A stretch of DNA of 61,916 nucleotides from an uncultured Candidatus Saccharibacteria bacterium (GCA_964518755.1 CAZFHH010000001.1:1-61916); one strand, 5' to 3'; counted from the first letter of the stretch, positions 1-61,916 are shown. Made by a program: numbers and translations. Notes: generated from the sequence alone by a model not told the origin.

Positions 1-393
1 AGGGAGCTGGGGGTACCCGAAATTCCACCTCGTGTGGAACTACGGTAAATTCAGTAACAAGGACTAAGTCGTAGGTGCAATCTGCACTCATGTTGCGACT
101 CTTAGCGAGCAATCGCTTTGCACAAACTTGGCTATATGCTGGAACGTCTGTGTATCCTGCGCTACGAGGTATATACTTAAATGATATGCCCGTGAAAATG
201 CGTCAGGTGCAGAAAATCAGCAGGGAAGTCCGCTGCGTGGAAACGCATGACCCCTCAGAGACTACACGCCGAGCTCCACAAAAATTACTTAGTAAGTTTT
301 GTGGATGAAGATATAGTCCATGCCTCATGGCGACATGGGGGTGCACATGAACAAGGCACGGCTAGCGGAAGCTGGTCGTGGATCATATCCAAA
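1..393 (+). rRNA. rrs: 16S rRNA gene, 3'-terminal part (truncated by window start), interrupted by an intervening sequence
   Basis: nt 2-21 GGGAGCTGGGGGTACCCGAA matches the conserved 5' strand of helix 44 (E. coli ~1415 onward). nt 44-62 GGTAAATTCAGTAACAAGG resembles E. coli GGUGAAGUCGUAACAAGG (to 1505). nt 357-380 CACGGCTAGC-GGAA-GCTGGTCGTG folds as a fully paired 10-bp helix 45 with the universal GGAA loop. It is followed by GGATCATATCCAAA, which aligns position by position with GGAUCACCUCCUUA. The small ORFs here (75..308, 247..525, 285..578) look spurious. Confidence 0.65.
63..356 (+). other. 294-nt intervening sequence inside the 16S gene; junction is ambiguous within the 7-nt direct repeat AACAAGG (56-62 and 350-356)
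   Basis: This stretch lies between the GTAACAAGG landmark and helix 45, where E. coli 16S is contiguous. It has no credible ORF. It is rich in tetraloop hairpins: AGCGA-GCAA-TCGCT (104-117), TGCGT-GGAA-ACGCA (234-247) and CCACAAAA...TTTTGTGG (276-304). Confidence 0.55.
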
Positions 394-564
394 TGGAATG
401 GGCTATTCTCGAAAGGGATAGCATTGTCGATCTGTGTACTTCGGTACGCAGGGGAGATAGCACTGTCCCTAAACTGTGCTCGGATGCCGGAGAGCGATAC
501 CGGTATCGTGAGGGGGATCATATGACCCTCCCACGATGAATAGGCGGAACGCAAGAGAACACAT

Positions 565-608
565 CGTAATAACCCCATAACTCATAAATGAGTTATGGGG
601 TTATTACG
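565..608 (+). terminator. Long perfect hairpin between the 16S 3' region and tRNA-Ile (terminator or processing stem)
   Basis: CGTAATAACCCCATAACTCAT / ATGAGTTATGGGGTTATTACG form 21-nt perfect inverted arms, followed by TT. Confidence 0.5.
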
Positions 609-716
609 TTACCTATATATTTAGGAATGCGTCTCGTGTTTGGCAAATAACTGGAAACTGGTGCCGATATCTGTTACTATCGCATTATACGCATTGTGTG
701 GGCGTGTGTAATAAAT

Positions 717-791
717 GCGAGTGTAGCTCAGATTGGTTAGAGCACTCCCCTGATAAGGGAGAGGTCCCAGGTTCGAGTCCTGGCACTCGCA
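717..791 (+). tRNA. tRNA-Ile (anticodon GAU), CCA not encoded
   Basis: Full cloverleaf: acceptor GCGAGTG/CACTCGC, D stem GCTC/GAGC, anticodon stem CTCCC/GGGAG with loop CTGATAA (GAT), T arm CCAGG-TTCGAGT-CCTGG, discriminator A. Confidence 0.93.
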
Positions 792-950
792 CAAAAACAA
801 GGAGTATGGTGCGGAGCATCATGGCGACTATGTTTTTATGGTGAGTACCGGGGTTCGAACCGAAGCCGCCGCGAAGCCCGACGAAACAAAGCCCCTACCC
901 GTCGCCTCCGGCGGGGCGGGGCAAGCGCTATTTCAGCACTATTCAAAACC

Positions 951-2732
951 ATGAACAATCAACCAATAAAAACAAAACAAAAAGCGTGGAGAATATTATT
1001 TAAGCACTTGGAAGGGCACAGGCCACTGATTATCAAGCTTGCTTTTTTGGGAGTAATCTCCGCGCTTGCAAACGGTGCCGTCCCTTATATTGTCGGTTCT
1101 TTTCTTGATGCCATTTTACACTTTTCAAAAACGGTAACTTTTTGGAATATAACCATTCCCGTGTGGCTTGCAATATTGCTTGTGTGGATTTTTGTGCAAC
1201 TTGTGGCAAATATCTCGGATTGGATTCTTGAACGAAGGGGTAGGATATTGCTGCCGCGTGTTGAGATTGCTTATCAATGTGATGCGCTTACGCATCTGCT
1301 TTTTGTTCCGCTTTCTTTTCATAAAAACGAAAAAATTGGTGCGTTGTCCGACCTCATATCAAGAACCAGTTGGCAAATGGCGTCAATAACAGAAAATATT
1401 CTTGTTAACCTTAGCCCGCCGATATTGAGTGTAGTTGTGGGTATTGTGGTAACTCTTTTTATCAATCCGATTTTTACTTTAATTCTTGTAGCTGGAGTGC
1501 TGATTTATATTGCGATATTGATACGACTCCTTGCTCCAACCACACACCTTCTTAAAGAAGGACATTCGGCATGGACAAATGCTTATGCGGACGCTTTCCA
1601 AGCCGTTTCAAATATTCAATCGGTAAAGCATATGGCTGCCGAGCAGTATGAAGAGAAAAAGAACAAGCAAAGTTTTTTTGGACACACAATAAAGATCTGG
1701 GACAAAATAGAGATTGTCTGGAGCAATATAAATTTCTACCAAAGAATGATTATATTGGTAACGCAAGCGGTGATATTTTTTCTCGCGGTTTATTTTATTC
1801 GGGAAGGAAGCCTCACTATCGGTGGGTTGGTGGCGCTCAATGGATACGCGGCGATGCTGTTTGGCCCATTTGTTTTGCTCGGACATAATTGGCAAACACT
1901 CCAAAACGGGTTGGTCAATATACAACGAACGGAAGAAAAAATATTTGATGCCCCGCATGAAATATATCATCCTAAAAATGCATATTCACCGGCAAAAATT
2001 AACGGAGAAGTTGAGTTTGACAATGTATCTTTCGGATATGATAAGTCAACGGAGGTGTTGCATAATTTAACTTTTAAAGTTCGCCAAGGAGAGCGAGTGG
2101 CGCTTGTCGGTAAATCGGGCGTTGGAAAAAGCACAATCATTGACCTCATCCCCGGATATTATTTTCCGACTGAGGGCGCAATATTGGTGGATGGGCATGA
2201 TACCAGACAATTTGATTTGCCGGCGCTTCGCCGTGGCATCGCTACCGTTTCGCAAGAACCGGTACTTTTCAATGACACGATTATGATGAATATTCGCTAT
2301 GGGAGGATTGATGCGACAGATGAAGAGGTGATTGAAGCGGCGAAAAAAGCACACGCACATGATTTCATTGAAGATCTTCCAATGAAATATGAACAATTGG
2401 TGGGGGAGCGGGGGATTAAATTATCCGTCGGACAAAAACAACGCATTGCCATTGCGCGCGCGATTTTGCGTGACCCTAAAATTCTCATCCTTGACGAGCC
2501 GACAAGCGCACTTGATGCGCACACGGAAAAAATGATCTCGGAATCGTTTGAGGAGCTTATGAAAGGGAGGACCACGCTCATCGCCGCTCACCGTTTAAGC
2601 ACTATAAGAAAAGTTGATAGAATTTTTGTGCTTGAAAAAGGAAAGATTGTGGAAGAAGGAAAACACGAAGACCTTATCAAAAAAGAGGGAGGGATTTATA
2701 AAAGTTTGAATGAATATCAGTCTGGGTTTTAG
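951..2732 (+). CDS. ABC exporter, fused permease + ATP-binding protein (MsbA/multidrug-type)
   Basis: 593 aa. The N-terminal half is hydrophobic and multi-helix. The C-terminal NBD has Walker A GKSGVGKST, signature LSVGQKQR and Walker B ILILDEPTS. Confidence 0.85.
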   Translation: MNNQPIKTKQKAWRILFKHLEGHRPLIIKLAFLGVISALANGAVPYIVGSFLDAILHFSKTVTFWNITIPVWLAILLVWIFVQLVANISDWILERRGRILLPRVEIAYQCDALTHLLFVPLSFHKNEKIGALSDLISRTSWQMASITENILVNLSPPILSVVVGIVVTLFINPIFTLILVAGVLIYIAILIRLLAPTTHLLKEGHSAWTNAYADAFQAVSNIQSVKHMAAEQYEEKKNKQSFFGHTIKIWDKIEIVWSNINFYQRMIILVTQAVIFFLAVYFIREGSLTIGGLVALNGYAAMLFGPFVLLGHNWQTLQNGLVNIQRTEEKIFDAPHEIYHPKNAYSPAKINGEVEFDNVSFGYDKSTEVLHNLTFKVRQGERVALVGKSGVGKSTIIDLIPGYYFPTEGAILVDGHDTRQFDLPALRRGIATVSQEPVLFNDTIMMNIRYGRIDATDEEVIEAAKKAHAHDFIEDLPMKYEQLVGERGIKLSVGQKQRIAIARAILRDPKILILDEPTSALDAHTEKMISESFEELMKGRTTLIAAHRLSTIRKVDRIFVLEKGKIVEEGKHEDLIKKEGGIYKSLNEYQSGF

Positions 2733-2739
2733 CGCGCCC

Positions 2740-2774
2740 CCCCGCCCAGCGCGCCTTCGGCGCGCTGGGCGGGG
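2740..2774 (+). terminator. GC-rich hairpin terminator after the ABC exporter
   Basis: CCCCGCCCAGCGCGCC / GGCGCGCTGGGCGGGG form 16-bp perfect arms, 8 nt after the stop codon. Confidence 0.6.
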
Positions 2775-2905
2775 CTACTAAAGCCCATCTCACAATAGCC
2801 AAATTATCGTAATATCGGCTGTTGTTATTGCCTTCTTGTGGTAGTATCATATTGATACGAGTGTGCAGTGTCGTTATTTCACCAAATTATTTTTATACAA
2901 AATAT

Positions 2906-4348
2906 ATGACTTCAGAAAAACCACCAACAAATCCTCCGGACAACGATCCATCGAACAATCCGGAGATTGGTCCCGTATCTGCAAACAAAGATGAAAGAAT
3001 TGAGGCCGGGAGATTTGAAAGAACAGCTTCATGTATGGATTCCGGGGTTGTAGATTCTTTTATGGAAATGACAGAGCGCGGGAAGGAAATTATCGGAGAC
3101 GCATATGGAAAATTATATGATGTGCCGATTGTGAACCGCGCGGTTGGAAAAATGGGAATCGCATTTAAATCCTTTTGGTTGGATAGGCACGAAAAGAAAG
3201 CGGCAAAAGAAAAAAGTAAAATGGACGGGTTTGATATGGCAACATCCGCACTTGAGCAGTCCGGTGATGATCTAAAAGCGGTGATTGAAGATCTAAAACA
3301 GCAAAATATGCCCGGCAGGGAGGCGTTACAACTAAAGCTGAAAGTTCTGGAACGAAAAGAAGCGGAATTGAAAAATAAAAAAGACAGAGTACAGACCAAA
3401 TTTGAAGTGCAGGATAATCAAGTGAAGAGATTCACCAATGAGCGAGATGCCATCGCCGACAAGCTCATTGGTCGTTATGAGGATAAACTCGCCCTGCTTG
3501 AAAATGTGCTTGATGGATTCCAGCGCAATAGAGACAAAATAGAATCGGAATTTGCCGCATTAGACTTGCGCGCCAAGGAAACGGAGGCTTATATAAACGG
3601 ACTTGAGCAACGGAAGAGGAAGAGGGAAGATGGGCTCAACAGAGCCGGGATGAGGAACGTTAAGAATTTCCCTGCGATTGTAGTCTTGAATGATCTAATG
3701 TCCTCACGACGTGCTGCAATACGAATAGAAAGAGAAGCATTGACAAAACGACGTAATGCCATAGAAAAGAAAATTATCAAGGCAGACAATAGAGCGAATT
3801 CATACAGAGACAAGCGAGATGAATTTGTACGTGCCAAGCAAGGGCGCCCGATTGATATGGGAGTTGAAACGCGAAGCAGGGAAAGAGACGCCGGAGCGGA
3901 CGAAGACATTTCATCTCGTTCGCGTCCGGAACAGTCGGGAGCTGAAGAGGCGGAGGCGCAAGAAGCAAATGAAGAGAGCATCGAACAACCGGATGCTGAT
4001 AATACGGAAGGGGCACCAAAGAGCGATGAATCCGAAGCCGTGGAAGCCACTGGCGTAGAGGCGCCCAGCGTAGAGGTACAAGAAACAGGAGGAACGCGCC
4101 CGGATGTTTCGTCGTATGTTTCCGGGTGGAATGAGTATTTGCAAAATAAATATGGGAAGGATAATTCTCCGGAGCTTGTGGATATGGAATACCTCTTTGC
4201 AAAAACCGGTTTAATTGGCGAAGACAACATGCGCGTGGAAGATCTTAAACAGATGCTGGATGAACTCTATGCGCATGATAAAATTCCAACGAAATCATTT
4301 GAGAGCGATTTTGATGATTTCATAAAAAATTATGCACCAAACAAATAA
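2906..4348 (+). CDS. Hypothetical coiled-coil protein (P/N-rich N-terminus, K/E/R-rich coiled coil, acidic C-terminal third)
   Basis: Long ORF. I use the first ATG at 2906 (MTSEKPPTNPP...); the ORF track starts at an upstream TTG at 2822. No family recognised. Confidence 0.6.
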   Translation: MTSEKPPTNPPDNDPSNNPEIGPVSANKDERIEAGRFERTASCMDSGVVDSFMEMTERGKEIIGDAYGKLYDVPIVNRAVGKMGIAFKSFWLDRHEKKAAKEKSKMDGFDMATSALEQSGDDLKAVIEDLKQQNMPGREALQLKLKVLERKEAELKNKKDRVQTKFEVQDNQVKRFTNERDAIADKLIGRYEDKLALLENVLDGFQRNRDKIESEFAALDLRAKETEAYINGLEQRKRKREDGLNRAGMRNVKNFPAIVVLNDLMSSRRAAIRIEREALTKRRNAIEKKIIKADNRANSYRDKRDEFVRAKQGRPIDMGVETRSRERDAGADEDISSRSRPEQSGAEEAEAQEANEESIEQPDADNTEGAPKSDESEAVEATGVEAPSVEVQETGGTRPDVSSYVSGWNEYLQNKYGKDNSPELVDMEYLFAKTGLIGEDNMRVEDLKQMLDELYAHDKIPTKSFESDFDDFIKNYAPNK

Positions 4349-4357
4349 TATAAAAAT

Positions 4358-4651
4358 ATGAATGATGACCAAAATAAAAAAGATGTGCAAAAAATAACCG
4401 ATGACCTAGATGCTCTTGTTGAAGAGGCAAAGCAATTTGCTACAGGTATGGATGAAGATAATAAGCGCACGAATGAAACGTTTGATGAGATAGAGGCGGA
4501 CGTGGACAAGTCGGTGCGGGAAGTAGATGAAATCACTGCTGACCTTGACAGCGCCGAGAAGGAGGCGGGTGAGGAAATTGATAAGCTACTCATCAACCGG
4601 GCCGAGGAGGTTGCCACTTTGGAGAAGGAGGACAAGAATGAGGGCGTATAA
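4358..4651 (+). CDS. Hypothetical small acidic coiled-coil protein
   Basis: 97 aa, D/E-rich. It starts 9 nt after the preceding stop, so co-transcription is likely. Confidence 0.5.
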   Translation: MNDDQNKKDVQKITDDLDALVEEAKQFATGMDEDNKRTNETFDEIEADVDKSVREVDEITADLDSAEKEAGEEIDKLLINRAEEVATLEKEDKNEGV

Positions 4652-4750
4652 AATACCTGCCGATTTTATACCAATGGTAATTACATCGTTATCCACATCA
4701 CCCACTTTTTATTTCCACATAATGTGTAGAGCCTGTTATACTAAAATTAT

Positions 4751-5269
4751 ATGAGAGACACTCTTATATTAATCGGTATAACCATTGTCGGACTTACCGT
4801 CGCCGGAGTATTTTTGTTGTTTGGGCTCAATCAGAAGCATGCGGTTGCCCCAACCACCACGGCACAGTCCGAGGTTTCTATGCAGTTGCCGGCAAGGGTG
4901 CTTGCCAGCGGCACAGTCGCCCCCATTGATTCTCGCGTTAATTACCTCATACAAAATAAGAGTAAGCTACATCAGCTGTGGGAGCTCATTTACGGTACAC
5001 CAATGCCGGCAGTTCCATCCGTTGATTTTTCAAAATATGATGTCGCGGCTGTATTTGCCGGATTACAACCGACAACCGGATACAGCATTTCAATATTTGG
5101 CATAAAAACCACTCCCAAAAAAGAAGTGGCGGTTATAACAATCACGCGTCCGGGTCCCGCTTGTGCGGTTACAAAAAAGCGAACCAGCCCCTATGCTATT
5201 GTGTTAATCCCGAACTCACCGTTGCCACTTACACATACCGACGTTATCAAAACAGATTTTTGTAAATAG
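4751..5269 (+). CDS. Membrane-anchored hypothetical protein (possible PrcB_C-like beta domain)
   Basis: 172 aa. N-terminal TM helix LILIGITIVGLTVAGVFLLFGL. The C-terminal segment ...GLQPTTGYSISIFGI... is reminiscent of PrcB C-terminal domains. The family call is tentative. Confidence 0.45.
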   Translation: MRDTLILIGITIVGLTVAGVFLLFGLNQKHAVAPTTTAQSEVSMQLPARVLASGTVAPIDSRVNYLIQNKSKLHQLWELIYGTPMPAVPSVDFSKYDVAAVFAGLQPTTGYSISIFGIKTTPKKEVAVITITRPGPACAVTKKRTSPYAIVLIPNSPLPLTHTDVIKTDFCK

Positions 5270-5317
5270 TGCTATTGTCGCAGTATTTTGGTACTCTTGC
5301 GTGCATTGGTGTAGGAT

Positions 5318-6649
5318 ATGTGTATGGAGTTAACGAAGCATTCTTTTGGTGGTATGCGCATTACAGTCATGGGGCTTGGGTTGCTTGGGCGTGGTGTTGG
5401 CGATGTGCATTTTTTAGCACGCACGGGTGCGGAACTTATTGTTACTGATTTGAAATCACAAGCAGAGCTTGAAGAATCACTTACACAGCTAATAGATTTT
5501 CCTAAGATACAATTTGTACTCGGTGAACACCGTCTTGAAGATTTTCGTAATCGCGACATGGTATTGAAGGCCGCCGGCGTGCCTCTTGATTCACCGTATA
5601 TAGAAGAGGCTAGAAAAGAGGGAATACCGGTGCGCATGAGCGCGGATCTGTTTGCACAGATAGCGCGTGTACCGGTAATAGGTATCACCGGTACACGCGG
5701 AAAATCAACTGTCACTTATATGGTGCACTCTATTTTAGAGCGCGCCGGAAAACCGGTTGTGCTTGGTGGCAATGTTCGCGGTGTTTCCACCCTCTCCCTT
5801 CTTGACGAGGTGACTCCTACACACACGGCGATACTTGAGCTTGATTCATGGCAGTGTCAGGGATTCGGCGAAGCACATATGAGCCCTCATATTGCAGTTT
5901 TTACAACTTTCTTTCCCGACCATCTTGGATATTACAAAAATAATCTTGATAGATATCTTGCTGACAAAGCGCAGATCTTTCTTAATCAAACGAAAGAGGA
6001 TATTTTAATTCTTGGGCAACAGGCTGCGGATATCGTGCAGGAAAAATATGGCAATCATATTATGGCAAAAGTGGTGGTTGCGGAAGAAGACATTTCCAGT
6101 GATTGGCAATTACTCATTCCCGGGAAACACAACAGATACGATGCGTCGTTGGCGCGCGCTACCGCGCGCGCACTCAGCATTGATGACGACATCATTCGTC
6201 ACGCGCTTGAGAATTTCTCCGGAGTTCCGGGCCGTCTTGAGTTTATTGGAGAAAAAAGAGGAATACGATTTTATAATGACACCACAGCGACAACTCCCGA
6301 GGCAACCATCGCCGCACTTACCGCACTTGATAGTGGAAAGAAAAATATCATTCTCATTATGGGTGGAGCTGACAAGGGACTTTCAATGGGCGTGCTCCTT
6401 GCGGAAATGGAAAAACGAGTAAAACATATTATATTGCTTTCGGGAACCGGCACAGACACTATACGTAATAAACTTTCCACAGCTCAAGCGTACACAAGCC
6501 TATCCGATGCAATGAATGACGCACTTGCGCATGCCACAGCCAATGACATCATATTATTTTCTCCCGCATTTGCATCTTTTGGTATGTTCAAGAATGAGTT
6601 TGACAGAGGTGACCAATTTGTAAAATTAGCACAAGGGAAACTCGCATGA
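5318..6649 (+). CDS. murD: UDP-N-acetylmuramoylalanine--D-glutamate ligase
   Basis: 443 aa. N-terminal Rossmann MGLGLLGRG, ATP loop GITGTRGKST, C-terminal SPAFASFGMFKNEFDRG typical of MurD. Confidence 0.9.
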   Translation: MCMELTKHSFGGMRITVMGLGLLGRGVGDVHFLARTGAELIVTDLKSQAELEESLTQLIDFPKIQFVLGEHRLEDFRNRDMVLKAAGVPLDSPYIEEARKEGIPVRMSADLFAQIARVPVIGITGTRGKSTVTYMVHSILERAGKPVVLGGNVRGVSTLSLLDEVTPTHTAILELDSWQCQGFGEAHMSPHIAVFTTFFPDHLGYYKNNLDRYLADKAQIFLNQTKEDILILGQQAADIVQEKYGNHIMAKVVVAEEDISSDWQLLIPGKHNRYDASLARATARALSIDDDIIRHALENFSGVPGRLEFIGEKRGIRFYNDTTATTPEATIAALTALDSGKKNIILIMGGADKGLSMGVLLAEMEKRVKHIILLSGTGTDTIRNKLSTAQAYTSLSDAMNDALAHATANDIILFSPAFASFGMFKNEFDRGDQFVKLAQGKLA

Positions 6650-7407
6650 TTGGAGTTTTTGATTCCGGTTCTGGAGGACTTTCTGTGTTGCATGCCATTC
6701 GCGAGCTTCTTCCGTCTGCAGATGTCATATATTTTGGTGATATAAAGAATGCTCCGTATGGTGAAAAATCACCGGAAGAACTCTCTGCTCTTACTGCATA
6801 CGCCATAAGCTTTTTACAATTACATGGTGTAAAAAACATTGTATCCGCGTGCAACAGCGTGTCAGCATCACTTGCGATGTCTCTTTTAAGAGTATCTGAT
6901 TTTCCCAGTGACAAAATCATCGAAATGGTTGAGCCAACAGTGAACAGTTTTAAGGATAGTGATGAGCGCATTCTTCTGTGCGCAACTCCGGCGACCGTTT
7001 CCTCCGGAATTTATCAAAGCGGTTTTCGTATGATTGGAAAAGAACTTTCCACAATTGCAATTCCTGAACTTGCAGGAGCAATAGAGTTTGGTGCTTCTGA
7101 AAAAGAGATTGAGCAAATTATTATTCACACATTCATGGGTGTTCCGACAGAGGCATTTGACACGCTCGTGCTTGGATGTACGCACTATCCACTTGTAACC
7201 AATATCTTTGCAAGAGTGCTTGGAAACTCGGTGAGTATTGTTAATCCGTCCGGGTCGGTAGCTTCGCGCGTGAGTGAGCAATTTTTGCCGGCGGAAAACG
7301 AGAGGGGCATGATACGCTTCTTTATCACAAAAGAATCCGCCCAATTTCGTGCCAGGGTTGCCACGTTATTTCCAGAAAGCGCAAACGCAATTGAAGTGTT
7401 AGAGTAG
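6646..7407 (+). CDS. murI: Glutamate racemase
   Basis: 253 aa. Motifs IGVFDSGSGGLSVL, SACNSVSA and LGCTHYPL. The start overlaps the murD stop (ATGA). Confidence 0.9.
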   Translation: MIGVFDSGSGGLSVLHAIRELLPSADVIYFGDIKNAPYGEKSPEELSALTAYAISFLQLHGVKNIVSACNSVSASLAMSLLRVSDFPSDKIIEMVEPTVNSFKDSDERILLCATPATVSSGIYQSGFRMIGKELSTIAIPELAGAIEFGASEKEIEQIIIHTFMGVPTEAFDTLVLGCTHYPLVTNIFARVLGNSVSIVNPSGSVASRVSEQFLPAENERGMIRFFITKESAQFRARVATLFPESANAIEVLE

Positions 7408-7411
7408 ATGA

Positions 7412-8716
7412 ATGGAATTGAAAAATATTAAAAGGGCTCATTTTGTTGGAATTGGAGGCATCGGCATGTCGGCCCTGGCACAATTTTTTGTGCATGAGGG
7501 TGTTGATGTGTCCGGTTCAGACATGGCAGTATCTCCGGTGACGGAGCTTCTTGAATCTAATGGTGTAAAAGTTGTAATTGGGCATCGTGTTGAAAATATC
7601 CCTGAGGGAGCAGACGTGCTTGTCTACAGCGATGCCATTTCCAAAGACAACGTGGAGAGAGTGGAGGCGACCCGGCGCAATATTCCGCAATATTCATATT
7701 TTCAAATGTTGGGGGAAATATCGGTGGGGAAGCGCACTGTTGCGGTTGCCGGAACGCATGGAAAGACAACCACAACGGCGATGCTTGGGAAAATCTTGAG
7801 CGATGCGGGTGTATCTCCAACGGTTATTGTCGGTTCAATCACGCGTGATTTCAATTCCAACTATCTTTTCGGCTCTTCTGATTTGTTTGTGGTGGAGGCG
7901 TGTGAATATAAAGACCATCTGCTTGAACTTTCGCCGGAAATTCTTGTCATAACCAATCTTGAGTGGGATCATACGGATTATTTTCAATCACTTCCCGCGC
8001 TTCAAGAAACATTTCGTAAGGCTATTGCAAGGGTGCCCAAAAATGGAGCCATTATTACTAACCCGTCCGACAAAAATATTGCCCCATTGCTTGTGAGTGC
8101 TGTGCCGCGCGTTATTGATTACACGGAAGAAAACGTACCGGTGCTTACGTTTCCGGGGGAGTTTAATATGATGAACGCCCGCGCGGCGCAAAGCGCCGCG
8201 CGGGCCGTACTTCCAGATATTTCTCAAAAAACGATAAACACATCGTTGACTTCATTTAAGGGAACGTGGCGCAGATTTGAATATAAAGGAAAGACAGAAA
8301 ACGGAGTGGATGTATATGATGATTACGCGCACCATCCAACGGAGGTGCGCGCAACGCTTGGAGCGTTGCGCGCCAAAACCCAAGGACAAGGAAAATTATT
8401 CGTCGTTTTCCAAGCGCACCTTTTCAGTCGCACACGTGACTTGCTTGATGATTTCGCCCACGCTTTTGTCGATGCAGACGATATTATAATTGCTCCAATC
8501 TATGGAGCTCGCGAAAAGGATGACGGCACTGTTTCAAACAAAATACTCTCACAGCGTATTGCAAAAACCGGCACGCCGGCACGCCCCATTGATTCGTTTG
8601 AAGAAATCAAAACCTATTTGAAAACAAACGCTCGCTCGGGCGACACAATCATAACCATGGGCGCCGGCGATATCTACAAACTCACCGAAAAGGGGTCAGA
8701 CCCCTTTGTTTTATAA
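7412..8716 (+). CDS. murC: UDP-N-acetylmuramate--L-alanine ligase; the last ~9 codons and the stop lie in a REP element
   Basis: 434 aa. Motifs HFVGIGGIGMSALA, GTHGKTTTT and DYAHHPTE. The C-terminus ...EKGSDPFVL* is encoded by AAAAGGGGTCAGACCCCTTTG. Confidence 0.9.
   Translation: MELKNIKRAHFVGIGGIGMSALAQFFVHEGVDVSGSDMAVSPVTELLESNGVKVVIGHRVENIPEGADVLVYSDAISKDNVERVEATRRNIPQYSYFQMLGEISVGKRTVAVAGTHGKTTTTAMLGKILSDAGVSPTVIVGSITRDFNSNYLFGSSDLFVVEACEYKDHLLELSPEILVITNLEWDHTDYFQSLPALQETFRKAIARVPKNGAIITNPSDKNIAPLLVSAVPRVIDYTEENVPVLTFPGEFNMMNARAAQSAARAVLPDISQKTINTSLTSFKGTWRRFEYKGKTENGVDVYDDYAHHPTEVRATLGALRAKTQGQGKLFVVFQAHLFSRTRDLLDDFAHAFVDADDIIIAPIYGAREKDDGTVSNKILSQRIAKTGTPARPIDSFEEIKTYLKTNARSGDTIITMGAGDIYKLTEKGSDPFVL
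8688..8707. repeat. REP unit (AAAAGGGGTCAGACCCCTTT), left flank of the RAYT gene
   Basis: Palindrome GGGGTCAGACCCC with A/T flanks. The same unit recurs at 9435, 14110, 15131-15251 and 61814-61916. Confidence 0.85.
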
Positions 8717-8722
8717 AAAATA

Positions 8723-8731
8723 TGTTATAAT
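8723..8731 (+). promoter_or_regulatory. Extended -10 promoter element TGTTATAAT, 7 nt upstream of the RAYT ATG (leaderless-type arrangement)
   Basis: TGnTATAAT consensus. The ATG is at 8738 and no Shine-Dalgarno sequence lies between. Confidence 0.45.
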
Positions 8732-8737
8732 AAAAAT

Positions 8738-9409
8738 ATGCCACGATCATTGCGCATAGATAAAGGGGGAGAAATATATCACTGCCTTAACAGGGCGGTT
8801 GGACGGCAAACTATCTTTAAGGATGGGGATGGCTATCGGCTCTTTGAATCTGTGCTGCAAGAGACCGTTGATATTACTGGTATGCGCATACTCGCGTATA
8901 GTCTTATGCCAAACCATTTCCATCTGGTGTTGTTTCCGGAAAAAGATGGAGATTTGTCAGCTTTTATGAAGCGCATCACTGCCACCCATACGCAACGTTA
9001 TCGTGTAATAACGGAAACTGTGGGCGAGGGTCCATTGTATCAGGGAAGGTATAAATCTTTCATGATTCAAGATGATAATCACTTGTTAACTGCTCTTAGA
9101 TATGTTGAACGAAATCCACTAACCGCGCAACTTGTAAAAAACATACTTGAGTGGAGGTATGGAAGCGTGTACAGGAGATACAAAGGTACAGATAGAGAAA
9201 AGAAGATTCTTTCTGCTTGGGTGTGCGATGAACCGGAAGATTATCTTCAATTCCTTGCACATCCTATCACAGAGAAGGAGTATGAAAAGATTACACAATC
9301 CGAAATAAAAGGAGTACCGTTTGGTGATGATGAATATGTATCCACAACGGTAAAGAAATATAATCTTAATTCAACGCTTCGCGCAAAAGGGAGGCCAAAG
9401 AAAGAATAA
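8738..9409 (+). CDS. REP-associated tyrosine transposase (RAYT; IS200/IS605-like Y1 HUH transposase)
   Basis: 223 aa. HUH motif NHFHLVL. Downstream QGRYKSF...LRYVERNP gives the catalytic-Tyr helix context. The gene is bracketed by two REP units in opposite orientation (central TCAGA vs TCTGA). Confidence 0.8.
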   Translation: MPRSLRIDKGGEIYHCLNRAVGRQTIFKDGDGYRLFESVLQETVDITGMRILAYSLMPNHFHLVLFPEKDGDLSAFMKRITATHTQRYRVITETVGEGPLYQGRYKSFMIQDDNHLLTALRYVERNPLTAQLVKNILEWRYGSVYRRYKGTDREKKILSAWVCDEPEDYLQFLAHPITEKEYEKITQSEIKGVPFGDDEYVSTTVKKYNLNSTLRAKGRPKKE

Positions 9410-9434
9410 AATTATAACACAGAAAAAATAAAAC

Positions 9435-9454
9435 AAAGGGGTCTGACCCCTTTT
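9435..9454. repeat. REP unit (AAAGGGGTCTGACCCCTTTT), right flank of the RAYT gene
   Basis: Same palindrome as 8688-8707 with the central base inverted. Confidence 0.85.
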
Positions 9455-9491
9455 CTGGCGGGGGTTTCTTTTTTCTGTTACAGTAATCTAT

Positions 9492-10187
9492 ATGTCAGCA
9501 GATGGAGTAGAGGGAACACTTTTTGTGGTGGCGACGCCAATTGGAAATTTGAATGACATAACGCTTCGCGCACTTGATACGTTGCGTGCGGTTGATGTTA
9601 TCGCATGTGAGGATACTCGCGTTACCGCGCGATTGCTTGCGCGTTATGAAATAAAAAAACCGCTCATCATTTTCCACGCGCACAATGCGCGCGCGGCTAC
9701 GCCGCGCGCGCTGCGCATGTTGCAAGAAGGCAAAAACATAGCCCTTGTGACAGACGCGGGCACTCCCGGGATAAGTGATCCGGGAAATGAGCTTGTCGCA
9801 TCTGTACGTCGCGATTTGTCAGACGCGCGCATTGAAGTCATTCCCGGCGCATCGGCGCTCACTTCCGCTCTTTCTCTTGCCGGAGCTTCCACCGCAACTT
9901 TTACATTTCTTGGATTTCTGCCACACAAAAAAGGACGCAAAAAATTATTTGAAGAGATTGCAAATTCTGTTCGCCCGATAGTATTTTATGAATCGCCACA
10001 CAGAATATTAAAAACGCTCTCTGCACTCGCTGATGTTCTCTCGCCACAGCATTCCGTTACCGTGGCGCGCGAGCTAACAAAAATACACGAGTCGGTAGTC
10101 ATCGGTTCGGCAAAAGAAGTGCAAGAGCATTTCGTTTCTGCGCCACAAGAAGTCAGGGGCGAGTTTGTACTTATCATCACTCATTGA
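9492..10187 (+). CDS. rsmI: 16S rRNA (cytidine1402-2'-O)-methyltransferase
   Basis: 231 aa. LFVVATPIGNLNDITLRALDTL...ACEDTR and DAGTPGISDPG match the RsmI tetrapyrrole-methylase fold. Confidence 0.85.
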   Translation: MSADGVEGTLFVVATPIGNLNDITLRALDTLRAVDVIACEDTRVTARLLARYEIKKPLIIFHAHNARAATPRALRMLQEGKNIALVTDAGTPGISDPGNELVASVRRDLSDARIEVIPGASALTSALSLAGASTATFTFLGFLPHKKGRKKLFEEIANSVRPIVFYESPHRILKTLSALADVLSPQHSVTVARELTKIHESVVIGSAKEVQEHFVSAPQEVRGEFVLIITH

Positions 10188-10207
10188 TATACTAAACAGA
10201 TATAAAT

Positions 10208-10552
10208 ATGTCATCTGAAAGTACTCTCATTTTATTTGGTTTACTCGTTGTAATAACGCCATATAGCGGTGTGCCGACATTTTGGTATACGTACATACTC
10301 CCGATACTTGGTATCGTTATAATAGGTATCGGTTTTTTGTTCCGTTCACGCCGTGTTTCTTCTCAAAGCAACACCACACAAACAACACAGCAAACACCTT
10401 CCTCTGCTTCTGCAAATGACTCGGCGGAGTTTCAAGAACATCTCAACAAGCGTGATGAGGAGTCATCCGTATCGGCATCTTGCTCTGCGGAATCGTCTGA
10501 TGCGCAACAGCCAGCATCATCCTCACGCAAAGACCCGTCACCGATTTCATAG
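10208..10552 (+). CDS. Small membrane protein (two TM helices, S/T/Q-rich tail)
   Basis: 114 aa. Hydrophobic segments LILFGLLVVITPY and ILPILGIVIIGIGFLF. It lies directly upstream of the ATPase gene. Confidence 0.5.
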   Translation: MSSESTLILFGLLVVITPYSGVPTFWYTYILPILGIVIIGIGFLFRSRRVSSQSNTTQTTQQTPSSASANDSAEFQEHLNKRDEESSVSASCSAESSDAQQPASSSRKDPSPIS

Positions 10553-10620
10553 CATATAAAACCAATTGCATTTGCGTGAATTATTCCACTCACCTATTAT
10601 GCGATATGCGGGTATACTGA

Positions 10621-10629
10621 TGCTATAGT
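10621..10629 (+). promoter_or_regulatory. Extended -10 element TGCTATAGT, 7 nt upstream of the ATPase ATG
   Basis: TGnTATAGT. ATG at 10636. A second TATACT lies at 10612-10617. Confidence 0.4.
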
Positions 10630-10635
10630 TATTAT

Positions 10636-12543
10636 ATGAACAATCCGGACAAAGTAACTTATTTTGCAGCGACAAATGCCCGCGGAGTTTCGGTGCCGTT
10701 TGGCATCAAACAGGAAGACCGCTCCAAGCACATGTATGTCATCGGGAAGACAGGCATGGGGAAGTCAACCATGCTTGAGAATATGGCAATCCAAGATATC
10801 CGCAACGGTGAAGGGCTGGCATTTATTGACCCGCATGGGGCTTCGGCGGAAAGGATTCTTGACTACATTCCCCCGGAGAGAGTAAACGATGTTGTGTATT
10901 TTGCGCCGTTTGATCTTGACCAGCCGATAGCATTTAACATTATGGAAGATATCGGCTACGACAAGCGACATCTTGTTGTCTCGGGACTTATGTCCACTTT
11001 CAAAAAGGTGTGGGTTGATGCGTGGAGTGCCCGCATGGAATACATCTTAAGCAACACGTTGCTTGCACTTCTTGAATATCCCGGCGCCACATTGCTTGAT
11101 GTAAATCGCATGTATACGAACAAAGAGTATCGCAAGCAGGTAATTGACAACGTGAAAGACCCACTCGTGAAAGATTTTTGGACAAAGGAATTTACAAACT
11201 ATACAGACCGCTACACCCAAGAAGCGACACCTGCAATACAAAATAAAATCGGGCAGTTTACCAATAATCCACTCATTAGAAATATCATCGGTCAACAGAC
11301 ATCTTCGTTTAATATTCGCGAAATGATGGACAAGCAAAAGATTCTAATCGTTAATCTTTCAAAAGGGCTTGTGGGAGATACAAACATGCTTTTGCTCGGT
11401 TCAATGCTCACCACGCATATTTTCCTTGCGGCAATGAGCAGAGCGGACAGCAGGATTTCAGTTGGTAAGGATGTGTCTCCATTTTTCTTTTACGTTGATG
11501 AATTTCAGAATTTTGCGAATGAATCTTTTTCTGAGATTCTTTCCGAGGCGCGAAAATATAAATTGGATTTGATTATCGCACATCAATATGTTGAGCAGAT
11601 GCAAGAGGAGGTGCGCGCAGCGGTGTTTGGGAACGTTGGCACCACGATTGCCTTTCGTGTCGGTCCGTTTGATGCGGAGGTGTTAGAGACGATATTTATG
11701 CCTGAGTTTACAAAAGAGGATTTGGTAAATTTAGGATTTGCGCATATTTATTTATCACTGATGATTGACGGCGTTGGCTCGCGTCCGTTTTCGGCGATAA
11801 CCATTCCGCCAATTGAGCCACCGCCACGCATTTATACACAGGAAGTTATACAGGCCTCGCGTACGCAATTTGGACATCCGCGACAGGAAGTGGAAGATGC
11901 CATTATAGCCATTTTATCCGAAGGGTCTCATTCTTCCGAGCAATCACGTGTATCGCGCCCGGTACGCAATGGAAGGGAAAATAGACCAGGCGCGCGTGAA
12001 GCGCGCCCAGCATACGATAAGGGTGAAGCAAAGGCAACTCGCGCAACGTCTGCACCCGCGCGCGCGCCGTTTGCACAAGAAAAGCATGATATGATGCCAC
12101 GCGCGATGTCAGAGCATGGTGGCGGGGAGAGTAGAGGCGCCTTGCGAGCAAAAAAAGACGCTTCCGGCGCATCACTGCGTGATGTCATCGCTTCCGTAAC
12201 AAATGTATCTCATGAAGATGAGCAAAAAAAGAAAAAACAAGATCAAAGCAAATTGAAGAGGGCACTTTCCGATGTGCTTGGGCGTGCGGAAGACGGTGAA
12301 CATCCCGGCGCGGGCGGAGCCCACGCCGGGGCGGATACATTTGGGCGTGCGGAAGACGGTGAACATCCCGGCGCGGGCTCCGCCCGCGCCGGGGCGGGTT
12401 TTCCAGCCCATGTCGCCACCGACGCCGACGCCGAAGGCGGCGGGGGCGGGGCAAAGAAAGAGCAACAAAAAAATGAGCCCGTACCAAAGCCATTTGAGGT
12501 ATCAGAGCGGAAACTGAAAGATGTTCTCAATGGAGATTCGTAG
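10636..12543 (+). CDS. VirD4/TraD-like (type IV secretion coupling-protein-like) P-loop ATPase, soluble, with a disordered repeat-containing C-terminal tail
   Basis: 635 aa. Walker A VIGKTGMGKST followed by FIDPHG, Walker B FFFYVDEFQNF, then ARKYKLDLIIAHQY...FGNVGTTIAFRV. No N-terminal TM helix. The last ~200 aa are low-complexity (R/A/G/E-rich). Clear paralog of 53589..56369. Confidence 0.7.
   Translation: MNNPDKVTYFAATNARGVSVPFGIKQEDRSKHMYVIGKTGMGKSTMLENMAIQDIRNGEGLAFIDPHGASAERILDYIPPERVNDVVYFAPFDLDQPIAFNIMEDIGYDKRHLVVSGLMSTFKKVWVDAWSARMEYILSNTLLALLEYPGATLLDVNRMYTNKEYRKQVIDNVKDPLVKDFWTKEFTNYTDRYTQEATPAIQNKIGQFTNNPLIRNIIGQQTSSFNIREMMDKQKILIVNLSKGLVGDTNMLLLGSMLTTHIFLAAMSRADSRISVGKDVSPFFFYVDEFQNFANESFSEILSEARKYKLDLIIAHQYVEQMQEEVRAAVFGNVGTTIAFRVGPFDAEVLETIFMPEFTKEDLVNLGFAHIYLSLMIDGVGSRPFSAITIPPIEPPPRIYTQEVIQASRTQFGHPRQEVEDAIIAILSEGSHSSEQSRVSRPVRNGRENRPGAREARPAYDKGEAKATRATSAPARAPFAQEKHDMMPRAMSEHGGGESRGALRAKKDASGASLRDVIASVTNVSHEDEQKKKKQDQSKLKRALSDVLGRAEDGEHPGAGGAHAGADTFGRAEDGEHPGAGSARAGAGFPAHVATDADAEGGGGGAKKEQQKNEPVPKPFEVSERKLKDVLNGDS
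12278..12403 (+). repeat. Two tandem copies of a 63-nt unit inside the ATPase C-terminal tail
   Basis: TTGGGCGTGCGGAAGACGGTGAACATCCCGGCGCGGGC occurs at 12278 and again at 12341. It encodes GRAEDGEHPGAG twice. Confidence 0.85.
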
Positions 12544-14113
12544 ATATTTAATTATTGTATTTGTGTTGGTGCTCGCTCCTTCGTTTGTGCATGCGACAGG
12601 CACGGTGCGCATCAATGAAATAGCATGGATGGGAACAAAGACGAGCGCAAATGCCGAATGGATAGAACTTTTTAATATCGGAGATACGAAAATCCCGCTC
12701 AACGGGTGGACATTGAAAGCAAAAGATGGTTCACCGAACATCCACTTTTCCTCAAAAGACGCCATAAGCCCTCACGGGTATTTTCTTTTGGAACGCACAC
12801 GCAATGGAGCGGTGTCGGGAGTTACCGCAGACAAAATATACACAGGAAGTTTAAAAAACTCCGGCGAGGCATTGGTGTTGACCAACAATGCATCTACAAC
12901 CATAGATACGGTGATAGGCGGGAAAAACTGGTGTGCAATCGGCGGCAATAATTCAACGAAACAAACCGCCCAGCGCACGGCATCCGGCTGGATAACAGCA
13001 ACCGGAACTCCACGGGCAATAAATGTCGCTATCGGGGTGATGCCATCGTGCGCGACAGTGCAAAACCCCGGCGCCGGCTCCGCCGGCGCCGGGGTTGGTA
13101 CCACCACCGCTACCAATACGGCAACTACCACAGTAACTGCCGCTACCACCACAGTAATCCAAACTTCAGCCACATCAAATTCGGGGCACGATGGACCACC
13201 GGAGTTTGAGCCTGTGCCCGCGGTATTCATTTCCATCGGTAAGGACATGGATATAGTTGCCGGAGCCGATGTCCGTTTTTCAGCGGAGGTAACCGATAAG
13301 TCGGGGAAACAATATTCATCTGCAGTTGTCTATTGGGCTTTCGGAGACGGTTCAAAAGCAACCGGCACAAGTGTTTTTAAAAACTATCGTGCGCCCGGCA
13401 CATACGCGGTGGTTGCAAATGCTGTGCAAGGGCTTGGCAGCGGGGAAGATGATTTAACGGTAACGGTTCGCAATGTACATGTATCCATACCAAGCGTTTC
13501 TGCTCGCGGAATTACCGTGCAAAATAATACGCCATATCGTTTGGATATGTCATTGTGGCGATTGCGTGCTGGCACCACTACTTTTGCGCTTCCTTTACAC
13601 ACGGTCATCTTGCCAAATACAGCAGTACTTTTTCCTAAGGACATCACAAAACTCTCTGTGACCAACAACACGGTACTTCTGTATCCAAATGGTAAAGAGG
13701 TGGCGCGGTATGCATTCGGAAGCAGTGCCAAGCGTGTAGCGCTTGGCACTGCGAAGAAACTTTCTCCGGTGTCTGTTCGTTATAGTACTGTACAGGGAGG
13801 TGAGAATGGGGATGAAAATACCCAACGCGCGATGCAACAGCATATTATTAACGCACATAATACACCATTATCGTATGATGCTGAAACGTCAATAGCCCCC
13901 GCGTCGGCGATAGACATCGCCGACGCGGGGGCACCCGTTGCCGAAGCGTTTTCGGGCAGGGGCGTCACCTCCGTGGCGCCCCTGCCCGAACCCTCCGCAA
14001 CATCCGCAATATCGTCACCAACCTCTTTCACTCACAGGTTTCTTTCTGTACCATGGACCCTCCCGCTGTTGCTCATCCTCATCCTCTCTATAGCCGGTTT
14101 CATTCTGCTGTAG
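12521..14113 (+). CDS. Secreted, C-terminally anchored surface protein with lamin-tail domain (LTD) and PKD domain
   Basis: 530 aa. Signal-peptide-like N-terminus. LTD signature VRINEIAWMG...EWIELFN...GWTL, a T/A-rich linker, PKD-like ...VYWAFGDGSKATGTSVFKNYRAPGTYAV, and a C-terminal TM helix LPLLLILILSIAGFILL. The start overlaps the ATPase gene end. Confidence 0.7.
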   Translation: MFSMEIRRYLIIVFVLVLAPSFVHATGTVRINEIAWMGTKTSANAEWIELFNIGDTKIPLNGWTLKAKDGSPNIHFSSKDAISPHGYFLLERTRNGAVSGVTADKIYTGSLKNSGEALVLTNNASTTIDTVIGGKNWCAIGGNNSTKQTAQRTASGWITATGTPRAINVAIGVMPSCATVQNPGAGSAGAGVGTTTATNTATTTVTAATTTVIQTSATSNSGHDGPPEFEPVPAVFISIGKDMDIVAGADVRFSAEVTDKSGKQYSSAVVYWAFGDGSKATGTSVFKNYRAPGTYAVVANAVQGLGSGEDDLTVTVRNVHVSIPSVSARGITVQNNTPYRLDMSLWRLRAGTTTFALPLHTVILPNTAVLFPKDITKLSVTNNTVLLYPNGKEVARYAFGSSAKRVALGTAKKLSPVSVRYSTVQGGENGDENTQRAMQQHIINAHNTPLSYDAETSIAPASAIDIADAGAPVAEAFSGRGVTSVAPLPEPSATSAISSPTSFTHRFLSVPWTLPLLLILILSIAGFILL

Positions 14114-14170
14114 AAAAGGGGTCAGACCCCTTTTCTACACAGACCCCTTTTCTACAGTGACCCCTTTTCC
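14110..14170. repeat. REP cluster (one full palindrome plus two half sites)
   Basis: GTAGAAAAGGGGTCAGACCCCTTTTCTAC, then ACAGACCCCTTTTCTAC and AGTGACCCCTTTTCC. The TAG stop of the LTD gene is part of the palindrome arm. Confidence 0.85.
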
Positions 14171-14207
14171 GAACGCCACAGACCGTGCGTGTGGTATATT
14201 TAATAGT

Positions 14208-15128
14208 ATGGAACGTATACCGATTAGGGGTGATGAATCTCCCGATCATTCTAAATTTCATAGAGAGAAAGAGATGGAGGATATATACCAACGAGAAATT
14301 ACTGAGGGAGCAAATATAATTAAAAAGGAAGTGAGTCTAAAATCCTCGGAAGGAGCGATAGTTGATTATCTAAAAGATACTGCCACTGTAGAACTGCAAG
14401 GATTGCGTGATTTAGATCCGGATAAGGGAACAAACTTAAACGTGCTCATATCTTATGTCGCTGAAAGTTGCGCGGAAATAATGTATGGTTTTGGAAGGGG
14501 GAAACCACCCATTCTCACAAGAATATCAAAGGACCTGCTTTTAGCCAAAGATGAAATTTTTGATGAAATGCAACGTTTGTATTGGATAAAAACTCCACTG
14601 GACACCACTAATTTTAAAGAGACCATCGCTGAGGCGCGTCTTGAGGGGCTTCGTCTTGTGCGTAGCGGTGATGATGGGGCTCTTGATATGGCGAAATATT
14701 TATTTGCGCAAGAACTTGTGCGCATGTCTTTATTTAATGGCAGGGAAGTGTTGCCACAGCTTAAGTTGTTGTTTTCTGTTGAAGAAATAGAAGAAATAAT
14801 AGATAGTGTGGATGAAGAAATGGAAGAAACAGAAAGAGATGACGGGCTTGCGGACAATGGTGAGGATGATATTGCGGGGGTTGTTGCAAATGATGACACG
14901 TGCGACAAGAGTGAATTGCTAAGGCATACTGGAGTACATAAAAGGATGGCGGATCGCATTATGTCAGTCAAAGAAGAAAAGAATAGGAAGCGCAGTGCGC
15001 ACGCACGTGAAGCATCGATAAAGTCTGTAGATAATGAATGGGAATATATGATAGCTCTAATAAAGAAGTATTCGGATATACGTGATTTTGTTGATGACGT
15101 CTTGGATACTGAAAATATGCCGATTTAG
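14208..15128 (+). CDS. Hypothetical acidic protein (no recognisable family)
   Basis: 306 aa from ATG 14208. The upstream GTG start at 14157 in the ORF track lies inside REP sequence. Bracketed by REP clusters. Confidence 0.5.
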   Translation: MERIPIRGDESPDHSKFHREKEMEDIYQREITEGANIIKKEVSLKSSEGAIVDYLKDTATVELQGLRDLDPDKGTNLNVLISYVAESCAEIMYGFGRGKPPILTRISKDLLLAKDEIFDEMQRLYWIKTPLDTTNFKETIAEARLEGLRLVRSGDDGALDMAKYLFAQELVRMSLFNGREVLPQLKLLFSVEEIEEIIDSVDEEMEETERDDGLADNGEDDIAGVVANDDTCDKSELLRHTGVHKRMADRIMSVKEEKNRKRSAHAREASIKSVDNEWEYMIALIKKYSDIRDFVDDVLDTENMPI

Positions 15129-15130
15129 AA

Positions 15131-15251
15131 AAAGGGGTCTGTGAATAAAGGGGTCAGACCCCTTTATTCACAGACCCCTTTATTCAACAGAGCAGGTCTG
15201 ACCCCTTTTCTCCACTCTTAATAGAAGGGGAAAAGGGGTCTGACCCCTTTT
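15131..15251. repeat. REP cluster, including a 51-nt perfect palindrome
   Basis: 15131-15181 has 25-nt perfect arms centred on A15156 (AAAGGGGTCTGTGAATAAAGGGGTC-A-GACCCCTTTATTCACAGACCCCTTT). There is a half site at ~15194-15212 and a full REP AAAAGGGGTCTGACCCCTTTT at 15231-15251. Confidence 0.85.
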
Positions 15252-15329
15252 TATGACCCCTTTTTAACTTGACCGGGCGTGGGAGTTAGATTATAATGGC
15301 ATTATAATCATAAATAATATATTTTACCT

Positions 15330-15584
15330 ATGGCAACAATTCAAAAAGCAATCAAAGTTGGGAGCTCGGTGGCGGCCGTTCTACCGAAAGCGCTTCTTAA
15401 GGAAACCGGAATTTCAGCCGGTATGAATATCTCTGTGGAGTATTCCGCCGGCGGAGTCCTTATTCGTCCCGTACGAAAGACAATGAAGCGCAGGGTTGCA
15501 AATGCAGACGAGCGTGTTGCGGAAACCGCTCTTTCACTCATCAATCGTTACAAAACAGTGCTTGAGCGCCTTTCCGATGCATAA
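15330..15584 (+). CDS. AbrB/SpoVT-family antitoxin (partner of Doc)
   Basis: 84 aa. N-terminal swapped-hairpin-type sequence IKVGSSVAAVLPKALLKETGISAGMNISVEY. It overlaps the toxin start by 8 nt. Confidence 0.75.
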   Translation: MATIQKAIKVGSSVAAVLPKALLKETGISAGMNISVEYSAGGVLIRPVRKTMKRRVANADERVAETALSLINRYKTVLERLSDA

Positions 15585-15978
15585 CATTGTATATCTTACG
15601 GCAGAGCAACTTGAGCTCATACATGCAGGCGTATTAGCAAAAAGTGGCGGCCTTTTCGGTACGCGCGAGCGCAATGTGCTTGTAGGTCTTGAATCATCTC
15701 CACGGCAAAGTGTGTTTGGGAAAGAACTTTATCCGACGCTATTTTTAAAAGCATCTGTGTACGCACACAGCATTATTGCATATCATCCGTTTCTTGACGG
15801 TAATAAACGTACAGGAATAATAAGTGCGTTTACATTTTTGGAATTAAATGGCTATCGTATTGTTGCGACTGACGATGAAGTGTTTACCTATGTGCTCATG
15901 ATTGCAACGGAAAATTCTGAAATTGAGCAAATTGCACAGTGGTTTAAAAAGCGAGCCGTAAAACCCAGAAAGTGCTAA
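15577..15978 (+). CDS. doc: Doc (death-on-curing) / Fic-family toxin
   Basis: 133 aa from ATG 15577. Fic/Doc motif HPFLDGNKRTG. Confidence 0.8.
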   Translation: MHNIVYLTAEQLELIHAGVLAKSGGLFGTRERNVLVGLESSPRQSVFGKELYPTLFLKASVYAHSIIAYHPFLDGNKRTGIISAFTFLELNGYRIVATDDEVFTYVLMIATENSEIEQIAQWFKKRAVKPRKC

Positions 15979-15989
15979 ACTTATAGTGT

Positions 15990-17090
15990 ATGAAGTTAGT
16001 CATAGCAACTCCTCTGTATCCTCCGGATATCGGCGGTCCGGCAACGTATGCGGCACTGTTATCAAAGGGGCTCGTTGAAAGAGGACATACCGTTTCTTTG
16101 GTGAAGTTTGGTGATGTGCGACATTTGCCAAAGGTAATTCGTCACATTGCATATTATCACCATGTCGCGCGCGCGTTGAAAAACGCAGACATGGTGCTCG
16201 CTCTTGATCCGATTTCAGTCGGGCTTCCTTCGTGCATTGCATCTCGTCGTATGAAAAAGCCGTTGGTGGTGAAAATAGTTGGTGATTATGCGTGGGAGCA
16301 GGGAAGACAGCGGTTTGGTGTGGCTATGTCATTGGACGAATTCGTGTGCACGCGACGAGTGCCATTGGCGGTTCGTTTTTTGCGTATGGTACAGACACGT
16401 GTGACTAAATCAGCCGCACTTATTATCGTTCCAAGCGAATATCTAAAAAAGATTGTGGGCACATGGGGAATAACAGATAACCGTATGCTGGTTATTTATA
16501 ATGCGGTATCGGGTGGTGAAAAAAGTACAGTACCAGAAGCGGTCGCGGCTCTGCCGCGACCGCTTCTGGTCTCATCCGGACGCCTTGTCCCATGGAAACA
16601 TATGGATGGAATTATCAATGCGGTTGCGTTGTTGCGCAAGCGCGGTGTGCATATCTCTCTTGTCATTGCAGGCGACGGTGGTGAGCGCTCATCTCTTGAA
16701 AGCCTTGCAAAGGAAACACTCAAGAACGATTATTATTTTACAGGCGCTATTGCGCATGCGGACTTGCTCGCCACGCTTGCCGTTTCCGCCGTGTTTGTGC
16801 TTAACTCATCATACGAAGGACTTTCTCATACTCTTATTGAAGCTCTCTCGTGTGCGGTGCCGATTATCGCAACGCGCGTGGGTGGAAATGAAGAAGTGCT
16901 TTCCGGATATTCCGGAGGTGTGTTCATATCGGAAAATAACACAAACGAGCTCGCCGATGCAATTGAACGCATAGTGAAAGAAAAAGAATCCCGCGCACGA
17001 TTGCAAGCCGATGCTTCAAAATCAATAAAGCGTTTTTCGCAAGACACCATGTCCGAGGATACGATTTCCGCTCTCTTGAAATTGCTATGA
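15990..17090 (+). CDS. Glycosyltransferase family 4 (GT-B)
   Basis: 366 aa. C-terminal EGLSHTLIEALSCAVPIIATRVGGNEEV (E-x7-E region). Confidence 0.8.
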   Translation: MKLVIATPLYPPDIGGPATYAALLSKGLVERGHTVSLVKFGDVRHLPKVIRHIAYYHHVARALKNADMVLALDPISVGLPSCIASRRMKKPLVVKIVGDYAWEQGRQRFGVAMSLDEFVCTRRVPLAVRFLRMVQTRVTKSAALIIVPSEYLKKIVGTWGITDNRMLVIYNAVSGGEKSTVPEAVAALPRPLLVSSGRLVPWKHMDGIINAVALLRKRGVHISLVIAGDGGERSSLESLAKETLKNDYYFTGAIAHADLLATLAVSAVFVLNSSYEGLSHTLIEALSCAVPIIATRVGGNEEVLSGYSGGVFISENNTNELADAIERIVKEKESRARLQADASKSIKRFSQDTMSEDTISALLKLL

Positions 17091-18235
17091 GGGCGCTTTT
17101 CATATCAAACGACCCGACTATTTTTGATATGCAAAGTGCGACGCACTCGCGCATGAAAACCTATGCCAATGCCATAGGTGAATTGCACATTCTTTCCCGA
17201 GCGATGCAACATACGGAAGTGCAAGACGGAAATTTGTATTTGCATGGGTTGCGCCCACTGCCAACAATCATCGGGCGCGCGCTGTTTTTCTATACGCTCC
17301 TTCGCCATGCCCGAGCACTGGTGCGCCGACACCGCATTGAAGTGGTGTCGGCGCAAGACCCTTTTGAAAATGGGTGGGTTGCCATGCGCGCCGTTAATGG
17401 AACGTCGGCAAAATTACACATACAAATACACACAGATTTTCTCTCATCATTTTTCACGATCGGCTCTTTTAAAAACAAAGTGCGCATACGCATTGCCAAT
17501 GCTGTCATCCCGAAAGCCGATGGCATTCGGGTTGTCTCTCGGCGTATAAAGCGTGCACTTATTGAACGTTATGGAAAGAGTATTCCAAGTCCGACAGTTA
17601 TACCCATTGCTGTCCTTGCGCCCACTTCTGTTCGCACCACACAATCACACTATCCGCCACTGCCAAAATTTCCTTTCACGTTTGCGCTTATGGCAGTGGG
17701 AAGACTGGAGAAAGAAAAGCGTCTTGGTGATGCCATTGCCGTTGTGGCAAAGTTAGTGCAGAGAAAATATCCGGTTGGGCTTTTGATTGTCGGAGAGGGC
17801 AGTCAGCACAAAACACTCACACATATTGCCAATGCGCTTGGCATAAAAGACCGAATCATCTTTCTTGGAAACCGCTCTGATGTGCCAGAGTTGTTAAAAA
17901 ATACCGCGCAGGCATTCATTCAAACAAGCGCATATGAGGGATATGGGCGAACATATATTGAGGCCGCACTTTCCGGTGCACCGATGGTTGTAACCGATGC
18001 CGGAATTATCAATGATGTATTCGTACACGATTATTCATCGCTTGTGTGTCCTGTGGGAGATGTTGAGTGCCTTTCCAAGCACGTTGCGAATCTTATTGAA
18101 GACATGGTACTGCGACATCAGCTTAGCAGTTGTGCACAGGTAGTCGTACAACAATATATCGCTTCTTCCGGAAATATTCCAAACCGCATCGCCGAAGACT
18201 TGGACAAAACCATTTCGCGCTTACGAGAGTTATAG
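17087..18235 (+). CDS. Glycosyltransferase family 4 (GT-B)
   Basis: 382 aa. EGYGRTYIEAALSGAPMVVTDAG. ATGA overlap with the previous gene. Confidence 0.75.
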   Translation: MRALFISNDPTIFDMQSATHSRMKTYANAIGELHILSRAMQHTEVQDGNLYLHGLRPLPTIIGRALFFYTLLRHARALVRRHRIEVVSAQDPFENGWVAMRAVNGTSAKLHIQIHTDFLSSFFTIGSFKNKVRIRIANAVIPKADGIRVVSRRIKRALIERYGKSIPSPTVIPIAVLAPTSVRTTQSHYPPLPKFPFTFALMAVGRLEKEKRLGDAIAVVAKLVQRKYPVGLLIVGEGSQHKTLTHIANALGIKDRIIFLGNRSDVPELLKNTAQAFIQTSAYEGYGRTYIEAALSGAPMVVTDAGIINDVFVHDYSSLVCPVGDVECLSKHVANLIEDMVLRHQLSSCAQVVVQQYIASSGNIPNRIAEDLDKTISRLREL

Positions 18236-18285
18236 TTTTTAATGCTTACTAAAACCGTCTAATGACAGATACCTTAACAACGCAT

Positions 18286-18338
18286 GTAACTCCCGGCATA
18301 AATCGGACATCCGATGTCCGATTTATGCCGGGAGTTAC
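18286..18338. repeat. 53-nt perfect hairpin (25-bp stem) with CGGACAT-CCG-ATGTCCG core
   Basis: GTAACTCCCGGCATAAATCGGACAT ccg ATGTCCGATTTATGCCGGGAGTTAC. The core recurs at 48646-48674 and, degenerate, at 49081-49104. Confidence 0.85.
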
Positions 18339-18349
18339 GCACCACTTCC

Positions 18350-19321
18350 ATGCATAAAAATAAAAGCATCGTCACTCTTGGTGGAGGCACCGGCACTTTT
18401 GTGGTGCTTTCGGGGTTCCGCGGTATGTCGGAGATAGATTTAACCGCCATCGTTTCTTCTGCAGATGATGGTGGCTCAACTGGTCGTTTGCGCGATGCGT
18501 ACGGCATGTTGCCTCCCGGAGATGCGAGGCAAGCGCTCGTGGCGCTTGCCTCGCACGACTCCATGCTTCGCCAACTATTCGCCCATCGTTTTTCAAAAGG
18601 AGATATCGCGGGACATAGTCTCGGAAATCTTTTCATCACGGCGTTGACCGAACTGCTCGGCTCCGATGATTCCGCACTCAAGGAAGCATCTCGTATTTTG
18701 CGTGTAAGCGGAAAAGTGCTCTCAGTGTCAAAGCGCGCCACACACCTGCATGCAATTCTTAAAGACAAAACGGAACTTTTAGGTGAGCACATAATAGATA
18801 TGCGTACAATCGGACGCTCTCCCATTGAAGCGTTGAAACTTTCCAAGAGGGTTACAATTTCTGCAGACGCACGTCATGCAATTATGAACGCTGATTACAT
18901 TGTGCTTGGCCCCGGTGATTTATATACGTCAACAATTGCAACCCTGCTTCCTTCGGGTGTTTCAAACGCGCTCGCACACACAAAGGCAAAACTATTCTAT
19001 GTGATGAATTTATTTACGAAAGCCGGGCAAACGGAAGGGTATACAGCAACGGCACACGTGCGCGAGATTGAGCGTTACACAACTCGCCCCATTGATGCTA
19101 TAGTTATCCACAAGAACGGGTTGCCAAAACGTGCTTGTTCTTTGTACGCAAAAGAGGGCGAATTTCCGGTGGAGGATGATTTCGGAAATGATACGCGAGT
19201 ACATCGTGTGCCACTGATTTCCGTTACGCTTGTAAAAGCGGTTCCGGAGGACCCAGTTCCTCGTTCATTGGTGCGCCATGATGTTCACAAACTTGCCGAT
19301 GCACTAACAAAACTTTTATGA
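18350..19321 (+). CDS. YvcK/CofD-family protein (UPF0052, gluconeogenesis factor-like)
   Basis: IVTLGGGTGTFVVLSGFRG and SSADDGGSTGRLRD motifs. I use ATG 18350 because the upstream ATG 18314 lies inside the hairpin. Confidence 0.8.
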   Translation: MHKNKSIVTLGGGTGTFVVLSGFRGMSEIDLTAIVSSADDGGSTGRLRDAYGMLPPGDARQALVALASHDSMLRQLFAHRFSKGDIAGHSLGNLFITALTELLGSDDSALKEASRILRVSGKVLSVSKRATHLHAILKDKTELLGEHIIDMRTIGRSPIEALKLSKRVTISADARHAIMNADYIVLGPGDLYTSTIATLLPSGVSNALAHTKAKLFYVMNLFTKAGQTEGYTATAHVREIERYTTRPIDAIVIHKNGLPKRACSLYAKEGEFPVEDDFGNDTRVHRVPLISVTLVKAVPEDPVPRSLVRHDVHKLADALTKLL

Positions 19322-19842
19322 TATATTTTCTTGATTTTGACAGAACACTTTTTGATACGCAGGCATTCGCACAATATCTGTACGTACGTGATGATACGGG
19401 AAAAATTCTGGAACAGTGTGCATATAAAGACATTGCAAAAACACTTGTTCCTTTTGTTGAATCCGGAGAAGTGACATTTGCTCCCGGGGAGCTTGGAAAA
19501 TTCGTATATTCTGACGTTCATGAGTTTTTGCGTATGACAGGCAGTGGGTCCATTATTGTAACGTATGGCGCCGTTTTGTTTCAAAAGGTGAAGGTAGATA
19601 GCGCACTTTTTGGTATCCCAAGAGTTTCTGTGCGCTACACCGGCGAAATGCAGAAAGGTCCGTTTCTCTCCAAGCATATTGAAAACTATTCCGGAAAGAA
19701 ATTGTTTGTGGATGATAATCCAAATGTGCTTGAGAGTGTTTCTGCACATTGCCCAGATATTGACACATATGAGATACGTCGCGACGGAAAGACGGGCGAT
19801 GGAAGATGGAAAGTTATTGATTCGCTCAATGAGCTTCCGTAG
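19318..19842 (+). CDS. HAD-superfamily hydrolase-like protein
   Basis: 174 aa. Motif I FLDFDRTLFDT and late acidic motif FVDDNPN. Confidence 0.55.
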   Translation: MIYFLDFDRTLFDTQAFAQYLYVRDDTGKILEQCAYKDIAKTLVPFVESGEVTFAPGELGKFVYSDVHEFLRMTGSGSIIVTYGAVLFQKVKVDSALFGIPRVSVRYTGEMQKGPFLSKHIENYSGKKLFVDDNPNVLESVSAHCPDIDTYEIRRDGKTGDGRWKVIDSLNELP

Positions 19843-19852
19843 CCCGGCCCAC

Positions 19853-19889
19853 CCCCGCCCCTGAGGCGCTCATCGCCTCAGGGGCGGGG
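19853..19889 (+). terminator. GC-rich hairpin terminator
   Basis: CCCCGCCCCTGAGGCG / CGCCTCAGGGGCGGGG form 16-bp arms, 11 nt after the stop. Confidence 0.6.
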
Positions 19890-19934
19890 TCAACGGGGAT
19901 TACATTTGTAGCCCAATTGTGCTACATTTAACCT

Positions 19935-20213
19935 ATGACTAAAACCGCAATTGTTCGCGCGCGAATTGAACCCTCCGTAAAAGAAAAGGCGGAAAAGGTA
20001 TTGCGCAAGATAGGGTTGACACCCTCACAGGCAATTAGTGTTTTTTATCATCGTGTTGCCGTTGAGAAGACAATGCCGTTTTCACTTCACATTCCAAACG
20101 CGCGCACGCGCGCGACAATCCGCGCCGGAGAGCGCGGAGAGGGGACCCGCGTTTCTCTTGATGGATTTATTAAAGAGGTGCTCAAGGATGGCAAAGATGA
20201 TAAAACAATATAG
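19935..20213 (+). CDS. RelB/DinJ-family antitoxin
   Basis: 92 aa. VRARIEPSVKEKAEKVLRKIGLTPSQAISVFYHRV...MPF is a typical DinJ ribbon-helix-helix N-terminus. Confidence 0.8.
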   Translation: MTKTAIVRARIEPSVKEKAEKVLRKIGLTPSQAISVFYHRVAVEKTMPFSLHIPNARTRATIRAGERGEGTRVSLDGFIKEVLKDGKDDKTI

Positions 20214-20218
20214 CCATA

Positions 20219-20488
20219 ATGCGTGATGTAGTATATCTTTCCGCCCTTAAGAAAGACCAAGTGCGTATGGTGCGTCGTGGGAAAGACGTTCAAAAACTTA
20301 TTGATGCGGTCATACTTCTTGTTGTAAAAGGGTCTCTTCCAAATCGTTATCGTGCACATAAATTGTCGGGTGAGTATCTTGGGTGCTGGGAGTGTCATTT
20401 AGAGTCAGATTGGCTTCTTGTGTATGCGCTTACCAATGATGCGGTTGTTGTGTATTGCACGGGAACGCATGCAGATCTTTTTGAATAA
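20219..20488 (+). CDS. YafQ/RelE-family mRNA interferase toxin
   Basis: 89 aa. ...HKLSGEYLGCWECHLESDWLLVY...TGTHADLF matches the YafQ family pattern. Confidence 0.8.
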   Translation: MRDVVYLSALKKDQVRMVRRGKDVQKLIDAVILLVVKGSLPNRYRAHKLSGEYLGCWECHLESDWLLVYALTNDAVVVYCTGTHADLFE

Positions 20489-20490
20489 GA

Positions 20491-20496
20491 TATAAT
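20491..20496 (+). promoter_or_regulatory. TATAAT box 8 nt upstream of the ATG of the glycosyltransferase 5' fragment
   Basis: GATATAATTTTACATTATG. It probably now drives the NYN cassette. Confidence 0.4.
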
Positions 20497-20504
20497 TTTA
20501 CATT

Positions 20505-20609
20505 ATGGAGCGTTACAATCTTAAAAAGAAAATACTCATCGTCACTCAAGCAATAGACGCCGACGACCATGTGCCTCCAGCCCCTGGTTACTGTAGAATA
20601 GTGATATGA
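20505..20609 (+). pseudogene. Orphaned 5' fragment of a glycosyltransferase gene (34 codons)
   Basis: Encodes MERYNLKKKILIVTQAIDADD... . nt 20533-20568 are identical to 21193-21228 in the intact GT gene. Its TGA overlaps the NYN ATG (ATGA). Confidence 0.6.
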
Positions 20610-21127
20610 AAAAATTACAGAGTAACTACGCGTTTATTGATAGCCAAAATGTAAACTTGGCAATCCGTGCCCAGGGGTGGAGGCTGGACTGGAAACGCTT
20701 TCGCGTATATTTGCGTGAGAAATATGGTGTCAGCAAGGCGTATTTATTCATTGGATATGTTGAGGCGAATAATTCATTGTATACTACACTGCAAGATGCC
20801 GGGTTCTTGTGTGTATTCAAGCCAACACTTACTTACAAAGATGGGACAACAAAGGGAAATTGCGACGCCGAGCTGGTTCTACAGGCAATGATTGAATATG
20901 TACATTTCAAAAAGGCGGTTATTGTAACCGGTGATGGGGACTTCTATTGCTTGGTGAGATATCTTATAGATCAAGAAAAACTTGAAGCCATTCTCATTCC
21001 AAGCCGCCTACACTTCTCGGCGCTCTTAAAATTTAATACTGTTAAACCATTCCTACGTTTTATGAATGATTTGGAAAATAAACTCTCTTATAAAAAGAAG
21101 AATCCCCACAAGGACAAAACCTTGTAG
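20606..21127 (+). CDS. NYN/LabA-like (PIN-fold) domain protein
   Basis: 173 aa. AFIDSQNV...GNCDAELVLQAM...VIVTGDGDFYCLVRYL is the typical NYN acidic-residue pattern. Confidence 0.75.
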   Translation: MKKLQSNYAFIDSQNVNLAIRAQGWRLDWKRFRVYLREKYGVSKAYLFIGYVEANNSLYTTLQDAGFLCVFKPTLTYKDGTTKGNCDAELVLQAMIEYVHFKKAVIVTGDGDFYCLVRYLIDQEKLEAILIPSRLHFSALLKFNTVKPFLRFMNDLENKLSYKKKNPHKDKTL

Positions 21128-21155
21128 GGGTTGCTCTTCCATTCGTAATATTTTT

Positions 21156-22232
21156 ATGCTATCAAATACCAATAACTTGTCAAGCACGCGCCTACTCATC
21201 GTCACTCAAGCAATAGACGCCGACGACCCGATACTCGGATTTTTTGTACGTTGGGTGGAGGAGTTTTCAAAACATGCACAGAGTGTGGAAGTCATTTGCT
21301 TGCGAGAAGGGAAGCATAATTTGCCGGGAAATGTGCACGTGCATTCGCTTGGAAAAGAGCGCGAAGCGCAACACACAGCGCCGAGCTACGCTCGGCGCTG
21401 TGTGTTGCGCACTACATACGCATTTCGTTTTCTCTCTCTTACCTGGCGCTTGCGCCACAATTACGACACAGTGTTTGTGCATATGAATCAAGAGTATATT
21501 CTAATCGCCGGCTGGTTATGGCGTTTGCTCGGGAAGCGCGTGTATATGTGGCGCAATCATTATGCGGGTTCGTTTCTAACAGATATCGCCGCAACATATT
21601 GTGCAAAGGTGTTTTGCACTTCAAAACACTCATACACCGTAAAATATAAAAAAACAGTTCTTATGCCGGTTGGCGTAGACACACAACGATTCAATATAAA
21701 CTCATCCGTATATCGTGTACCGCGTTCAATCCTATTCCTTTCACGCATGGCACCCTCTAAGCGTGTAGAAATATTTATTGATGCCCTGGAAATACTGGCA
21801 AGAGACAATATCAAATTCACAGCAGATATCGTCGGTTCACCACAGCATGAGCACAATACATATTATGCGAATTTAAAAGAAAAAGTACGCACATCAGCAT
21901 TTGTGAGCCAAGTCAATTTTATTCATGGCGTATCACACAGCGAAACACCCGATATATACCGCAAACACGCTGTTTTCATAAACACATCACCTTCCGGAAT
22001 GTTTGATAAAACACTATTTGAAGCTGCGGCTTGCGGAGCTCATGTGCTTTGTACAAGTGATGATTTTTCCGCTATGGCTGGACAAGGCACTCACTTTGAC
22101 TCCAGCGAGTCGCTTGCGGAGCACCTCAAAGCAGTTCTTAATGGTAAAACGGTATTCTCGCTTGATAATGTGGTGCAAAAACAATCACTCGTTGCGCTCG
22201 CCAATAAATTTTTTAGTGAAATCTCAACATGA
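21156..22232 (+). CDS. Glycosyltransferase (GT-B, GT4-like)
   Basis: 358 aa from ATG 21156 (MLSNTNNLSSTRLLIVTQAIDADDPILGFF...). C-terminal MFDKTLFEAAACGAHVL. Confidence 0.7.
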   Translation: MLSNTNNLSSTRLLIVTQAIDADDPILGFFVRWVEEFSKHAQSVEVICLREGKHNLPGNVHVHSLGKEREAQHTAPSYARRCVLRTTYAFRFLSLTWRLRHNYDTVFVHMNQEYILIAGWLWRLLGKRVYMWRNHYAGSFLTDIAATYCAKVFCTSKHSYTVKYKKTVLMPVGVDTQRFNINSSVYRVPRSILFLSRMAPSKRVEIFIDALEILARDNIKFTADIVGSPQHEHNTYYANLKEKVRTSAFVSQVNFIHGVSHSETPDIYRKHAVFINTSPSGMFDKTLFEAAACGAHVLCTSDDFSAMAGQGTHFDSSESLAEHLKAVLNGKTVFSLDNVVQKQSLVALANKFFSEIST

Positions 22233-22912
22233 AGCCAAAACATAACATCCTAAAAGAAGTTTTTGCCGGGAAAACGCTTACAAGAATTCTCATGAATTCT
22301 AATTTATCGGCGGAGACCTTGAAAGGGCGCGTTGTTGACATAGGTGGCGGGCGTAATCCTGATTATTTCGAATATTTCAAAAAAGGAAGCGATGTTCAAA
22401 TAGAACCTCTTGACGGTTCATTGTCCGGAATTGATTTTGAGATAGACATATTGCCATACTCAGATGATTCCATAGATACTGTTATCGCATGTAATGTGCT
22501 TGAACATGTGTACAACCATAAGTTTCTTTTAAATGAAATGTCACGAATTTTGAAACCAAAAACAGGAAGAATTATCGGATTCGTTCCGTTTTGGGTTGGG
22601 TATCATCCGGATCCGCACGATTACTTTCGTTATACGAGCGAAGCGCTTGGGCGACTTCTGAGTGAATCTAATTTTACAGACATTAATATTAGCGCTATTG
22701 GTGGGGGTCCGGTAATTGCAAATTATAATACGATAGTTCTTTCTGTACCACGCATAATACGTCCGCTGTTGTACCTTTTGTACGCGCCGTTGGACAGACT
22801 CTTTCTTTTCCTTCGCCCACAAAGCGCCAAGCGTAATCCGCTGGGATTTATATTCTCTGCAACTAAAACAACGAAATATAAAATTAAAACTTCCTGTATC
22901 AATGGAATATAA
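22229..22912 (+). CDS. Class I SAM-dependent methyltransferase
   Basis: 227 aa. Motif I VVDIGGGRNP and later ACNVLEHV...LKPKTGRI (Methyltransf_11-like). Confidence 0.75.
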   Translation: MKPKHNILKEVFAGKTLTRILMNSNLSAETLKGRVVDIGGGRNPDYFEYFKKGSDVQIEPLDGSLSGIDFEIDILPYSDDSIDTVIACNVLEHVYNHKFLLNEMSRILKPKTGRIIGFVPFWVGYHPDPHDYFRYTSEALGRLLSESNFTDINISAIGGGPVIANYNTIVLSVPRIIRPLLYLLYAPLDRLFLFLRPQSAKRNPLGFIFSATKTTKYKIKTSCINGI

Positions 22913-22940
22913 TAAATACAAAATATAAGTCAATAAAATT

Positions 22941-24053
22941 ATGAATATTTTATATATAGCAAATATACGTCTGCCAACCGAGAAAGCGCACGGAATTCAG
23001 ATAATGAAAACGTGTGAAGCGTTCGCTCGTGCGGGACACACCGTGGAGCTTGTTGTGCCGACACGTCACACGCCAATTGCCGACGATGCGTTTACGTATT
23101 ACGGGGTTGAGAAGATATTTAAAATCACAACACTGCCTGTGCCGGACTGGGTACGTTTTGGGAAAATTGGTTTCCTCTCCTCATTGCTCATTTTTTCTGA
23201 GCGTGCGCATTTTATGCCGAGTTTTTGGTCTGCAGATATAATCTATTCGCGCGATGCACTTGTGCTTGCACAATATACGCTCCTTGGACGTAAGTTTATT
23301 TTTGAATCGCATACCAAGCCGTCAGGCCCGGCGCGCCTTGTGGCGCGCCGGGCCTACAGAGTTGTTGTTATCTCAAGGGCCCTTCGTGAAGAATATGTGT
23401 TAGCAGGTGTCCAGCCGGGAAAAATCATTGTGGCGCCGGACGCAGTGGACGCACATTTGTTTGACGGTGTGTTGGCACGCGAGACCGAGCGCGAAGCGCT
23501 AGGCCTCGCGTGCCATGAAAAAGCCGTTGTATACACAGGACATCTATACGCACACAAGGGCGCATATACCCTTGCGAGCTCAGCGATACATTTACCAAGC
23601 GTGCAATTTTACTTTGTGGGCGGAACAGAAAAAGATATCGCACAATTTCGTGCGCGGTGGGGAAGTGAGAAAAATATACACATTATAGGTCATGTATCGC
23701 ACGCGCAGGTGCCACAATATCTGCGTTCCGCAGACATATTAGTTATCCCAAACTCCGCAACCAATCAAGACGCAAAACTCTATACGTCACCGATGAAGTT
23801 ATTTGAATATATGGCAAGTGGTACTCCGATTGTTGCTGCCGATGTGCCATCAATAAAAGAAATACTAACAGATAAAGATGCAACATTTTTTACACCGGAC
23901 GATGTGCACTCGTTGGCAGAAGCAATAGCAGCGGTTTTTTCTAACGAAAAAACCGCCCAAGAAAAAGCGCAAAATGCACGACAGAAGGCAAAAAGATATA
24001 CTTGGGATAAGCGTGTCGAGGATATCGGTGTGGTTTTGCGAAATACTTTTTAA
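22941..24053 (+). CDS. Glycosyltransferase family 4
   Basis: 370 aa. N-terminal MNILYIANIRLPTEKAHGIQIMK. C-terminal SPMKLFEYMASGTPIVAADVPSIKEIL. Confidence 0.8.
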   Translation: MNILYIANIRLPTEKAHGIQIMKTCEAFARAGHTVELVVPTRHTPIADDAFTYYGVEKIFKITTLPVPDWVRFGKIGFLSSLLIFSERAHFMPSFWSADIIYSRDALVLAQYTLLGRKFIFESHTKPSGPARLVARRAYRVVVISRALREEYVLAGVQPGKIIVAPDAVDAHLFDGVLARETEREALGLACHEKAVVYTGHLYAHKGAYTLASSAIHLPSVQFYFVGGTEKDIAQFRARWGSEKNIHIIGHVSHAQVPQYLRSADILVIPNSATNQDAKLYTSPMKLFEYMASGTPIVAADVPSIKEILTDKDATFFTPDDVHSLAEAIAAVFSNEKTAQEKAQNARQKAKRYTWDKRVEDIGVVLRNTF

Positions 24054-24072
24054 GTTGAAGAAACATAAGAAT

Positions 24073-24627
24073 ATGATAACCAAAGATATAACAGAGAACT
24101 CAACTGCTCCCCCAAAAGGTAAGGTTATTTGGTTTACCGGCTTGTCAGGCTCCGGCAAAAGCACCTTGGCAAACGAAGTTGCAAAGTATTTAAAAAGCAA
24201 AAATATAAGACATGAAATCCTTGACGGGGATTCTCTTAGAGAAAATGTAACAGCGTACCTTGGTTTTTGTAAAGAGGATAGAATAAAAAATCTTCAGATT
24301 GCAGGATTTGTTGCTCAGAAACTGTCTGAACACGGAGTTGTGGTGCTGGCTTCATTTATTTCGCCATATGCCGAACAGCGCCACAAATTAAAGAGTCAAA
24401 TTAAAAATTTTGTAGAGGTATACACAAACTCCACACTGGAAACTTGTAAAAAAAGAGATGTAAAAGGGCTGTACAAAAAAGTTGCCGATGGCAAAATAAA
24501 AGCTTTTACAGGTGTTGACGATCCGTATCAAGTGCCTGGAAATCCGGATATTGAAATCAAAACAGATTTATTATCAATAGAGCAGTCAGTACAGAAAGTT
24601 ATTGAGTTTTTAGAGCGCGAGCAGTAG
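24073..24627 (+). CDS. cysC: Adenylyl-sulfate (APS) kinase
   Basis: 184 aa from ATG 24073. VIWFTGLSGSGKSTLA P-loop, LDGDSLR, FISPY. Lower GC than the upstream genes. Confidence 0.85.
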   Translation: MITKDITENSTAPPKGKVIWFTGLSGSGKSTLANEVAKYLKSKNIRHEILDGDSLRENVTAYLGFCKEDRIKNLQIAGFVAQKLSEHGVVVLASFISPYAEQRHKLKSQIKNFVEVYTNSTLETCKKRDVKGLYKKVADGKIKAFTGVDDPYQVPGNPDIEIKTDLLSIEQSVQKVIEFLEREQ

Positions 24628-24647
24628 AGCTGTCTGTATTATTTATA

Positions 24648-25553
24648 TTAAATTTTAATCCAGCTATCCGGGCATGGGTTGTCTTGCTCTCTCTCTAGTG
24701 AAAGAAACCATTTTTTTGGAGCAACCACTACTTTATTTGGATTGTTGTTTAACCAAGCCCCCCACCAGCTAAAAGAGCTGTTTGCGATGATGTTATGTTT
24801 GCATTTGCTCATCAACGTCAATTCCTCAGAGTCTGTCAGAGAGTTGCCACTAACAAATATCATTGGATGTTCTATTTTTAGGTTTTCCTTCACCCACTCC
24901 ATGTCATCAGAAAAAATAAAAAAAGTCGGGTTTTGAACAGAATGTGTAATAAGAGAAACCGCACTTTTATAATAATCAATAGAGCATATCCCGTGGTATT
25001 TGTTTGTCCCTTCGTTGGAAATATAGTCACCCCTGCGTATATGCAAAGAAACGATTCCGGCAGTATTTAAAATTTGCCGATGCATCTTCTTATAAGCATC
25101 TGATTTGATTTTGAGAGTGAAGTCTTTGCGGATTATATCAGTAATATCTTTAAAATATTTTTCATTTTGCCAATTTCCGCTTAGATAGGCACCTTTATTT
25201 ATTTTCAAAACATCCGCACAAAAACCAAAAGAAGGCTCTCTCACATAGGTTCTTTTATAGAGGGGCTTTCTTGCGCTCAGGCCTCTAAATATCTTTCTAT
25301 ATATTCTCAAAAAAATATTTCGTGTAGCCATTTTGGGCAAATGCATCTTTTTTGTGTCTTCTTTTTTCGCAAAGTCTTCTATAGTATTGAAACACCCAAG
25401 AGAGTATTCTCGTTGTGTATCGTTTTTGCTTTGATGGTTATATGATGAAGTATCAAGTTTCAATACGGTGTTATTAAGGCGCGCCAAATGCCTCCCAAGC
25501 GCATATTGAAACATCTGATTTCCCATTCCGCTCTGTAGTTTTGTTATTATCAT
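24648..25553 (-). CDS. Alpha-1,2-fucosyltransferase (GT11)
   Basis: 301 aa. MGNQMFQYA and HIRRGDY motifs. Confidence 0.8.
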   Translation of the reverse strand: MIITKLQSGMGNQMFQYALGRHLARLNNTVLKLDTSSYNHQSKNDTQREYSLGCFNTIEDFAKKEDTKKMHLPKMATRNIFLRIYRKIFRGLSARKPLYKRTYVREPSFGFCADVLKINKGAYLSGNWQNEKYFKDITDIIRKDFTLKIKSDAYKKMHRQILNTAGIVSLHIRRGDYISNEGTNKYHGICSIDYYKSAVSLITHSVQNPTFFIFSDDMEWVKENLKIEHPMIFVSGNSLTDSEELTLMSKCKHNIIANSSFSWWGAWLNNNPNKVVVAPKKWFLSLEREQDNPCPDSWIKI

Positions 25554-26809
25554 GGGTATTGTTGAAGTATTCTATTATAAAGGCTCTCATATTCACAAGC
25601 AATTTTTTCCCAAGTGAACTTTTCACTCCAAGATTTATGCCCGGCATCTGCCAAGCCGACCAGCTTTTCTTTGTCGCCACAGATATTTTCAAGTATGGTA
25701 GCAGAGCTTTTTGTTTCTGCTCGGCAAATATTATAGTTTCCTGTTTGGTTGAGTTTTATAATGCCGGTAAGGAGTTTTTTAATAAAGGTCTTTATCTTTG
25801 CCTTCAATGATGCATCCGGATTGACGCCGTGTATTGTTGGCAACAACAAACCGCCCCCCGACCATTTTATTATTTCCTTTGCATTTCCAACATCTGTAAC
25901 CAAGAAGGGTGTTTTTGATGCCATAGCTTCAAAAAGTACGATAGGGGAACATTCTGTGTTGGACGGAAAGAGAAACAGGTCTGCCACCCCAAAAGCTGAG
26001 GCAGTCTCATCTCTATCTAACTGCTGTATCAAAATTTTCTTCCCCGCGAGTAAAGATTTCTTGTCGCCATTAATTTTCACTTTTTGTTTCTCACATGTTT
26101 CTAAACATTTTCCTTTGTTCCCAACTATTAAAAATGTTGCATTTTTAATAGTTGCAGAATTAAAAATTTCTATCGCTTCTTTGTGACCTTTTTGCCCGGT
26201 GTGGGAGCCAACAAGTAGGATTAGGAAATCATTTTTTGGAATACTTAACCTTTCTCTGATGTCGATATTATTATTTTTTGAAAATTCGTCAGAGCTCGCT
26301 CCATTTGGTATTACTGTAATATTTTTAGCGCCACTTTCTCGAGCATAGTTTATGTCCTTATAATCATTTGACAAAAAAACATTGGCGTCAAATTGCGTAA
26401 ACCAGCTCCCCATCTTTTTGTAATATTCTTTATACTCATTAACGTGGAAAGCTGCAAACCCAGTGGGCACAAAAACCTTTTTTGCTTTTATTTTATCTAA
26501 AACAAGCAACATCGCATCGGTCATCGGTTGTTGAGCTGCAAAGTTTGTTATGACATCAAAGTTTGAGTTTATCAGAAAGTCTTGATATTTTTTAACCTCC
26601 CCGGACATTCCCGAAACGAAGTTCCCGGTGATATCAAATTCTTTAACGTTAACCCCGTTTAGGTCCGGTTTGTATTCATCAGGCAGTTTTGTTGTTGCGA
26701 CGGTAACGCTATGTCCGAGACCGATCAAGTGTTCTGAAAGTTGCTTAACCACCTCATACATTCCTCCCCTCGCCGGATGATACTGTTTTACTGTGTGAAG
26801 TATTTTCAT
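25550..26809 (-). CDS. Glycosyltransferase family 4
   Basis: 419 aa. FPSNTECSPIVLFEAMASKTPFLVTDVG. Confidence 0.75.
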   Translation of the reverse strand: MKILHTVKQYHPARGGMYEVVKQLSEHLIGLGHSVTVATTKLPDEYKPDLNGVNVKEFDITGNFVSGMSGEVKKYQDFLINSNFDVITNFAAQQPMTDAMLLVLDKIKAKKVFVPTGFAAFHVNEYKEYYKKMGSWFTQFDANVFLSNDYKDINYARESGAKNITVIPNGASSDEFSKNNNIDIRERLSIPKNDFLILLVGSHTGQKGHKEAIEIFNSATIKNATFLIVGNKGKCLETCEKQKVKINGDKKSLLAGKKILIQQLDRDETASAFGVADLFLFPSNTECSPIVLFEAMASKTPFLVTDVGNAKEIIKWSGGGLLLPTIHGVNPDASLKAKIKTFIKKLLTGIIKLNQTGNYNICRAETKSSATILENICGDKEKLVGLADAGHKSWSEKFTWEKIACEYESLYNRILQQYP

Positions 26810-26827
26810 ATATTTTTTCTTAAAAAA

Positions 26828-27844
26828 TCAACCAATGTGTTTTGTGTGGAGGTTTCTGTCACCAGCAAATTTCTTGTAGTAATGATAAACTGTTTTGGTT
26901 ATATAATAAAGGAGAGGTATTTTTTGCAGTCTGTTCACAAGCCATCCCTTAACAAGTTTTATATTTTTTTGTTTATAAATTAAGTTCAGTTTTAGAAACT
27001 CATTTTTGCTTAATCTTTCTTTTGTGGTGTATGCCCTAAAAATCTTTTTGTTAAGATAGGTTCTTTTTAGTGTGCTTATTAAGCCTGATTTACTCTCGGT
27101 GTTATTAATTATATCAATATCGCCTTGTGCCAATTTATAGTAACTGTTTATATTATTAAGTACTATTTTCTTTCTGGTCTCCTCTTGAATCTCTTTTGTT
27201 TTGGGAACTTGCCCTATAGATTGACTATGAATTCTGAACCTCAATAGAATTTTTGGAATATTTACAATTTTATATTTATCAGACATTTCTGAGTACAGTT
27301 CATAGTCTTCAGCGTGCTCGTAATCTTTGTTGTAGCCACCTAACTTTTGAATAATCTCTTTTCTAAAAAAAATTGTACTGTGTATAAACGGATTGCGAAA
27401 TAGCAACTCAAATTTAATCAAGTAATATTCTGAGGGCGATCTTTTGTATCCCAAATGATTGTTATTTTCATCAATTACCTCTGCCCATCCACCGGCTAAA
27501 GCAACGCCCGGATTTCTCTCAAGGAAATCGTATTGTTCTTGAAGCCTGTCTCGTGTGCTTATGTCATCTTGGTCCATCCTGGCTATGTATTCTCCGCGCG
27601 CTTCCTTAAGCCCTCGGTTTAGTGTAAAAATCAGCCCCTCATTTTTTTCGTTTTTTATAAAGTGGACCCTGTCATCGCTATATTCGTTAATTATCTCGTG
27701 ACTTCCATCTGTTGAGCCGTCGCTGATAATCAGCAACTCAAAATCATTAAAAGTCTGCTTCAAGATACTGTCTATTGCTTCTCTTAGATATTTTTCACCA
27801 TTATATACGGGTAGTACGACAGATATTTTTGGGTTTCGAGGCAT
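26828..27844 (-). CDS. Glycosyltransferase family 2
   Basis: ISVVLPVYNGEKYLREAIDSILKQTF, LLIISDGSTDGS and MDQDD. I use ATG 27844; the ORF track's upstream start at 27868 would overlap the epimerase gene. Confidence 0.8.
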   Translation of the reverse strand: MPRNPKISVVLPVYNGEKYLREAIDSILKQTFNDFELLIISDGSTDGSHEIINEYSDDRVHFIKNEKNEGLIFTLNRGLKEARGEYIARMDQDDISTRDRLQEQYDFLERNPGVALAGGWAEVIDENNNHLGYKRSPSEYYLIKFELLFRNPFIHSTIFFRKEIIQKLGGYNKDYEHAEDYELYSEMSDKYKIVNIPKILLRFRIHSQSIGQVPKTKEIQEETRKKIVLNNINSYYKLAQGDIDIINNTESKSGLISTLKRTYLNKKIFRAYTTKERLSKNEFLKLNLIYKQKNIKLVKGWLVNRLQKIPLLYYITKTVYHYYKKFAGDRNLHTKHIG

Positions 27845-27846
27845 AA

Positions 27847-28770
27847 TTATTTTTTTTGATTTACCCAAAAGTTTTTTATTCCTTCTTTTAGGCTTATAGG
27901 TTTAAATAATGGCACGTCAGTTTTTAGTTTGGAGATATCTAAAATATTAATTGGTATATCAACGCCGCGGGCTTCTTTATAGGTGATGGGGAAGTCTATG
28001 CCACTTATGGATTTTATCATTCGTAATACATTGTTTACCGTGTTTCCTTTTCCACTGCCAACATTATAGATATTGCCCCATTTATTATTCTTAATAAGCA
28101 TTAGTATCGCTTTGCTCACATCATCAATATGAATATAGTCTCGCACAACCTTGCCGTTTCCCCATACCTCCATTGGTTTATGGTTAAGTATTTTTCCGAC
28201 AGTAACCGCTACCAGCCCAAGCTTCCCAAGCGTATTTTGATTTTTACCGTATACATTAGAGACTCTTAATATTATGTAATCTAATTTATTGGTTCGTGCG
28301 CACATCTGTATATAATTTTCTAATGTTACTTTCATCCAGCCATAGATAGTTATGGGTTTGGTAGGAGAGTCTTCTTTATTTTTTTCTTCGCCATTTATAC
28401 CATAAACAACTCCTCCTGAAGAAAAGTAAATGATTTTATTTACTTTGTTTTTTATCATCATATCAATCAATCTCATAGTGAAAATCAACTCATTGTTTTC
28501 AATAATGGCATCAATTTGTGTTGAAGGAACCGCAGAGGAAACTAAATGTACCACAATCTCTATTTGGTTTTCACTAAATATTTTCTCTAGTATCTCAAAA
28601 TTATCAAAATCACCTTTAACAATCTCAATTTTATCTATAAAAGGGATTAAATTTTCCCAGTGTGCTTTCTTTCTGTCAAATACAATAATCTCTTTATCTG
28701 CATCAACAAGAGACTTTGTTAGGTTGGACCCTATGAAGCCGGCACCGCCAAATATTAATATTTTCTTCAT
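27847..28770 (-). CDS. NAD-dependent sugar epimerase/dehydratase (SDR)
   Basis: 307 aa. GGAGFIGSNL Rossmann motif and YGWMK (YxxxK). Confidence 0.8.
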   Translation of the reverse strand: MKKILIFGGAGFIGSNLTKSLVDADKEIIVFDRKKAHWENLIPFIDKIEIVKGDFDNFEILEKIFSENQIEIVVHLVSSAVPSTQIDAIIENNELIFTMRLIDMMIKNKVNKIIYFSSGGVVYGINGEEKNKEDSPTKPITIYGWMKVTLENYIQMCARTNKLDYIILRVSNVYGKNQNTLGKLGLVAVTVGKILNHKPMEVWGNGKVVRDYIHIDDVSKAILMLIKNNKWGNIYNVGSGKGNTVNNVLRMIKSISGIDFPITYKEARGVDIPINILDISKLKTDVPLFKPISLKEGIKNFWVNQKK

Positions 28771-29615
28771 ATTGAAATTAACCCGATTACTTTTTTAAGT
28801 TTTCGTAATAAATTTTTAAATTGTACCTTCAGTTTCATTTGCAGGGACGTGTAATATGATGTTTTGTATCCTAATAATTTGTTTACTTCAATCATTTGGG
28901 CAGAATTATTTATTTCAGCAATTTTATTTGCGTAGATTGTTTTTCTATTCATGGGAATAATCTTATTAGACCTAATACCTCTGGATTTTTGTTTGTTTTG
29001 AATGTCCCCGCTAACTCTTAAAAAGTCAGTGTAGTTTTTGTATGATTCACTATACGGTATGTCGATGTATTCGCAGATTTTTTTAATTTCAAAATCTGGA
29101 TTTTTACAGAGATCTTCGTATTTGAAGATCTTTATATTATTCTTGAGGAGCTCGTTTATATATCTGGAGTATTGTGTATAAAACTCTTTAACTGGTGGCA
29201 TTCCACGAGAAATCCACACATCAATAGAGTCACGAACAAAGGCAAATGCAATAAATCCAGTGTCATTTTTTAATTCTTCTAAAGATAGTAATTTATTAGG
29301 TGGATTAAAATTGTTATATTCGTGTGGTGTAAAATTTATAAATGACCAGTCCCGTATTATTAACTGCTTATTTTTAGTAATACAGATATTAGATAGCTCC
29401 AAGGCACTTTTCCCAAAGGCATCATTTTTCAGATTAATGCCGTACCATTTTTTTGCCTGAGCTTTTATTGTGGTTGGTGACTTTTCTTTTTCTATACCCC
29501 ACCCACCTCCGAGGGGGTTGACCTCAGACATAACAACGACATTGGGCAGGCTACCCAAGCAGCGGTTGAGAAGGGTTCCTCCGGAACGAGCAAAACATAT
29601 CATCAGTTTAACCAT
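28767..29615 (-). CDS. Sulfotransferase-family protein
   Basis: 282 aa. 5'-PSB-like FARSGGTLL, 3'-PB-like FVRDSIDVWIS, and YEDLCKNPDFEIKKICEYIDIPY. Confidence 0.65.
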   Translation of the reverse strand: MVKLMICFARSGGTLLNRCLGSLPNVVVMSEVNPLGGGWGIEKEKSPTTIKAQAKKWYGINLKNDAFGKSALELSNICITKNKQLIIRDWSFINFTPHEYNNFNPPNKLLSLEELKNDTGFIAFAFVRDSIDVWISRGMPPVKEFYTQYSRYINELLKNNIKIFKYEDLCKNPDFEIKKICEYIDIPYSESYKNYTDFLRVSGDIQNKQKSRGIRSNKIIPMNRKTIYANKIAEINNSAQMIEVNKLLGYKTSYYTSLQMKLKVQFKNLLRKLKKVIGLISI

Positions 29616-30537
29616 AATAAATCATTTTGGATAACCTTATATAGACCCTTGTTAAAAGTGGTGAAATTTTATTTAGAAATAATAGAAAAAATATGATGGA
29701 TGGTATTTTTTGATTATAACCACAATCTCTAATATCTTCAATGTTTTTAATCTTGTACTGTAATGTTGTAGACCAAAGACGGAATAGATATTTTTTAATT
29801 TGTTTTTTGGGAATGCCGGTCCTTATTTTATTGAATAAATAATAATATTCAAATATCTCTATATTTTTATTATCAATACACTGCTTAGTAACTTTGTGAT
29901 CAGCGTCTGCAATAGTACCAATAAGTGGGCGAGAAGAATATATAAAATTATTGTTCATTGATAGCATATTTATATAAAAATCTATATCAACAAGCCATTT
30001 TAAGTTTCTATCGTAGTACTTGCCGGCATCTTTTTTGTATATTGTAGCACTCGGGGCACCTATAATATTTCCAAAATATAGACTTGTGGGTTCCCCCATT
30101 AAGGTTTTTAATTCGCTATAAGAAACACTATGTATTCTATTTTTACTACTGTCACTTGAATAGTGGATGGCCGTTGCGCTGAATGCAAAATCAGATTCCG
30201 GATTTTGTTCCAAGATCTTCACAAGCTCTCGTAAACTATCTTTGTACATAAATTTATCATCATGATGCAATATTTTTATATATTTCCCTGAAGCGTGGCG
30301 TACCGCCTCATTCCAATTTTCGGGACTTCCTTTTCTGGTTTTGTTTTTAAAATATTTTAGTTTATTCCCAAAATCATATCTTTGTATTAATTCTTGAATC
30401 GAATTATCAGGAGAATCATCCGTAACTATAACCTCATAGTCTTCGTAATCCTGAATTAAAATGGACCCAAGAGTTTTTTTGAGGTAGTTTGTTTGTGCGT
30501 ATGCGGGAATACATACTGATACTTTAGGGTTTTTCAT
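29608..30537 (-). CDS. Glycosyltransferase family 2
   Basis: 309 aa. VSVCIPAYAQTNYLKKTLGSILIQDY, VIVTDDSPD and HHDDKF. Confidence 0.8.
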   Translation of the reverse strand: MKNPKVSVCIPAYAQTNYLKKTLGSILIQDYEDYEVIVTDDSPDNSIQELIQRYDFGNKLKYFKNKTRKGSPENWNEAVRHASGKYIKILHHDDKFMYKDSLRELVKILEQNPESDFAFSATAIHYSSDSSKNRIHSVSYSELKTLMGEPTSLYFGNIIGAPSATIYKKDAGKYYDRNLKWLVDIDFYINMLSMNNNFIYSSRPLIGTIADADHKVTKQCIDNKNIEIFEYYYLFNKIRTGIPKKQIKKYLFRLWSTTLQYKIKNIEDIRDCGYNQKIPSIIFFLLFLNKISPLLTRVYIRLSKMIYYG

Positions 30538-31321
30538 GTAGAAAATGCTTTAAGGTGTTATAAAACTTCAATATAAATTTATTTAGTTTATATTGATATT
30601 CTATAACGCGTGGAGAGTTTTGTTGAGTGCAGTGTGAATCAAGTTGATAATGTTTAAGCGCGTTTAAAATGTAATAGTTCTCCATTTTATGGAGGATACA
30701 GTATATTTTGATAGCTCTTTCAAACGAGTGTCCACAATTTTTGTCATCTCGTATTAAAATTGAGATCGGAGTAAACCATTTTACGAAACCTAAAAGAGTT
30801 TCACTACTCATACTCATGTTACTGGTTGATGGCCAGGTCTCATCCCCTGTGTCTTTTTTATATTTGTCTATTATTTTTTTAATATCGATTTTGCATATTT
30901 TATTTACACTATCTACTAATATGTTAGCGCCCTTATTTTTAGATAAAAAATAAGGGCTTCCCATTGGGTGCGGTACATAACCAATAATCGCACGGGGACT
31001 ACTTTTAAGTTTGGTAATTGATTTGGAATAAAAATCATGAGAAAGATCCACGTCATATTCAAGCAGGGTAACAAAAGCTGTCTCTAATAAGTCATTTTTT
31101 ATTAAGGCGTACCAGGCTGTATATGCTACAAGATATTTATATTTTTCAATGTTATTTGGTAGCTTTCTTGCAATTATGACCTTATTAATATTTTCAATAA
31201 GAGAAGTGTCTCCTGTGCCGACAAACACATATCTAAATTTTGGGAATTGAGAAAATGTTTTTTTATTTTCGAAATCCAAAATTTTATTTTGATCATGAAC
31301 AATAATAAAGGTTTCGTGCAT
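30524..31321 (-). CDS. Hypothetical protein within the glycan operon (possibly a non-canonical glycosyltransferase)
   Basis: 265 aa. Overlaps its neighbours in an operonic arrangement. No motif recognised with confidence. Confidence 0.45.
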   Translation of the reverse strand: MHETFIIVHDQNKILDFENKKTFSQFPKFRYVFVGTGDTSLIENINKVIIARKLPNNIEKYKYLVAYTAWYALIKNDLLETAFVTLLEYDVDLSHDFYSKSITKLKSSPRAIIGYVPHPMGSPYFLSKNKGANILVDSVNKICKIDIKKIIDKYKKDTGDETWPSTSNMSMSSETLLGFVKWFTPISILIRDDKNCGHSFERAIKIYCILHKMENYYILNALKHYQLDSHCTQQNSPRVIEYQYKLNKFILKFYNTLKHFLHEKP

Positions 31322-31325
31322 GTTT

Positions 31326-32480
31326 TTAGCAATTAAAGTTATTAATTCGGCCTGGTTGTAATCTTTTATATATTCTAAGTGTTTTTTCAGCTGTATTTTC
31401 CCATGTAAAATTTTTAACTCTGTTTAACCCTAATTTTATACGATTTGAATTTCTTCCCTCAAGTATTACTTGTGCTATTGCTTGGGTCATATTTTCTGTG
31501 TCTTTTGGGTCAAAATATAAAGCAGAATCTCCAGCAACTTCTGGTAGTGATGATGAATTCGATGCGGCAATAGGGGTTCCACACGCCATGGCTTCTAGTA
31601 ACGGTATACCAAAACCTTCATATAGTGAGGGAAATACAAAAGTCTTCGCACAATTATACAATAAAATTAATTCTCTATTGGAAACAAAGCCAAAATTATG
31701 AATTTTATTTTCAATATTATTTGTTTTAAACAAATTAGTTTCTTTTTCTGTAAACTTTCCGCCACCTACAACTATGACATCTAAATTGAATTTATTTAAG
31801 TTATTGTATGATTTAATAAAGGCTAAAAAATTCTTATATTTATCTCTACCTCCTACATACAGCAGATATGGTTTTTTGATATTTCTTTTATTTAAAAAAC
31901 TTTTCTTGGTATTTTCATCTTCAATCTTTTTGAAATCAGGATTGACCCCTAAATAGATTACAGAAATCTTCTTTTCATCTATATTGTAATAATGCAGGAG
32001 GTCATTTTTTGTATTTTGAGAAACACAGATAATAGCATCTGCTGAATAGGCGCACTCCTTTTTTCGTTTGACAAATTCCAAGCTTGATTTTGTATGAAAA
32101 AAAACAGGAAATTTTTCATAAATCATATCATGCATGGTAAGAACTTGCGGGATTTTTAAGTTTCCATAGGTGGTAAAATAAGTTGAGTGAAAAACACCAT
32201 CAGTTAACTTTCCCCAGTATCTATTTTTAATGTAGTTATTTATTTTTTGAAATAAAGGTTTAAAAATACGGTTAGGGCGTGGAGGTGTTAACTGTTTTAT
32301 TTTTTTAATAGTAATATTTTCTTCTTTTGGCAGTGCCCCGGTCGGGTCTTTATCAATTAGAATGTTGATTTTTGTATCAACCTCTATATTGTTTAATCTA
32401 CTGAGGTACTCATTAAAATAACGAGAAATCCCGCCCGTTTTCTGCAAGCTATAAATTATGCCGTCTATATATATTTTCAT
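31326..32480 (-). CDS. Glycosyltransferase family 4
   Basis: 384 aa. EGFGIPLLEAMACGTPIAASNSSSLPEV. Confidence 0.8.
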   Translation of the reverse strand: MKIYIDGIIYSLQKTGGISRYFNEYLSRLNNIEVDTKINILIDKDPTGALPKEENITIKKIKQLTPPRPNRIFKPLFQKINNYIKNRYWGKLTDGVFHSTYFTTYGNLKIPQVLTMHDMIYEKFPVFFHTKSSLEFVKRKKECAYSADAIICVSQNTKNDLLHYYNIDEKKISVIYLGVNPDFKKIEDENTKKSFLNKRNIKKPYLLYVGGRDKYKNFLAFIKSYNNLNKFNLDVIVVGGGKFTEKETNLFKTNNIENKIHNFGFVSNRELILLYNCAKTFVFPSLYEGFGIPLLEAMACGTPIAASNSSSLPEVAGDSALYFDPKDTENMTQAIAQVILEGRNSNRIKLGLNRVKNFTWENTAEKTLRIYKRLQPGRINNFNC

Positions 32481-32747
32481 CTTGAATGTTAGTTTGGTTC
32501 TCTTCCTACGAACTTTGTGGCTGTACCACCGTGTTCATTAAGGGTTTCTAAAAATCATCATAAAACGTAACCTCATTATAACTAATATTCTTTAAGATCT
32601 CTAGCTTGATATTTTTCTTTTGCCGTGTATCGTGGAAGACGCTGATGAATATCCGACCCTTTCTAAGGTTTTAGATAACACATGGGCTGGTCTTAATTTA
32701 AGAAATATCTATTTGTGGGTTTTGTAAACCAGTACCCGTGGAGATTT

Positions 32748-33698
32748 TTATTGTTTTCTTTCTTTAAAATTGCCGAACCATTTTTCTGGGGGATAGAATT
32801 CTTTAACCATACTAATCAAGTCAAGTTCTTCTAATTTTTTAATAAAATCTTGCCTTAATCTTTCGTCATAGTCTATTTGGGGGAAAATCTCGCTACTGCA
32901 TTTTTTATCAAATTTTACGCCTGAAAAATCAGACATTTTTTTAAGCCATTTTTCTGGATTTAATACTATGTCTTCGTAAAAAACAATCATTCCATTTATG
33001 TTATCTGCTTGTATAAAGGCGTGGTAATTAAAGTATGTCCAAACCGTAAGCATTTTAGATAATTGATTTTTCTCGTTGTCTTGTCTATTAAACTTTCTTG
33101 CTATAAGTTCATAGTTAGAATTTCCGAAAAAATACTCCCCGACATCTTTATTTTTCGATAAATATTTTGTTAAAAAATAATTTTTACCATATTTACCTAA
33201 AATATTTGTTGCTAACGCGTATCTTTTTTTAAGACGAATTCTGTTTTTAATAGGAGGGGTTACTGTTTGGCTAAGCCAAGTATTAATTGGATTGCGAATT
33301 ATATGTATAAATTTACAATTATAATCATTTACTATGTCTTTTAGTACAAAATGACATCTATTGGGTTGCAAAATCGCATCATTTTCTAAATTATGTAAAA
33401 GATCAAAAAGTGGTTGGATTTCTTGAAAATTAGTAGGAATAATATCGCTTCCCGTTTTTTTTAGTCCGTTATGATAAAATTTGTATTTTTCCTTAATGAG
33501 TTTAAAATTAGTGGTTTTATAACTGTCCCACGGATAAAATTTATGTAAGGTCGTGGCAATGTTTTTTGTTATTTCATTAAATAGGTTTGGATGTAGCGGC
33601 TCATAAAAACAACTCATGTCAGAGTTACTCCCTTTTAATATTTTATACATCATCGTTGTCCCTGAACGATAATAACCATTAAATATAAGTTTAATCAT
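32748..33698 (-). CDS. Sulfotransferase-family protein
   Basis: 316 aa. 5'-PSB YYRSGTTMM, 3'-PB IIRNPINTWLSQ, FYEDIVLNPEKWLKKM. Confidence 0.65.
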   Translation of the reverse strand: MIKLIFNGYYRSGTTMMYKILKGSNSDMSCFYEPLHPNLFNEITKNIATTLHKFYPWDSYKTTNFKLIKEKYKFYHNGLKKTGSDIIPTNFQEIQPLFDLLHNLENDAILQPNRCHFVLKDIVNDYNCKFIHIIRNPINTWLSQTVTPPIKNRIRLKKRYALATNILGKYGKNYFLTKYLSKNKDVGEYFFGNSNYELIARKFNRQDNEKNQLSKMLTVWTYFNYHAFIQADNINGMIVFYEDIVLNPEKWLKKMSDFSGVKFDKKCSSEIFPQIDYDERLRQDFIKKLEELDLISMVKEFYPPEKWFGNFKERKQ

Positions 33699-33726
33699 TT
33701 TGTTATTGATTTTAATGAGGCATGAT

Positions 33727-34737
33727 TCATCTTAATTTATATTTATTTCTAATTCTATAAATGATACCCTTAAGTCGAGCATATTTATTCTGAAACTTTA
33801 TTCTGAGTATACTTTTTAGAGTAACATTATTCTTTCCCTCATCAATATGATATAAAGATCTAATCATTTCAATATCTTCTTTATTTTCTTTATAAATTTT
33901 ATCTGCCAGTGGTAACCTTTTTTTATAGTGCGGTTCATTATGTTTAGTAGACCAGTCAGTTAATTTATCTTGAAAAGAAAAGTATTTCAAAACCTTTTCA
34001 TTTTGGCGTAATGACTCTGTTCCTCGTGGGTGCCAGGGGTGTACTGTAAAACAATTTGGTAGACAAACACTTTGTGATCCAGTTGCTATTTCCAGTCGTT
34101 TATTAACATCTCCCCCCAACTTTGATAAGCTGGTACTCCAAATTTGGTGTGAGTCATATCCCCCTATCTTATCCCAATATTCTCTGCGAGCAGATATCAT
34201 GGAGCCCTTATTTCCTGCGATTTTTGGAATCGCAGAGTTTTTATTAAGGCAAGTATTCAAGCATTTGTGGAAATCATTACTTGCCTTGAGCCATTTTTTA
34301 TACGATTTTACACTGGCAGGATATTGAGCCATTTTCCTATAGATGTTTACTACAGCTTTGGGGTTCCCCTCGTGGAAGTTTTGTAACTTAATCAAAAAGT
34401 CTCTTGGCAATAATTGGTCTCCATCCATAACAGATATTATTTTACCTTTAGCAACACTAAGTCCGGCATTATTACATTTCCCCCAATGGAAAGGTGAATT
34501 TATGGGTTCGTTTAGATAAATAACTCTAATGTTTATTTTATCTTTTACTTCTTTATATCTATCTTCAAGAGAACTTAGCCCCAGCCCATGATTGTGTTTA
34601 TTAGCCACTTCCTTACTTCGTTGTTCGATATAGACAATCTCAAATTCTTCCTTGGGGTAGTCTTGAAGTAGTAGCCCATCAATAATATGGAAAAAATTTC
34701 TATAACTACAATCCCAACTGATTATTGTGTGAGTCAT
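33727..34737 (-). CDS. GT-A-fold glycosyltransferase-like protein
   Basis: 336 aa. ...FEIVYIEQ... and VMDGDQLL (DxD-like). The call is tentative. Confidence 0.5.
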   Translation of the reverse strand: MTHTIISWDCSYRNFFHIIDGLLLQDYPKEEFEIVYIEQRSKEVANKHNHGLGLSSLEDRYKEVKDKINIRVIYLNEPINSPFHWGKCNNAGLSVAKGKIISVMDGDQLLPRDFLIKLQNFHEGNPKAVVNIYRKMAQYPASVKSYKKWLKASNDFHKCLNTCLNKNSAIPKIAGNKGSMISARREYWDKIGGYDSHQIWSTSLSKLGGDVNKRLEIATGSQSVCLPNCFTVHPWHPRGTESLRQNEKVLKYFSFQDKLTDWSTKHNEPHYKKRLPLADKIYKENKEDIEMIRSLYHIDEGKNNVTLKSILRIKFQNKYARLKGIIYRIRNKYKLR

Positions 34738-34750
34738 ATCGTATGGTTTA

Positions 34751-35992
34751 TTATTGCTTTTCTATTTTTTCTAAAACGTAACTTACTGGAGGGTATACTC
34801 CCAAAATATCTTTTCTGGATATTACAAAGACGTCTTTAATTCCTTCGGTTGATATTTCAAAAGGTAATAAATGTGTTTTGTAAAAGACGTTATTCCCCAA
34901 CACTCCTATACCAGCGTTCAAATTATAATTACCGGGAGGTAAATAAGGATTTTCAATAGTAATATGTAATTTATTTTTACCGGCATCTATTTTGGAGATA
35001 TCAACTTTGGCGGTCATTATCCTCACTAGTTGGCTGTTTATTATTTGCAGTCCAATCAAGAGATCGTTTATCGGTTTGGTGGAATTTAGGATTAACTCAA
35101 ATTCTAATGGCTGATTATAAAGAGATTTGTTTCTGTTGGTAAGTTTAATATTTTCTATGCAAAAATTATCAATATTTGTTTTATAGGGCCCCGCTTCTTT
35201 TAGTTCGTTCTGTGATAGCTTTAAGTATTCCGCAATGACATCTTTTGTGTCGCCTATCATTTTTATTTTGCCAGCCTCCATCAGTATGCATCTCTTGCAT
35301 AGACTTTGTACGGCGGGGAGGTTGTGGCTGACGAATAAGATGGTGCGTCCTGATTTTTTTGTCACTTCGTCCATTTTACCAAGGCACTTTTTTTGGAATT
35401 CCGCATCACCCACAGCAAGCACTTCGTCAACAATTAATATATCCGGCTCCATGTGTGCAGCAACAGCAAAAGCGAGGCGAACGGACATGCCGGATGAGTA
35501 TCTTTTTACTTGCATGTCAAGGAATTTTTCGACGCCGGAAAATTCAACGATGTCGTTGAATTTTCCGGCAATTTCTTTTTTGCTCATTCCAAGGATTGCT
35601 CCGTTTAGAAAAATATTTTCCCGTCCGGTGAGCTCCGGGTGGAAGCCGGTCCCGACTTCAAGCAGGGAAGACATGCTTCCTTTGTATTCTATTGTCCCGG
35701 TTGTTGGTGGGGTTATTTTTGAGAGTATTTTCAGGAGAGTGGATTTACCCGCGCCGTTTGCTCCTATGATGCCAACTGCCTCGCCTTTGCCAACGGTGAA
35801 ATTTATATCTTTGAGCGCCCAGAATTCTTCTCGGGTTTCTCTGCGGATTACTTTCCCAGTTTTATGTTTTAGAAATCTGAATGGGTGCTTGAGGGTGTTT
35901 GCAAACACATCTCTTAGCGCGACATAACCACCGCGCTGGTGGGTGATGTTATATTTTTTTGATATTCCTTTGACTGTTATAATCGGTTCCAT
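34751..35992 (-). CDS. wzt: Polysaccharide ABC exporter ATP-binding protein (Wzt/TagH-type) with C-terminal extension
   Basis: 413 aa. Walker A GANGAGKST, signature YSSGMSVRL, Walker B ILIVDEVL. The extra C-terminal domain of ~160 aa sits where Wzt carbohydrate-binding modules occur. Confidence 0.8.
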   Translation of the reverse strand: MEPIITVKGISKKYNITHQRGGYVALRDVFANTLKHPFRFLKHKTGKVIRRETREEFWALKDINFTVGKGEAVGIIGANGAGKSTLLKILSKITPPTTGTIEYKGSMSSLLEVGTGFHPELTGRENIFLNGAILGMSKKEIAGKFNDIVEFSGVEKFLDMQVKRYSSGMSVRLAFAVAAHMEPDILIVDEVLAVGDAEFQKKCLGKMDEVTKKSGRTILFVSHNLPAVQSLCKRCILMEAGKIKMIGDTKDVIAEYLKLSQNELKEAGPYKTNIDNFCIENIKLTNRNKSLYNQPLEFELILNSTKPINDLLIGLQIINSQLVRIMTAKVDISKIDAGKNKLHITIENPYLPPGNYNLNAGIGVLGNNVFYKTHLLPFEISTEGIKDVFVISRKDILGVYPPVSYVLEKIEKQ

Positions 35993-36011
35993 ATTTTTTT
36001 ATTATTACAGA

Positions 36012-36833
36012 CTACACTATGTCTGCAAAATATTTTTCAGTCTTCTTGAAAAATGCGACACCTGTGATGAGCAAAATTGAAACCGCAATAAATGAAATGC
36101 CGAGAAGATCCCAGTTAACCGGTGCATTTCCAAAAAGCGATGCTCTTGCCGCTTTAATAACTCCGGTCATTGGGTTTATCGCCAATATCCACGAATACTT
36201 TCCAGCCATACTTGCCGGATAAATTACCGGGGTTAAGAAAAGCATAATTTGAATGAAAAATGGCAAGATATATCTGACGTCGCGATATTTAACATTGATT
36301 GATGCCAGAAACAATCCGCCTCCGATTGCCGCCATGAAAGTTATCAGTAGTAATATAGGGAGTATCCATAGGCTGGAGAGGTTTGGTACATAACCATAGT
36401 AGATCATCATGCCAACAAGTATCATTGCGGCGATGAAGAAGTCTACAAATTTAGTGATGACGCCGGATATTGGAAGTATCAATCGGGGGAAATATACTTT
36501 TGTAATGATGTTCGTGTTACTAATTAGTGAGCTACTTGTTTGTGCGAGCGCGGAGGAGAAAAATTGCCAAAATAACAGTCCGGTATATACAAATATAGGG
36601 TAGGGAATTCCGTCTGATGGCATCTTGGCAAATTTGCCGAAGAATATACTAAACACAACCATTGTCATGAATGGTTGAAAGACCGCCCACAAAATGCCGA
36701 TGGCGGTTTGCTTGTAGCGTACTTTGAAATCTTTCCATGTGAAAAAATACAACAGCTCTTTGTACTGCCAGATTTCTTTGAAGTCATCCAAGCTAAGTGC
36801 CTTCTTCGGTTTTATGATTGTTACATTATTCAT
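36012..36833 (-). CDS. wzm: ABC-2 type polysaccharide exporter permease (Wzm-type)
   Basis: Six hydrophobic helices. I use ATG 36833 ([11 protein letters not shown]...), which overlaps the fcl stop by 8 nt. Confidence 0.8.
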   Translation of the reverse strand: MNNVTIIKPKKALSLDDFKEIWQYKELLYFFTWKDFKVRYKQTAIGILWAVFQPFMTMVVFSIFFGKFAKMPSDGIPYPIFVYTGLLFWQFFSSALAQTSSSLISNTNIITKVYFPRLILPISGVITKFVDFFIAAMILVGMMIYYGYVPNLSSLWILPILLLITFMAAIGGGLFLASINVKYRDVRYILPFFIQIMLFLTPVIYPASMAGKYSWILAINPMTGVIKAARASLFGNAPVNWDLLGISFIAVSILLITGVAFFKKTEKYFADIV

Positions 36834-37752
36834 TTTTTTTATACCAATCATAAGTTGATTTAATGCCATCCAACAGTTCAATTTTGTGGCGCCAACCAAG
36901 ATTGTTGATTTTGTTTACATTCAACAATTTTCTTGGTGTACCGTCCGGTTTGGAACTGTCCCACACAATTTCTCCGGTAAATCCCACTATATTTTTTATG
37001 ATGTCGGCGAGCTCTTTTATAGATATGTCTTCTCCGGACCCAATATTTATGATTTCTGAATCAGAATAATTATTCATTAAAAATATACACGCATCGGCAA
37101 GGTCGTCCACATGCAGGAACTCTCTTTTGGGTGAACCGGTACCCCACAAAATAACTTCTTTTTTGCCATGTGTTTTTGCGTCATGAAATTTCCTCAAAAG
37201 AGCCGGAATAACATGAGAGCTCTGTAAATCAAAGTTATCATTTAATCCGTAGAGATTAGTTGGCATAACGGATATAAAGTTCGTACCGTATTGTTTATTG
37301 TATGCTTGGCACATTATGATACCGGCGATTTTAGCGACCGCGTATGCTTTGTTAGTTGGTTCCAGTTTTCCGTCCAATAAATAATCCTCTTGTATCGGTT
37401 GTTTCGCCAATTTTGGATATATGCACGAACTCCCCAAGAAAAGTAATTTCTTTACATTATTTATATACGCATTGTGTATGATGTTAGTTTGTATTTTTAG
37501 ATTTTCATATATAAACTCAGCCGGGTGTTCGTCATTCGCGATTATTCCTCCGACTTTTGCAGCAGCGAGAAAAACATACACCGGCTTTTCTTTTTGAAAG
37601 AAATTTTTTACCGCCTCGTCATTAAGTAAATCAAGCTCGCTTCTTGTTTTCAGAATAATATCTTCATAGCCGGTCGCTTGGAGTTTTCTTAAAAGAGCAG
37701 ACCCGACAAGACCACGATGCCCGGCTATATAAATTTTTGATTTTTTATTCAT
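36826..37752 (-). CDS. fcl: GDP-L-fucose synthase
   Basis: [15 protein letters not shown] and YAVAK (YxxxK). The start at 37752 overlaps the gmd stop by 8 nt. Confidence 0.85.
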
Positions 37753-38824
37753 ATTTTTTATTTCTTTTATGTATACCATTCTTTACGATATTATTTTTAA
37801 TCTTTTGTAAATCATACCGTATCATTTCTTTTACTAATTCCCGGAAGGTGATTTTTGGTTGCCAATGCAGTATTTTTTTGGCTTTAGTTGCATCACCCAT
37901 TAAAGAATCCACCTCAGTAGGTCTAAAGTACTTCCGATCAACCCCAATGATAATCTTACCTGTCTTTTTATCTGTCCCTTTCTCATGTATCCCTTTTCCA
38001 GACCATTGAATATCAATACCCAGTTCTCCAAAAGCAAGTTTACAAAAATCTTTAACTGAATATTGCTCTCCCGTGGCTATTACAATATCTCTTGGCTGAT
38101 CCTGCTGGAGCATGAGATACATAGCTCTTACATAATCTTTGGCATGTCCCCAATCACGCTTGGCATTCAAATTTCCCAGATATAATTTATTTTGTAATCC
38201 GTATTTAATTTTAACAGCCGCTTGAGTTATTTTTTTGGTTACAAATGTCTCGCCTCTCCTTGGCGATTCGTGATTAAATAAAATACCCGAGACCGCAAAA
38301 ATTCCATAAGCTTCTCTGTAATTTATGGTTATCCAGTGAGCATATAATTTGGCAGCTCCATAAGGACTTCTGGGATGGAAGGCGGTGTTTTCATTTTGCG
38401 GTGGCGTGGCAGAACCAAACATTTCAGACGTTGATGCTTGGTAAAATTTTGTTTTATCTTTTAGTCCAAGTATTTTTATCGCTTCAAGCAAACGGAGTGT
38501 ACCGATAGCATCTGAATTTGCCGTGTATTCCGGAGTTTCAAAAGAAACTTGCACATGACTTTGTGCCCCGAGATTATATATCTCATTCGGTTGAACTTCT
38601 TGAATAATCCTAATAATGTTTGTTGAGTCCGTCAGGTCTCCATAATGTAATAAAAACTTTTTGTTTTTTTCATGTGGATCTTGATATAAATGATCTATTC
38701 TTTCCGTGTTAAAAGATGAAGAGCGTCTTTTAATGCCGTGAACTTCATACCCCTTATCTAAAAGAAGTTCCGCCAAGTATGAACCATCTTGTCCCGTTAT
38801 ACCCGTTATGAGAGCTTTTTTCAT
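37745..38824 (-). CDS. gmd: GDP-mannose 4,6-dehydratase
   Basis: 359 aa. [19 protein letters not shown] and [10 protein letters not shown]. Confidence 0.9.
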
Positions 38825-38828
38825 ATAA

Positions 38829-39077
38829 TTACCATTTATTTATTTTACCAACGACTTTCTTTTTTAATCCGAGGTATGTTTTCACGGCGCTCTTTTCCAA
38901 GTCCGGTGAGACAAGTCGCAGGATTTCTTTCCCGAGGATGCGATATTGTCCACCGACTTTGTTTGCGCGAAGTAACCCCTTTTTAAGCATACGTTTGATT
39001 GTGCTGTTGCTTATCTTTAGAAGTTTTTGCGTTTCGCTTGTTGTGTATACTGCGTTTTCTCTGATTTCCTCGCTCAT
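38829..39077 (-). CDS. Excisionase-family (MerR-like winged HTH, HTH_17-type) DNA-binding protein, first gene of the island operon
   Basis: [37 protein letters not shown]. It ends 4 nt before the gmd start. I use ATG 39077. Confidence 0.6.
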
Positions 39078-39136
39078 GTTTTGATTATATAGAAGTGTCA
39101 TGCGGTGTCAAGTGGTGCCAGTGCGAGGGAGCTTAG

Positions 39137-39168
39137 CCCCACGGATTTCCTTTAGGAAATCCGTGGGG
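39137..39168. repeat. Hairpin CCCCACGGATTTCC-ttta-GGAAATCCGTGGGG (member of a two-copy family)
   Basis: 14-bp perfect stem. The related copy is at 39825-39870. Confidence 0.8.
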
Positions 39169-39214
39169 TGGGGGATGGAATGTAAGTATTGAGTTTGCGT
39201 GTTTTGTGTTGTGG

Positions 39215-39225
39215 TATACTATACT
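39215..39225 (+). promoter_or_regulatory. Tandem TATACT boxes preceded by TGG (GTGGTATACTATACT), 7 nt upstream of the hicB-like ATG
   Basis: The motif GTGGTAT(A/T)(C/G)T recurs upstream of several genes (2839, 39913, 61130, 61671). Confidence 0.4.
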
Positions 39226-39231
39226 CATATT

Positions 39232-39550
39232 ATGTCCTTTAAGAATACCTTACGAAATGGACAGGTGCGCAACGTTATATTTCGAGAAGGAAACTCCTTT
39301 TATGGGGTTGCGCTTGAGCTCAATATTGTTGAACAGGGCGACCCCGCAGGAAGTGGTGTTTCTTTTTGATGAGGCGGTGAGAGGATATTTGGAGTCTGCA
39401 CAAAAAAATAAACTTCCCATCTCGGTTTTGAATCAAGATGTTGCTTCCGAATATGAACTGCTTTGGAACGCCGGACAAAAGGGATATAAAAAAGGCCGTC
39501 AACATATTTATAGTACCTCCTCGCAGTCAATCTCCGCTCTTGTGGCGTAG
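39232..39550 (+). pseudogene. HicB-like antitoxin gene with a frameshift
   Basis: Frame A gives MSFKNTLRNGQVRNVIFREGNSFYGVALELNIVEQGD..., with a stop at 39367. Frame B continues ...TPQEVVFLFDEAVRGYLESAQKN... to 39550. Joined, they give the HicB pattern (beta strands, then QGxTxEE...EA...YLE). The shift lies near GGCGACCCCGCAGG (39338-39350). Confidence 0.55.
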
Positions 39551-39556
39551 TGTGGT

Positions 39557-39792
39557 ATGCCACGCGGTTTCAGCAATTGGAACCCCGTGATTGTTATTCG
39601 CTTTCTTCGGTAGCACGGTTTTGTACATTCACATACGCGAGGAAGTCACTTTTACTATGTTGGAGAAGTCTGTAATCACCGCAGGCAAGTGTGCTACCTA
39701 TTCATGGGAAAAATTCTTCCATTCATCTAAAAACTCTGAAAGGTATCATTCGTCAATCTGGTATTCAAGCAAGCGAGTGGCGTTTGAAATAA
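39557..39792 (+). pseudogene. HicA-like toxin gene, disrupted by an in-frame TAG and a frameshift
   Basis: MPRGFSNWNPVIVIRFLR-TAG(39611)-HGFVHSHTRGSHFYYVGEV..., then a -1 shift in GTGTG (~39689). After the shift it reads VLPIHGKNSSIHLKTLKGIIRQSGIQASEWRLK*. Confidence 0.5.
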
Positions 39793-39824
39793 TTCGGCGT
39801 TCTGGCTCTCGTGTAGAATACAGC

Positions 39825-39870
39825 CCCCCACCCCACGGAATTTCCCAAAGGAAATTCCGTGGGGTGGGGG
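39825..39870. repeat. Hairpin CCCCCACCCCACGGAATTTCC-caaa-GGAAATTCCGTGGGGTGGGGG
   Basis: 21-bp perfect stem. Related to 39137-39168. Confidence 0.8.
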
Positions 39871-39912
39871 TGTCGCCGTTGTATCCGACATTTTCATTAC
39901 TTGGGCACATCG

Positions 39913-39921
39913 TGGTATAGT
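39913..39921 (+). promoter_or_regulatory. Extended -10 element TGGTATAGT, 9 nt upstream of the ATG at 39930
   Basis: TGnTATAGT. No Shine-Dalgarno sequence. Confidence 0.4.
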
Positions 39922-39929
39922 GTTTTATT

Positions 39930-42113
39930 ATGAAAGCGTTGGAACATCCCGCAAAATCACTGGCACGTTGGACAGTCATCGGCGCGCTTTTTCTCTTGCC
40001 GTTTACAGTGTTGTTGGTGTCAAACAGTCTATTTTTCCCATTTATAACCGGCAAAGGATTCTTTTTTCGTATTGTTGTTGAGATAGCGTTTGGCGCGTGG
40101 CTTATATTGGCTGCGGTGGATAAAAAATATCGTCCGAAATGGACGTGGATTTCCGTGTTGCTCGTTGCGTTCATTGTGTGGATGCTCATTGCGGATTTGT
40201 TCGCTGTTAATCCGCAAAAAGCATTTTGGAGCAACTTTGAGCGAATGGAGGGGTGGATTACACTCGTTCACTTGTTAATGTTTTTCATTGTGTCAAGCAC
40301 GGTGCTCACTATAGAAAAGAAATGGCGCGTGTGGTGGTATACATCTCTCATTGCTGCGTCGTTGGTCGGCATGTACGGTATTATGCAACTTACCGGGCAC
40401 GCACAAATTACTCAGGGAGGCGTGCGTCTTGATGCGTCACTTGGCAATGCCGCATATCTCGCCGTGTACATGCTCTTTAATGCGTTCATTGCCGGATGGC
40501 TCGCATTCACAACCAAACACACATGGTTGCGTTATGTGCTTTTCTCGCTGGCGATATTCTTTGCATTCATATTATTTTCCACAGCAACGCGCGGTACTAT
40601 TTTAGGACTTGCCGGGGGCATTTTCCTTGCTTCTATTTTGGCGGCGTTCACGATGGGGAAGCGGGTGCGAGGCATTGCCACCGGCGCGGTCATATTGGTG
40701 TTGCTTATCGCCGGCGGATTCTGGGCATTGAAAGATACCGGAGTAATCCGTCACGATCCGGTGTTATCGCGTATCGCTTCCATCTCTTTATCCGCCGGCG
40801 ATGTGCGGTTTTCCATTTGGCACATTGCATACGATGGTTTTGTTGCACACCCTGTTTTGGGGTGGGGGCAGGAAGGTTTTAATTATGTGTTCAACACATA
40901 TTACAACCCATCTCTATACACACAGGAGCAATGGTTTGACAGGGCGCACAATGAATTTCTTGACTGGCTTACACAGGGCGGGTTACCTGCATTCCTTTTA
41001 TATATAGCACTATTCTTTTCGGTGATAGCCACTCTATGGCGTGCACCGTTTTCACGCGCTGAACAAATTGCGCTCACGGCACTTCTTGCCGGATATGCTT
41101 TCCATGATCTTTTTGTTTTTGATAATATCATTTCCTATTTATTATTCTTTGCGGTTGCCGCGATGGTTGACGGTGTTGCGGGCGGAAGACGCATCGCATT
41201 TTTTGAAAAAATACCGGAACTGCCCGAGCGGTTTTTAACCAGTGTGGCGTGGCCTGTCGCGGCCGTATCAGTTACAATAATTATTGTCATTATTAATGTG
41301 CCCGGGATTACAACTGCACGCAACCTAATCACCGCTCTTAATGAAACCGGCTATCCGCAAAGTATATCCACATGGAAAAACGTTTCCGCACATCCGGCAT
41401 TCGCAGCGCAAGAAGTGCGAGAACAACTTATGATATCCGCAGTTTCCTCATTAAGAAGCACACACATGTCCGTACCTCAGAAGAAGGAGCTCGCAATGCT
41501 TGCAATAACGCAAATGCGAAAGGAGGTGGAGGAAGTTCCTTTTGATGCGCGCATTCGTCTTGAGCTTGCTGGCGGATATTCCGCATTTGGCGACATAAAA
41601 GATGCGCTGGCACAAATAAAAATAGCACACATGCTATCTCCTAAAAAAGAGTCAATTCTCATTGAGCAGGGTTTCTTTTACTTGCAGGGTGGCGATGTAA
41701 AAAATGCTGGGGTGGCGTTTGAGGATGCGTATAATCTTGCCCCGCAATTTTCCAAGCTAGCAATTTATGGTGCTGCGGGGGAAGTGCTTGGGGGAAATAT
41801 GCCATCGGCGCAAGCCATTTTGAAAAAAACGTTTAAGACAACGACAGTGGACAATCCAATTCTTCTTGACGCGTATGCGCGCATGAAGCAGTACCCGGCA
41901 ATCGCCGATGTCTTGAAAGAGCGTCTTTCCGGGAAGCATCCCACTGTGCGCGATGCGTTCCGTTTGGCAAATGTGTATGCAACTATGGGCAATCGCTCCG
42001 GGGCAATCGCTTTGATACGCAAGACTATAAATGCAACCGCAAAGCATTCTGTCACTAAAGAAGGTAATGCTCTTATAAAAATGATCCGTTCGGGGAAGTT
42101 GCCGAAAATATAA
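39930..42113 (+). CDS. O-antigen ligase/polymerase-like (Wzy_C-type) polytopic membrane protein with C-terminal TPR-like repeats
   Basis: 727 aa. About 12 hydrophobic helices, a central loop ...FSTATRGTILGLAGG..., and a C-terminal ~250 aa helical-repeat region. Confidence 0.6.
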   Translation: MKALEHPAKSLARWTVIGALFLLPFTVLLVSNSLFFPFITGKGFFFRIVVEIAFGAWLILAAVDKKYRPKWTWISVLLVAFIVWMLIADLFAVNPQKAFWSNFERMEGWITLVHLLMFFIVSSTVLTIEKKWRVWWYTSLIAASLVGMYGIMQLTGHAQITQGGVRLDASLGNAAYLAVYMLFNAFIAGWLAFTTKHTWLRYVLFSLAIFFAFILFSTATRGTILGLAGGIFLASILAAFTMGKRVRGIATGAVILVLLIAGGFWALKDTGVIRHDPVLSRIASISLSAGDVRFSIWHIAYDGFVAHPVLGWGQEGFNYVFNTYYNPSLYTQEQWFDRAHNEFLDWLTQGGLPAFLLYIALFFSVIATLWRAPFSRAEQIALTALLAGYAFHDLFVFDNIISYLLFFAVAAMVDGVAGGRRIAFFEKIPELPERFLTSVAWPVAAVSVTIIIVIINVPGITTARNLITALNETGYPQSISTWKNVSAHPAFAAQEVREQLMISAVSSLRSTHMSVPQKKELAMLAITQMRKEVEEVPFDARIRLELAGGYSAFGDIKDALAQIKIAHMLSPKKESILIEQGFFYLQGGDVKNAGVAFEDAYNLAPQFSKLAIYGAAGEVLGGNMPSAQAILKKTFKTTTVDNPILLDAYARMKQYPAIADVLKERLSGKHPTVRDAFRLANVYATMGNRSGAIALIRKTINATAKHSVTKEGNALIKMIRSGKLPKI

Positions 42114-42116
42114 TAT

Positions 42117-43154
42117 ATGAATTTTGTTGAGGAAAATGTTCCTCTTGCTCCACATACAACGCTTGGCGTTGGTGGCTGTGCTCGCTTTTTTGCAAATATA
42201 CAATCGCGCGCTCATCTGCACGAGGTTCTTCACAGTGCTGTTGCGCAAGGTATTGGCGTGTGTGTGTTGGGTGGAGGTTCAAACATGTTGGTACCGGATG
42301 AAGGAGTGGATGGTTTAGTATTGCATATGAAAATACCGGGGATAACATCTCGCGATGATGACCCCACCACCGGCGTACTGGTGCACGCCGGTGGTGGGGT
42401 CATGTGGGACACTCTCGTGCGCTATGCAACAACGCGCGGTCTGTGGGGGATAGAAAACTTAGCGGGCATCCCCGGAACTGTTGGTGGGGCACCGGTACAA
42501 AATATCGGCGCATATGGAACAGAGCTATCAGATACTTTTGTGAGCGCAGACGTTGTGACTTTCCCAAAGGGTGAGCGTTTGCGCATAGATGCAAGTCACG
42601 CGCAGTTTGGCTATCGTGAAAGTATTTTTAAAAAAGACTCTTCTATGATAATTACAGGCGTCACGCTGCGACTTTCACGCGAGCGAACTGCGCATAAGAT
42701 ATATCCTGACTTGGAAGATGCGCGAGCGCGAGGTGTGCCACTTGATGCTCCGTCTCAAATTGCAAGCGCCTTGCAAGATATCCGCTCCAGAAAATTCCCA
42801 AAACGTGAAGAAGGTGGAACTGCCGGCTCCTTCTTTAAGAACCCGATTATTTCAAGAAAGAAGTATGACATATTGCATAAGCGCTTCCCCGGTTTGCCGG
42901 GGTTCCCGACAGGAACAGACATGAAAATATCGCTTGCATGGGTTTTAGATAATGTATTGCATATGCGAGGATTTAGAATAGGAAATATCTACTTGAACGA
43001 ACGTCAGCCACTGGTGCTCGTTGTATGTTCGCCATCATCCGCAAAAGAGATTGAAGAGTTCGCGCGCGAAATTGCAGTGCGCGTAAAAACAAAAACTGAA
43101 ATTGATATTGAAAGGGAAGTGCGTTTGTGTAAACTCACAGAGTGTAAAAAATAA
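42117..43154 (+). CDS. murB: UDP-N-acetylenolpyruvoylglucosamine reductase
   Basis: 345 aa. TTLGVGG, VLGGGSNMLV and LAGIPGTVGGAPVQNIGAYG. Confidence 0.88.
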   Translation: MNFVEENVPLAPHTTLGVGGCARFFANIQSRAHLHEVLHSAVAQGIGVCVLGGGSNMLVPDEGVDGLVLHMKIPGITSRDDDPTTGVLVHAGGGVMWDTLVRYATTRGLWGIENLAGIPGTVGGAPVQNIGAYGTELSDTFVSADVVTFPKGERLRIDASHAQFGYRESIFKKDSSMIITGVTLRLSRERTAHKIYPDLEDARARGVPLDAPSQIASALQDIRSRKFPKREEGGTAGSFFKNPIISRKKYDILHKRFPGLPGFPTGTDMKISLAWVLDNVLHMRGFRIGNIYLNERQPLVLVVCSPSSAKEIEEFAREIAVRVKTKTEIDIEREVRLCKLTECKK

Positions 43155-43167
43155 TTTGTCGTGCGTG

Positions 43168-43210
43168 TTTTTCCGTGCGTAATGTTTTTCAAACATTACG
43201 CACGGAAAAA
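43168..43210 (+). terminator. Long perfect hairpin terminator after murB
   Basis: TTTTTCCGTGCGTAATGTTT / AAACATTACGCACGGAAAAA form 20-bp arms. Confidence 0.6.
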
Positions 43211-43340
43211 TGTTATCCACATTTTTATTTTTTATTTTTACAAAAATATTTTTTACGCGCAATAATATAAAAAGAACATCCGTGTAAAAAAATTATGCGA
43301 ATGGGTCGAATGATTATTTATTTTCTTTCTGTATATAAAC

Positions 43341-43556
43341 ATGGCAACAAAAAAGAAGTCAACACGCAAAGTGGCAACCAAGCGCAAGACAGTAGCAACC
43401 AAGCGTAAGCCGGCAGTCAAGAAAACCGCAAAGCGCAAGGTAGCAACCAAGCGTAAGCCGGCAGTCAAGAAAACCGCAAAGCGCAAGGTAGCAACCAAGC
43501 GTAAGCCGGCAGTCAAGAAGACGACCAAGCGCAAGGCAACAACAAAGCGTAAATAG
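43341..43556 (+). CDS. Lysine-rich histone-H1-like / Hc1-like nucleoid protein
   Basis: 71 aa. About half the residues are K/R, the rest A/T/V/P. Repeats of KRKPAVKKTAKRKVAT. Confidence 0.7.
   Translation: MATKKKSTRKVATKRKTVATKRKPAVKKTAKRKVATKRKPAVKKTAKRKVATKRKPAVKKTTKRKATTKRK
43392..43535 (+). repeat. Three tandem 48-bp repeats within the H1-like gene
   Basis: GTAGCAACCAAGCGTAAGCCGGCAGTCAAGAAAACCGCAAAGCGCAAG occurs at 43392 and 43440 (identical). The third copy at 43488 has a few substitutions. Confidence 0.9.
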
Positions 43557-43585
43557 TCGCAAATGTTTTGGCTCGTTCCGTGCAA

Positions 43586-43619
43586 ACGTAAAAACCTCCA
43601 CAAATGGAGGTTTTTACGT
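43586..43619 (+). terminator. Hairpin terminator after the H1-like gene, abutting the secA -10 box
   Basis: ACGTAAAAACCTCCA-caaa-TGGAGGTTTTTACGT, then TATAAT at 43620-43625. Confidence 0.6.
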
Positions 43620-43625
43620 TATAAT
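43620..43625 (+). promoter_or_regulatory. TATAAT box 8 nt upstream of the secA ATG
   Basis: GTTATAATAGGATGAATG. No Shine-Dalgarno sequence. Confidence 0.4.
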
Positions 43626-43632
43626 AGGATGA

Positions 43633-46161
43633 ATGAGTATACTTGACCGTATTTTTTCAAAGAACCAATCGGCCGCATTTTTGCGAGCTGCAAAGCCGGT
43701 CGTTGACATAGCGTCTTCGTTTGAGCCTGATTTTAAGTCACTTTCGCGCGAAGAACTCATTGCGCGACTTAAATCAATAAGTGAGCGCACTGATGGGCTG
43801 CCAACGGAGAAACCGGACATCGCAGAGATATTTGCAATTGCTCGCGAGGCGGCTCGCCGAACGCTCGGCGAGCCGCACTACGATGTACAGCTCATCGGCG
43901 GGCTTGTCCTTACGGAGGGGCGCATCGCAGAGATGCGCACAGGGGAAGGCAAAACACTTTCCGCGGTGTTAGCCGCAGTCGTGCACGCCCTTGCCTGCAA
44001 GGGCGTGCACATCGTAACGGTGAACGATTATCTCGCGCGTCGCGATAGCGCGTGGATGGGACAAGTATATGACTACATGGGTCTTTCGGTTGGCGTTGTT
44101 ACTTCTTCCGGTTCATATTTGTATGATCCGTCACATGTTACGCTTGAAGAAGATAAGGAGCGCGATGAAACTGGTTCGTTTCGCGTGTCGTATGATTTCC
44201 TTCGTCCATCATCAAAAAAAGAATCGTACGCCGCCGACATTACATTTGCAACAAACAACGAGCTTGGTTTTGATTATTTGCGCGACAACACCGCATACGA
44301 AAGTTCACAAGTCGCGCAACGTGGGCACTACTATGCCATTGTTGACGAAATAGATTCTATTCTCATTGATGAGGCGCGTACACCGCTTATCATCTCCGGT
44401 CCCGCAGAAGATGCGCAAGAATTGTATAAGCGTTTTGCTGGTATTGTCAGCTCATTTGTTCCGGAAGAAGATTATACGGTTGATGAAAAACTAAAAGCGA
44501 TTCAAATAACCGATGAAGGAATGACAAAAGCCGAGAAAGCTCTCGGTATAGAAAATTTATATACGGAAGGTGGCGCTAAGTATGCGCACCATCTGGAAAC
44601 CGCAATTAGGGCGAAGGCGCTTTTTTCCAAAGATAAAGAATATGTAGTGAAAGATGATGAGGTGGTTATCGTGGATGAGTTTACCGGTCGTCTACAGCCT
44701 GGACGCAGATGGTCGGAAGGTCTGCACCAGGCAATGGAGGCAAAAGAGGGCACGCGTGTACAGCAAGAAACTCGCACTTACGCAAGTGTTACATTTCAAA
44801 ATTATTTCCGCATGTATGAAAAACTTTCCGGCATGACCGGAACGGCGATTTCTTCCGATGAAGAATTTTATACCGTATATAAATTAGACGTGATTGCCAT
44901 CCCGACTAATCTTCCGATTAAGCGCAAGGATTTTAATGACAGCATTTTCCGCACGGCGAAAGGAAAATATACGGCAGTGACAAAACAGATAAAAGAATGT
45001 TATGAAAAAGGACAGCCGGTGCTTGTGGGTACCGTTTCAATTGAAGACAACGAAGTGATGCACAGATATCTCACAGAGGCGGGTATTCCTCATGAGGTGC
45101 TCAATGCCAAAAACCACGAACGTGAAGGTGAGATTATAGCTCAAGCCGGGCGCAAGGCGCGCATAACGGTCGCGACAAACATGGCTGGGCGAGGTGTTGA
45201 CATTAAGCTTGGTGGTTCTCCCGTAGATGCGACAAGGCGAGATGAGGTTATTTCCACCGGCGGGCTTTTGGTTATCGGTACTGAACGACACGAGGCACGA
45301 CGCATTGACGACCAGTTGCGCGGGCGCTCCGGCAGACAGGGTGACCCCGGGGAAACACGGTTTTATGTATCTCTTGAAGACAAACTTATGAGAGTGTTTG
45401 CCGCCGATGCAATCAAGCGCGTCATGGGCACATTGAAAATCCCCGAAGATGAGCCGATTGAGAGCGGAATGATTACGCGCGCTCTTGAGAATGCTCAAAA
45501 GCGCATTGAGGGATTTAACTTTGATTCGCGCAAACAGATACTGGCGTATGACGACGTGCTTAACACACAGCGTTTGGCAGTATACACGCGTAGAAATGCC
45601 GCACTGTTTGGTACGGAAGAGGAGGTGTTGGCGTTGGTACAGTCTTTTGTTGCAAGCGACACACAGGCAACGGGGGCATTTGAAGCGAAGCGAAAAGAAT
45701 TCGGCGACGAGGTGTTTACACTTATGTTGCGCAACTTCGTCTTGCAGGTTGTGGATACTTTTTGGCTCGAGCAATTGGAAACCATGGAGTATCTGCGCAG
45801 AAGTGTTTCGCTAAGGGCATATGGACAGCGTGACCCGCTTATTGAGTATCGTCGTGAAGGGCTTATTCGTTTCAATATTATGGAAGAAAATATACGGCAA
45901 TCCGTTCGTGAGGCGATGCCACACCTCATGCTTTCCGATGATGCGCGTATTCGCGAAGAAGAAGAGCGCACACGCAGTACGCTTGTTGCGGTGTCGGACG
46001 CATCCGGCGAAGATGGTGACAAAACGCAGTCCGAATTAAAAAAAGAAGATGCCCCAGCAAGAAATGAAAAAGTGACAGTCAAAAAAGGAAACGAAACGCA
46101 AGAAGTAAAATATAAAAAAGTAGAGTCGCTTTTGAAAGAAGGCTGGACATTGCTTTCATAA
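43633..46161 (+). CDS. secA: Preprotein translocase ATPase SecA
   Basis: 842 aa. MRTGEGKTL, DEIDSILIDEARTPLIISG and TNMAGRGVDIKLGG. Confidence 0.95.
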   Translation: MSILDRIFSKNQSAAFLRAAKPVVDIASSFEPDFKSLSREELIARLKSISERTDGLPTEKPDIAEIFAIAREAARRTLGEPHYDVQLIGGLVLTEGRIAEMRTGEGKTLSAVLAAVVHALACKGVHIVTVNDYLARRDSAWMGQVYDYMGLSVGVVTSSGSYLYDPSHVTLEEDKERDETGSFRVSYDFLRPSSKKESYAADITFATNNELGFDYLRDNTAYESSQVAQRGHYYAIVDEIDSILIDEARTPLIISGPAEDAQELYKRFAGIVSSFVPEEDYTVDEKLKAIQITDEGMTKAEKALGIENLYTEGGAKYAHHLETAIRAKALFSKDKEYVVKDDEVVIVDEFTGRLQPGRRWSEGLHQAMEAKEGTRVQQETRTYASVTFQNYFRMYEKLSGMTGTAISSDEEFYTVYKLDVIAIPTNLPIKRKDFNDSIFRTAKGKYTAVTKQIKECYEKGQPVLVGTVSIEDNEVMHRYLTEAGIPHEVLNAKNHEREGEIIAQAGRKARITVATNMAGRGVDIKLGGSPVDATRRDEVISTGGLLVIGTERHEARRIDDQLRGRSGRQGDPGETRFYVSLEDKLMRVFAADAIKRVMGTLKIPEDEPIESGMITRALENAQKRIEGFNFDSRKQILAYDDVLNTQRLAVYTRRNAALFGTEEEVLALVQSFVASDTQATGAFEAKRKEFGDEVFTLMLRNFVLQVVDTFWLEQLETMEYLRRSVSLRAYGQRDPLIEYRREGLIRFNIMEENIRQSVREAMPHLMLSDDARIREEEERTRSTLVAVSDASGEDGDKTQSELKKEDAPARNEKVTVKKGNETQEVKYKKVESLLKEGWTLLS

Positions 46162-46171
46162 ATTTTTTATC

Positions 46172-47164
46172 ATGGCATTTATTGATTATGTGGTTATACA
46201 TGCATCTGCCGGAAGGGGTGGCAACGGTGTGGTGCGCTGGTTGCGTGAGAAAGGCAGACCAAAAGGAGGTCCCGCGGGTGGCGATGGCGGAAGGGGCGGG
46301 GATGTATTATTGCGCGGAGTGCGTGACCTTGAAGCTCTTAAAAATTTTGCATATGAGAAAAGATTCAACGCTGAATCAGGGCATCCGGGGAGTGGGCGCA
46401 ATCGTCACGGCGCCGATGGCGCCGTGAAAGTGTTGTCAGTTCCAATCGGTACGTGTGCAAAGATATTGGAAACCGGGAAAGAAATTGAAATTATGGAGGA
46501 GGGACAAACGGTCGTGCTTTTTGGGGGTGGCAAGGGCGGTTTCGGGAATAATTATTTCAAGAGTTCTACAAATCAGAATCCGTTTGAATCAACGCCGGGC
46601 TCTGCCGGCGGGAAAGGGTCGGTTTCGCTTGAGCTGAAAATAATAGCCGACGGAGGACTTATCGGTCTTCCAAATGCCGGGAAATCATCTTTATTGAATA
46701 TACTCACTCACGCACGTGCTAAAGTTGGGGCATATCCGTTCACCACATTAGAGCCAAATCTCGGCGCCTTCTGGGGGTATGTTTTGGCAGATATCCCGGG
46801 GCTCATAGAAGGAGCCGCCACAGGCAAAGGTCTTGGTGCCCGTTTTCTTAAGCACACCGAGAGAACAAATACGCTCATACATCTTATCTCGCTTGAGCAA
46901 GAAGATGCTGTAAAAGCATATCATACCGTACGGAACGAGCTCGCGTCTTTTGGTGAGGAGCTAGTTGGCAAGAAAGAAATCATTGTGCTCTCAAAAACTG
47001 ATATTGTTTCGGAAGACGTGCTTGCAAAACGAAAAAAAGAACTCGCCGACGCTCTCAATCTTTCGGAGGTATACAGTGTTTCAATAAAAGACCCGGAATC
47101 AGTAAAAGAATTTTCCGATATGTTGACGTCTCTTTTCCGTGAGAACACTTCCTCACATGTTTGA
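46172..47164 (+). CDS. obg: GTPase Obg/CgtA
   Basis: 330 aa. Glycine-rich Obg fold (GGNG, GGDGGRGG), G1 GLPNAGKSS, G3 DIPG, G4 SKTD. Confidence 0.92.
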   Translation: MAFIDYVVIHASAGRGGNGVVRWLREKGRPKGGPAGGDGGRGGDVLLRGVRDLEALKNFAYEKRFNAESGHPGSGRNRHGADGAVKVLSVPIGTCAKILETGKEIEIMEEGQTVVLFGGGKGGFGNNYFKSSTNQNPFESTPGSAGGKGSVSLELKIIADGGLIGLPNAGKSSLLNILTHARAKVGAYPFTTLEPNLGAFWGYVLADIPGLIEGAATGKGLGARFLKHTERTNTLIHLISLEQEDAVKAYHTVRNELASFGEELVGKKEIIVLSKTDIVSEDVLAKRKKELADALNLSEVYSVSIKDPESVKEFSDMLTSLFRENTSSHV

Positions 47165-47203
47165 GCGCTCGCTGTGTGCGAGCATATATGATAAATTTTC
47201 TAT

Positions 47204-48643
47204 ATGAGTGATTCTTCTTACATTCCAACCATCGGGCTTGAAATACATGCAGAACTCGCCACCAAAACTAAAATGTTTTGTTCGTGCGCAAATGATTCGG
47301 AGGCGACAGAGCCGAATATTAACGTGTGCCCCGTATGTCTTGCGCACCCCGGAACGCTCCCAACGGTAAATCGCTTGGCGGTCAAACACGTGCTTCGTGT
47401 GGGCGTGGCGCTTGGGGCTGGCATCGCAATAAAGTACAGCGAGTTTGATAGAAAGAGTTATTTTTATCCGGATATTCCAAAAGGGTATCAGATAAGTCAG
47501 TTTGCATATCCGTTTGTGTCGGGAGGTACTCTTTCGGGTGTTGCGGTTACTCGTGTCCATTTGGAGGAAGACACAGCGCGCTCCACGCACACGCAAAATG
47601 AAAGTCTGGTTGATTTTAATCGCGCTGGTGTGCCATTGATGGAATTGGTAACGGAGCCTGTCATACACGATGCAACAACTGCGGTTACGTTTGCGCGCGA
47701 ACTGCAGCTACTCCTTCGTACCCTTGGTGTCTCCAAAGCAAACTTGGAAAAAGGCGAGATGCGCATAGAAGCGAATATCTCCGTATCAAAAAACGATACA
47801 CTCGGCACAAAAGTGGAAGTAAAAAATCTTAATTCTTTTCGTTCAGTTGAACGCGCAATAGCATTTGAAATTGACAGGCAAATTACAACATATGAGAATG
47901 GAAAGGAGGTTGTGCAAGAAACACGGGGTTGGAATGAAGGTACCCAAAAGACATTCCACCAGCGTTTCAAAGAGGGCAGTGCTGATTATCGTTATTTCCC
48001 GGAGCCTGACATTCCAAAAATGGTTCTTGAAGAACTGAAGGATTTGTCTGTTGATGAGATTAAAAAAACACTACCGGAACTTCCGTGGGAAAGGCGCGAA
48101 AGATACAAAGATGCGTACGAATTGAAATCGGATGATATCGCGTATATAGTGGCAACCGGTAGTCGTAGTGATTTTTTTGAGGCGGTTGCACATGAGCTTA
48201 AACAAGATAAAGCGTTGGTACGGCGCATGGTAAATTATATGGTATCAGACATGGCGGGTTGGTATGCAAAATCAGATGTGGAAGAATATGTGGGGATTTC
48301 TCCAAAAGCGATTGCGGAACTTATACATATGATTACACGCAATGAAGTCTCTTCGCGTGGAGCAAAAGATATCTTGGAGGTGTTGCTTCGTGAGGAGCGT
48401 GATGATCCGCAACAGGTTGCTCGTGACAAATCGCTTTTGCAAACACAAGATGATGATGCTCTCGCGCGTATCGTAGGCACTGTACTGAAAGCGCATCCGC
48501 AACAAGTTGAAGAATTCAAAAGCGGAAAAGAAACTGTTATACAATTTCTCATAGGGCAGTGTATGAAAGAAGCGAAAGGCTCCGGCAACCCCGCCCGCTT
48601 CAAAGAGATATTACTTGCGATTTTACGCACCAAACCAAAGTAA
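47204..48643 (+). CDS. gatB: Asp-tRNA(Asn)/Glu-tRNA(Gln) amidotransferase subunit B
   Basis: 479 aa. IGLEIHAEL, CPVCLAHPGTLP, HLEEDTA, and a C-terminal YqeY-like tail. Confidence 0.92.
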   Translation: MSDSSYIPTIGLEIHAELATKTKMFCSCANDSEATEPNINVCPVCLAHPGTLPTVNRLAVKHVLRVGVALGAGIAIKYSEFDRKSYFYPDIPKGYQISQFAYPFVSGGTLSGVAVTRVHLEEDTARSTHTQNESLVDFNRAGVPLMELVTEPVIHDATTAVTFARELQLLLRTLGVSKANLEKGEMRIEANISVSKNDTLGTKVEVKNLNSFRSVERAIAFEIDRQITTYENGKEVVQETRGWNEGTQKTFHQRFKEGSADYRYFPEPDIPKMVLEELKDLSVDEIKKTLPELPWERRERYKDAYELKSDDIAYIVATGSRSDFFEAVAHELKQDKALVRRMVNYMVSDMAGWYAKSDVEEYVGISPKAIAELIHMITRNEVSSRGAKDILEVLLREERDDPQQVARDKSLLQTQDDDALARIVGTVLKAHPQQVEEFKSGKETVIQFLIGQCMKEAKGSGNPARFKEILLAILRTKPK

Positions 48644-48645
48644 AT

Positions 48646-48674
48646 AAATATCGGACATCCGATGTCCGATATTT
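48646..48674. repeat. Hairpin AAATATCGGACAT-ccg-ATGTCCGATATTT (same core as 18286-18338)
   Basis: 13-bp perfect stem, immediately after the gatB stop. Confidence 0.85.
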
Positions 48675-48682
48675 GCAATCCA

Positions 48683-49081
48683 ATGAAAAATCAAACAACA
48701 GAATTCTCATTTACTTTAAAACCGTCAAAATATGGGATCGGTGTTTTTGCTAACCATGATATTACAAAAGAAAGCCACCTTAGGTTATTTGGTAATAAGA
48801 ACAATGACCGTTATGTGGCGGTCACAAGGAATAAAAAAGATGTACCTAAAGATTTTGAATCATATTGTATAGGTAGGAGAGATAAAAAATTATTGTGTCC
48901 GGGAGATTTTGGATGTATGGAGATTGGTTGGTATCTTAACCATTCTAAATCTCCCAACGCCTATCATCGTAATTATGATTACTATGCGTTACGTGATATA
49001 AAAGCCGGGGAGGAAATTGTAATTGATTATAATACGCTTGAAGAACCGGAAGAATTAAAAGATGATTATTACAAACAGTAG
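48683..49081 (+). CDS. SET-domain protein (putative protein-lysine methyltransferase)
   Basis: 132 aa from ATG 48683. NHSKSPNA (NHSxxPN) and GEEIVIDYN motifs. AT-rich relative to gatB. Confidence 0.7.
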   Translation: MKNQTTEFSFTLKPSKYGIGVFANHDITKESHLRLFGNKNNDRYVAVTRNKKDVPKDFESYCIGRRDKKLLCPGDFGCMEIGWYLNHSKSPNAYHRNYDYYALRDIKAGEEIVIDYNTLEEPEELKDDYYKQ

Positions 49082-49251
49082 GACATAAGCATCGAATGTC
49101 CGATGTTTGTTGAAGGTTCAAGATTTTATATATTCAGAACCGCATGTTTTGTTGATGACATCGTCCGTTTGTGTAAAATCATTTGGTCGGGCAGTGTAAT
49201 TGTGCCTATACCAATGAACAATTTTTATACGGGGCGCTACCTTAAAATTTT

Positions 49252-50277
49252 TTATTTAAATTTACATACGAAGATTTTCGGATGTAGGTATGCGTTAACA
49301 GATGTGATAAGTTTCAAATCCACCGTCGATATTATTTTAAATTTTGATTTTAAGATAATTTCTTTTAGAGTTTCATGTTCGCTCGTATAAATAACCAGCC
49401 TGCCTTTGGCGTGTAATGTCTTCTGGCAATAGTCAATAAAGTGTTGATAGAGCGCTTTAATGTTTTCGTTTTTTGAAACAGCCATGCCAAAAGGCAAGTC
49501 CGATGTGATTGCATCAAAAGTACCAAGTTCCGGATTGTCAAAGATATTTTCTTCTTTGAGTTGTATTCTTTTGAGTAGTCCGGCTTTCTTTATATTTTGT
49601 ATTGCCAGAGAAAGATGCTTTTTATTGTTATCAAAACCAATTAGATGTTTGATATTTGGGTAACATTGCATAGCCTCAAGCAACAGCGTTGCGCTTCCGG
49701 AAAAGATATTTAAATAGGAATTCGCATTTTCTAATTTGCAAAAAGAATTTACCGCAAATGCGATTGTCGGATCCATTGCCCCACTCATGTTTTTTGATTT
49801 GTACTCTCTGAAAGAAAGTGGTCTCGGTGTAATTTGAATTCCGATTTCCCATGTACCGTTAATCTTGATGATGTGTATTTTTAGATCAGCTTTGTCTTTT
49901 CTTGTCAGTCCATATTTTTCTTGTGTATATTCTGTCATATCTTGAACCTCCGGTGAATTTGCCCCGGCACAGGTTATTTTGAAGCTCTTAAATAGATTTT
50001 TGTTTTCTGTGAGTACCGTATCTATCATGTTACTCAAAATTGCTTTGTGATTGGAAATGTAAGATGGGTTGTATTTATAATCTTGCGCAATGACATATGC
50101 TCTCGCGACACCTCTTAATGACTTAATCGTTGTGAGATTTTGTGTGAAGTTCAGATATAGCGAATCAGCATCTTCCGTGCTGATATGAAGGAGTGCGTGA
50201 CGATTTATCTCATGCAAGACGACCTTTCTTAATCCTGTAATAAAAGACAGCTTAATTTTTAGATTGGAATTATTCAT
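49252..50277 (-). CDS. THUMP-like / UPF0020-type SAM-dependent N-methyltransferase (probable RNA m2G/m6A-type)
   Basis: Motif I-like NIFSGSATLLLEA and motif IV DLPFG. I use ATG 50277; the TTG start at 50325 lies inside the ssrA terminator hairpin. AT-rich. Confidence 0.55.
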   Translation of the reverse strand: MNNSNLKIKLSFITGLRKVVLHEINRHALLHISTEDADSLYLNFTQNLTTIKSLRGVARAYVIAQDYKYNPSYISNHKAILSNMIDTVLTENKNLFKSFKITCAGANSPEVQDMTEYTQEKYGLTRKDKADLKIHIIKINGTWEIGIQITPRPLSFREYKSKNMSGAMDPTIAFAVNSFCKLENANSYLNIFSGSATLLLEAMQCYPNIKHLIGFDNNKKHLSLAIQNIKKAGLLKRIQLKEENIFDNPELGTFDAITSDLPFGMAVSKNENIKALYQHFIDYCQKTLHAKGRLVIYTSEHETLKEIILKSKFKIISTVDLKLITSVNAYLHPKIFVCKFK

Positions 50278-50314
50278 GGGTTTTACGAATTGTTTGTATT
50301 TTCTCAATGATTTA

Positions 50315-50364
50315 CTATAACCCAACCCCTCGCCGGCTACAGCCGGCGAGGGGTTGGGTTATAG
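50315..50364 (-). terminator. 24-bp perfect hairpin 11 nt downstream of the tmRNA 3' end
   Basis: CTATAACCCAACCCCTCGCCGGCT / AGCCGGCGAGGGGTTGGGTTATAG. Confidence 0.65.
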
Positions 50365-50375
50365 TTGGGATTTTT

Positions 50376-50799
50376 TGGTGGAAGTGGGGAGAATTGAACC
50401 CCCGTCCGAATTCGGTCTTTGAGATGCGTCTACGGTGCGTAGCTTTTGTTTATATGTGAGACAAGGTGCGTAAATGAAAGCAAAATCCTCCTTGTCTCAT
50501 CCATTTTAAGATTTAAGCGATATCTCCAAATGGAAAGGGAATCGCCGATTTCGCAAAAGATGTCGCCTCATTATATTGTACGAACGCAAGATATAACGAA
50601 ACGCGCTTTCGAGCGACGAGCGTTATGCTCGAGCCGTTGCGAAAGCGAACGCAAAGTCGTTCATACCGAAGTATGGAGACACTGCGCGTGCAAGAGTTTT
50701 CTTGGCACTTATGGTTTGCTCGCACAGATTTAGGTGATAAGCGAGCGTGCACCGCACCGCACATTCTCAAAGAACAAACCGTCAAAGCCGGTCACCCCC
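50376..50799 (-). ncRNA. ssrA: tmRNA (SsrA), about 424 nt, CCA encoded
   Basis: On the minus strand the 5' end reads GGGGGTGACCGGCTTTGACGG. The 3' end reads GGACGGGGGTTCAATTCTCCCCACTTCCACCA (tRNA-Ala-like T arm and acceptor). It lies directly downstream of smpB. Confidence 0.9.
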
Positions 50800-50839
50800 G
50801 AAACATACAAAAAATACAGGAGTATTTTTTGTATGTTTC
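50800..50839 (-). terminator. 18-bp hairpin between the smpB stop and the tmRNA 5' end
   Basis: GAAACATACAAAAAATAC-agga-GTATTTTTTGTATGTTTC. It abuts tmRNA nucleotide 1. Confidence 0.5.
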
Positions 50840-50861
50840 GGGACTTTCTCGCACTGACGTC

Positions 50862-51299
50862 TTACCCAAGTGCTCGTTGCGCTTCACGCTGTGCGTCTTT
50901 GCGTTTAAGGTATTCGCGTTTGTCAGACTTATTTTTCCCGCGAACAATAGCAATTTGCATCTTTAGTAAGTGTCGGTCATTATACACCGAGAGAGGTACT
51001 ATTGTCAACCCTTTTTTCATCTCAGCATTTGCAAGCTCTCGTATTTCTCGTTTAGTGAGGAGCAATCGGCGTGTGCGTGATGGGTCATATTCTTTGGGAG
51101 TGTTGTTTACTTGATACGGCGGAATGGTCATCCCGATAACAAACACTTCGCCTGCCCGCACAATGATTCGCGAGCCATCAAGTTTCCCCAGTTTTTTCCG
51201 CAGTGTTTTCACTTCAGTACCAACAAGTTCAATACCCGCTGTGTATTTTTCAAGTATCTCATATTTGAGTCCCGCTTTTTTGTATGCAATCAATGTCAT
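50862..51299 (-). CDS. smpB: SsrA-binding protein
   Basis: 145 aa. GIELVGTEVKTLR, RRLLLTKREI and GLTIVPLSVY. Confidence 0.93.
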   Translation of the reverse strand: MTLIAYKKAGLKYEILEKYTAGIELVGTEVKTLRKKLGKLDGSRIIVRAGEVFVIGMTIPPYQVNNTPKEYDPSRTRRLLLTKREIRELANAEMKKGLTIVPLSVYNDRHLLKMQIAIVRGKNKSDKREYLKRKDAQREAQRALG

Positions 51300-51366
51300 T
51301 AACAGTTAAGTATACCCAATGTGTGTGATTTTTGAAATCAGCCACATTGGCTTTAAATTTGCACGT

Positions 51367-51425
51367 GTGCTTCCCGGCGGCTATATGCGCCCCGTGCCGG
51401 GGCGCATATAGCCGCCGGGAAGCAC
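51367..51425. repeat. 59-nt perfect hairpin (27-bp stem) in the divergent smpB/ftsH intergenic region
   Basis: GTGCTTCCCGGCGGCTATATGCGCCCC-gtgcc-GGGGCGCATATAGCCGCCGGGAAGCAC. Confidence 0.85.
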
Positions 51426-51493
51426 CTCTTCATCATCGTTTGTATGCGACCATGTTTACTCCCCGAGGATTTTGCGATATAGTTTCCATACAC

Positions 51494-53503
51494 ATGAACT
51501 ATCTGTTACAATTTGCCCGCAGGAAAAGCGGGGGTGGTAAGAATAATAAAGGACAAAAGCGTAAGCTTGGTTTCAAGTCTCGCATACGCAGTCCGTTTTC
51601 CGGACCTTCTTTCACCGGAAATATCATTTCAACCATTCTCATCTTTTTATTACTGATGAGTTTGTACACGGTATTCTCTCCGCAGAAGAAAGCTCCGCAG
51701 ACAATCTCAATTTCTCAGGTGGCGCAAGATGTTAAGGCGAACAAGGTTTCTAAAATTGTGGTGTCCGGCAACGACCTCGCGCTCACTTATAAAGATGGTG
51801 TTAAACGTGTGTCGCGCAAAGATGCGGATTCAGCGTTGTCGCGAATTCTTTCAGTCTACGGTGTTACGCCAAAAGAATTTTCACAAGTTGCCATCACAAT
51901 ACAAGGTGAGTCCGGATTTCGTTTTTGGTTTGTCACGTTGGCGCCGATAATTCTCCCCATTCTATTTTTTGTATTTTTGTTTTGGTTTTTATCGCGACAG
52001 GTTAAAGGGGCTGGCATGCAGGCATTTTCTTTCGGGCAGTCCAAAGCGCGCTTGACCGACCCGGCGGATACTATCCAACGAATTACATTTGCAGATGTCG
52101 CCGGCGCGCGTGAAGCAAAAGACGAGCTTCTTGAAATTGTTGACTTCTTAAAAAATCCAAAGAAATTTATCAACATTGGGGCGCGTATTCCTAAAGGTAT
52201 TCTGCTTATGGGAGCACCCGGAACAGGGAAGACACTTTTGGCGCGAGCTGTCGCGGGCGAAGCCGGTGTGCCGTTCTTTTCAATTTCCGGTTCTGAATTC
52301 GTAGAGATGTTTGTTGGTATAGGTGCCAGCCGAGTGCGCGATTTGTTCCAGGTGGCAAAACGTGCGGCGCCCGCAATTATTTTTATAGATGAAATTGATG
52401 CTGTGGGAAGATTGCGCGGAAGTGGCATGGGAGGTGGCAATGACGAGCGCGAACAAACGCTCAATCAGATTTTGGTGGAGATGGATGGATTTGAGCCGAC
52501 TGAAAAGGTAGTAGTGATGGCGGCAAGCAACCGCCCGGATGTGTTGGACCCGGCACTCTTGCGCCCCGGGCGGTTTGACCGAAGAGTTATGATTGATTTG
52601 CCGGACAGAAAAGATCGCGAGGAGATACTTCTCATTCATGCGCGAAAGAAGCCACTCGGTCCCGATGTTAATCTTGCCATTGTTGCGGAGCGCACCCCCG
52701 GATTTTCCGGTGCCGAGCTTCATTCAATCATGAATGAAGGCGCCATTCTTGCCGCGCGCGAAAATCGTAAAGAGGTAACACAATACGACCTCGTGCGCTC
52801 CATTGAGAAGGTCATGCTCGGACCCGAGCGCAAGAGTCATATTCTCTCCGCAAAAGAAAAAAAGATAACCGCATATCACGAGGCGGGTCATGCACTTGTT
52901 TCTTCAGTGTTGCCTTATGCGGATCCCGTACATAAAATTTCAATAATCAGTCGCGGGCGTGCTGCTGGATATACTCTCAAGCTCCCGTTTGAAGACAAGA
53001 GAATGCAGAGTAAGAAAGAGTTTCTTGATGATATTTCTTCAACGCTTGGCGGATATGTCGCGGAGATGATGATATTCGGAGATGTTACAACCGGTCCGCA
53101 CAATGACCTTGCCGTGGCGACAAAGATTGCTCGCGACATGGTTGAGCAATATGGTATGAGCGAAAAACTCGGACCTATTGCATTTGTAACTGAGCATGCG
53201 CACCAGGTGGAAACACAATACTCGCAAGCGGTAGCGGCAAAAATAGACGAAGAAGTTGAGCACATTATTACGCAAGAAACAAATCGTGCCAAAGAGGTTC
53301 TCGGGGCGCATCGCGGCGCCCTTGATGCCATTACGGAAAAATTGATTACCGTAGAAACTCTTGAGAGAGATGATTTTGAAAAACTTCTCATTGCAAACGG
53401 GATTACGCCAAAAAAGAAAGAAGACGCAGGCATCTCAGTTGGTATTCAAAGTGCTGATACTAAAGACAGCTCCGGTGCCGACACAGGTGCCGGCACCGCG
53501 TAA
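51494..53503 (+). CDS. ftsH: ATP-dependent zinc metalloprotease FtsH
   Basis: 669 aa from ATG 51494. Two TM helices, Walker [10 protein letters not shown], Walker [13 protein letters not shown] region, Zn motif HEAGHAL. TATAGT at 51478-51483. Confidence 0.93.
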
Positions 53504-53588
53504 GCTCCATAACCCAACCGCCTTTTATCAACATTTTACGATGAGCTTCTTTTTGTGCGGTGGTGTGTATGCGGTATACTAATTGGTA

Positions 53589-56369
53589 ATGGAAGGAGTA
53601 CCACTGCGAACACCGGAAGAAGAGCTTGCGTATTTGCGTGAGCAGGTGCAACAAAAAGAAAGAGAGCTCGCTCAAAACGCGGTTGAGAACGGTGCCTCGG
53701 AAGAGGCACCGCAAGCACGCTTTGAGCGTGCGGCTGATGCTACGCTTGTCGCGCATCGCGCGGCGCCACCCGAAAATACCCTTGAAGAAAATTATCGCAT
53801 AACTGAAGACGAGGCGAGTAACAAGGCGCTCGGGCTTGATCCTGACAGTAACGATGACACGATGCTTGAGTTGCGTAGTATCATGGATGAACGGGGCATA
53901 AAAAATGCTTTTACAGTGTTGGGAAAACTCAATAATCCGCACATCACTGATGATTTCCATAGATTTTTGGTGCGCTATATTGCAGCCGGTTTTTTGCCAA
54001 AGGGACTTTCTGAAAAGGCGCCGGAATTCAAAGCGTTGCATATGGTGCTTTATGAGGTGCAGTTACCCGAATTCAAAAGTACGCAAGAAAATTCCCGAGA
54101 GAAACCACTCAAAGAAATGGTGTCTGTTATGGAGCAGTTTTATTCAGGACTACTTTCGGTTTCAGCGACAACGCCACAGGAGCCACCATACATAGTACTT
54201 GAAATGGCGGTACCTCTTGAAAGTGCCTTGCTTTCTTTTTATGTTGCCGTACCAAACGGGAAGCGGGATATGTTTGAAAAACAATTGCTTGCCATTTTTC
54301 CGTTGGCGCGTCTTTCGCTTCAGCCAAATGACTATAATATCTTTGTTGAAAATGGTACGACACTCATTTCAGAGGCACGCCTTACCACCGTTCCAATGCT
54401 GCCACTCAGAGATTACACAGAGTTTGACTATGACCCGCTTAATACTGTTCTGAGCGCATTTGCAAAAATTCAAGACAATGAAGAGGGTGCGGCATTGCAA
54501 ATAGTATTTTCACCGCAAGGTGAGCGATATGTGGCACACTATCGCAAGGTGTTGCAAGCTCTGCGCAAGGGCATGAAGCGCGGGAAAGCATTTAACATAC
54601 CAAGCACCACACTTGGTGAGGTGGGCAAAGAGTTCAAAGATTTTTTCTTTACTGGCAGTAAATCAAAGGAAGATGAGAGCAGGATTCGCGAAGAAGAAAA
54701 ACGACAAGCGGAGATAAATAAAAATGATATAGAGCAGCTTGAAAAGAAAATATCCACACCAATTGCCGGCGTATCTATGCGTCTTCTGGTTTCTTCTCCT
54801 GATGCCGGTCGCGCAGGGCAGGTCATTTCAGATATTGAATCGGCATTCAATCAATTTGATAATACATTGGGGAATCACCTGGAGTTTGCTCGTGTAAAAG
54901 AAAAGAAAATACATTCTGTTGCTGATGCATATTCGTTTCGTTTGCCCGGTGACCACCTTATGCCACTTTCACTTCGTGAGCTTTCAACTATGTATCATTT
55001 CCCGTCCACCGGCATCACTTCTTCACCGCATCTTAAGCAATCAAGATTTGCAACGGCGCCGGCTCCTGTTGATTTGCCAAAATCAGGAATACAAATTGGC
55101 GCCAACGTTGTACGTGGGCAAGAAATGCCAATATTTATTGATGACGAAGACCGTTTGCGACACCTTTATGTTATCGGTCAAACCGGTGCCGGTAAAACCG
55201 GTTTCCTAAAAACACTTATTGAACAAGATATGCGCGCCGGTCGTGGAGTATGTTTTATAGACCCGCACGGCAACGATATTTTGGACGTGCTCGCGGCGGT
55301 ACCTCCCGAACGGTATGACGATGTCATTTATTTTGATCCGGCATATCTTGACAGACCATTCGGGCTCAACATGCTTGAGTATGACCCGCAACGTCCGGAA
55401 CAAAAAACATTTATTGTGAATGAATTGTTCATGATATTTCGTAGCTTATATGGTGATGTGCCTGAAAGTATGGGCCCGGCGTTTGAACAGTATTTCAGAA
55501 ACTCCACCATGCTTATTATGGAAGATCCGGAATCCGGTTCAACCATGCTTGATATTGGAAGGGTTCTTTCTGACGATGCGTTTCGCAATATGAAACTTTC
55601 TCACAGTCATAATCCGGTAGTCAATCAATTTTGGACGGGCATTGCGACAAAAGCCGGTGGGGAAGCATCTCTTGAAAATATTGTTCCCTATATCACCAGC
55701 AAACTTGATGATTTTACCTCCAATGATTTTATGCGCCCGATTATTGGGCAACAAAATTCCTCTTTTGATTTCAGAGATATTATAGATAATAAAAAGATTT
55801 TATTGGTAAACCTTTCCAAGGGGCGATTGGGAGAACGCAACGCCAACCTGATTGGTCTCATCTTGGTGGGAAAGATATTTATGGCGGCGCTTTCTCGCGC
55901 CGATTCGCCCGGAGTTGATTTACCCCCGTTTTATTTCTACATTGATGAATTCCAAAATATCACTACAGATTCAATCCCGTCTATTCTTTCGGAAGCGCGC
56001 AAATATAAACTTTCACTCAATATCGCGCATCAATTCCTTGACCAGGTAAATGAAAAGACACGCGATGCTGTGTTTGGCAACGTTGGTAATATGGTCGTGT
56101 TCCGTGTTGGAGAAAAAGACGGTGAATTTTTCGCAAAACAATTTGCCCCGACTTTTTCAGCTCCTGATTTCATCAATATAGAAAATCGCAATGCGTATGC
56201 AAAGATTTTGGCTCGTGGAGTTCCACAGAAACCGTTTAATATCCGCACACTTAATCTTTCAGAGCGCAATCTCGCGCAAGTGGACGATTTAAGAGAGCTT
56301 TCGTATCTGACATATGGGCGCGACCGTGCAACCATTGAGGAAGAAATAAGAATACGATATCTCTCGTGA
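53589..56369 (+). CDS. VirD4/TraD-like P-loop ATPase with a ~490-aa N-terminal extension (paralog of 10636..12543)
   Basis: 926 aa from ATG 53589. The C-terminal half aligns with the other ATPase: LYVIGQTGAGKTGF...FIDPHG, FYFYIDEFQNI, ARKYKLSLNIAHQF...FGNVGNMVVFRV. The N-terminal half has no recognisable family. TATACT at 53575-53580. Confidence 0.7.
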   Translation: MEGVPLRTPEEELAYLREQVQQKERELAQNAVENGASEEAPQARFERAADATLVAHRAAPPENTLEENYRITEDEASNKALGLDPDSNDDTMLELRSIMDERGIKNAFTVLGKLNNPHITDDFHRFLVRYIAAGFLPKGLSEKAPEFKALHMVLYEVQLPEFKSTQENSREKPLKEMVSVMEQFYSGLLSVSATTPQEPPYIVLEMAVPLESALLSFYVAVPNGKRDMFEKQLLAIFPLARLSLQPNDYNIFVENGTTLISEARLTTVPMLPLRDYTEFDYDPLNTVLSAFAKIQDNEEGAALQIVFSPQGERYVAHYRKVLQALRKGMKRGKAFNIPSTTLGEVGKEFKDFFFTGSKSKEDESRIREEEKRQAEINKNDIEQLEKKISTPIAGVSMRLLVSSPDAGRAGQVISDIESAFNQFDNTLGNHLEFARVKEKKIHSVADAYSFRLPGDHLMPLSLRELSTMYHFPSTGITSSPHLKQSRFATAPAPVDLPKSGIQIGANVVRGQEMPIFIDDEDRLRHLYVIGQTGAGKTGFLKTLIEQDMRAGRGVCFIDPHGNDILDVLAAVPPERYDDVIYFDPAYLDRPFGLNMLEYDPQRPEQKTFIVNELFMIFRSLYGDVPESMGPAFEQYFRNSTMLIMEDPESGSTMLDIGRVLSDDAFRNMKLSHSHNPVVNQFWTGIATKAGGEASLENIVPYITSKLDDFTSNDFMRPIIGQQNSSFDFRDIIDNKKILLVNLSKGRLGERNANLIGLILVGKIFMAALSRADSPGVDLPPFYFYIDEFQNITTDSIPSILSEARKYKLSLNIAHQFLDQVNEKTRDAVFGNVGNMVVFRVGEKDGEFFAKQFAPTFSAPDFINIENRNAYAKILARGVPQKPFNIRTLNLSERNLAQVDDLRELSYLTYGRDRATIEEEIRIRYLS

Positions 56370-56425
56370 TGATGCATCAGTGGAGATTTCTATAAAATAG
56401 TGTGCCTGGATGGTGCAATATATAG

Positions 56426-56431
56426 TATAAT
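56426..56431 (+). promoter_or_regulatory. TATAAT box 7 nt upstream of the ATG at 56438
   Basis: AGTATAATAAATGTATG. Leaderless-type spacing. Confidence 0.4.
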
Positions 56432-56437
56432 AAATGT

Positions 56438-58735
56438 ATGCACGAAAAACCGCCACAACGAAAAGCGAAAACGCACGAAAAAGTTATCATTCACACTCGC
56501 GAAGAGAAGCCCGTGGCATCAGCGAGTAAGGAGAGTGCTCGTGCAAATAAAGCGACTCACACGAAAGTTGAATCACCGGAAAGAATTCGTATGCGTGAAG
56601 ATGTTTCCGATGCCAGAGCAAAAATGATTGTTGCCGAGTCGGCATATCTGCGTGCGGTGCGACTCAACCAAAAAGGTCATTCAACCGAAACGCACAAGGG
56701 TCGCGTGAGTGAACTGCGTGACGTATACGACCAATCTCGTGCTGATTTTTCAAACAAAGTAAATGAATCTGTTCGGACACGCTTGAATGAAAGTGAGTTC
56801 GGTATGACGTTTGTCATGAAAGATGATCCTGGGGAAACCGTTATAAAAAAAGTATCTTACACTGAGGCACAGAAAAAAGAAATTGAACGCCGGCATAATA
56901 GTATGGTGCTTACGCGTGATACCATTGATCGCGCGCATGACAGGAGTGTGGAAGCGCTTATGGGTAATGAGCGAGGAATATTCAAAAAAGTCTTTGGGTG
57001 GTATGCTCGTGCGAATAATCGCATGGAAACGAAAATAGCACGACTCATAACACGAAGAGCATATGAGTATCTCCCGCAAGAAGAAAAAAGTAAGAAACTG
57101 AAAACGGCGCGGAGAATTACTCGCGGGTTGCGCATTCTTACCTTTGCCGGTATCGGTGGTCTTGCCGGAGGTATCGCCGGTGCTGGGTATTATTTGTTTC
57201 GCTACATAGGCAGTGTTTTGTTGGGTTCTTTTGCCGGCAAAGGTGTTGGCAAGCACTTTATGAAAACCAAAGGCGCGCAACGTGCGCAGGACCTTGCTGG
57301 GGAACGCAAAAAGATTGATTCGGCATCAATTAAGTCTATAAGGGCTTTGGATTTGGCATACAAAAAGGGGTCGCCTGATGCGATTGAGAAAAGTCGCCGG
57401 AGGCGCGAGATGTTCACTGCGGTTCTTCTCGGCGCCGGGGCTTCCATCGGGTCCGCGGACATTCTAAGCAGGTTGCCTGTAATGGACGCTGTTGAGAAAA
57501 GTATGAGCCGATTACCATCTGCTTCTCACGGCATTGCAACCACCATCACAGACGAAACGCATTCGGCGATGCACAGCATTGGCGACTCAGCCTCAGACGA
57601 AGCTGAGAAATTGTTGGGAGATATATACAATGCGACCGCTCCTTCTTCGCATGGCGCCGCAACTGTCGGCGCGGCACACTCGGCAGCTATTTCCGCCACG
57701 CACGAATCATCCGCATCGGTGGCATCATCGGCATCGGCTACGTCGGTATCACATTTGGCACACGCTCCGGTTGCGCATGGTGCGCTTGCATCTGCGTCGC
57801 GTGTGGGAGTTGCTCCGGAAACGTTTGCCGGTGGTGCGCCGGGGCATGGGCTCGCCCCCGCCCACGCCGGCGGAGCCGGCGTGGGCGGGGGCTCTCCAGA
57901 CCGAGCGTTTGAGTCATATCAAACGCAACCCGATACTGCAATCGTCATTCCGTTTGCACCGCATTCCGGTGTTGCTTCCGCCGTTGCGCATCATGCCTCC
58001 GCAACACCGCATGAGGCACTAGCCACTCATGCCACTCATGCCACTCATGCGAATGCCGGCTCACCGTCGCAACACGATATATATTTGCGTGATGGTGAAG
58101 GACACATCGTTCATGATGGTTTCGGTCAGCCGGTGTATGCGGGGGCGGCGCCTCACGCCACACACATACCGACGCCCGCACATATTCCGCAAAACCCCAT
58201 CGTACATATGGAGAACATATCCGGAGCTCATGCCATTGCGGAATTACACAGCGAACTCGCGACGCACATGAATGAGCCAATAGCTGAAGTGCTGTACGGG
58301 AAAGGTTCTCCCGTACTATCAAAAGTTCATGAGCAAATTGTTGCCGTTGTATCACAGTCGGGTGTTGGACCTGCCAATAATGAAACCATTGCGCACTTTC
58401 TTACACGGGCGCAGGAAAGTATCGCGACACACGCCTCAAGCGCAGAGCATCTCATCGGTATGCATAACCTACACGTACCGATTCACAAAACTTTTTTGTA
58501 TGGGACACCAAATGGAAACGTAGTTGCTTTCGGTGGCGATTTTAATGCGCGTGCCATGCTGGCATATGAGTATCTTAGCGGTCATCCGGGGGCACACGTC
58601 TTAGCTGAGAATGTTGCCGGTACTCGGGTAATTGACATGTCTTCCACTCAGACAATCGTCGGGAAGGTTATGACTACCTCACGTCCAGGAACGTTTATCC
58701 CACCACTGCAATTCGCAGAGAATATAAAACCTTAA
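56438..58735 (+). CDS. Large hypothetical membrane protein (basic coiled-coil N-terminus, central TM helices, Ala/His/Gly-rich low-complexity region, C-terminal globular part)
   Basis: 765 aa. Hydrophobic segments LRILTFAGIGGLAGGIAGAGYYLF and FTAVLLGAGASIG. Region ~370-560 is A/H/S/G-rich. No family recognised. Confidence 0.6.
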   Translation: MHEKPPQRKAKTHEKVIIHTREEKPVASASKESARANKATHTKVESPERIRMREDVSDARAKMIVAESAYLRAVRLNQKGHSTETHKGRVSELRDVYDQSRADFSNKVNESVRTRLNESEFGMTFVMKDDPGETVIKKVSYTEAQKKEIERRHNSMVLTRDTIDRAHDRSVEALMGNERGIFKKVFGWYARANNRMETKIARLITRRAYEYLPQEEKSKKLKTARRITRGLRILTFAGIGGLAGGIAGAGYYLFRYIGSVLLGSFAGKGVGKHFMKTKGAQRAQDLAGERKKIDSASIKSIRALDLAYKKGSPDAIEKSRRRREMFTAVLLGAGASIGSADILSRLPVMDAVEKSMSRLPSASHGIATTITDETHSAMHSIGDSASDEAEKLLGDIYNATAPSSHGAATVGAAHSAAISATHESSASVASSASATSVSHLAHAPVAHGALASASRVGVAPETFAGGAPGHGLAPAHAGGAGVGGGSPDRAFESYQTQPDTAIVIPFAPHSGVASAVAHHASATPHEALATHATHATHANAGSPSQHDIYLRDGEGHIVHDGFGQPVYAGAAPHATHIPTPAHIPQNPIVHMENISGAHAIAELHSELATHMNEPIAEVLYGKGSPVLSKVHEQIVAVVSQSGVGPANNETIAHFLTRAQESIATHASSAEHLIGMHNLHVPIHKTFLYGTPNGNVVAFGGDFNARAMLAYEYLSGHPGAHVLAENVAGTRVIDMSSTQTIVGKVMTTSRPGTFIPPLQFAENIKP

Positions 58736-58746
58736 TCACACCCAAC

Positions 58747-59070
58747 ATGAACACGCAAACGCAATCCGGCTCACTTATTGACATGGTCATTTCCACGTTG
58801 CATCTATCTGATTATGCTCCGGAACAGCAGGAGGAACTTCTTGATAGATTTTCTGCTATACTGTTTGAGGATCTCATGGCGCGCTTCGTATTGCGTATGA
58901 CATCATCATCGCGCACTGAATTTTATTCACTTTTGGACCACGATATCTCCGAGAAGAAATTGATGTTGTTTATCGAGAATAATGTGCCTGATGTTGATGA
59001 GGCAACACGAGAAGCACTGCAAGATTTTACACAGGAAGTTTCCGAATTGGGCGAGCATGAGGTACACTAA
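58747..59070 (+). CDS. Small hypothetical acidic protein
   Basis: 107 aa. Starts 11 nt after the previous stop. Confidence 0.5.
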   Translation: MNTQTQSGSLIDMVISTLHLSDYAPEQQEELLDRFSAILFEDLMARFVLRMTSSSRTEFYSLLDHDISEKKLMLFIENNVPDVDEATREALQDFTQEVSELGEHEVH

Positions 59071-59102
59071 AGTTATACATCTTAATTTTTTAATCAATAC
59101 TT

Positions 59103-59645
59103 ATGAATAATACTTCCATTGCAACAGGTATCGCAGTCGCGATTGCACTTATCATCGTCATCGCCTCGTTCTTTTTTGGTATAAATATCTTTTCGCTTTT
59201 CTCTTCCTCCCCACGTTCTTCCACGCAAACAACGGAAACAACCTCCGCGCCATCAGCGAAAACATCCGCCCAAAAGTTTTCCGGTACTTCGGCACCTCTT
59301 CCAGCAGTTAAAAAACTTTCAATAACAGACGCCGTTGTCGGAACCGGTGTGGTTGCCAAGCCCGGTGATACCATCTCGGTACAATATGTTGGTAAGTTTA
59401 CAGATGGGAAAGTGTTTGATTCTTCGCAAGCGCACGGAGGCAAACCGTTTTCGTTTGTTCTTGGTGCAGGGAAAGTAATTAAGGGATGGGATGAAGGGCT
59501 CGTTGGAATGAAGGTTGGCGGAACGCGCCTTTTGGCAATTCCGCCGGCGCTCGGGTATGGCAGTCGCACTTTCGGTCCCATTCCGGCAAACTCATCGCTT
59601 GTCTTTGAAGTGAAGCTTTTGAACGTTGTCACTCCTAAAAGATAA
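59103..59645 (+). CDS. FKBP-type peptidyl-prolyl cis-trans isomerase with N-terminal membrane anchor
   Basis: 180 aa. TM helix IAVAIALIIVIASFFFGI. FKBP core GDTISVQYVGKFTDGKVFDSS...FVLGAGKVIKGWDEGLVGMKVGG...LVFEVKLL. Confidence 0.88.
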   Translation: MNNTSIATGIAVAIALIIVIASFFFGINIFSLFSSSPRSSTQTTETTSAPSAKTSAQKFSGTSAPLPAVKKLSITDAVVGTGVVAKPGDTISVQYVGKFTDGKVFDSSQAHGGKPFSFVLGAGKVIKGWDEGLVGMKVGGTRLLAIPPALGYGSRTFGPIPANSSLVFEVKLLNVVTPKR

Positions 59646-59667
59646 TCACAACACCACAGGCAATATA

Positions 59668-59710
59668 TCAAACATGACCTTGCAAGTTAAACTTGCAAGG
59701 TCATGTTTGA
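59668..59710 (+). terminator. Hairpin terminator after the FKBP gene (inner part of a nested inverted repeat)
   Basis: TCAAACATGACCTTGCAAGTT / AACTTGCAAGGTCATGTTTGA. Confidence 0.6.
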
Positions 59711-59814
59711 TTATGCAAAGTTAGTGAGTATATTGCCTGTTGCATTGCAATTATTTTCTGTACCTAAAACGCATTTAGTAGATAAGAATCGTTTTTCTTG
59801 GTACTCTTTGTTTT

Positions 59815-61029
59815 ATGGACGATTTCTTTTCAATTGAAGCACACGATGGTATCGCACGTGCCGGAAACTTAAAAACACCGCACGGCACAATACAAACTCC
59901 CGCGTTTATTCCCGTTGCAACGCAGGCGAGCGTGAAGGGCGTTTCTCCACAGTCAATGCGCTCCATTGGAGCGCAAGCACTTCTTGCGAACACATATCAT
60001 TTATATTTGCGTCCGGGGTCGCAAATTGTGCATGATGGAGGTGGAGTGGGTACATTTATGAACTGGAGCGGACCAACGGTAACTGATTCAGGAGGTTTCC
60101 AAGTATTCTCGCTTGGTGCTGCTTTTGGAAAAAATATCACAAAGATTTCGCAAGGTCTTGAAATGCCAAATAATCATGATGTATCAGTGTATGACGAAAG
60201 TGTTGCCAGTCAGCATGGGCAACTGGCGATTATTGATGAGCAGGGCGTTACGTTCACTTCGCATTTAGATGGTTCGTTGCACAGGTTTACTCCGGAGCGC
60301 TCCGTTGAAATTCAGCATGCTCTTGGTGCTGATATATTTTTTGCATTTGATGAATGTACGGCGCCAACCGATGGGTATGAATATCAGCGAAGTGCAATGG
60401 AGCGCACACATCGGTGGGCGATGCGTTCTCTTGCGGCGCACCGCCTTAATCTTTCGGCGAGAAAGACGCAGGCAATTTTCGGTATTGTGCAGGGAGGACG
60501 TTTTGAAGATTTACGTAAAGAGAGTGCCAAAGAAATTGCATCAATGGGTTTTGATGGGTTTGGCATAGGTGGTTCATTTGGAAAGGAAGATATGCGCGGG
60601 GCGTTGCAAGCGGCGGTTGACAATCTCCCGGAAGATAAACCACGTCACTTTCTTGGCATCGGTGAGCCGGGGGATATTTTGCTTGGTATTGAAAACGGCA
60701 TGGATTTATTTGATTGTGTTGCAGCGACAAGACAGGGAAGGCATGGCACAATATACACGCGCCGCGGACTAATTCATTTGAAAAACGAGCAATATAAAAA
60801 TGATTTTACACCACTTGATGATGAGGTGATTGTTCCGGGCACCGAAGGGTTTACTCGTGCGTACGTAGCACATCTTTTGCGCGCAGGTGAAATGTTTGGG
60901 GCGTCTATTGCCTCATTACACAATCTTGGATTTATACTTTCTCTTGTGGGCGGTGCGCGTAAGGCAATACTTTCCGGAAGTTTTGATGAGTATCGGGCGG
61001 ACTTTGCGCGCGATTATTACCACAGCTAG
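59815..61029 (+). CDS. tgt: tRNA-guanine transglycosylase (queuine/preQ1 tRNA-ribosyltransferase), atypical at the zinc site
   Basis: 404 aa. TPAFIPVAT, TDSGGFQV, GIGEPGD and LFDCVAATRQGRHG. The usual CxCxxC segment is replaced by VIVPGTEG. Confidence 0.85.
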   Translation: MDDFFSIEAHDGIARAGNLKTPHGTIQTPAFIPVATQASVKGVSPQSMRSIGAQALLANTYHLYLRPGSQIVHDGGGVGTFMNWSGPTVTDSGGFQVFSLGAAFGKNITKISQGLEMPNNHDVSVYDESVASQHGQLAIIDEQGVTFTSHLDGSLHRFTPERSVEIQHALGADIFFAFDECTAPTDGYEYQRSAMERTHRWAMRSLAAHRLNLSARKTQAIFGIVQGGRFEDLRKESAKEIASMGFDGFGIGGSFGKEDMRGALQAAVDNLPEDKPRHFLGIGEPGDILLGIENGMDLFDCVAATRQGRHGTIYTRRGLIHLKNEQYKNDFTPLDDEVIVPGTEGFTRAYVAHLLRAGEMFGASIASLHNLGFILSLVGGARKAILSGSFDEYRADFARDYYHS

Positions 61030-61033
61030 ACCC

Positions 61034-61091
61034 AGAGCCTTATCCCGTGGTTGTGAAGGCATACGCCTTCACAACCACGGGATAAGGCTCT
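61034..61091 (+). terminator. 58-nt perfect hairpin (27-bp stem) after tgt
   Basis: AGAGCCTTATCCCGTGGTTGTGAAGGC-atac-GCCTTCACAACCACGGGATAAGGCTCT. Confidence 0.6.
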
Positions 61092-61127
61092 CCTCAACAT
61101 CGCAAAAATCCTAGCAATGTCATAATT

Positions 61128-61178
61128 GTGTGGTATTGTGTTGAAAGTATTCGGAAGTTCGGCATCGTGCCGAACTTG
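61128..61178 (+). repeat. Copy 1 of a conserved module: promoter-like GTGTGGTATTGTGTTGAAAGTATT plus hairpin
   Basis: 24 nt are identical to 61669-61692. This is followed by hairpin AAGTTCGGCA-tcg-TGCCGAACTT. Confidence 0.75.
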
Positions 61179-61208
61179 TTCATTGAAAGCACAAAAGAGG
61201 TGAGTCCA

Positions 61209-61598
61209 ATGAATACACAAGAGATTCTTTTTGTCGTGTTTTGGATTGTGGCAGTATCCGCGATGTGTGTGTTCGCGGATGGCATGGTAAAGGAGCATCT
61301 GAAAGGCATACGAAAAGATACCGTCAACAGTATAGCGGTTGGGATACTGTTGTTTGCAACCATTATGGAGGCTGGAGTTGTGATTCTCGGTGGATTTGGT
61401 CATGTTATATCCACCGCCATAATCATATCCCTTGTCCTCGTTATTGTGGTGATAGCAATAGGTGCTTATCTCATCGCTGGTGGACAAAGGAATAAGCGTC
61501 TGTTTGTTGCCGGGGCTGTCGTGGTCGTGGTGTACATGCTTAGCATGGTGGTGGGAATGAGTACATTTCTATTCCGATTTCTTTCCACCTGCGCATAA
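61209..61598 (+). CDS. Small polytopic membrane protein (hypothetical)
   Basis: 129 aa from ATG 61209, with four hydrophobic segments. The ORF-track start at 61128 lies in the repeat module. Confidence 0.55.
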   Translation: MNTQEILFVVFWIVAVSAMCVFADGMVKEHLKGIRKDTVNSIAVGILLFATIMEAGVVILGGFGHVISTAIIISLVLVIVVIAIGAYLIAGGQRNKRLFVAGAVVVVVYMLSMVVGMSTFLFRFLSTCA

Positions 61599-61668
61599 AA
61601 AGAAAAAGAAAAAGTATCTATTGATTTTTTGTCCCGTGGCATAAGGAAATCTCGCGCCTTCTTATGCC

Positions 61669-61722
61669 GTGTGGTATTGTGTTGAAAGTATTTGGAGGTT
61701 CGGCACAGGTGCCGAACCTCCA
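61669..61722 (+). repeat. Copy 2 of the promoter-like plus hairpin module
   Basis: GTGTGGTATTGTGTTGAAAGTATT, then TTGGAGGTTCGGCA-cag-TGCCGAACCTCCAA. The stem differs from copy 1 by a compensatory A>G / T>C pair. Confidence 0.75.
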
Positions 61723-61813
61723 ATAAACGGCTCCGTACCCTTCACCCCACGCTGTCTGCATTACGGACTCGTGGGGTTTATATATATTTGCCCGCCGTAT
61801 CTTTTCCCAGAAC

Positions 61814-61916
61814 AAAGGGGTCAGACCCCTTTTCTCCACCGATAGATTGGCTTTACAGTCAAACAAAGGGGTCAGACCCCTTTTCTCCAGACCCCTTTTC
61901 TCCACCGATAGATTGG
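61814..61916. repeat. REP cluster at the window end (two full REPs plus a half site; 25-nt direct repeat CCCCTTTTCTCCACCGATAGATTGG)
   Basis: AAAGGGGTCAGACCCCTTTT at 61814 and 61865. The direct repeat is at 61826-61850 and 61892-61916. Confidence 0.85.

Follow-up and report, generated by a model that had tools for sequence, protein, structure and literature searches.

The window analysed here, a 61,916-nucleotide stretch of DNA, carries two ATPases of type IV secretion kinship, both chromosomal, both with housekeeping genes around them and both next to envelope proteins, and it raises the question of what such motors do there. Within these 62 kb we find no VirB4, VirB6, relaxase or other type IV secretion system (T4SS) gene. 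We propose, with about even confidence, that a type IV secretion ATPase has been exapted to work at the membrane with lineage-specific envelope proteins. The ATPase that is our main subject (ATPase2) belongs to module 2, whose host is an ultra-small bacterium, a Kaiserbacteria-type Patescibacterium; its paralog (ATPase1) belongs to module 1.

Module 2 is a chromosomal string of co-directional genes in which FtsH, ATPase2, p765, a DUF5663 protein (p107) and an FKBP-type isomerase follow each other at distances of 85, 68, 11 and 32 nt, and TGT also lies in these surroundings (Table 1). A sequence-only reading had placed three open reading frames here; they are where it put them, and the gene calls in public copies of the contig are likewise 926, 765 and 107 aa long. 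Promoter and terminator scans gave counts not above those of shuffled sequence, and define no operon. The position of ATPase2 between ftsH and fkbp-tgt is stable across dozens of species, and close relatives of the protein occur in at least 537 GTDB species. In a sister genome ATPase2 is 93% identical, the same value as for FtsH, which is typical of purifying selection on a core gene.

Table 1. Positions of the genes of the two modules in the window, and of regions within the ATPase2 and p765 proteins.
Feature	Position	Strand	Basis or remark
ATPase2	53583/53589..56369	+	ORF, 926 aa counted from ATG
p765	56438..58735	+	ORF, 765 aa
p107, DUF5663 (PF18908)	58747..59070	+	ORF, 107 aa
FKBP-type peptidyl-prolyl isomerase, membrane-anchored	59103..59645	+	FKBP_C match
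ATPase1, 635 aa	10636..12543	+	Paralog of ATPase2 core
p114, two-TM hairpin protein with Ser-rich tail	10208..10552	+	Hydropathy
p530, surface protein after ATPase1	12521..14113	+	Pfam LTD and PKD, hydropathy
ATPase2, N-terminal helical extension	residues 1-140		
ATPase2, DUF8128 (PF26449)	residues ~145-480		Predicted VirB4-NTD-like fold
ATPase2, P-loop ATPase core, VirB4/VirD4/HerA superfamily	residues ~495-890		
ATPase2, all-alpha insertion in core	residues 605-720		AF2 model
ATPase2, C-terminal helices	residues 895-925		
p765, acidic Ala/His/Ser/Gly/Pro low-complexity linker	residues ~347-650		
p765, conserved C-terminal domain, ~110 aa	residues ~655-765		Alignment A3

The two ATPases are diverged paralogs, as had been claimed. 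BLASTP aligns the 926-aa ATPase2 (query 497-884) with the protein encoded at 10636..12543 (subject 4-386) at 41% identity over 394 aa (E 3e-96); the motif pairs listed in the sequence-only reading all fall within this alignment. Across 35 family members, the Walker A (GQTGAGKT), Walker B (YIDEFQN) and ARKYK...AHQ motifs are invariant. The core of ATPase2 matches the Pfam families DUF87, FtsK_SpoIIIE and TraG-D_C (27.2 bits versus a cutoff of 22), with TrwB_AAD_bind at 18.4 bits, under its cutoff of 20.5. Curated NCBIfam models of coupling proteins (T4CPs) all score far below cutoff (SXT_TraD, 48.6 against 366 bits; CD1115, 37 against 250; TOL TraD, 35.7 against 647); the VirB4 model TIGR00929 matches the P-loop only, with 18 bits versus a cutoff of 643, and the Pfam VirB4 families (CagE_TrbE_VirB/PF03135 and PF19044) do not match ATPase2. 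At the level of sequence, the catalytic core is closest to the VirD4/TraD coupling proteins. In the AF2 model (pLDDT 85.4), Foldseek superposes the core on TrwB (TM 0.62-0.66, rmsd ~5.4 A) and also on Cag-beta, DotL, HerA and the C-terminal domain of VirB4, and its structural distance to VirB4 and VirD4 is about equal. Neither ATPase2 nor ATPase1 has a credible TM segment, hydropathy windows above threshold lying only inside predicted soluble domains. We place ATPase2, which is a soluble P-loop ATPase, in the lineage of type IV secretion ATPases within the FtsK/HerA superfamily.

What distinguishes ATPase2 is its N-terminal region. These ~490 aa had been described as novel and without a recognisable motif, which does not hold: the precomputed Pfam annotation of the same protein and its homologs assigns the region to PF26449 (DUF8128), a domain that is already catalogued but unstudied. 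The assignment comes from that annotation, our local Pfam copy having given no PF26449 match; precomputed matches are found on more than 100 ATPase2 homologs, and an HMM that we built recognises the domain in 122 of the 145 top family representatives. A very large family, with 5,073 cluster representatives at E<=1e-30, has DUF8128 as its standard N-terminus. A profile of its sequence retrieved only noise from the PDB. With the full-length ATPase2 model as the Foldseek query, the top eight PDB matches are full-length TrwK/VirB4 structures (860-927 columns, E 3e-13 to 6e-12). With DUF8128 alone, TrwK/VirB4 again takes all of the top 14 places (E 9e-6 to 2e-3); unrelated folds appear from E>=0.02. 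Since structures that contain only an ATPase (TrwB, HerA, 4ag5) are absent from the DUF8128-only list, this match is to the N-terminal domain of VirB4, at low TM-scores (0.27-0.33) and an rmsd of 9-10 A between AlphaFold models and structures. DUF8128 thereby has a predicted fold resembling that of the TrwK/VirB4 N-terminal domain. The sequence-only reading had named a match of this region to a well-characterised domain as one result that would refute it, and the DUF8128 assignment with its predicted fold goes part of the way there. We also considered the unrecognised ~400-aa N-termini of a sister subfamily as divergent copies of DUF8128, and rejected them (hhalign probability 1.5%).

Because DUF8128 falls on the VirB4 N-terminal domain in predicted structure, ATPase2 would be VirB4-shaped overall, a docking domain plus a motor domain, and not VirD4-like, a TM anchor plus a motor. 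It shares with VirB4, as represented by TrwK of plasmid R388 (PDB 7o42, 7o43 and 8rtd), a length of ~800-900 aa, solubility without a TM segment of its own and a two-domain layout in which a RecA-like ATPase, itself carrying a helical insertion, follows what is predicted to be an alpha/beta docking domain, and TrwK is retrieved first by both the full-length and the N-terminal-only models. It differs from VirB4 in the absence of a sequence-level match to VirB4 models, in the low TM-scores and in its neighbourhood, as no virB2, virB3 or virB6 adjoins it and no VirB8 gene lies beside it. A separate, bona fide VirB4 exists in Patescibacteria (PMC12102498). With VirD4, TraD and TrwB it shares TraG-D_C, a weak TrwB_AAD_bind match, the RecA-like NBD, the all-alpha insertion and intact Walker A and B motifs; where these proteins have a TM anchor, ATPase2 has a ~480-aa N-terminal region made of the helical extension and DUF8128. 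We hold this identity and architecture of ATPase2 with high confidence.

The most serious alternative to an exapted envelope motor is that both ATPases are simply VirD4-type coupling proteins that serve different substrates of a chromosomal T4SS (virB4-virB3-virB6-pilin) encoded elsewhere, the envelope genes being incidental, substrates or tethers. The best sequence-family matches are indeed of TraD/VirD4 type, and the low-complexity C-terminal tails commonly found in the family look like those with which TraD and DotL bind adaptors or substrates. Moreover, T4CP genes often lie far from virB4: a published survey of 3,035 Patescibacteria genomes counted 5,713 VirD4-type homologues, spread over 2,918 of the genomes, about two per genome and mostly unlinked to virB4, with only 148 of them near it (PMC12102498). 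ATPase2 is probably among these 5,713. However, the same survey finds VirB4 in only 2,417 genomes, fewer than have a T4CP homologue, and in S. epibionticum the t4cp homologue is non-essential whereas other T4SS genes are essential (PMC12102498). The missing TM anchor, the predicted VirB4-like fold of the N-terminal domain, the scores far under the curated T4CP cutoffs and the lack of a relaxase or any T4SS gene in the window also argue against this explanation, which we judge unlikely. In the one species tested the T4SS of Patescibacteria proved essential, and what it does has been described as completely unknown (PMC11665869).

In module 1, ATPase1 lacks DUF8128 and ends in a low-complexity C-terminal tail of ~245 aa. 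It is nested among DUF8128-bearing subfamilies in a neighbour-joining tree, and is a paralog that lost the domain. Of 73 loci, 62 have a p114 ortholog upstream of ATPase1, and in 49 of these it lies within 200 nt. As a VirB2, VirB3 or T4SS pilin p114 was rejected, there being no Pfam signal even at E<=1; by analogy with plasmid pIP501 it could be a membrane tether for ATPase1. In pIP501, the small two-TM protein TraI is the proposed tether of the coupling protein TraJ, and a TM-less ATPase1 behind a two-TM p114 repeats this arrangement. It differs in that p114 has no detectable sequence relation to any known family and that the context is chromosomal and non-conjugative, the tether role of p114 being putative. 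Downstream, p530 has a Sec-type signal peptide, a Lamin-tail domain (Pfam LTD, 1.7e-17), a PKD domain and a C-terminal TM anchor, and a p530-like LTD/PKD protein directly follows ATPase1 in 39 of 56 loci. Because it has its own signal peptide and anchor, p530 needs no dedicated motor. An IS200/IS605-type transposase and a Fic gene are found close to this module.

The corresponding protein of module 2, p765, is built much as had been described from its sequence: a basic N-terminus (residues 1-231, 52 K+R versus 34 D+E), central hydrophobic Gly/Ala-rich TM segments (233-266, most clearly hydrophobic at 233-249, and 327-343) with a basic loop between them, and a stretch rich in Ala, His, Ser and Gly (401-600). 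Judged from its charge bias, the predicted topology is N-in/C-out with residues 1-231 in the cytoplasm. We find that p765 is a fast-evolving, membrane-anchored stalk or surface protein. It is 59% identical to the copy in the sister genome, in which its neighbours are 88-93% identical, and an iterative HMM recovered 53 of its 59 positional homologs. No match to p765 was found in Pfam, NCBIfam, PADLOC or PHROG. A profile of its C-terminal domain (22 sequences) found nothing in the PDB, and a single fragment in an index of 5.8 billion proteins, where the word index probably limits sensitivity. Energy-transducing stalks of the VirB10/TonB type consist of a cytoplasmic N-terminus, a membrane anchor, a long low-complexity linker and a small C-terminal globular domain. 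The parts of p765 come in the same order, with an Ala/Pro-rich linker in many homologs, an analogy at the level of architecture only: p765 has no sequence or structural evidence of homology to these stalks, its C-terminal domain having neither a PDB match nor a Pfam family, and its host is a monoderm with no outer membrane.

Together with p107, p765 forms a two-gene cassette. The acidic character reported for p107 is borne out by a net charge of -15, and its DUF5663 match is marginal in Pfam (23.9 bits versus a cutoff of 23.7) and is also present in the precomputed annotation. A DUF5663 HMM that we built detects 48 positional orthologs at E 1e-24 to 1e-34, each directly after the large protein of its locus. 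The linkage of the cassette to ATPase2 bears on the earlier claims that each motor is wired to a different large envelope protein and that motor and membrane protein co-occur across related genomes. Conserved envelope neighbours are found for both motors, and 44 of 71 informative loci have a p765-family protein and DUF5663 behind ATPase2, with 2-60 nt between the ATPase stop and the start of the large ORF. But in six loci an intact ATPase stands directly before FKBP and the cassette is missing, in seven the large ORF is an unrelated one, and in the more distant Campbell-, Nomura- and Taylorbacteria the ATPase has other neighbours. The link between ATPase2 and p765 is therefore soft, their interaction being predicted from gene neighbourhood, and synteny among fairly close relatives can reflect inherited gene order instead of functional coupling. 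Candidate fusions of the ATPase to p765 ("Rosetta stone" proteins) among family members of 1,000-2,006 aa were rejected, the extensions being TM-less Pro/Ala-rich tails that match neither the p765 nor the DUF5663 HMM. Among the neighbours of ATPase2 in this clade, FKBP is the one with the most stable linkage. It has an N-terminal hydrophobic anchor in 57 of 57 orthologs and may be a member of the ATPase2 system.

The family reaches well beyond Patescibacteria. Homologs spanning DUF8128 and the core are encoded on Clostridium, Bacillus, Streptomyces, haloarchaeal and Sulfolobus plasmids and in Bacillus phages. For example, on pCLK the gene of an 800-aa homolog and the 3' end of a TrbC/VirB2 pilin gene overlap, which puts the homolog where VirB4 canonically lies, a further likeness to it, the Sulfolobus pMGB1 homolog is TraG-like, and the homolog in phage CP-51 is followed by a Replic_Relax protein. 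The phrog_5156 HMM covers residues 195-920 of ATPase2 (E 7e-69), and the DUF8128 model matches Bacillus phage G gp156 (E 9e-15, TMq 0.45). This group (phrog_5156/phage G gp156, CP-51 gp91 and the Clostridium botulinum plasmid "ATP-binding protein") has the same layout of a DUF8128-like N-terminal domain and an ATPase, with 21-23% identity across 72-81% of the protein in tblastn; it differs in residing on mobile elements beside pilin or relaxase-like genes, and in lacking both the N-terminal helical extension and the p765/DUF5663 cassette. The claim of a lineage-specific envelope machine as opposed to a conjugation remnant thus survives in one half. With homologs on monoderm and archaeal plasmids and in phages, the ATPase is not strictly specific to the lineage; no decaying remnant is present, because both ATPases are intact, conserved and chromosomal, in a housekeeping context with conserved envelope-protein neighbours. 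In the fragmented assembly around another distant homolog (L002), a T4SS_pilin gene lies 5 kb downstream.

A second alternative, which we regard as quite improbable, is a DNA translocase of the HerA, FtsK or Ced kind acting in uptake, chromosome processing or repair, with membrane neighbours that are unrelated or form a DNA conduit. The DUF87/HerA and FtsK_SpoIIIE matches, weak CedB, CedD and RadB matches, HerA among the structural matches, the phage homolog adjoining a nicking-type Replic_Relax protein and weak terminase-like P-loop matches in PHROG speak for such a motor. These matches, however, are restricted to the P-loop region and fall far under their cutoffs. Of the HerA features ATPase2 shows the DUF87 P-loop region only, with no HerA NCBIfam match and without the HAS-barrel, the above-cutoff HerA core and the NurA partner that mark HerA. 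There is no NurA, nuclease or DNA-binding domain near ATPase2, TraG-D_C and the all-alpha insertion are T4CP-like, and the conserved neighbours are envelope proteins. Lastly, an anti-phage defence component (MADS mad8-like or HerA-type) or a mobile-element or prophage remnant, suggested by a PADLOC mad8 match (E 4e-12), weak HerA/DndH matches, the phrog_5156 match and the transposase and Fic genes near module 1, is highly improbable and was rejected on context and conservation, as mad8 is a single component with no other MADS or defence gene at the locus, the window holds no phage structural or integrase genes, the ftsH/fkbp-tgt position and sister-genome identity are those given above, and a VirD4-type homologue is present in nearly all Patescibacteria (PMC12102498).

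Returning to the exapted envelope motor, we propose that the ATPase family left conjugative elements and may have settled in the core genome, where it would serve an envelope role other than conjugation. ATPase2 would form a hexameric (or dimer-of-trimers) ring on the cytoplasmic face of the membrane, like VirB4, and DUF8128 would be the docking module, binding partner membrane proteins by their tails or TM hairpins in the way that VirB4 docks with VirB3 and VirB8. Envelope components would then be assembled, extracted or conformationally energised at the expense of ATP. For this clade, the p765-family protein encoded downstream may be the partner of choice: its N-terminus would lie in the cytoplasm and its TM hairpin region in the membrane, and outside the cell an extended low-complexity stalk would end in the conserved C-terminal head; the DUF5663 protein could act as a chaperone or adaptor, the anchored FKBP as an external foldase, and p114 could tether ATPase1 to the membrane. 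The specific docking to and energising of p765 is a tentative and somewhat doubtful part of this scheme.

A bolder joint reading, which we think has little chance of being correct, sees in the DUF8128 ATPases a third branch of type IV secretion ATPases that had gone unrecognised, in which a VirD4-like motor is joined to a docking domain of VirB4 type. In Patescibacteria this branch would have left conjugative elements to become a near-universal core-genome motor, and with a hypervariable TonB/VirB10-like stalk, the DUF5663 adaptor and the anchored foldase it would make up a minimal envelope machine that works on its own.

Our analysis suggests that many published "VirD4-like coupling proteins" are not classical coupling proteins but soluble, VirB4-shaped DUF8128 ATPases, and in one large clade it ties these ATPases to a rapidly diversifying surface stalk protein. 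It joins an orphan phage and plasmid family (phrog_5156, phage G gp156 and the C. botulinum plasmid ATPase) to the same architecture. The handles that it offers are the docking hypothesis for DUF8128, the candidate partners p765, DUF5663 and p114, and a form that may stand between VirB4 and VirD4 in evolution. Much of bacterial diversity belongs to the Patescibacteria; they are host-dependent, and their interaction with hosts is largely unexplained. A third-branch machine, if true, could energise a surface organelle or move material between epibiont and host, independently of the virB4-linked T4SS.

BLASTP aligns residues 497-884 of ATPase2, the first protein of module 2, with residues 4-386 of ATPase1, its counterpart in module 1 (41% identity, 60% positives, 394 aa, E 3e-96), and every motif pair quoted in the sequence-only reading lies within this alignment. 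The two ATPases are therefore genuine paralogs. The Walker A, Walker B and ARKYK...AHQ motifs show no variation in a 35-member family alignment, and both copies look catalytically competent from their sequences. The three open reading frames of module 2 were confirmed at the positions claimed for them, both by an ORF check and by the agreeing gene calls on identical public copies of the contig, and the smallest of the three products is indeed acidic.

Positions of the genes and sequence features discussed in the text
Feature	Position	Strand	Description
Y1 transposase gene	8738-9409	+	IS200/IS605-type
p114	10208..10552	+	two-TM hairpin protein
ATPase1	10636..12543	+	module 1 paralog
p530	12521..14113	+	LTD/PKD surface protein
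Fic-domain gene	~15.3-16.0 kb		
SET-domain protein gene	48662-49081	+	139 aa, Pfam E 6e-10
tmRNA gene and the adjoining smpB	50376-50799 and 50862-51299	-	upstream of ftsH; tag peptide AKKTLARAVSPYFGMNDFAFAFATARA
ATPase2	53589..56369	+	926 aa from ATG; TTG two codons upstream also open
p765	56438..58735	+	765 aa
p107 (DUF5663)	58747..59070	+	107 aa, net charge -15
Inverted repeat	61034-61091		perfect, 27 bp, right past TGT stop codon
Multi-TM ORF	61128-61598		156 aa
Direct repeat	61128-61164, 61669-61705		37 nt, 95% identical, flanks the multi-TM ORF
Palindrome copies	61814-61916		AAAGGGGTCAGACCCCTTT, at the window end

The N-terminal region of ATPase2 had been described as novel. Instead, precomputed annotation of the same protein assigns it to Pfam PF26449 (DUF8128), giving the architecture DUF8128 + DUF87 + TraG-D_C. 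A Pfam scan with model versions one step older did not report DUF8128 for ATPase2, and the model may be absent there. A search with residues 1-495 only yielded 139 proteins; essentially every one is patescibacterial (including Kaiserbacteria, Paceibacterota, Parcubacteria and Taylorbacteria), and nearly all carry precomputed PF26449. ATPase2 is thus a member of DUF8128, and p107 belongs to DUF5663; we found no mention of either family in the literature searched. An exhaustive HMMER search with full-length ATPase2 recovered 20,408 cluster representatives with E<=1e-3, of which 5,073 reached E<=1e-30. Among 145 representatives taken from the top 150 of this search, 122 have a DUF8128-type N-terminal domain and the core, 17 have another N-terminal region (250 aa or more), and six are core-only like ATPase1. 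A helical extension of ~140 aa as in ATPase2 is found in 20 of the 122 DUF8128-type representatives, and a C-terminal extension of at least 300 aa in 15. Many DUF8128 ATPases (P0175-P0197, representatives of 1,000-2,006 aa) have Pro/Ala-rich, low-complexity C-terminal tails of 500-1,250 aa without TM segments; the ATPase1 tail is of the same kind, but shorter. A sister subfamily of ~840 aa (P0241-P0269, alignment A4) has the same ATPase core, and its ~400-aa N-terminal domain could not be related to DUF8128 by hhalign (probability 1.5%).

The core of ATPase2 matches TraG-D_C and DUF87 of Pfam above cutoffs and NCBIfam TraD and CD1115 (VirD4-like) far below cutoffs; models of VirB4, CedB/CedD and FtsK match at the P-loop only, and PADLOC returned a single mad8 match. 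An AlphaFold2 model of ATPase2 built on the 35-sequence alignment (mean pLDDT 85.4, pTM 0.72) has as its eight best PDB matches full-length TrwK, the VirB4 of plasmid R388 (E 3e-13 to 6e-12), in alignments of 860-927 columns that span both domains. Taken alone, the core superposes best on TrwB (target-normalised TM 0.62-0.66, rmsd ~5.4 A); Cag-beta, DotL, HerA and the C-terminal domain of VirB4 come next. When residues 1-495 were modelled separately (pLDDT 81.9), the top 14 PDB matches were all TrwK/VirB4 chains (E 9e-6 to 2e-3, 413-435 columns), with unrelated folds from E>=0.02. Because no ATPase-only structure occurs among these matches, we take the VirB4 N-terminal domain to be the part that is matched. 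The TM-scores are low (0.27-0.33), and the DUF8128 sequence profile had no match in the PDB. We regard a VirB4-NTD-like fold for DUF8128 as moderately supported. No TM segment was found in ATPase1 or ATPase2. Given this and the domain layout, ATPase2 appears to be VirB4-shaped, that is, a soluble protein in which a docking domain precedes a motor domain, the motor being VirD4/TraD-like by sequence.

ATPase2 lies in the core chromosome. The window encodes Mur ligases, MurB, SecA, Obg, GatB, tmRNA, SmpB, FtsH, FKBP and TGT, and it holds no VirB4, VirB6, pilin or relaxase genes. When one genome of each GTDB species was scanned with a DUF8128 alignment, at least 537 species proved to encode relatives. 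The ATPase is also strongly conserved. We fetched 80 loci, which with L001 make 81, and 71 had enough downstream sequence. A p765-family protein followed by DUF5663 is present in 44 of the 71; in five more the p765-family protein occurs without a detected DUF5663 (three at contig ends), in three DUF5663 is present and the large ORF disrupted, and in one another large ORF precedes DUF5663. The remainder have an unrelated large ORF but lack DUF5663 (7/71), have an intact ATPase followed directly by FKBP (6/71), or have different neighbours (5/71, most of them from more distant lineages such as Campbell- and Nomurabacteria). Linkage of the ATPase to envelope proteins is conserved without being universal. 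The large ORF starts 2-60 nt past the ATPase stop, and FKBP and TGT lie downstream in almost every locus of the clade. In six related genomes that lack the p765/DUF5663 cassette (L038, L048, L065, L067, L076 and L082), the intact ATPase gene and FKBP are 57-423 nt apart, and the position resembles a variable point of insertion flanked by conserved genes. An N-terminal membrane anchor is present in 57 of 57 FKBP orthologs, which marks FKBP as an extracytoplasmic foldase. The stretch from tmRNA, SmpB and FtsH through ATPase2, p765 and DUF5663 to FKBP is rich in protein-quality-control genes. The SET-domain protein is encoded in this small genome. L002 (17414-17950), a distant DUF8128-ATPase locus whose assembly is fragmented, has a T4SS_pilin (PF18895) gene ~5 kb downstream of the ATPase.

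Residues 1-231 of p765 are basic (52 K+R vs 34 D+E), hydrophobic Gly/Ala-rich segments at 233-249 (to about 266) and 327-343 enclose a basic loop, and an acidic Ala/His/Ser/Gly-rich low-complexity stretch follows. From the charge distribution we predict an N-in/C-out topology with a cytoplasmic N-terminus. An iterative HMM seeded with p765 recovered 53 of 59 positional homologs, in which a variable N-terminus (120-690 aa) is followed by 1-4 hydrophobic segments, an acidic Ala/Pro/His/Glu-rich linker (150-550 aa) and a C-terminal domain; the two conserved blocks are the TM region and this C-terminal domain of ~100 aa, in which Y, GG, P and F are nearly invariant. p765 evolves rapidly: relative to a sister genome, identities are 93% for FtsH and ATPase2, 90% for SmpB, 88% for TGT, 80% for FKBP, 72% for DUF5663 and 59% for p765, whose linker is only 10-46% identical with many indels. 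This is the pattern that would be expected of a rapidly diversifying surface-exposed protein.

Module 1 was compared across 80 metagenomic loci encoding ATPase1 relatives. A p114-family gene precedes ATPase1 in 62 of the 73 loci with enough upstream sequence, at most 200 nt away in 49 of the 62. The family is well conserved, matches nothing in Pfam and combines a conserved two-TM hairpin (consensus MSR.S.LILLGVL.IL.PFSGLP...VIFGA.VLGIGLSLR; p114 and L086-L165) with a variable Ser/Pro/Thr tail, often ending 'SPI'. Directly downstream, 39 of 56 loci encode a p530-like protein with a signal peptide, LTD/PKD domains and a C-terminal anchor. The transposase and Fic-domain genes flank the module. 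In a crude, midpoint-rooted NJ tree of the cores without support values, ATPase1 is nested among DUF8128-bearing subfamilies, some of which share up to 55% identity with the ATPase1 core, vs 41% for ATPase2. Together these suggest that ATPase1 lost the N-terminal domain secondarily.

Relatives outside Patescibacteria occur in phages and plasmids. The PHROGs family phrog_5156 (unannotated function) matches residues 195-920 of ATPase2 (E 7e-69) and ATPase1 across the core. By tblastn, homologs 21-23% identical over 47-81% of ATPase2 are found in SPO1-like Bacillus phages, phage G (gp156) and TP-84, and the predicted structure of gp156 matches the DUF8128 model (E 9e-15). The same search places homologs on 288 plasmids, with 74 from Streptomyces, 58 from Bacillus, 27 from Staphylococcus and 19 from Clostridium; haloarchaeal and Sulfolobus plasmids are represented as well. 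Remote homologs sit in conjugation-type contexts. For instance, an 800-aa homolog on C. botulinum pCLK overlaps the end of a genuine TrbC/VirB2 pilin gene, the canonical virB4 position; on Sulfolobus pMGB1 the homolog is a large TraG-like protein with a second DUF87 ATPase close by; and in phage CP-51 (L169 5791-9352) a partition protein precedes the homolog gp91, which is followed by the Replic_Relax (relaxase-like) gp90. The family therefore descends from elements that transfer DNA in monoderm bacteria and archaea, in agreement with the origin inferred in a published study for the entire T4SS of Patescibacteria (PMC12102498). Homologs in Bacillus phages JL, vB_BceS-M2 and PBC5 (H8, H9, H21, H22) carry the label 'lipid A export ATP-binding/permease protein Msb', apparently a mis-annotation.

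Published numbers argue, though not conclusively, against reading these ATPases as simple coupling proteins of the T4SS. Patescibacteria have T4CP homologues in 2,918 genomes vs 2,417 for VirB4, only 148 of 5,713 T4CP homologues are near virB4, and in S. epibionticum the T4CP homologue is dispensable while other T4SS genes are essential (PMC12102498). We propose that ATPase2 docks at the membrane via DUF8128 on p765-type partners and would energise an envelope process, with DUF5663 as a possible adaptor or chaperone. In module 1, p114 may tether ATPase1 in the way that TraI has been proposed to anchor TraJ (PMC12857230). That there are about two copies per genome was already published; we describe an exapted T4SS-lineage ATPase, and what is new is its domain architecture, its partners and its likely mode of membrane attachment.
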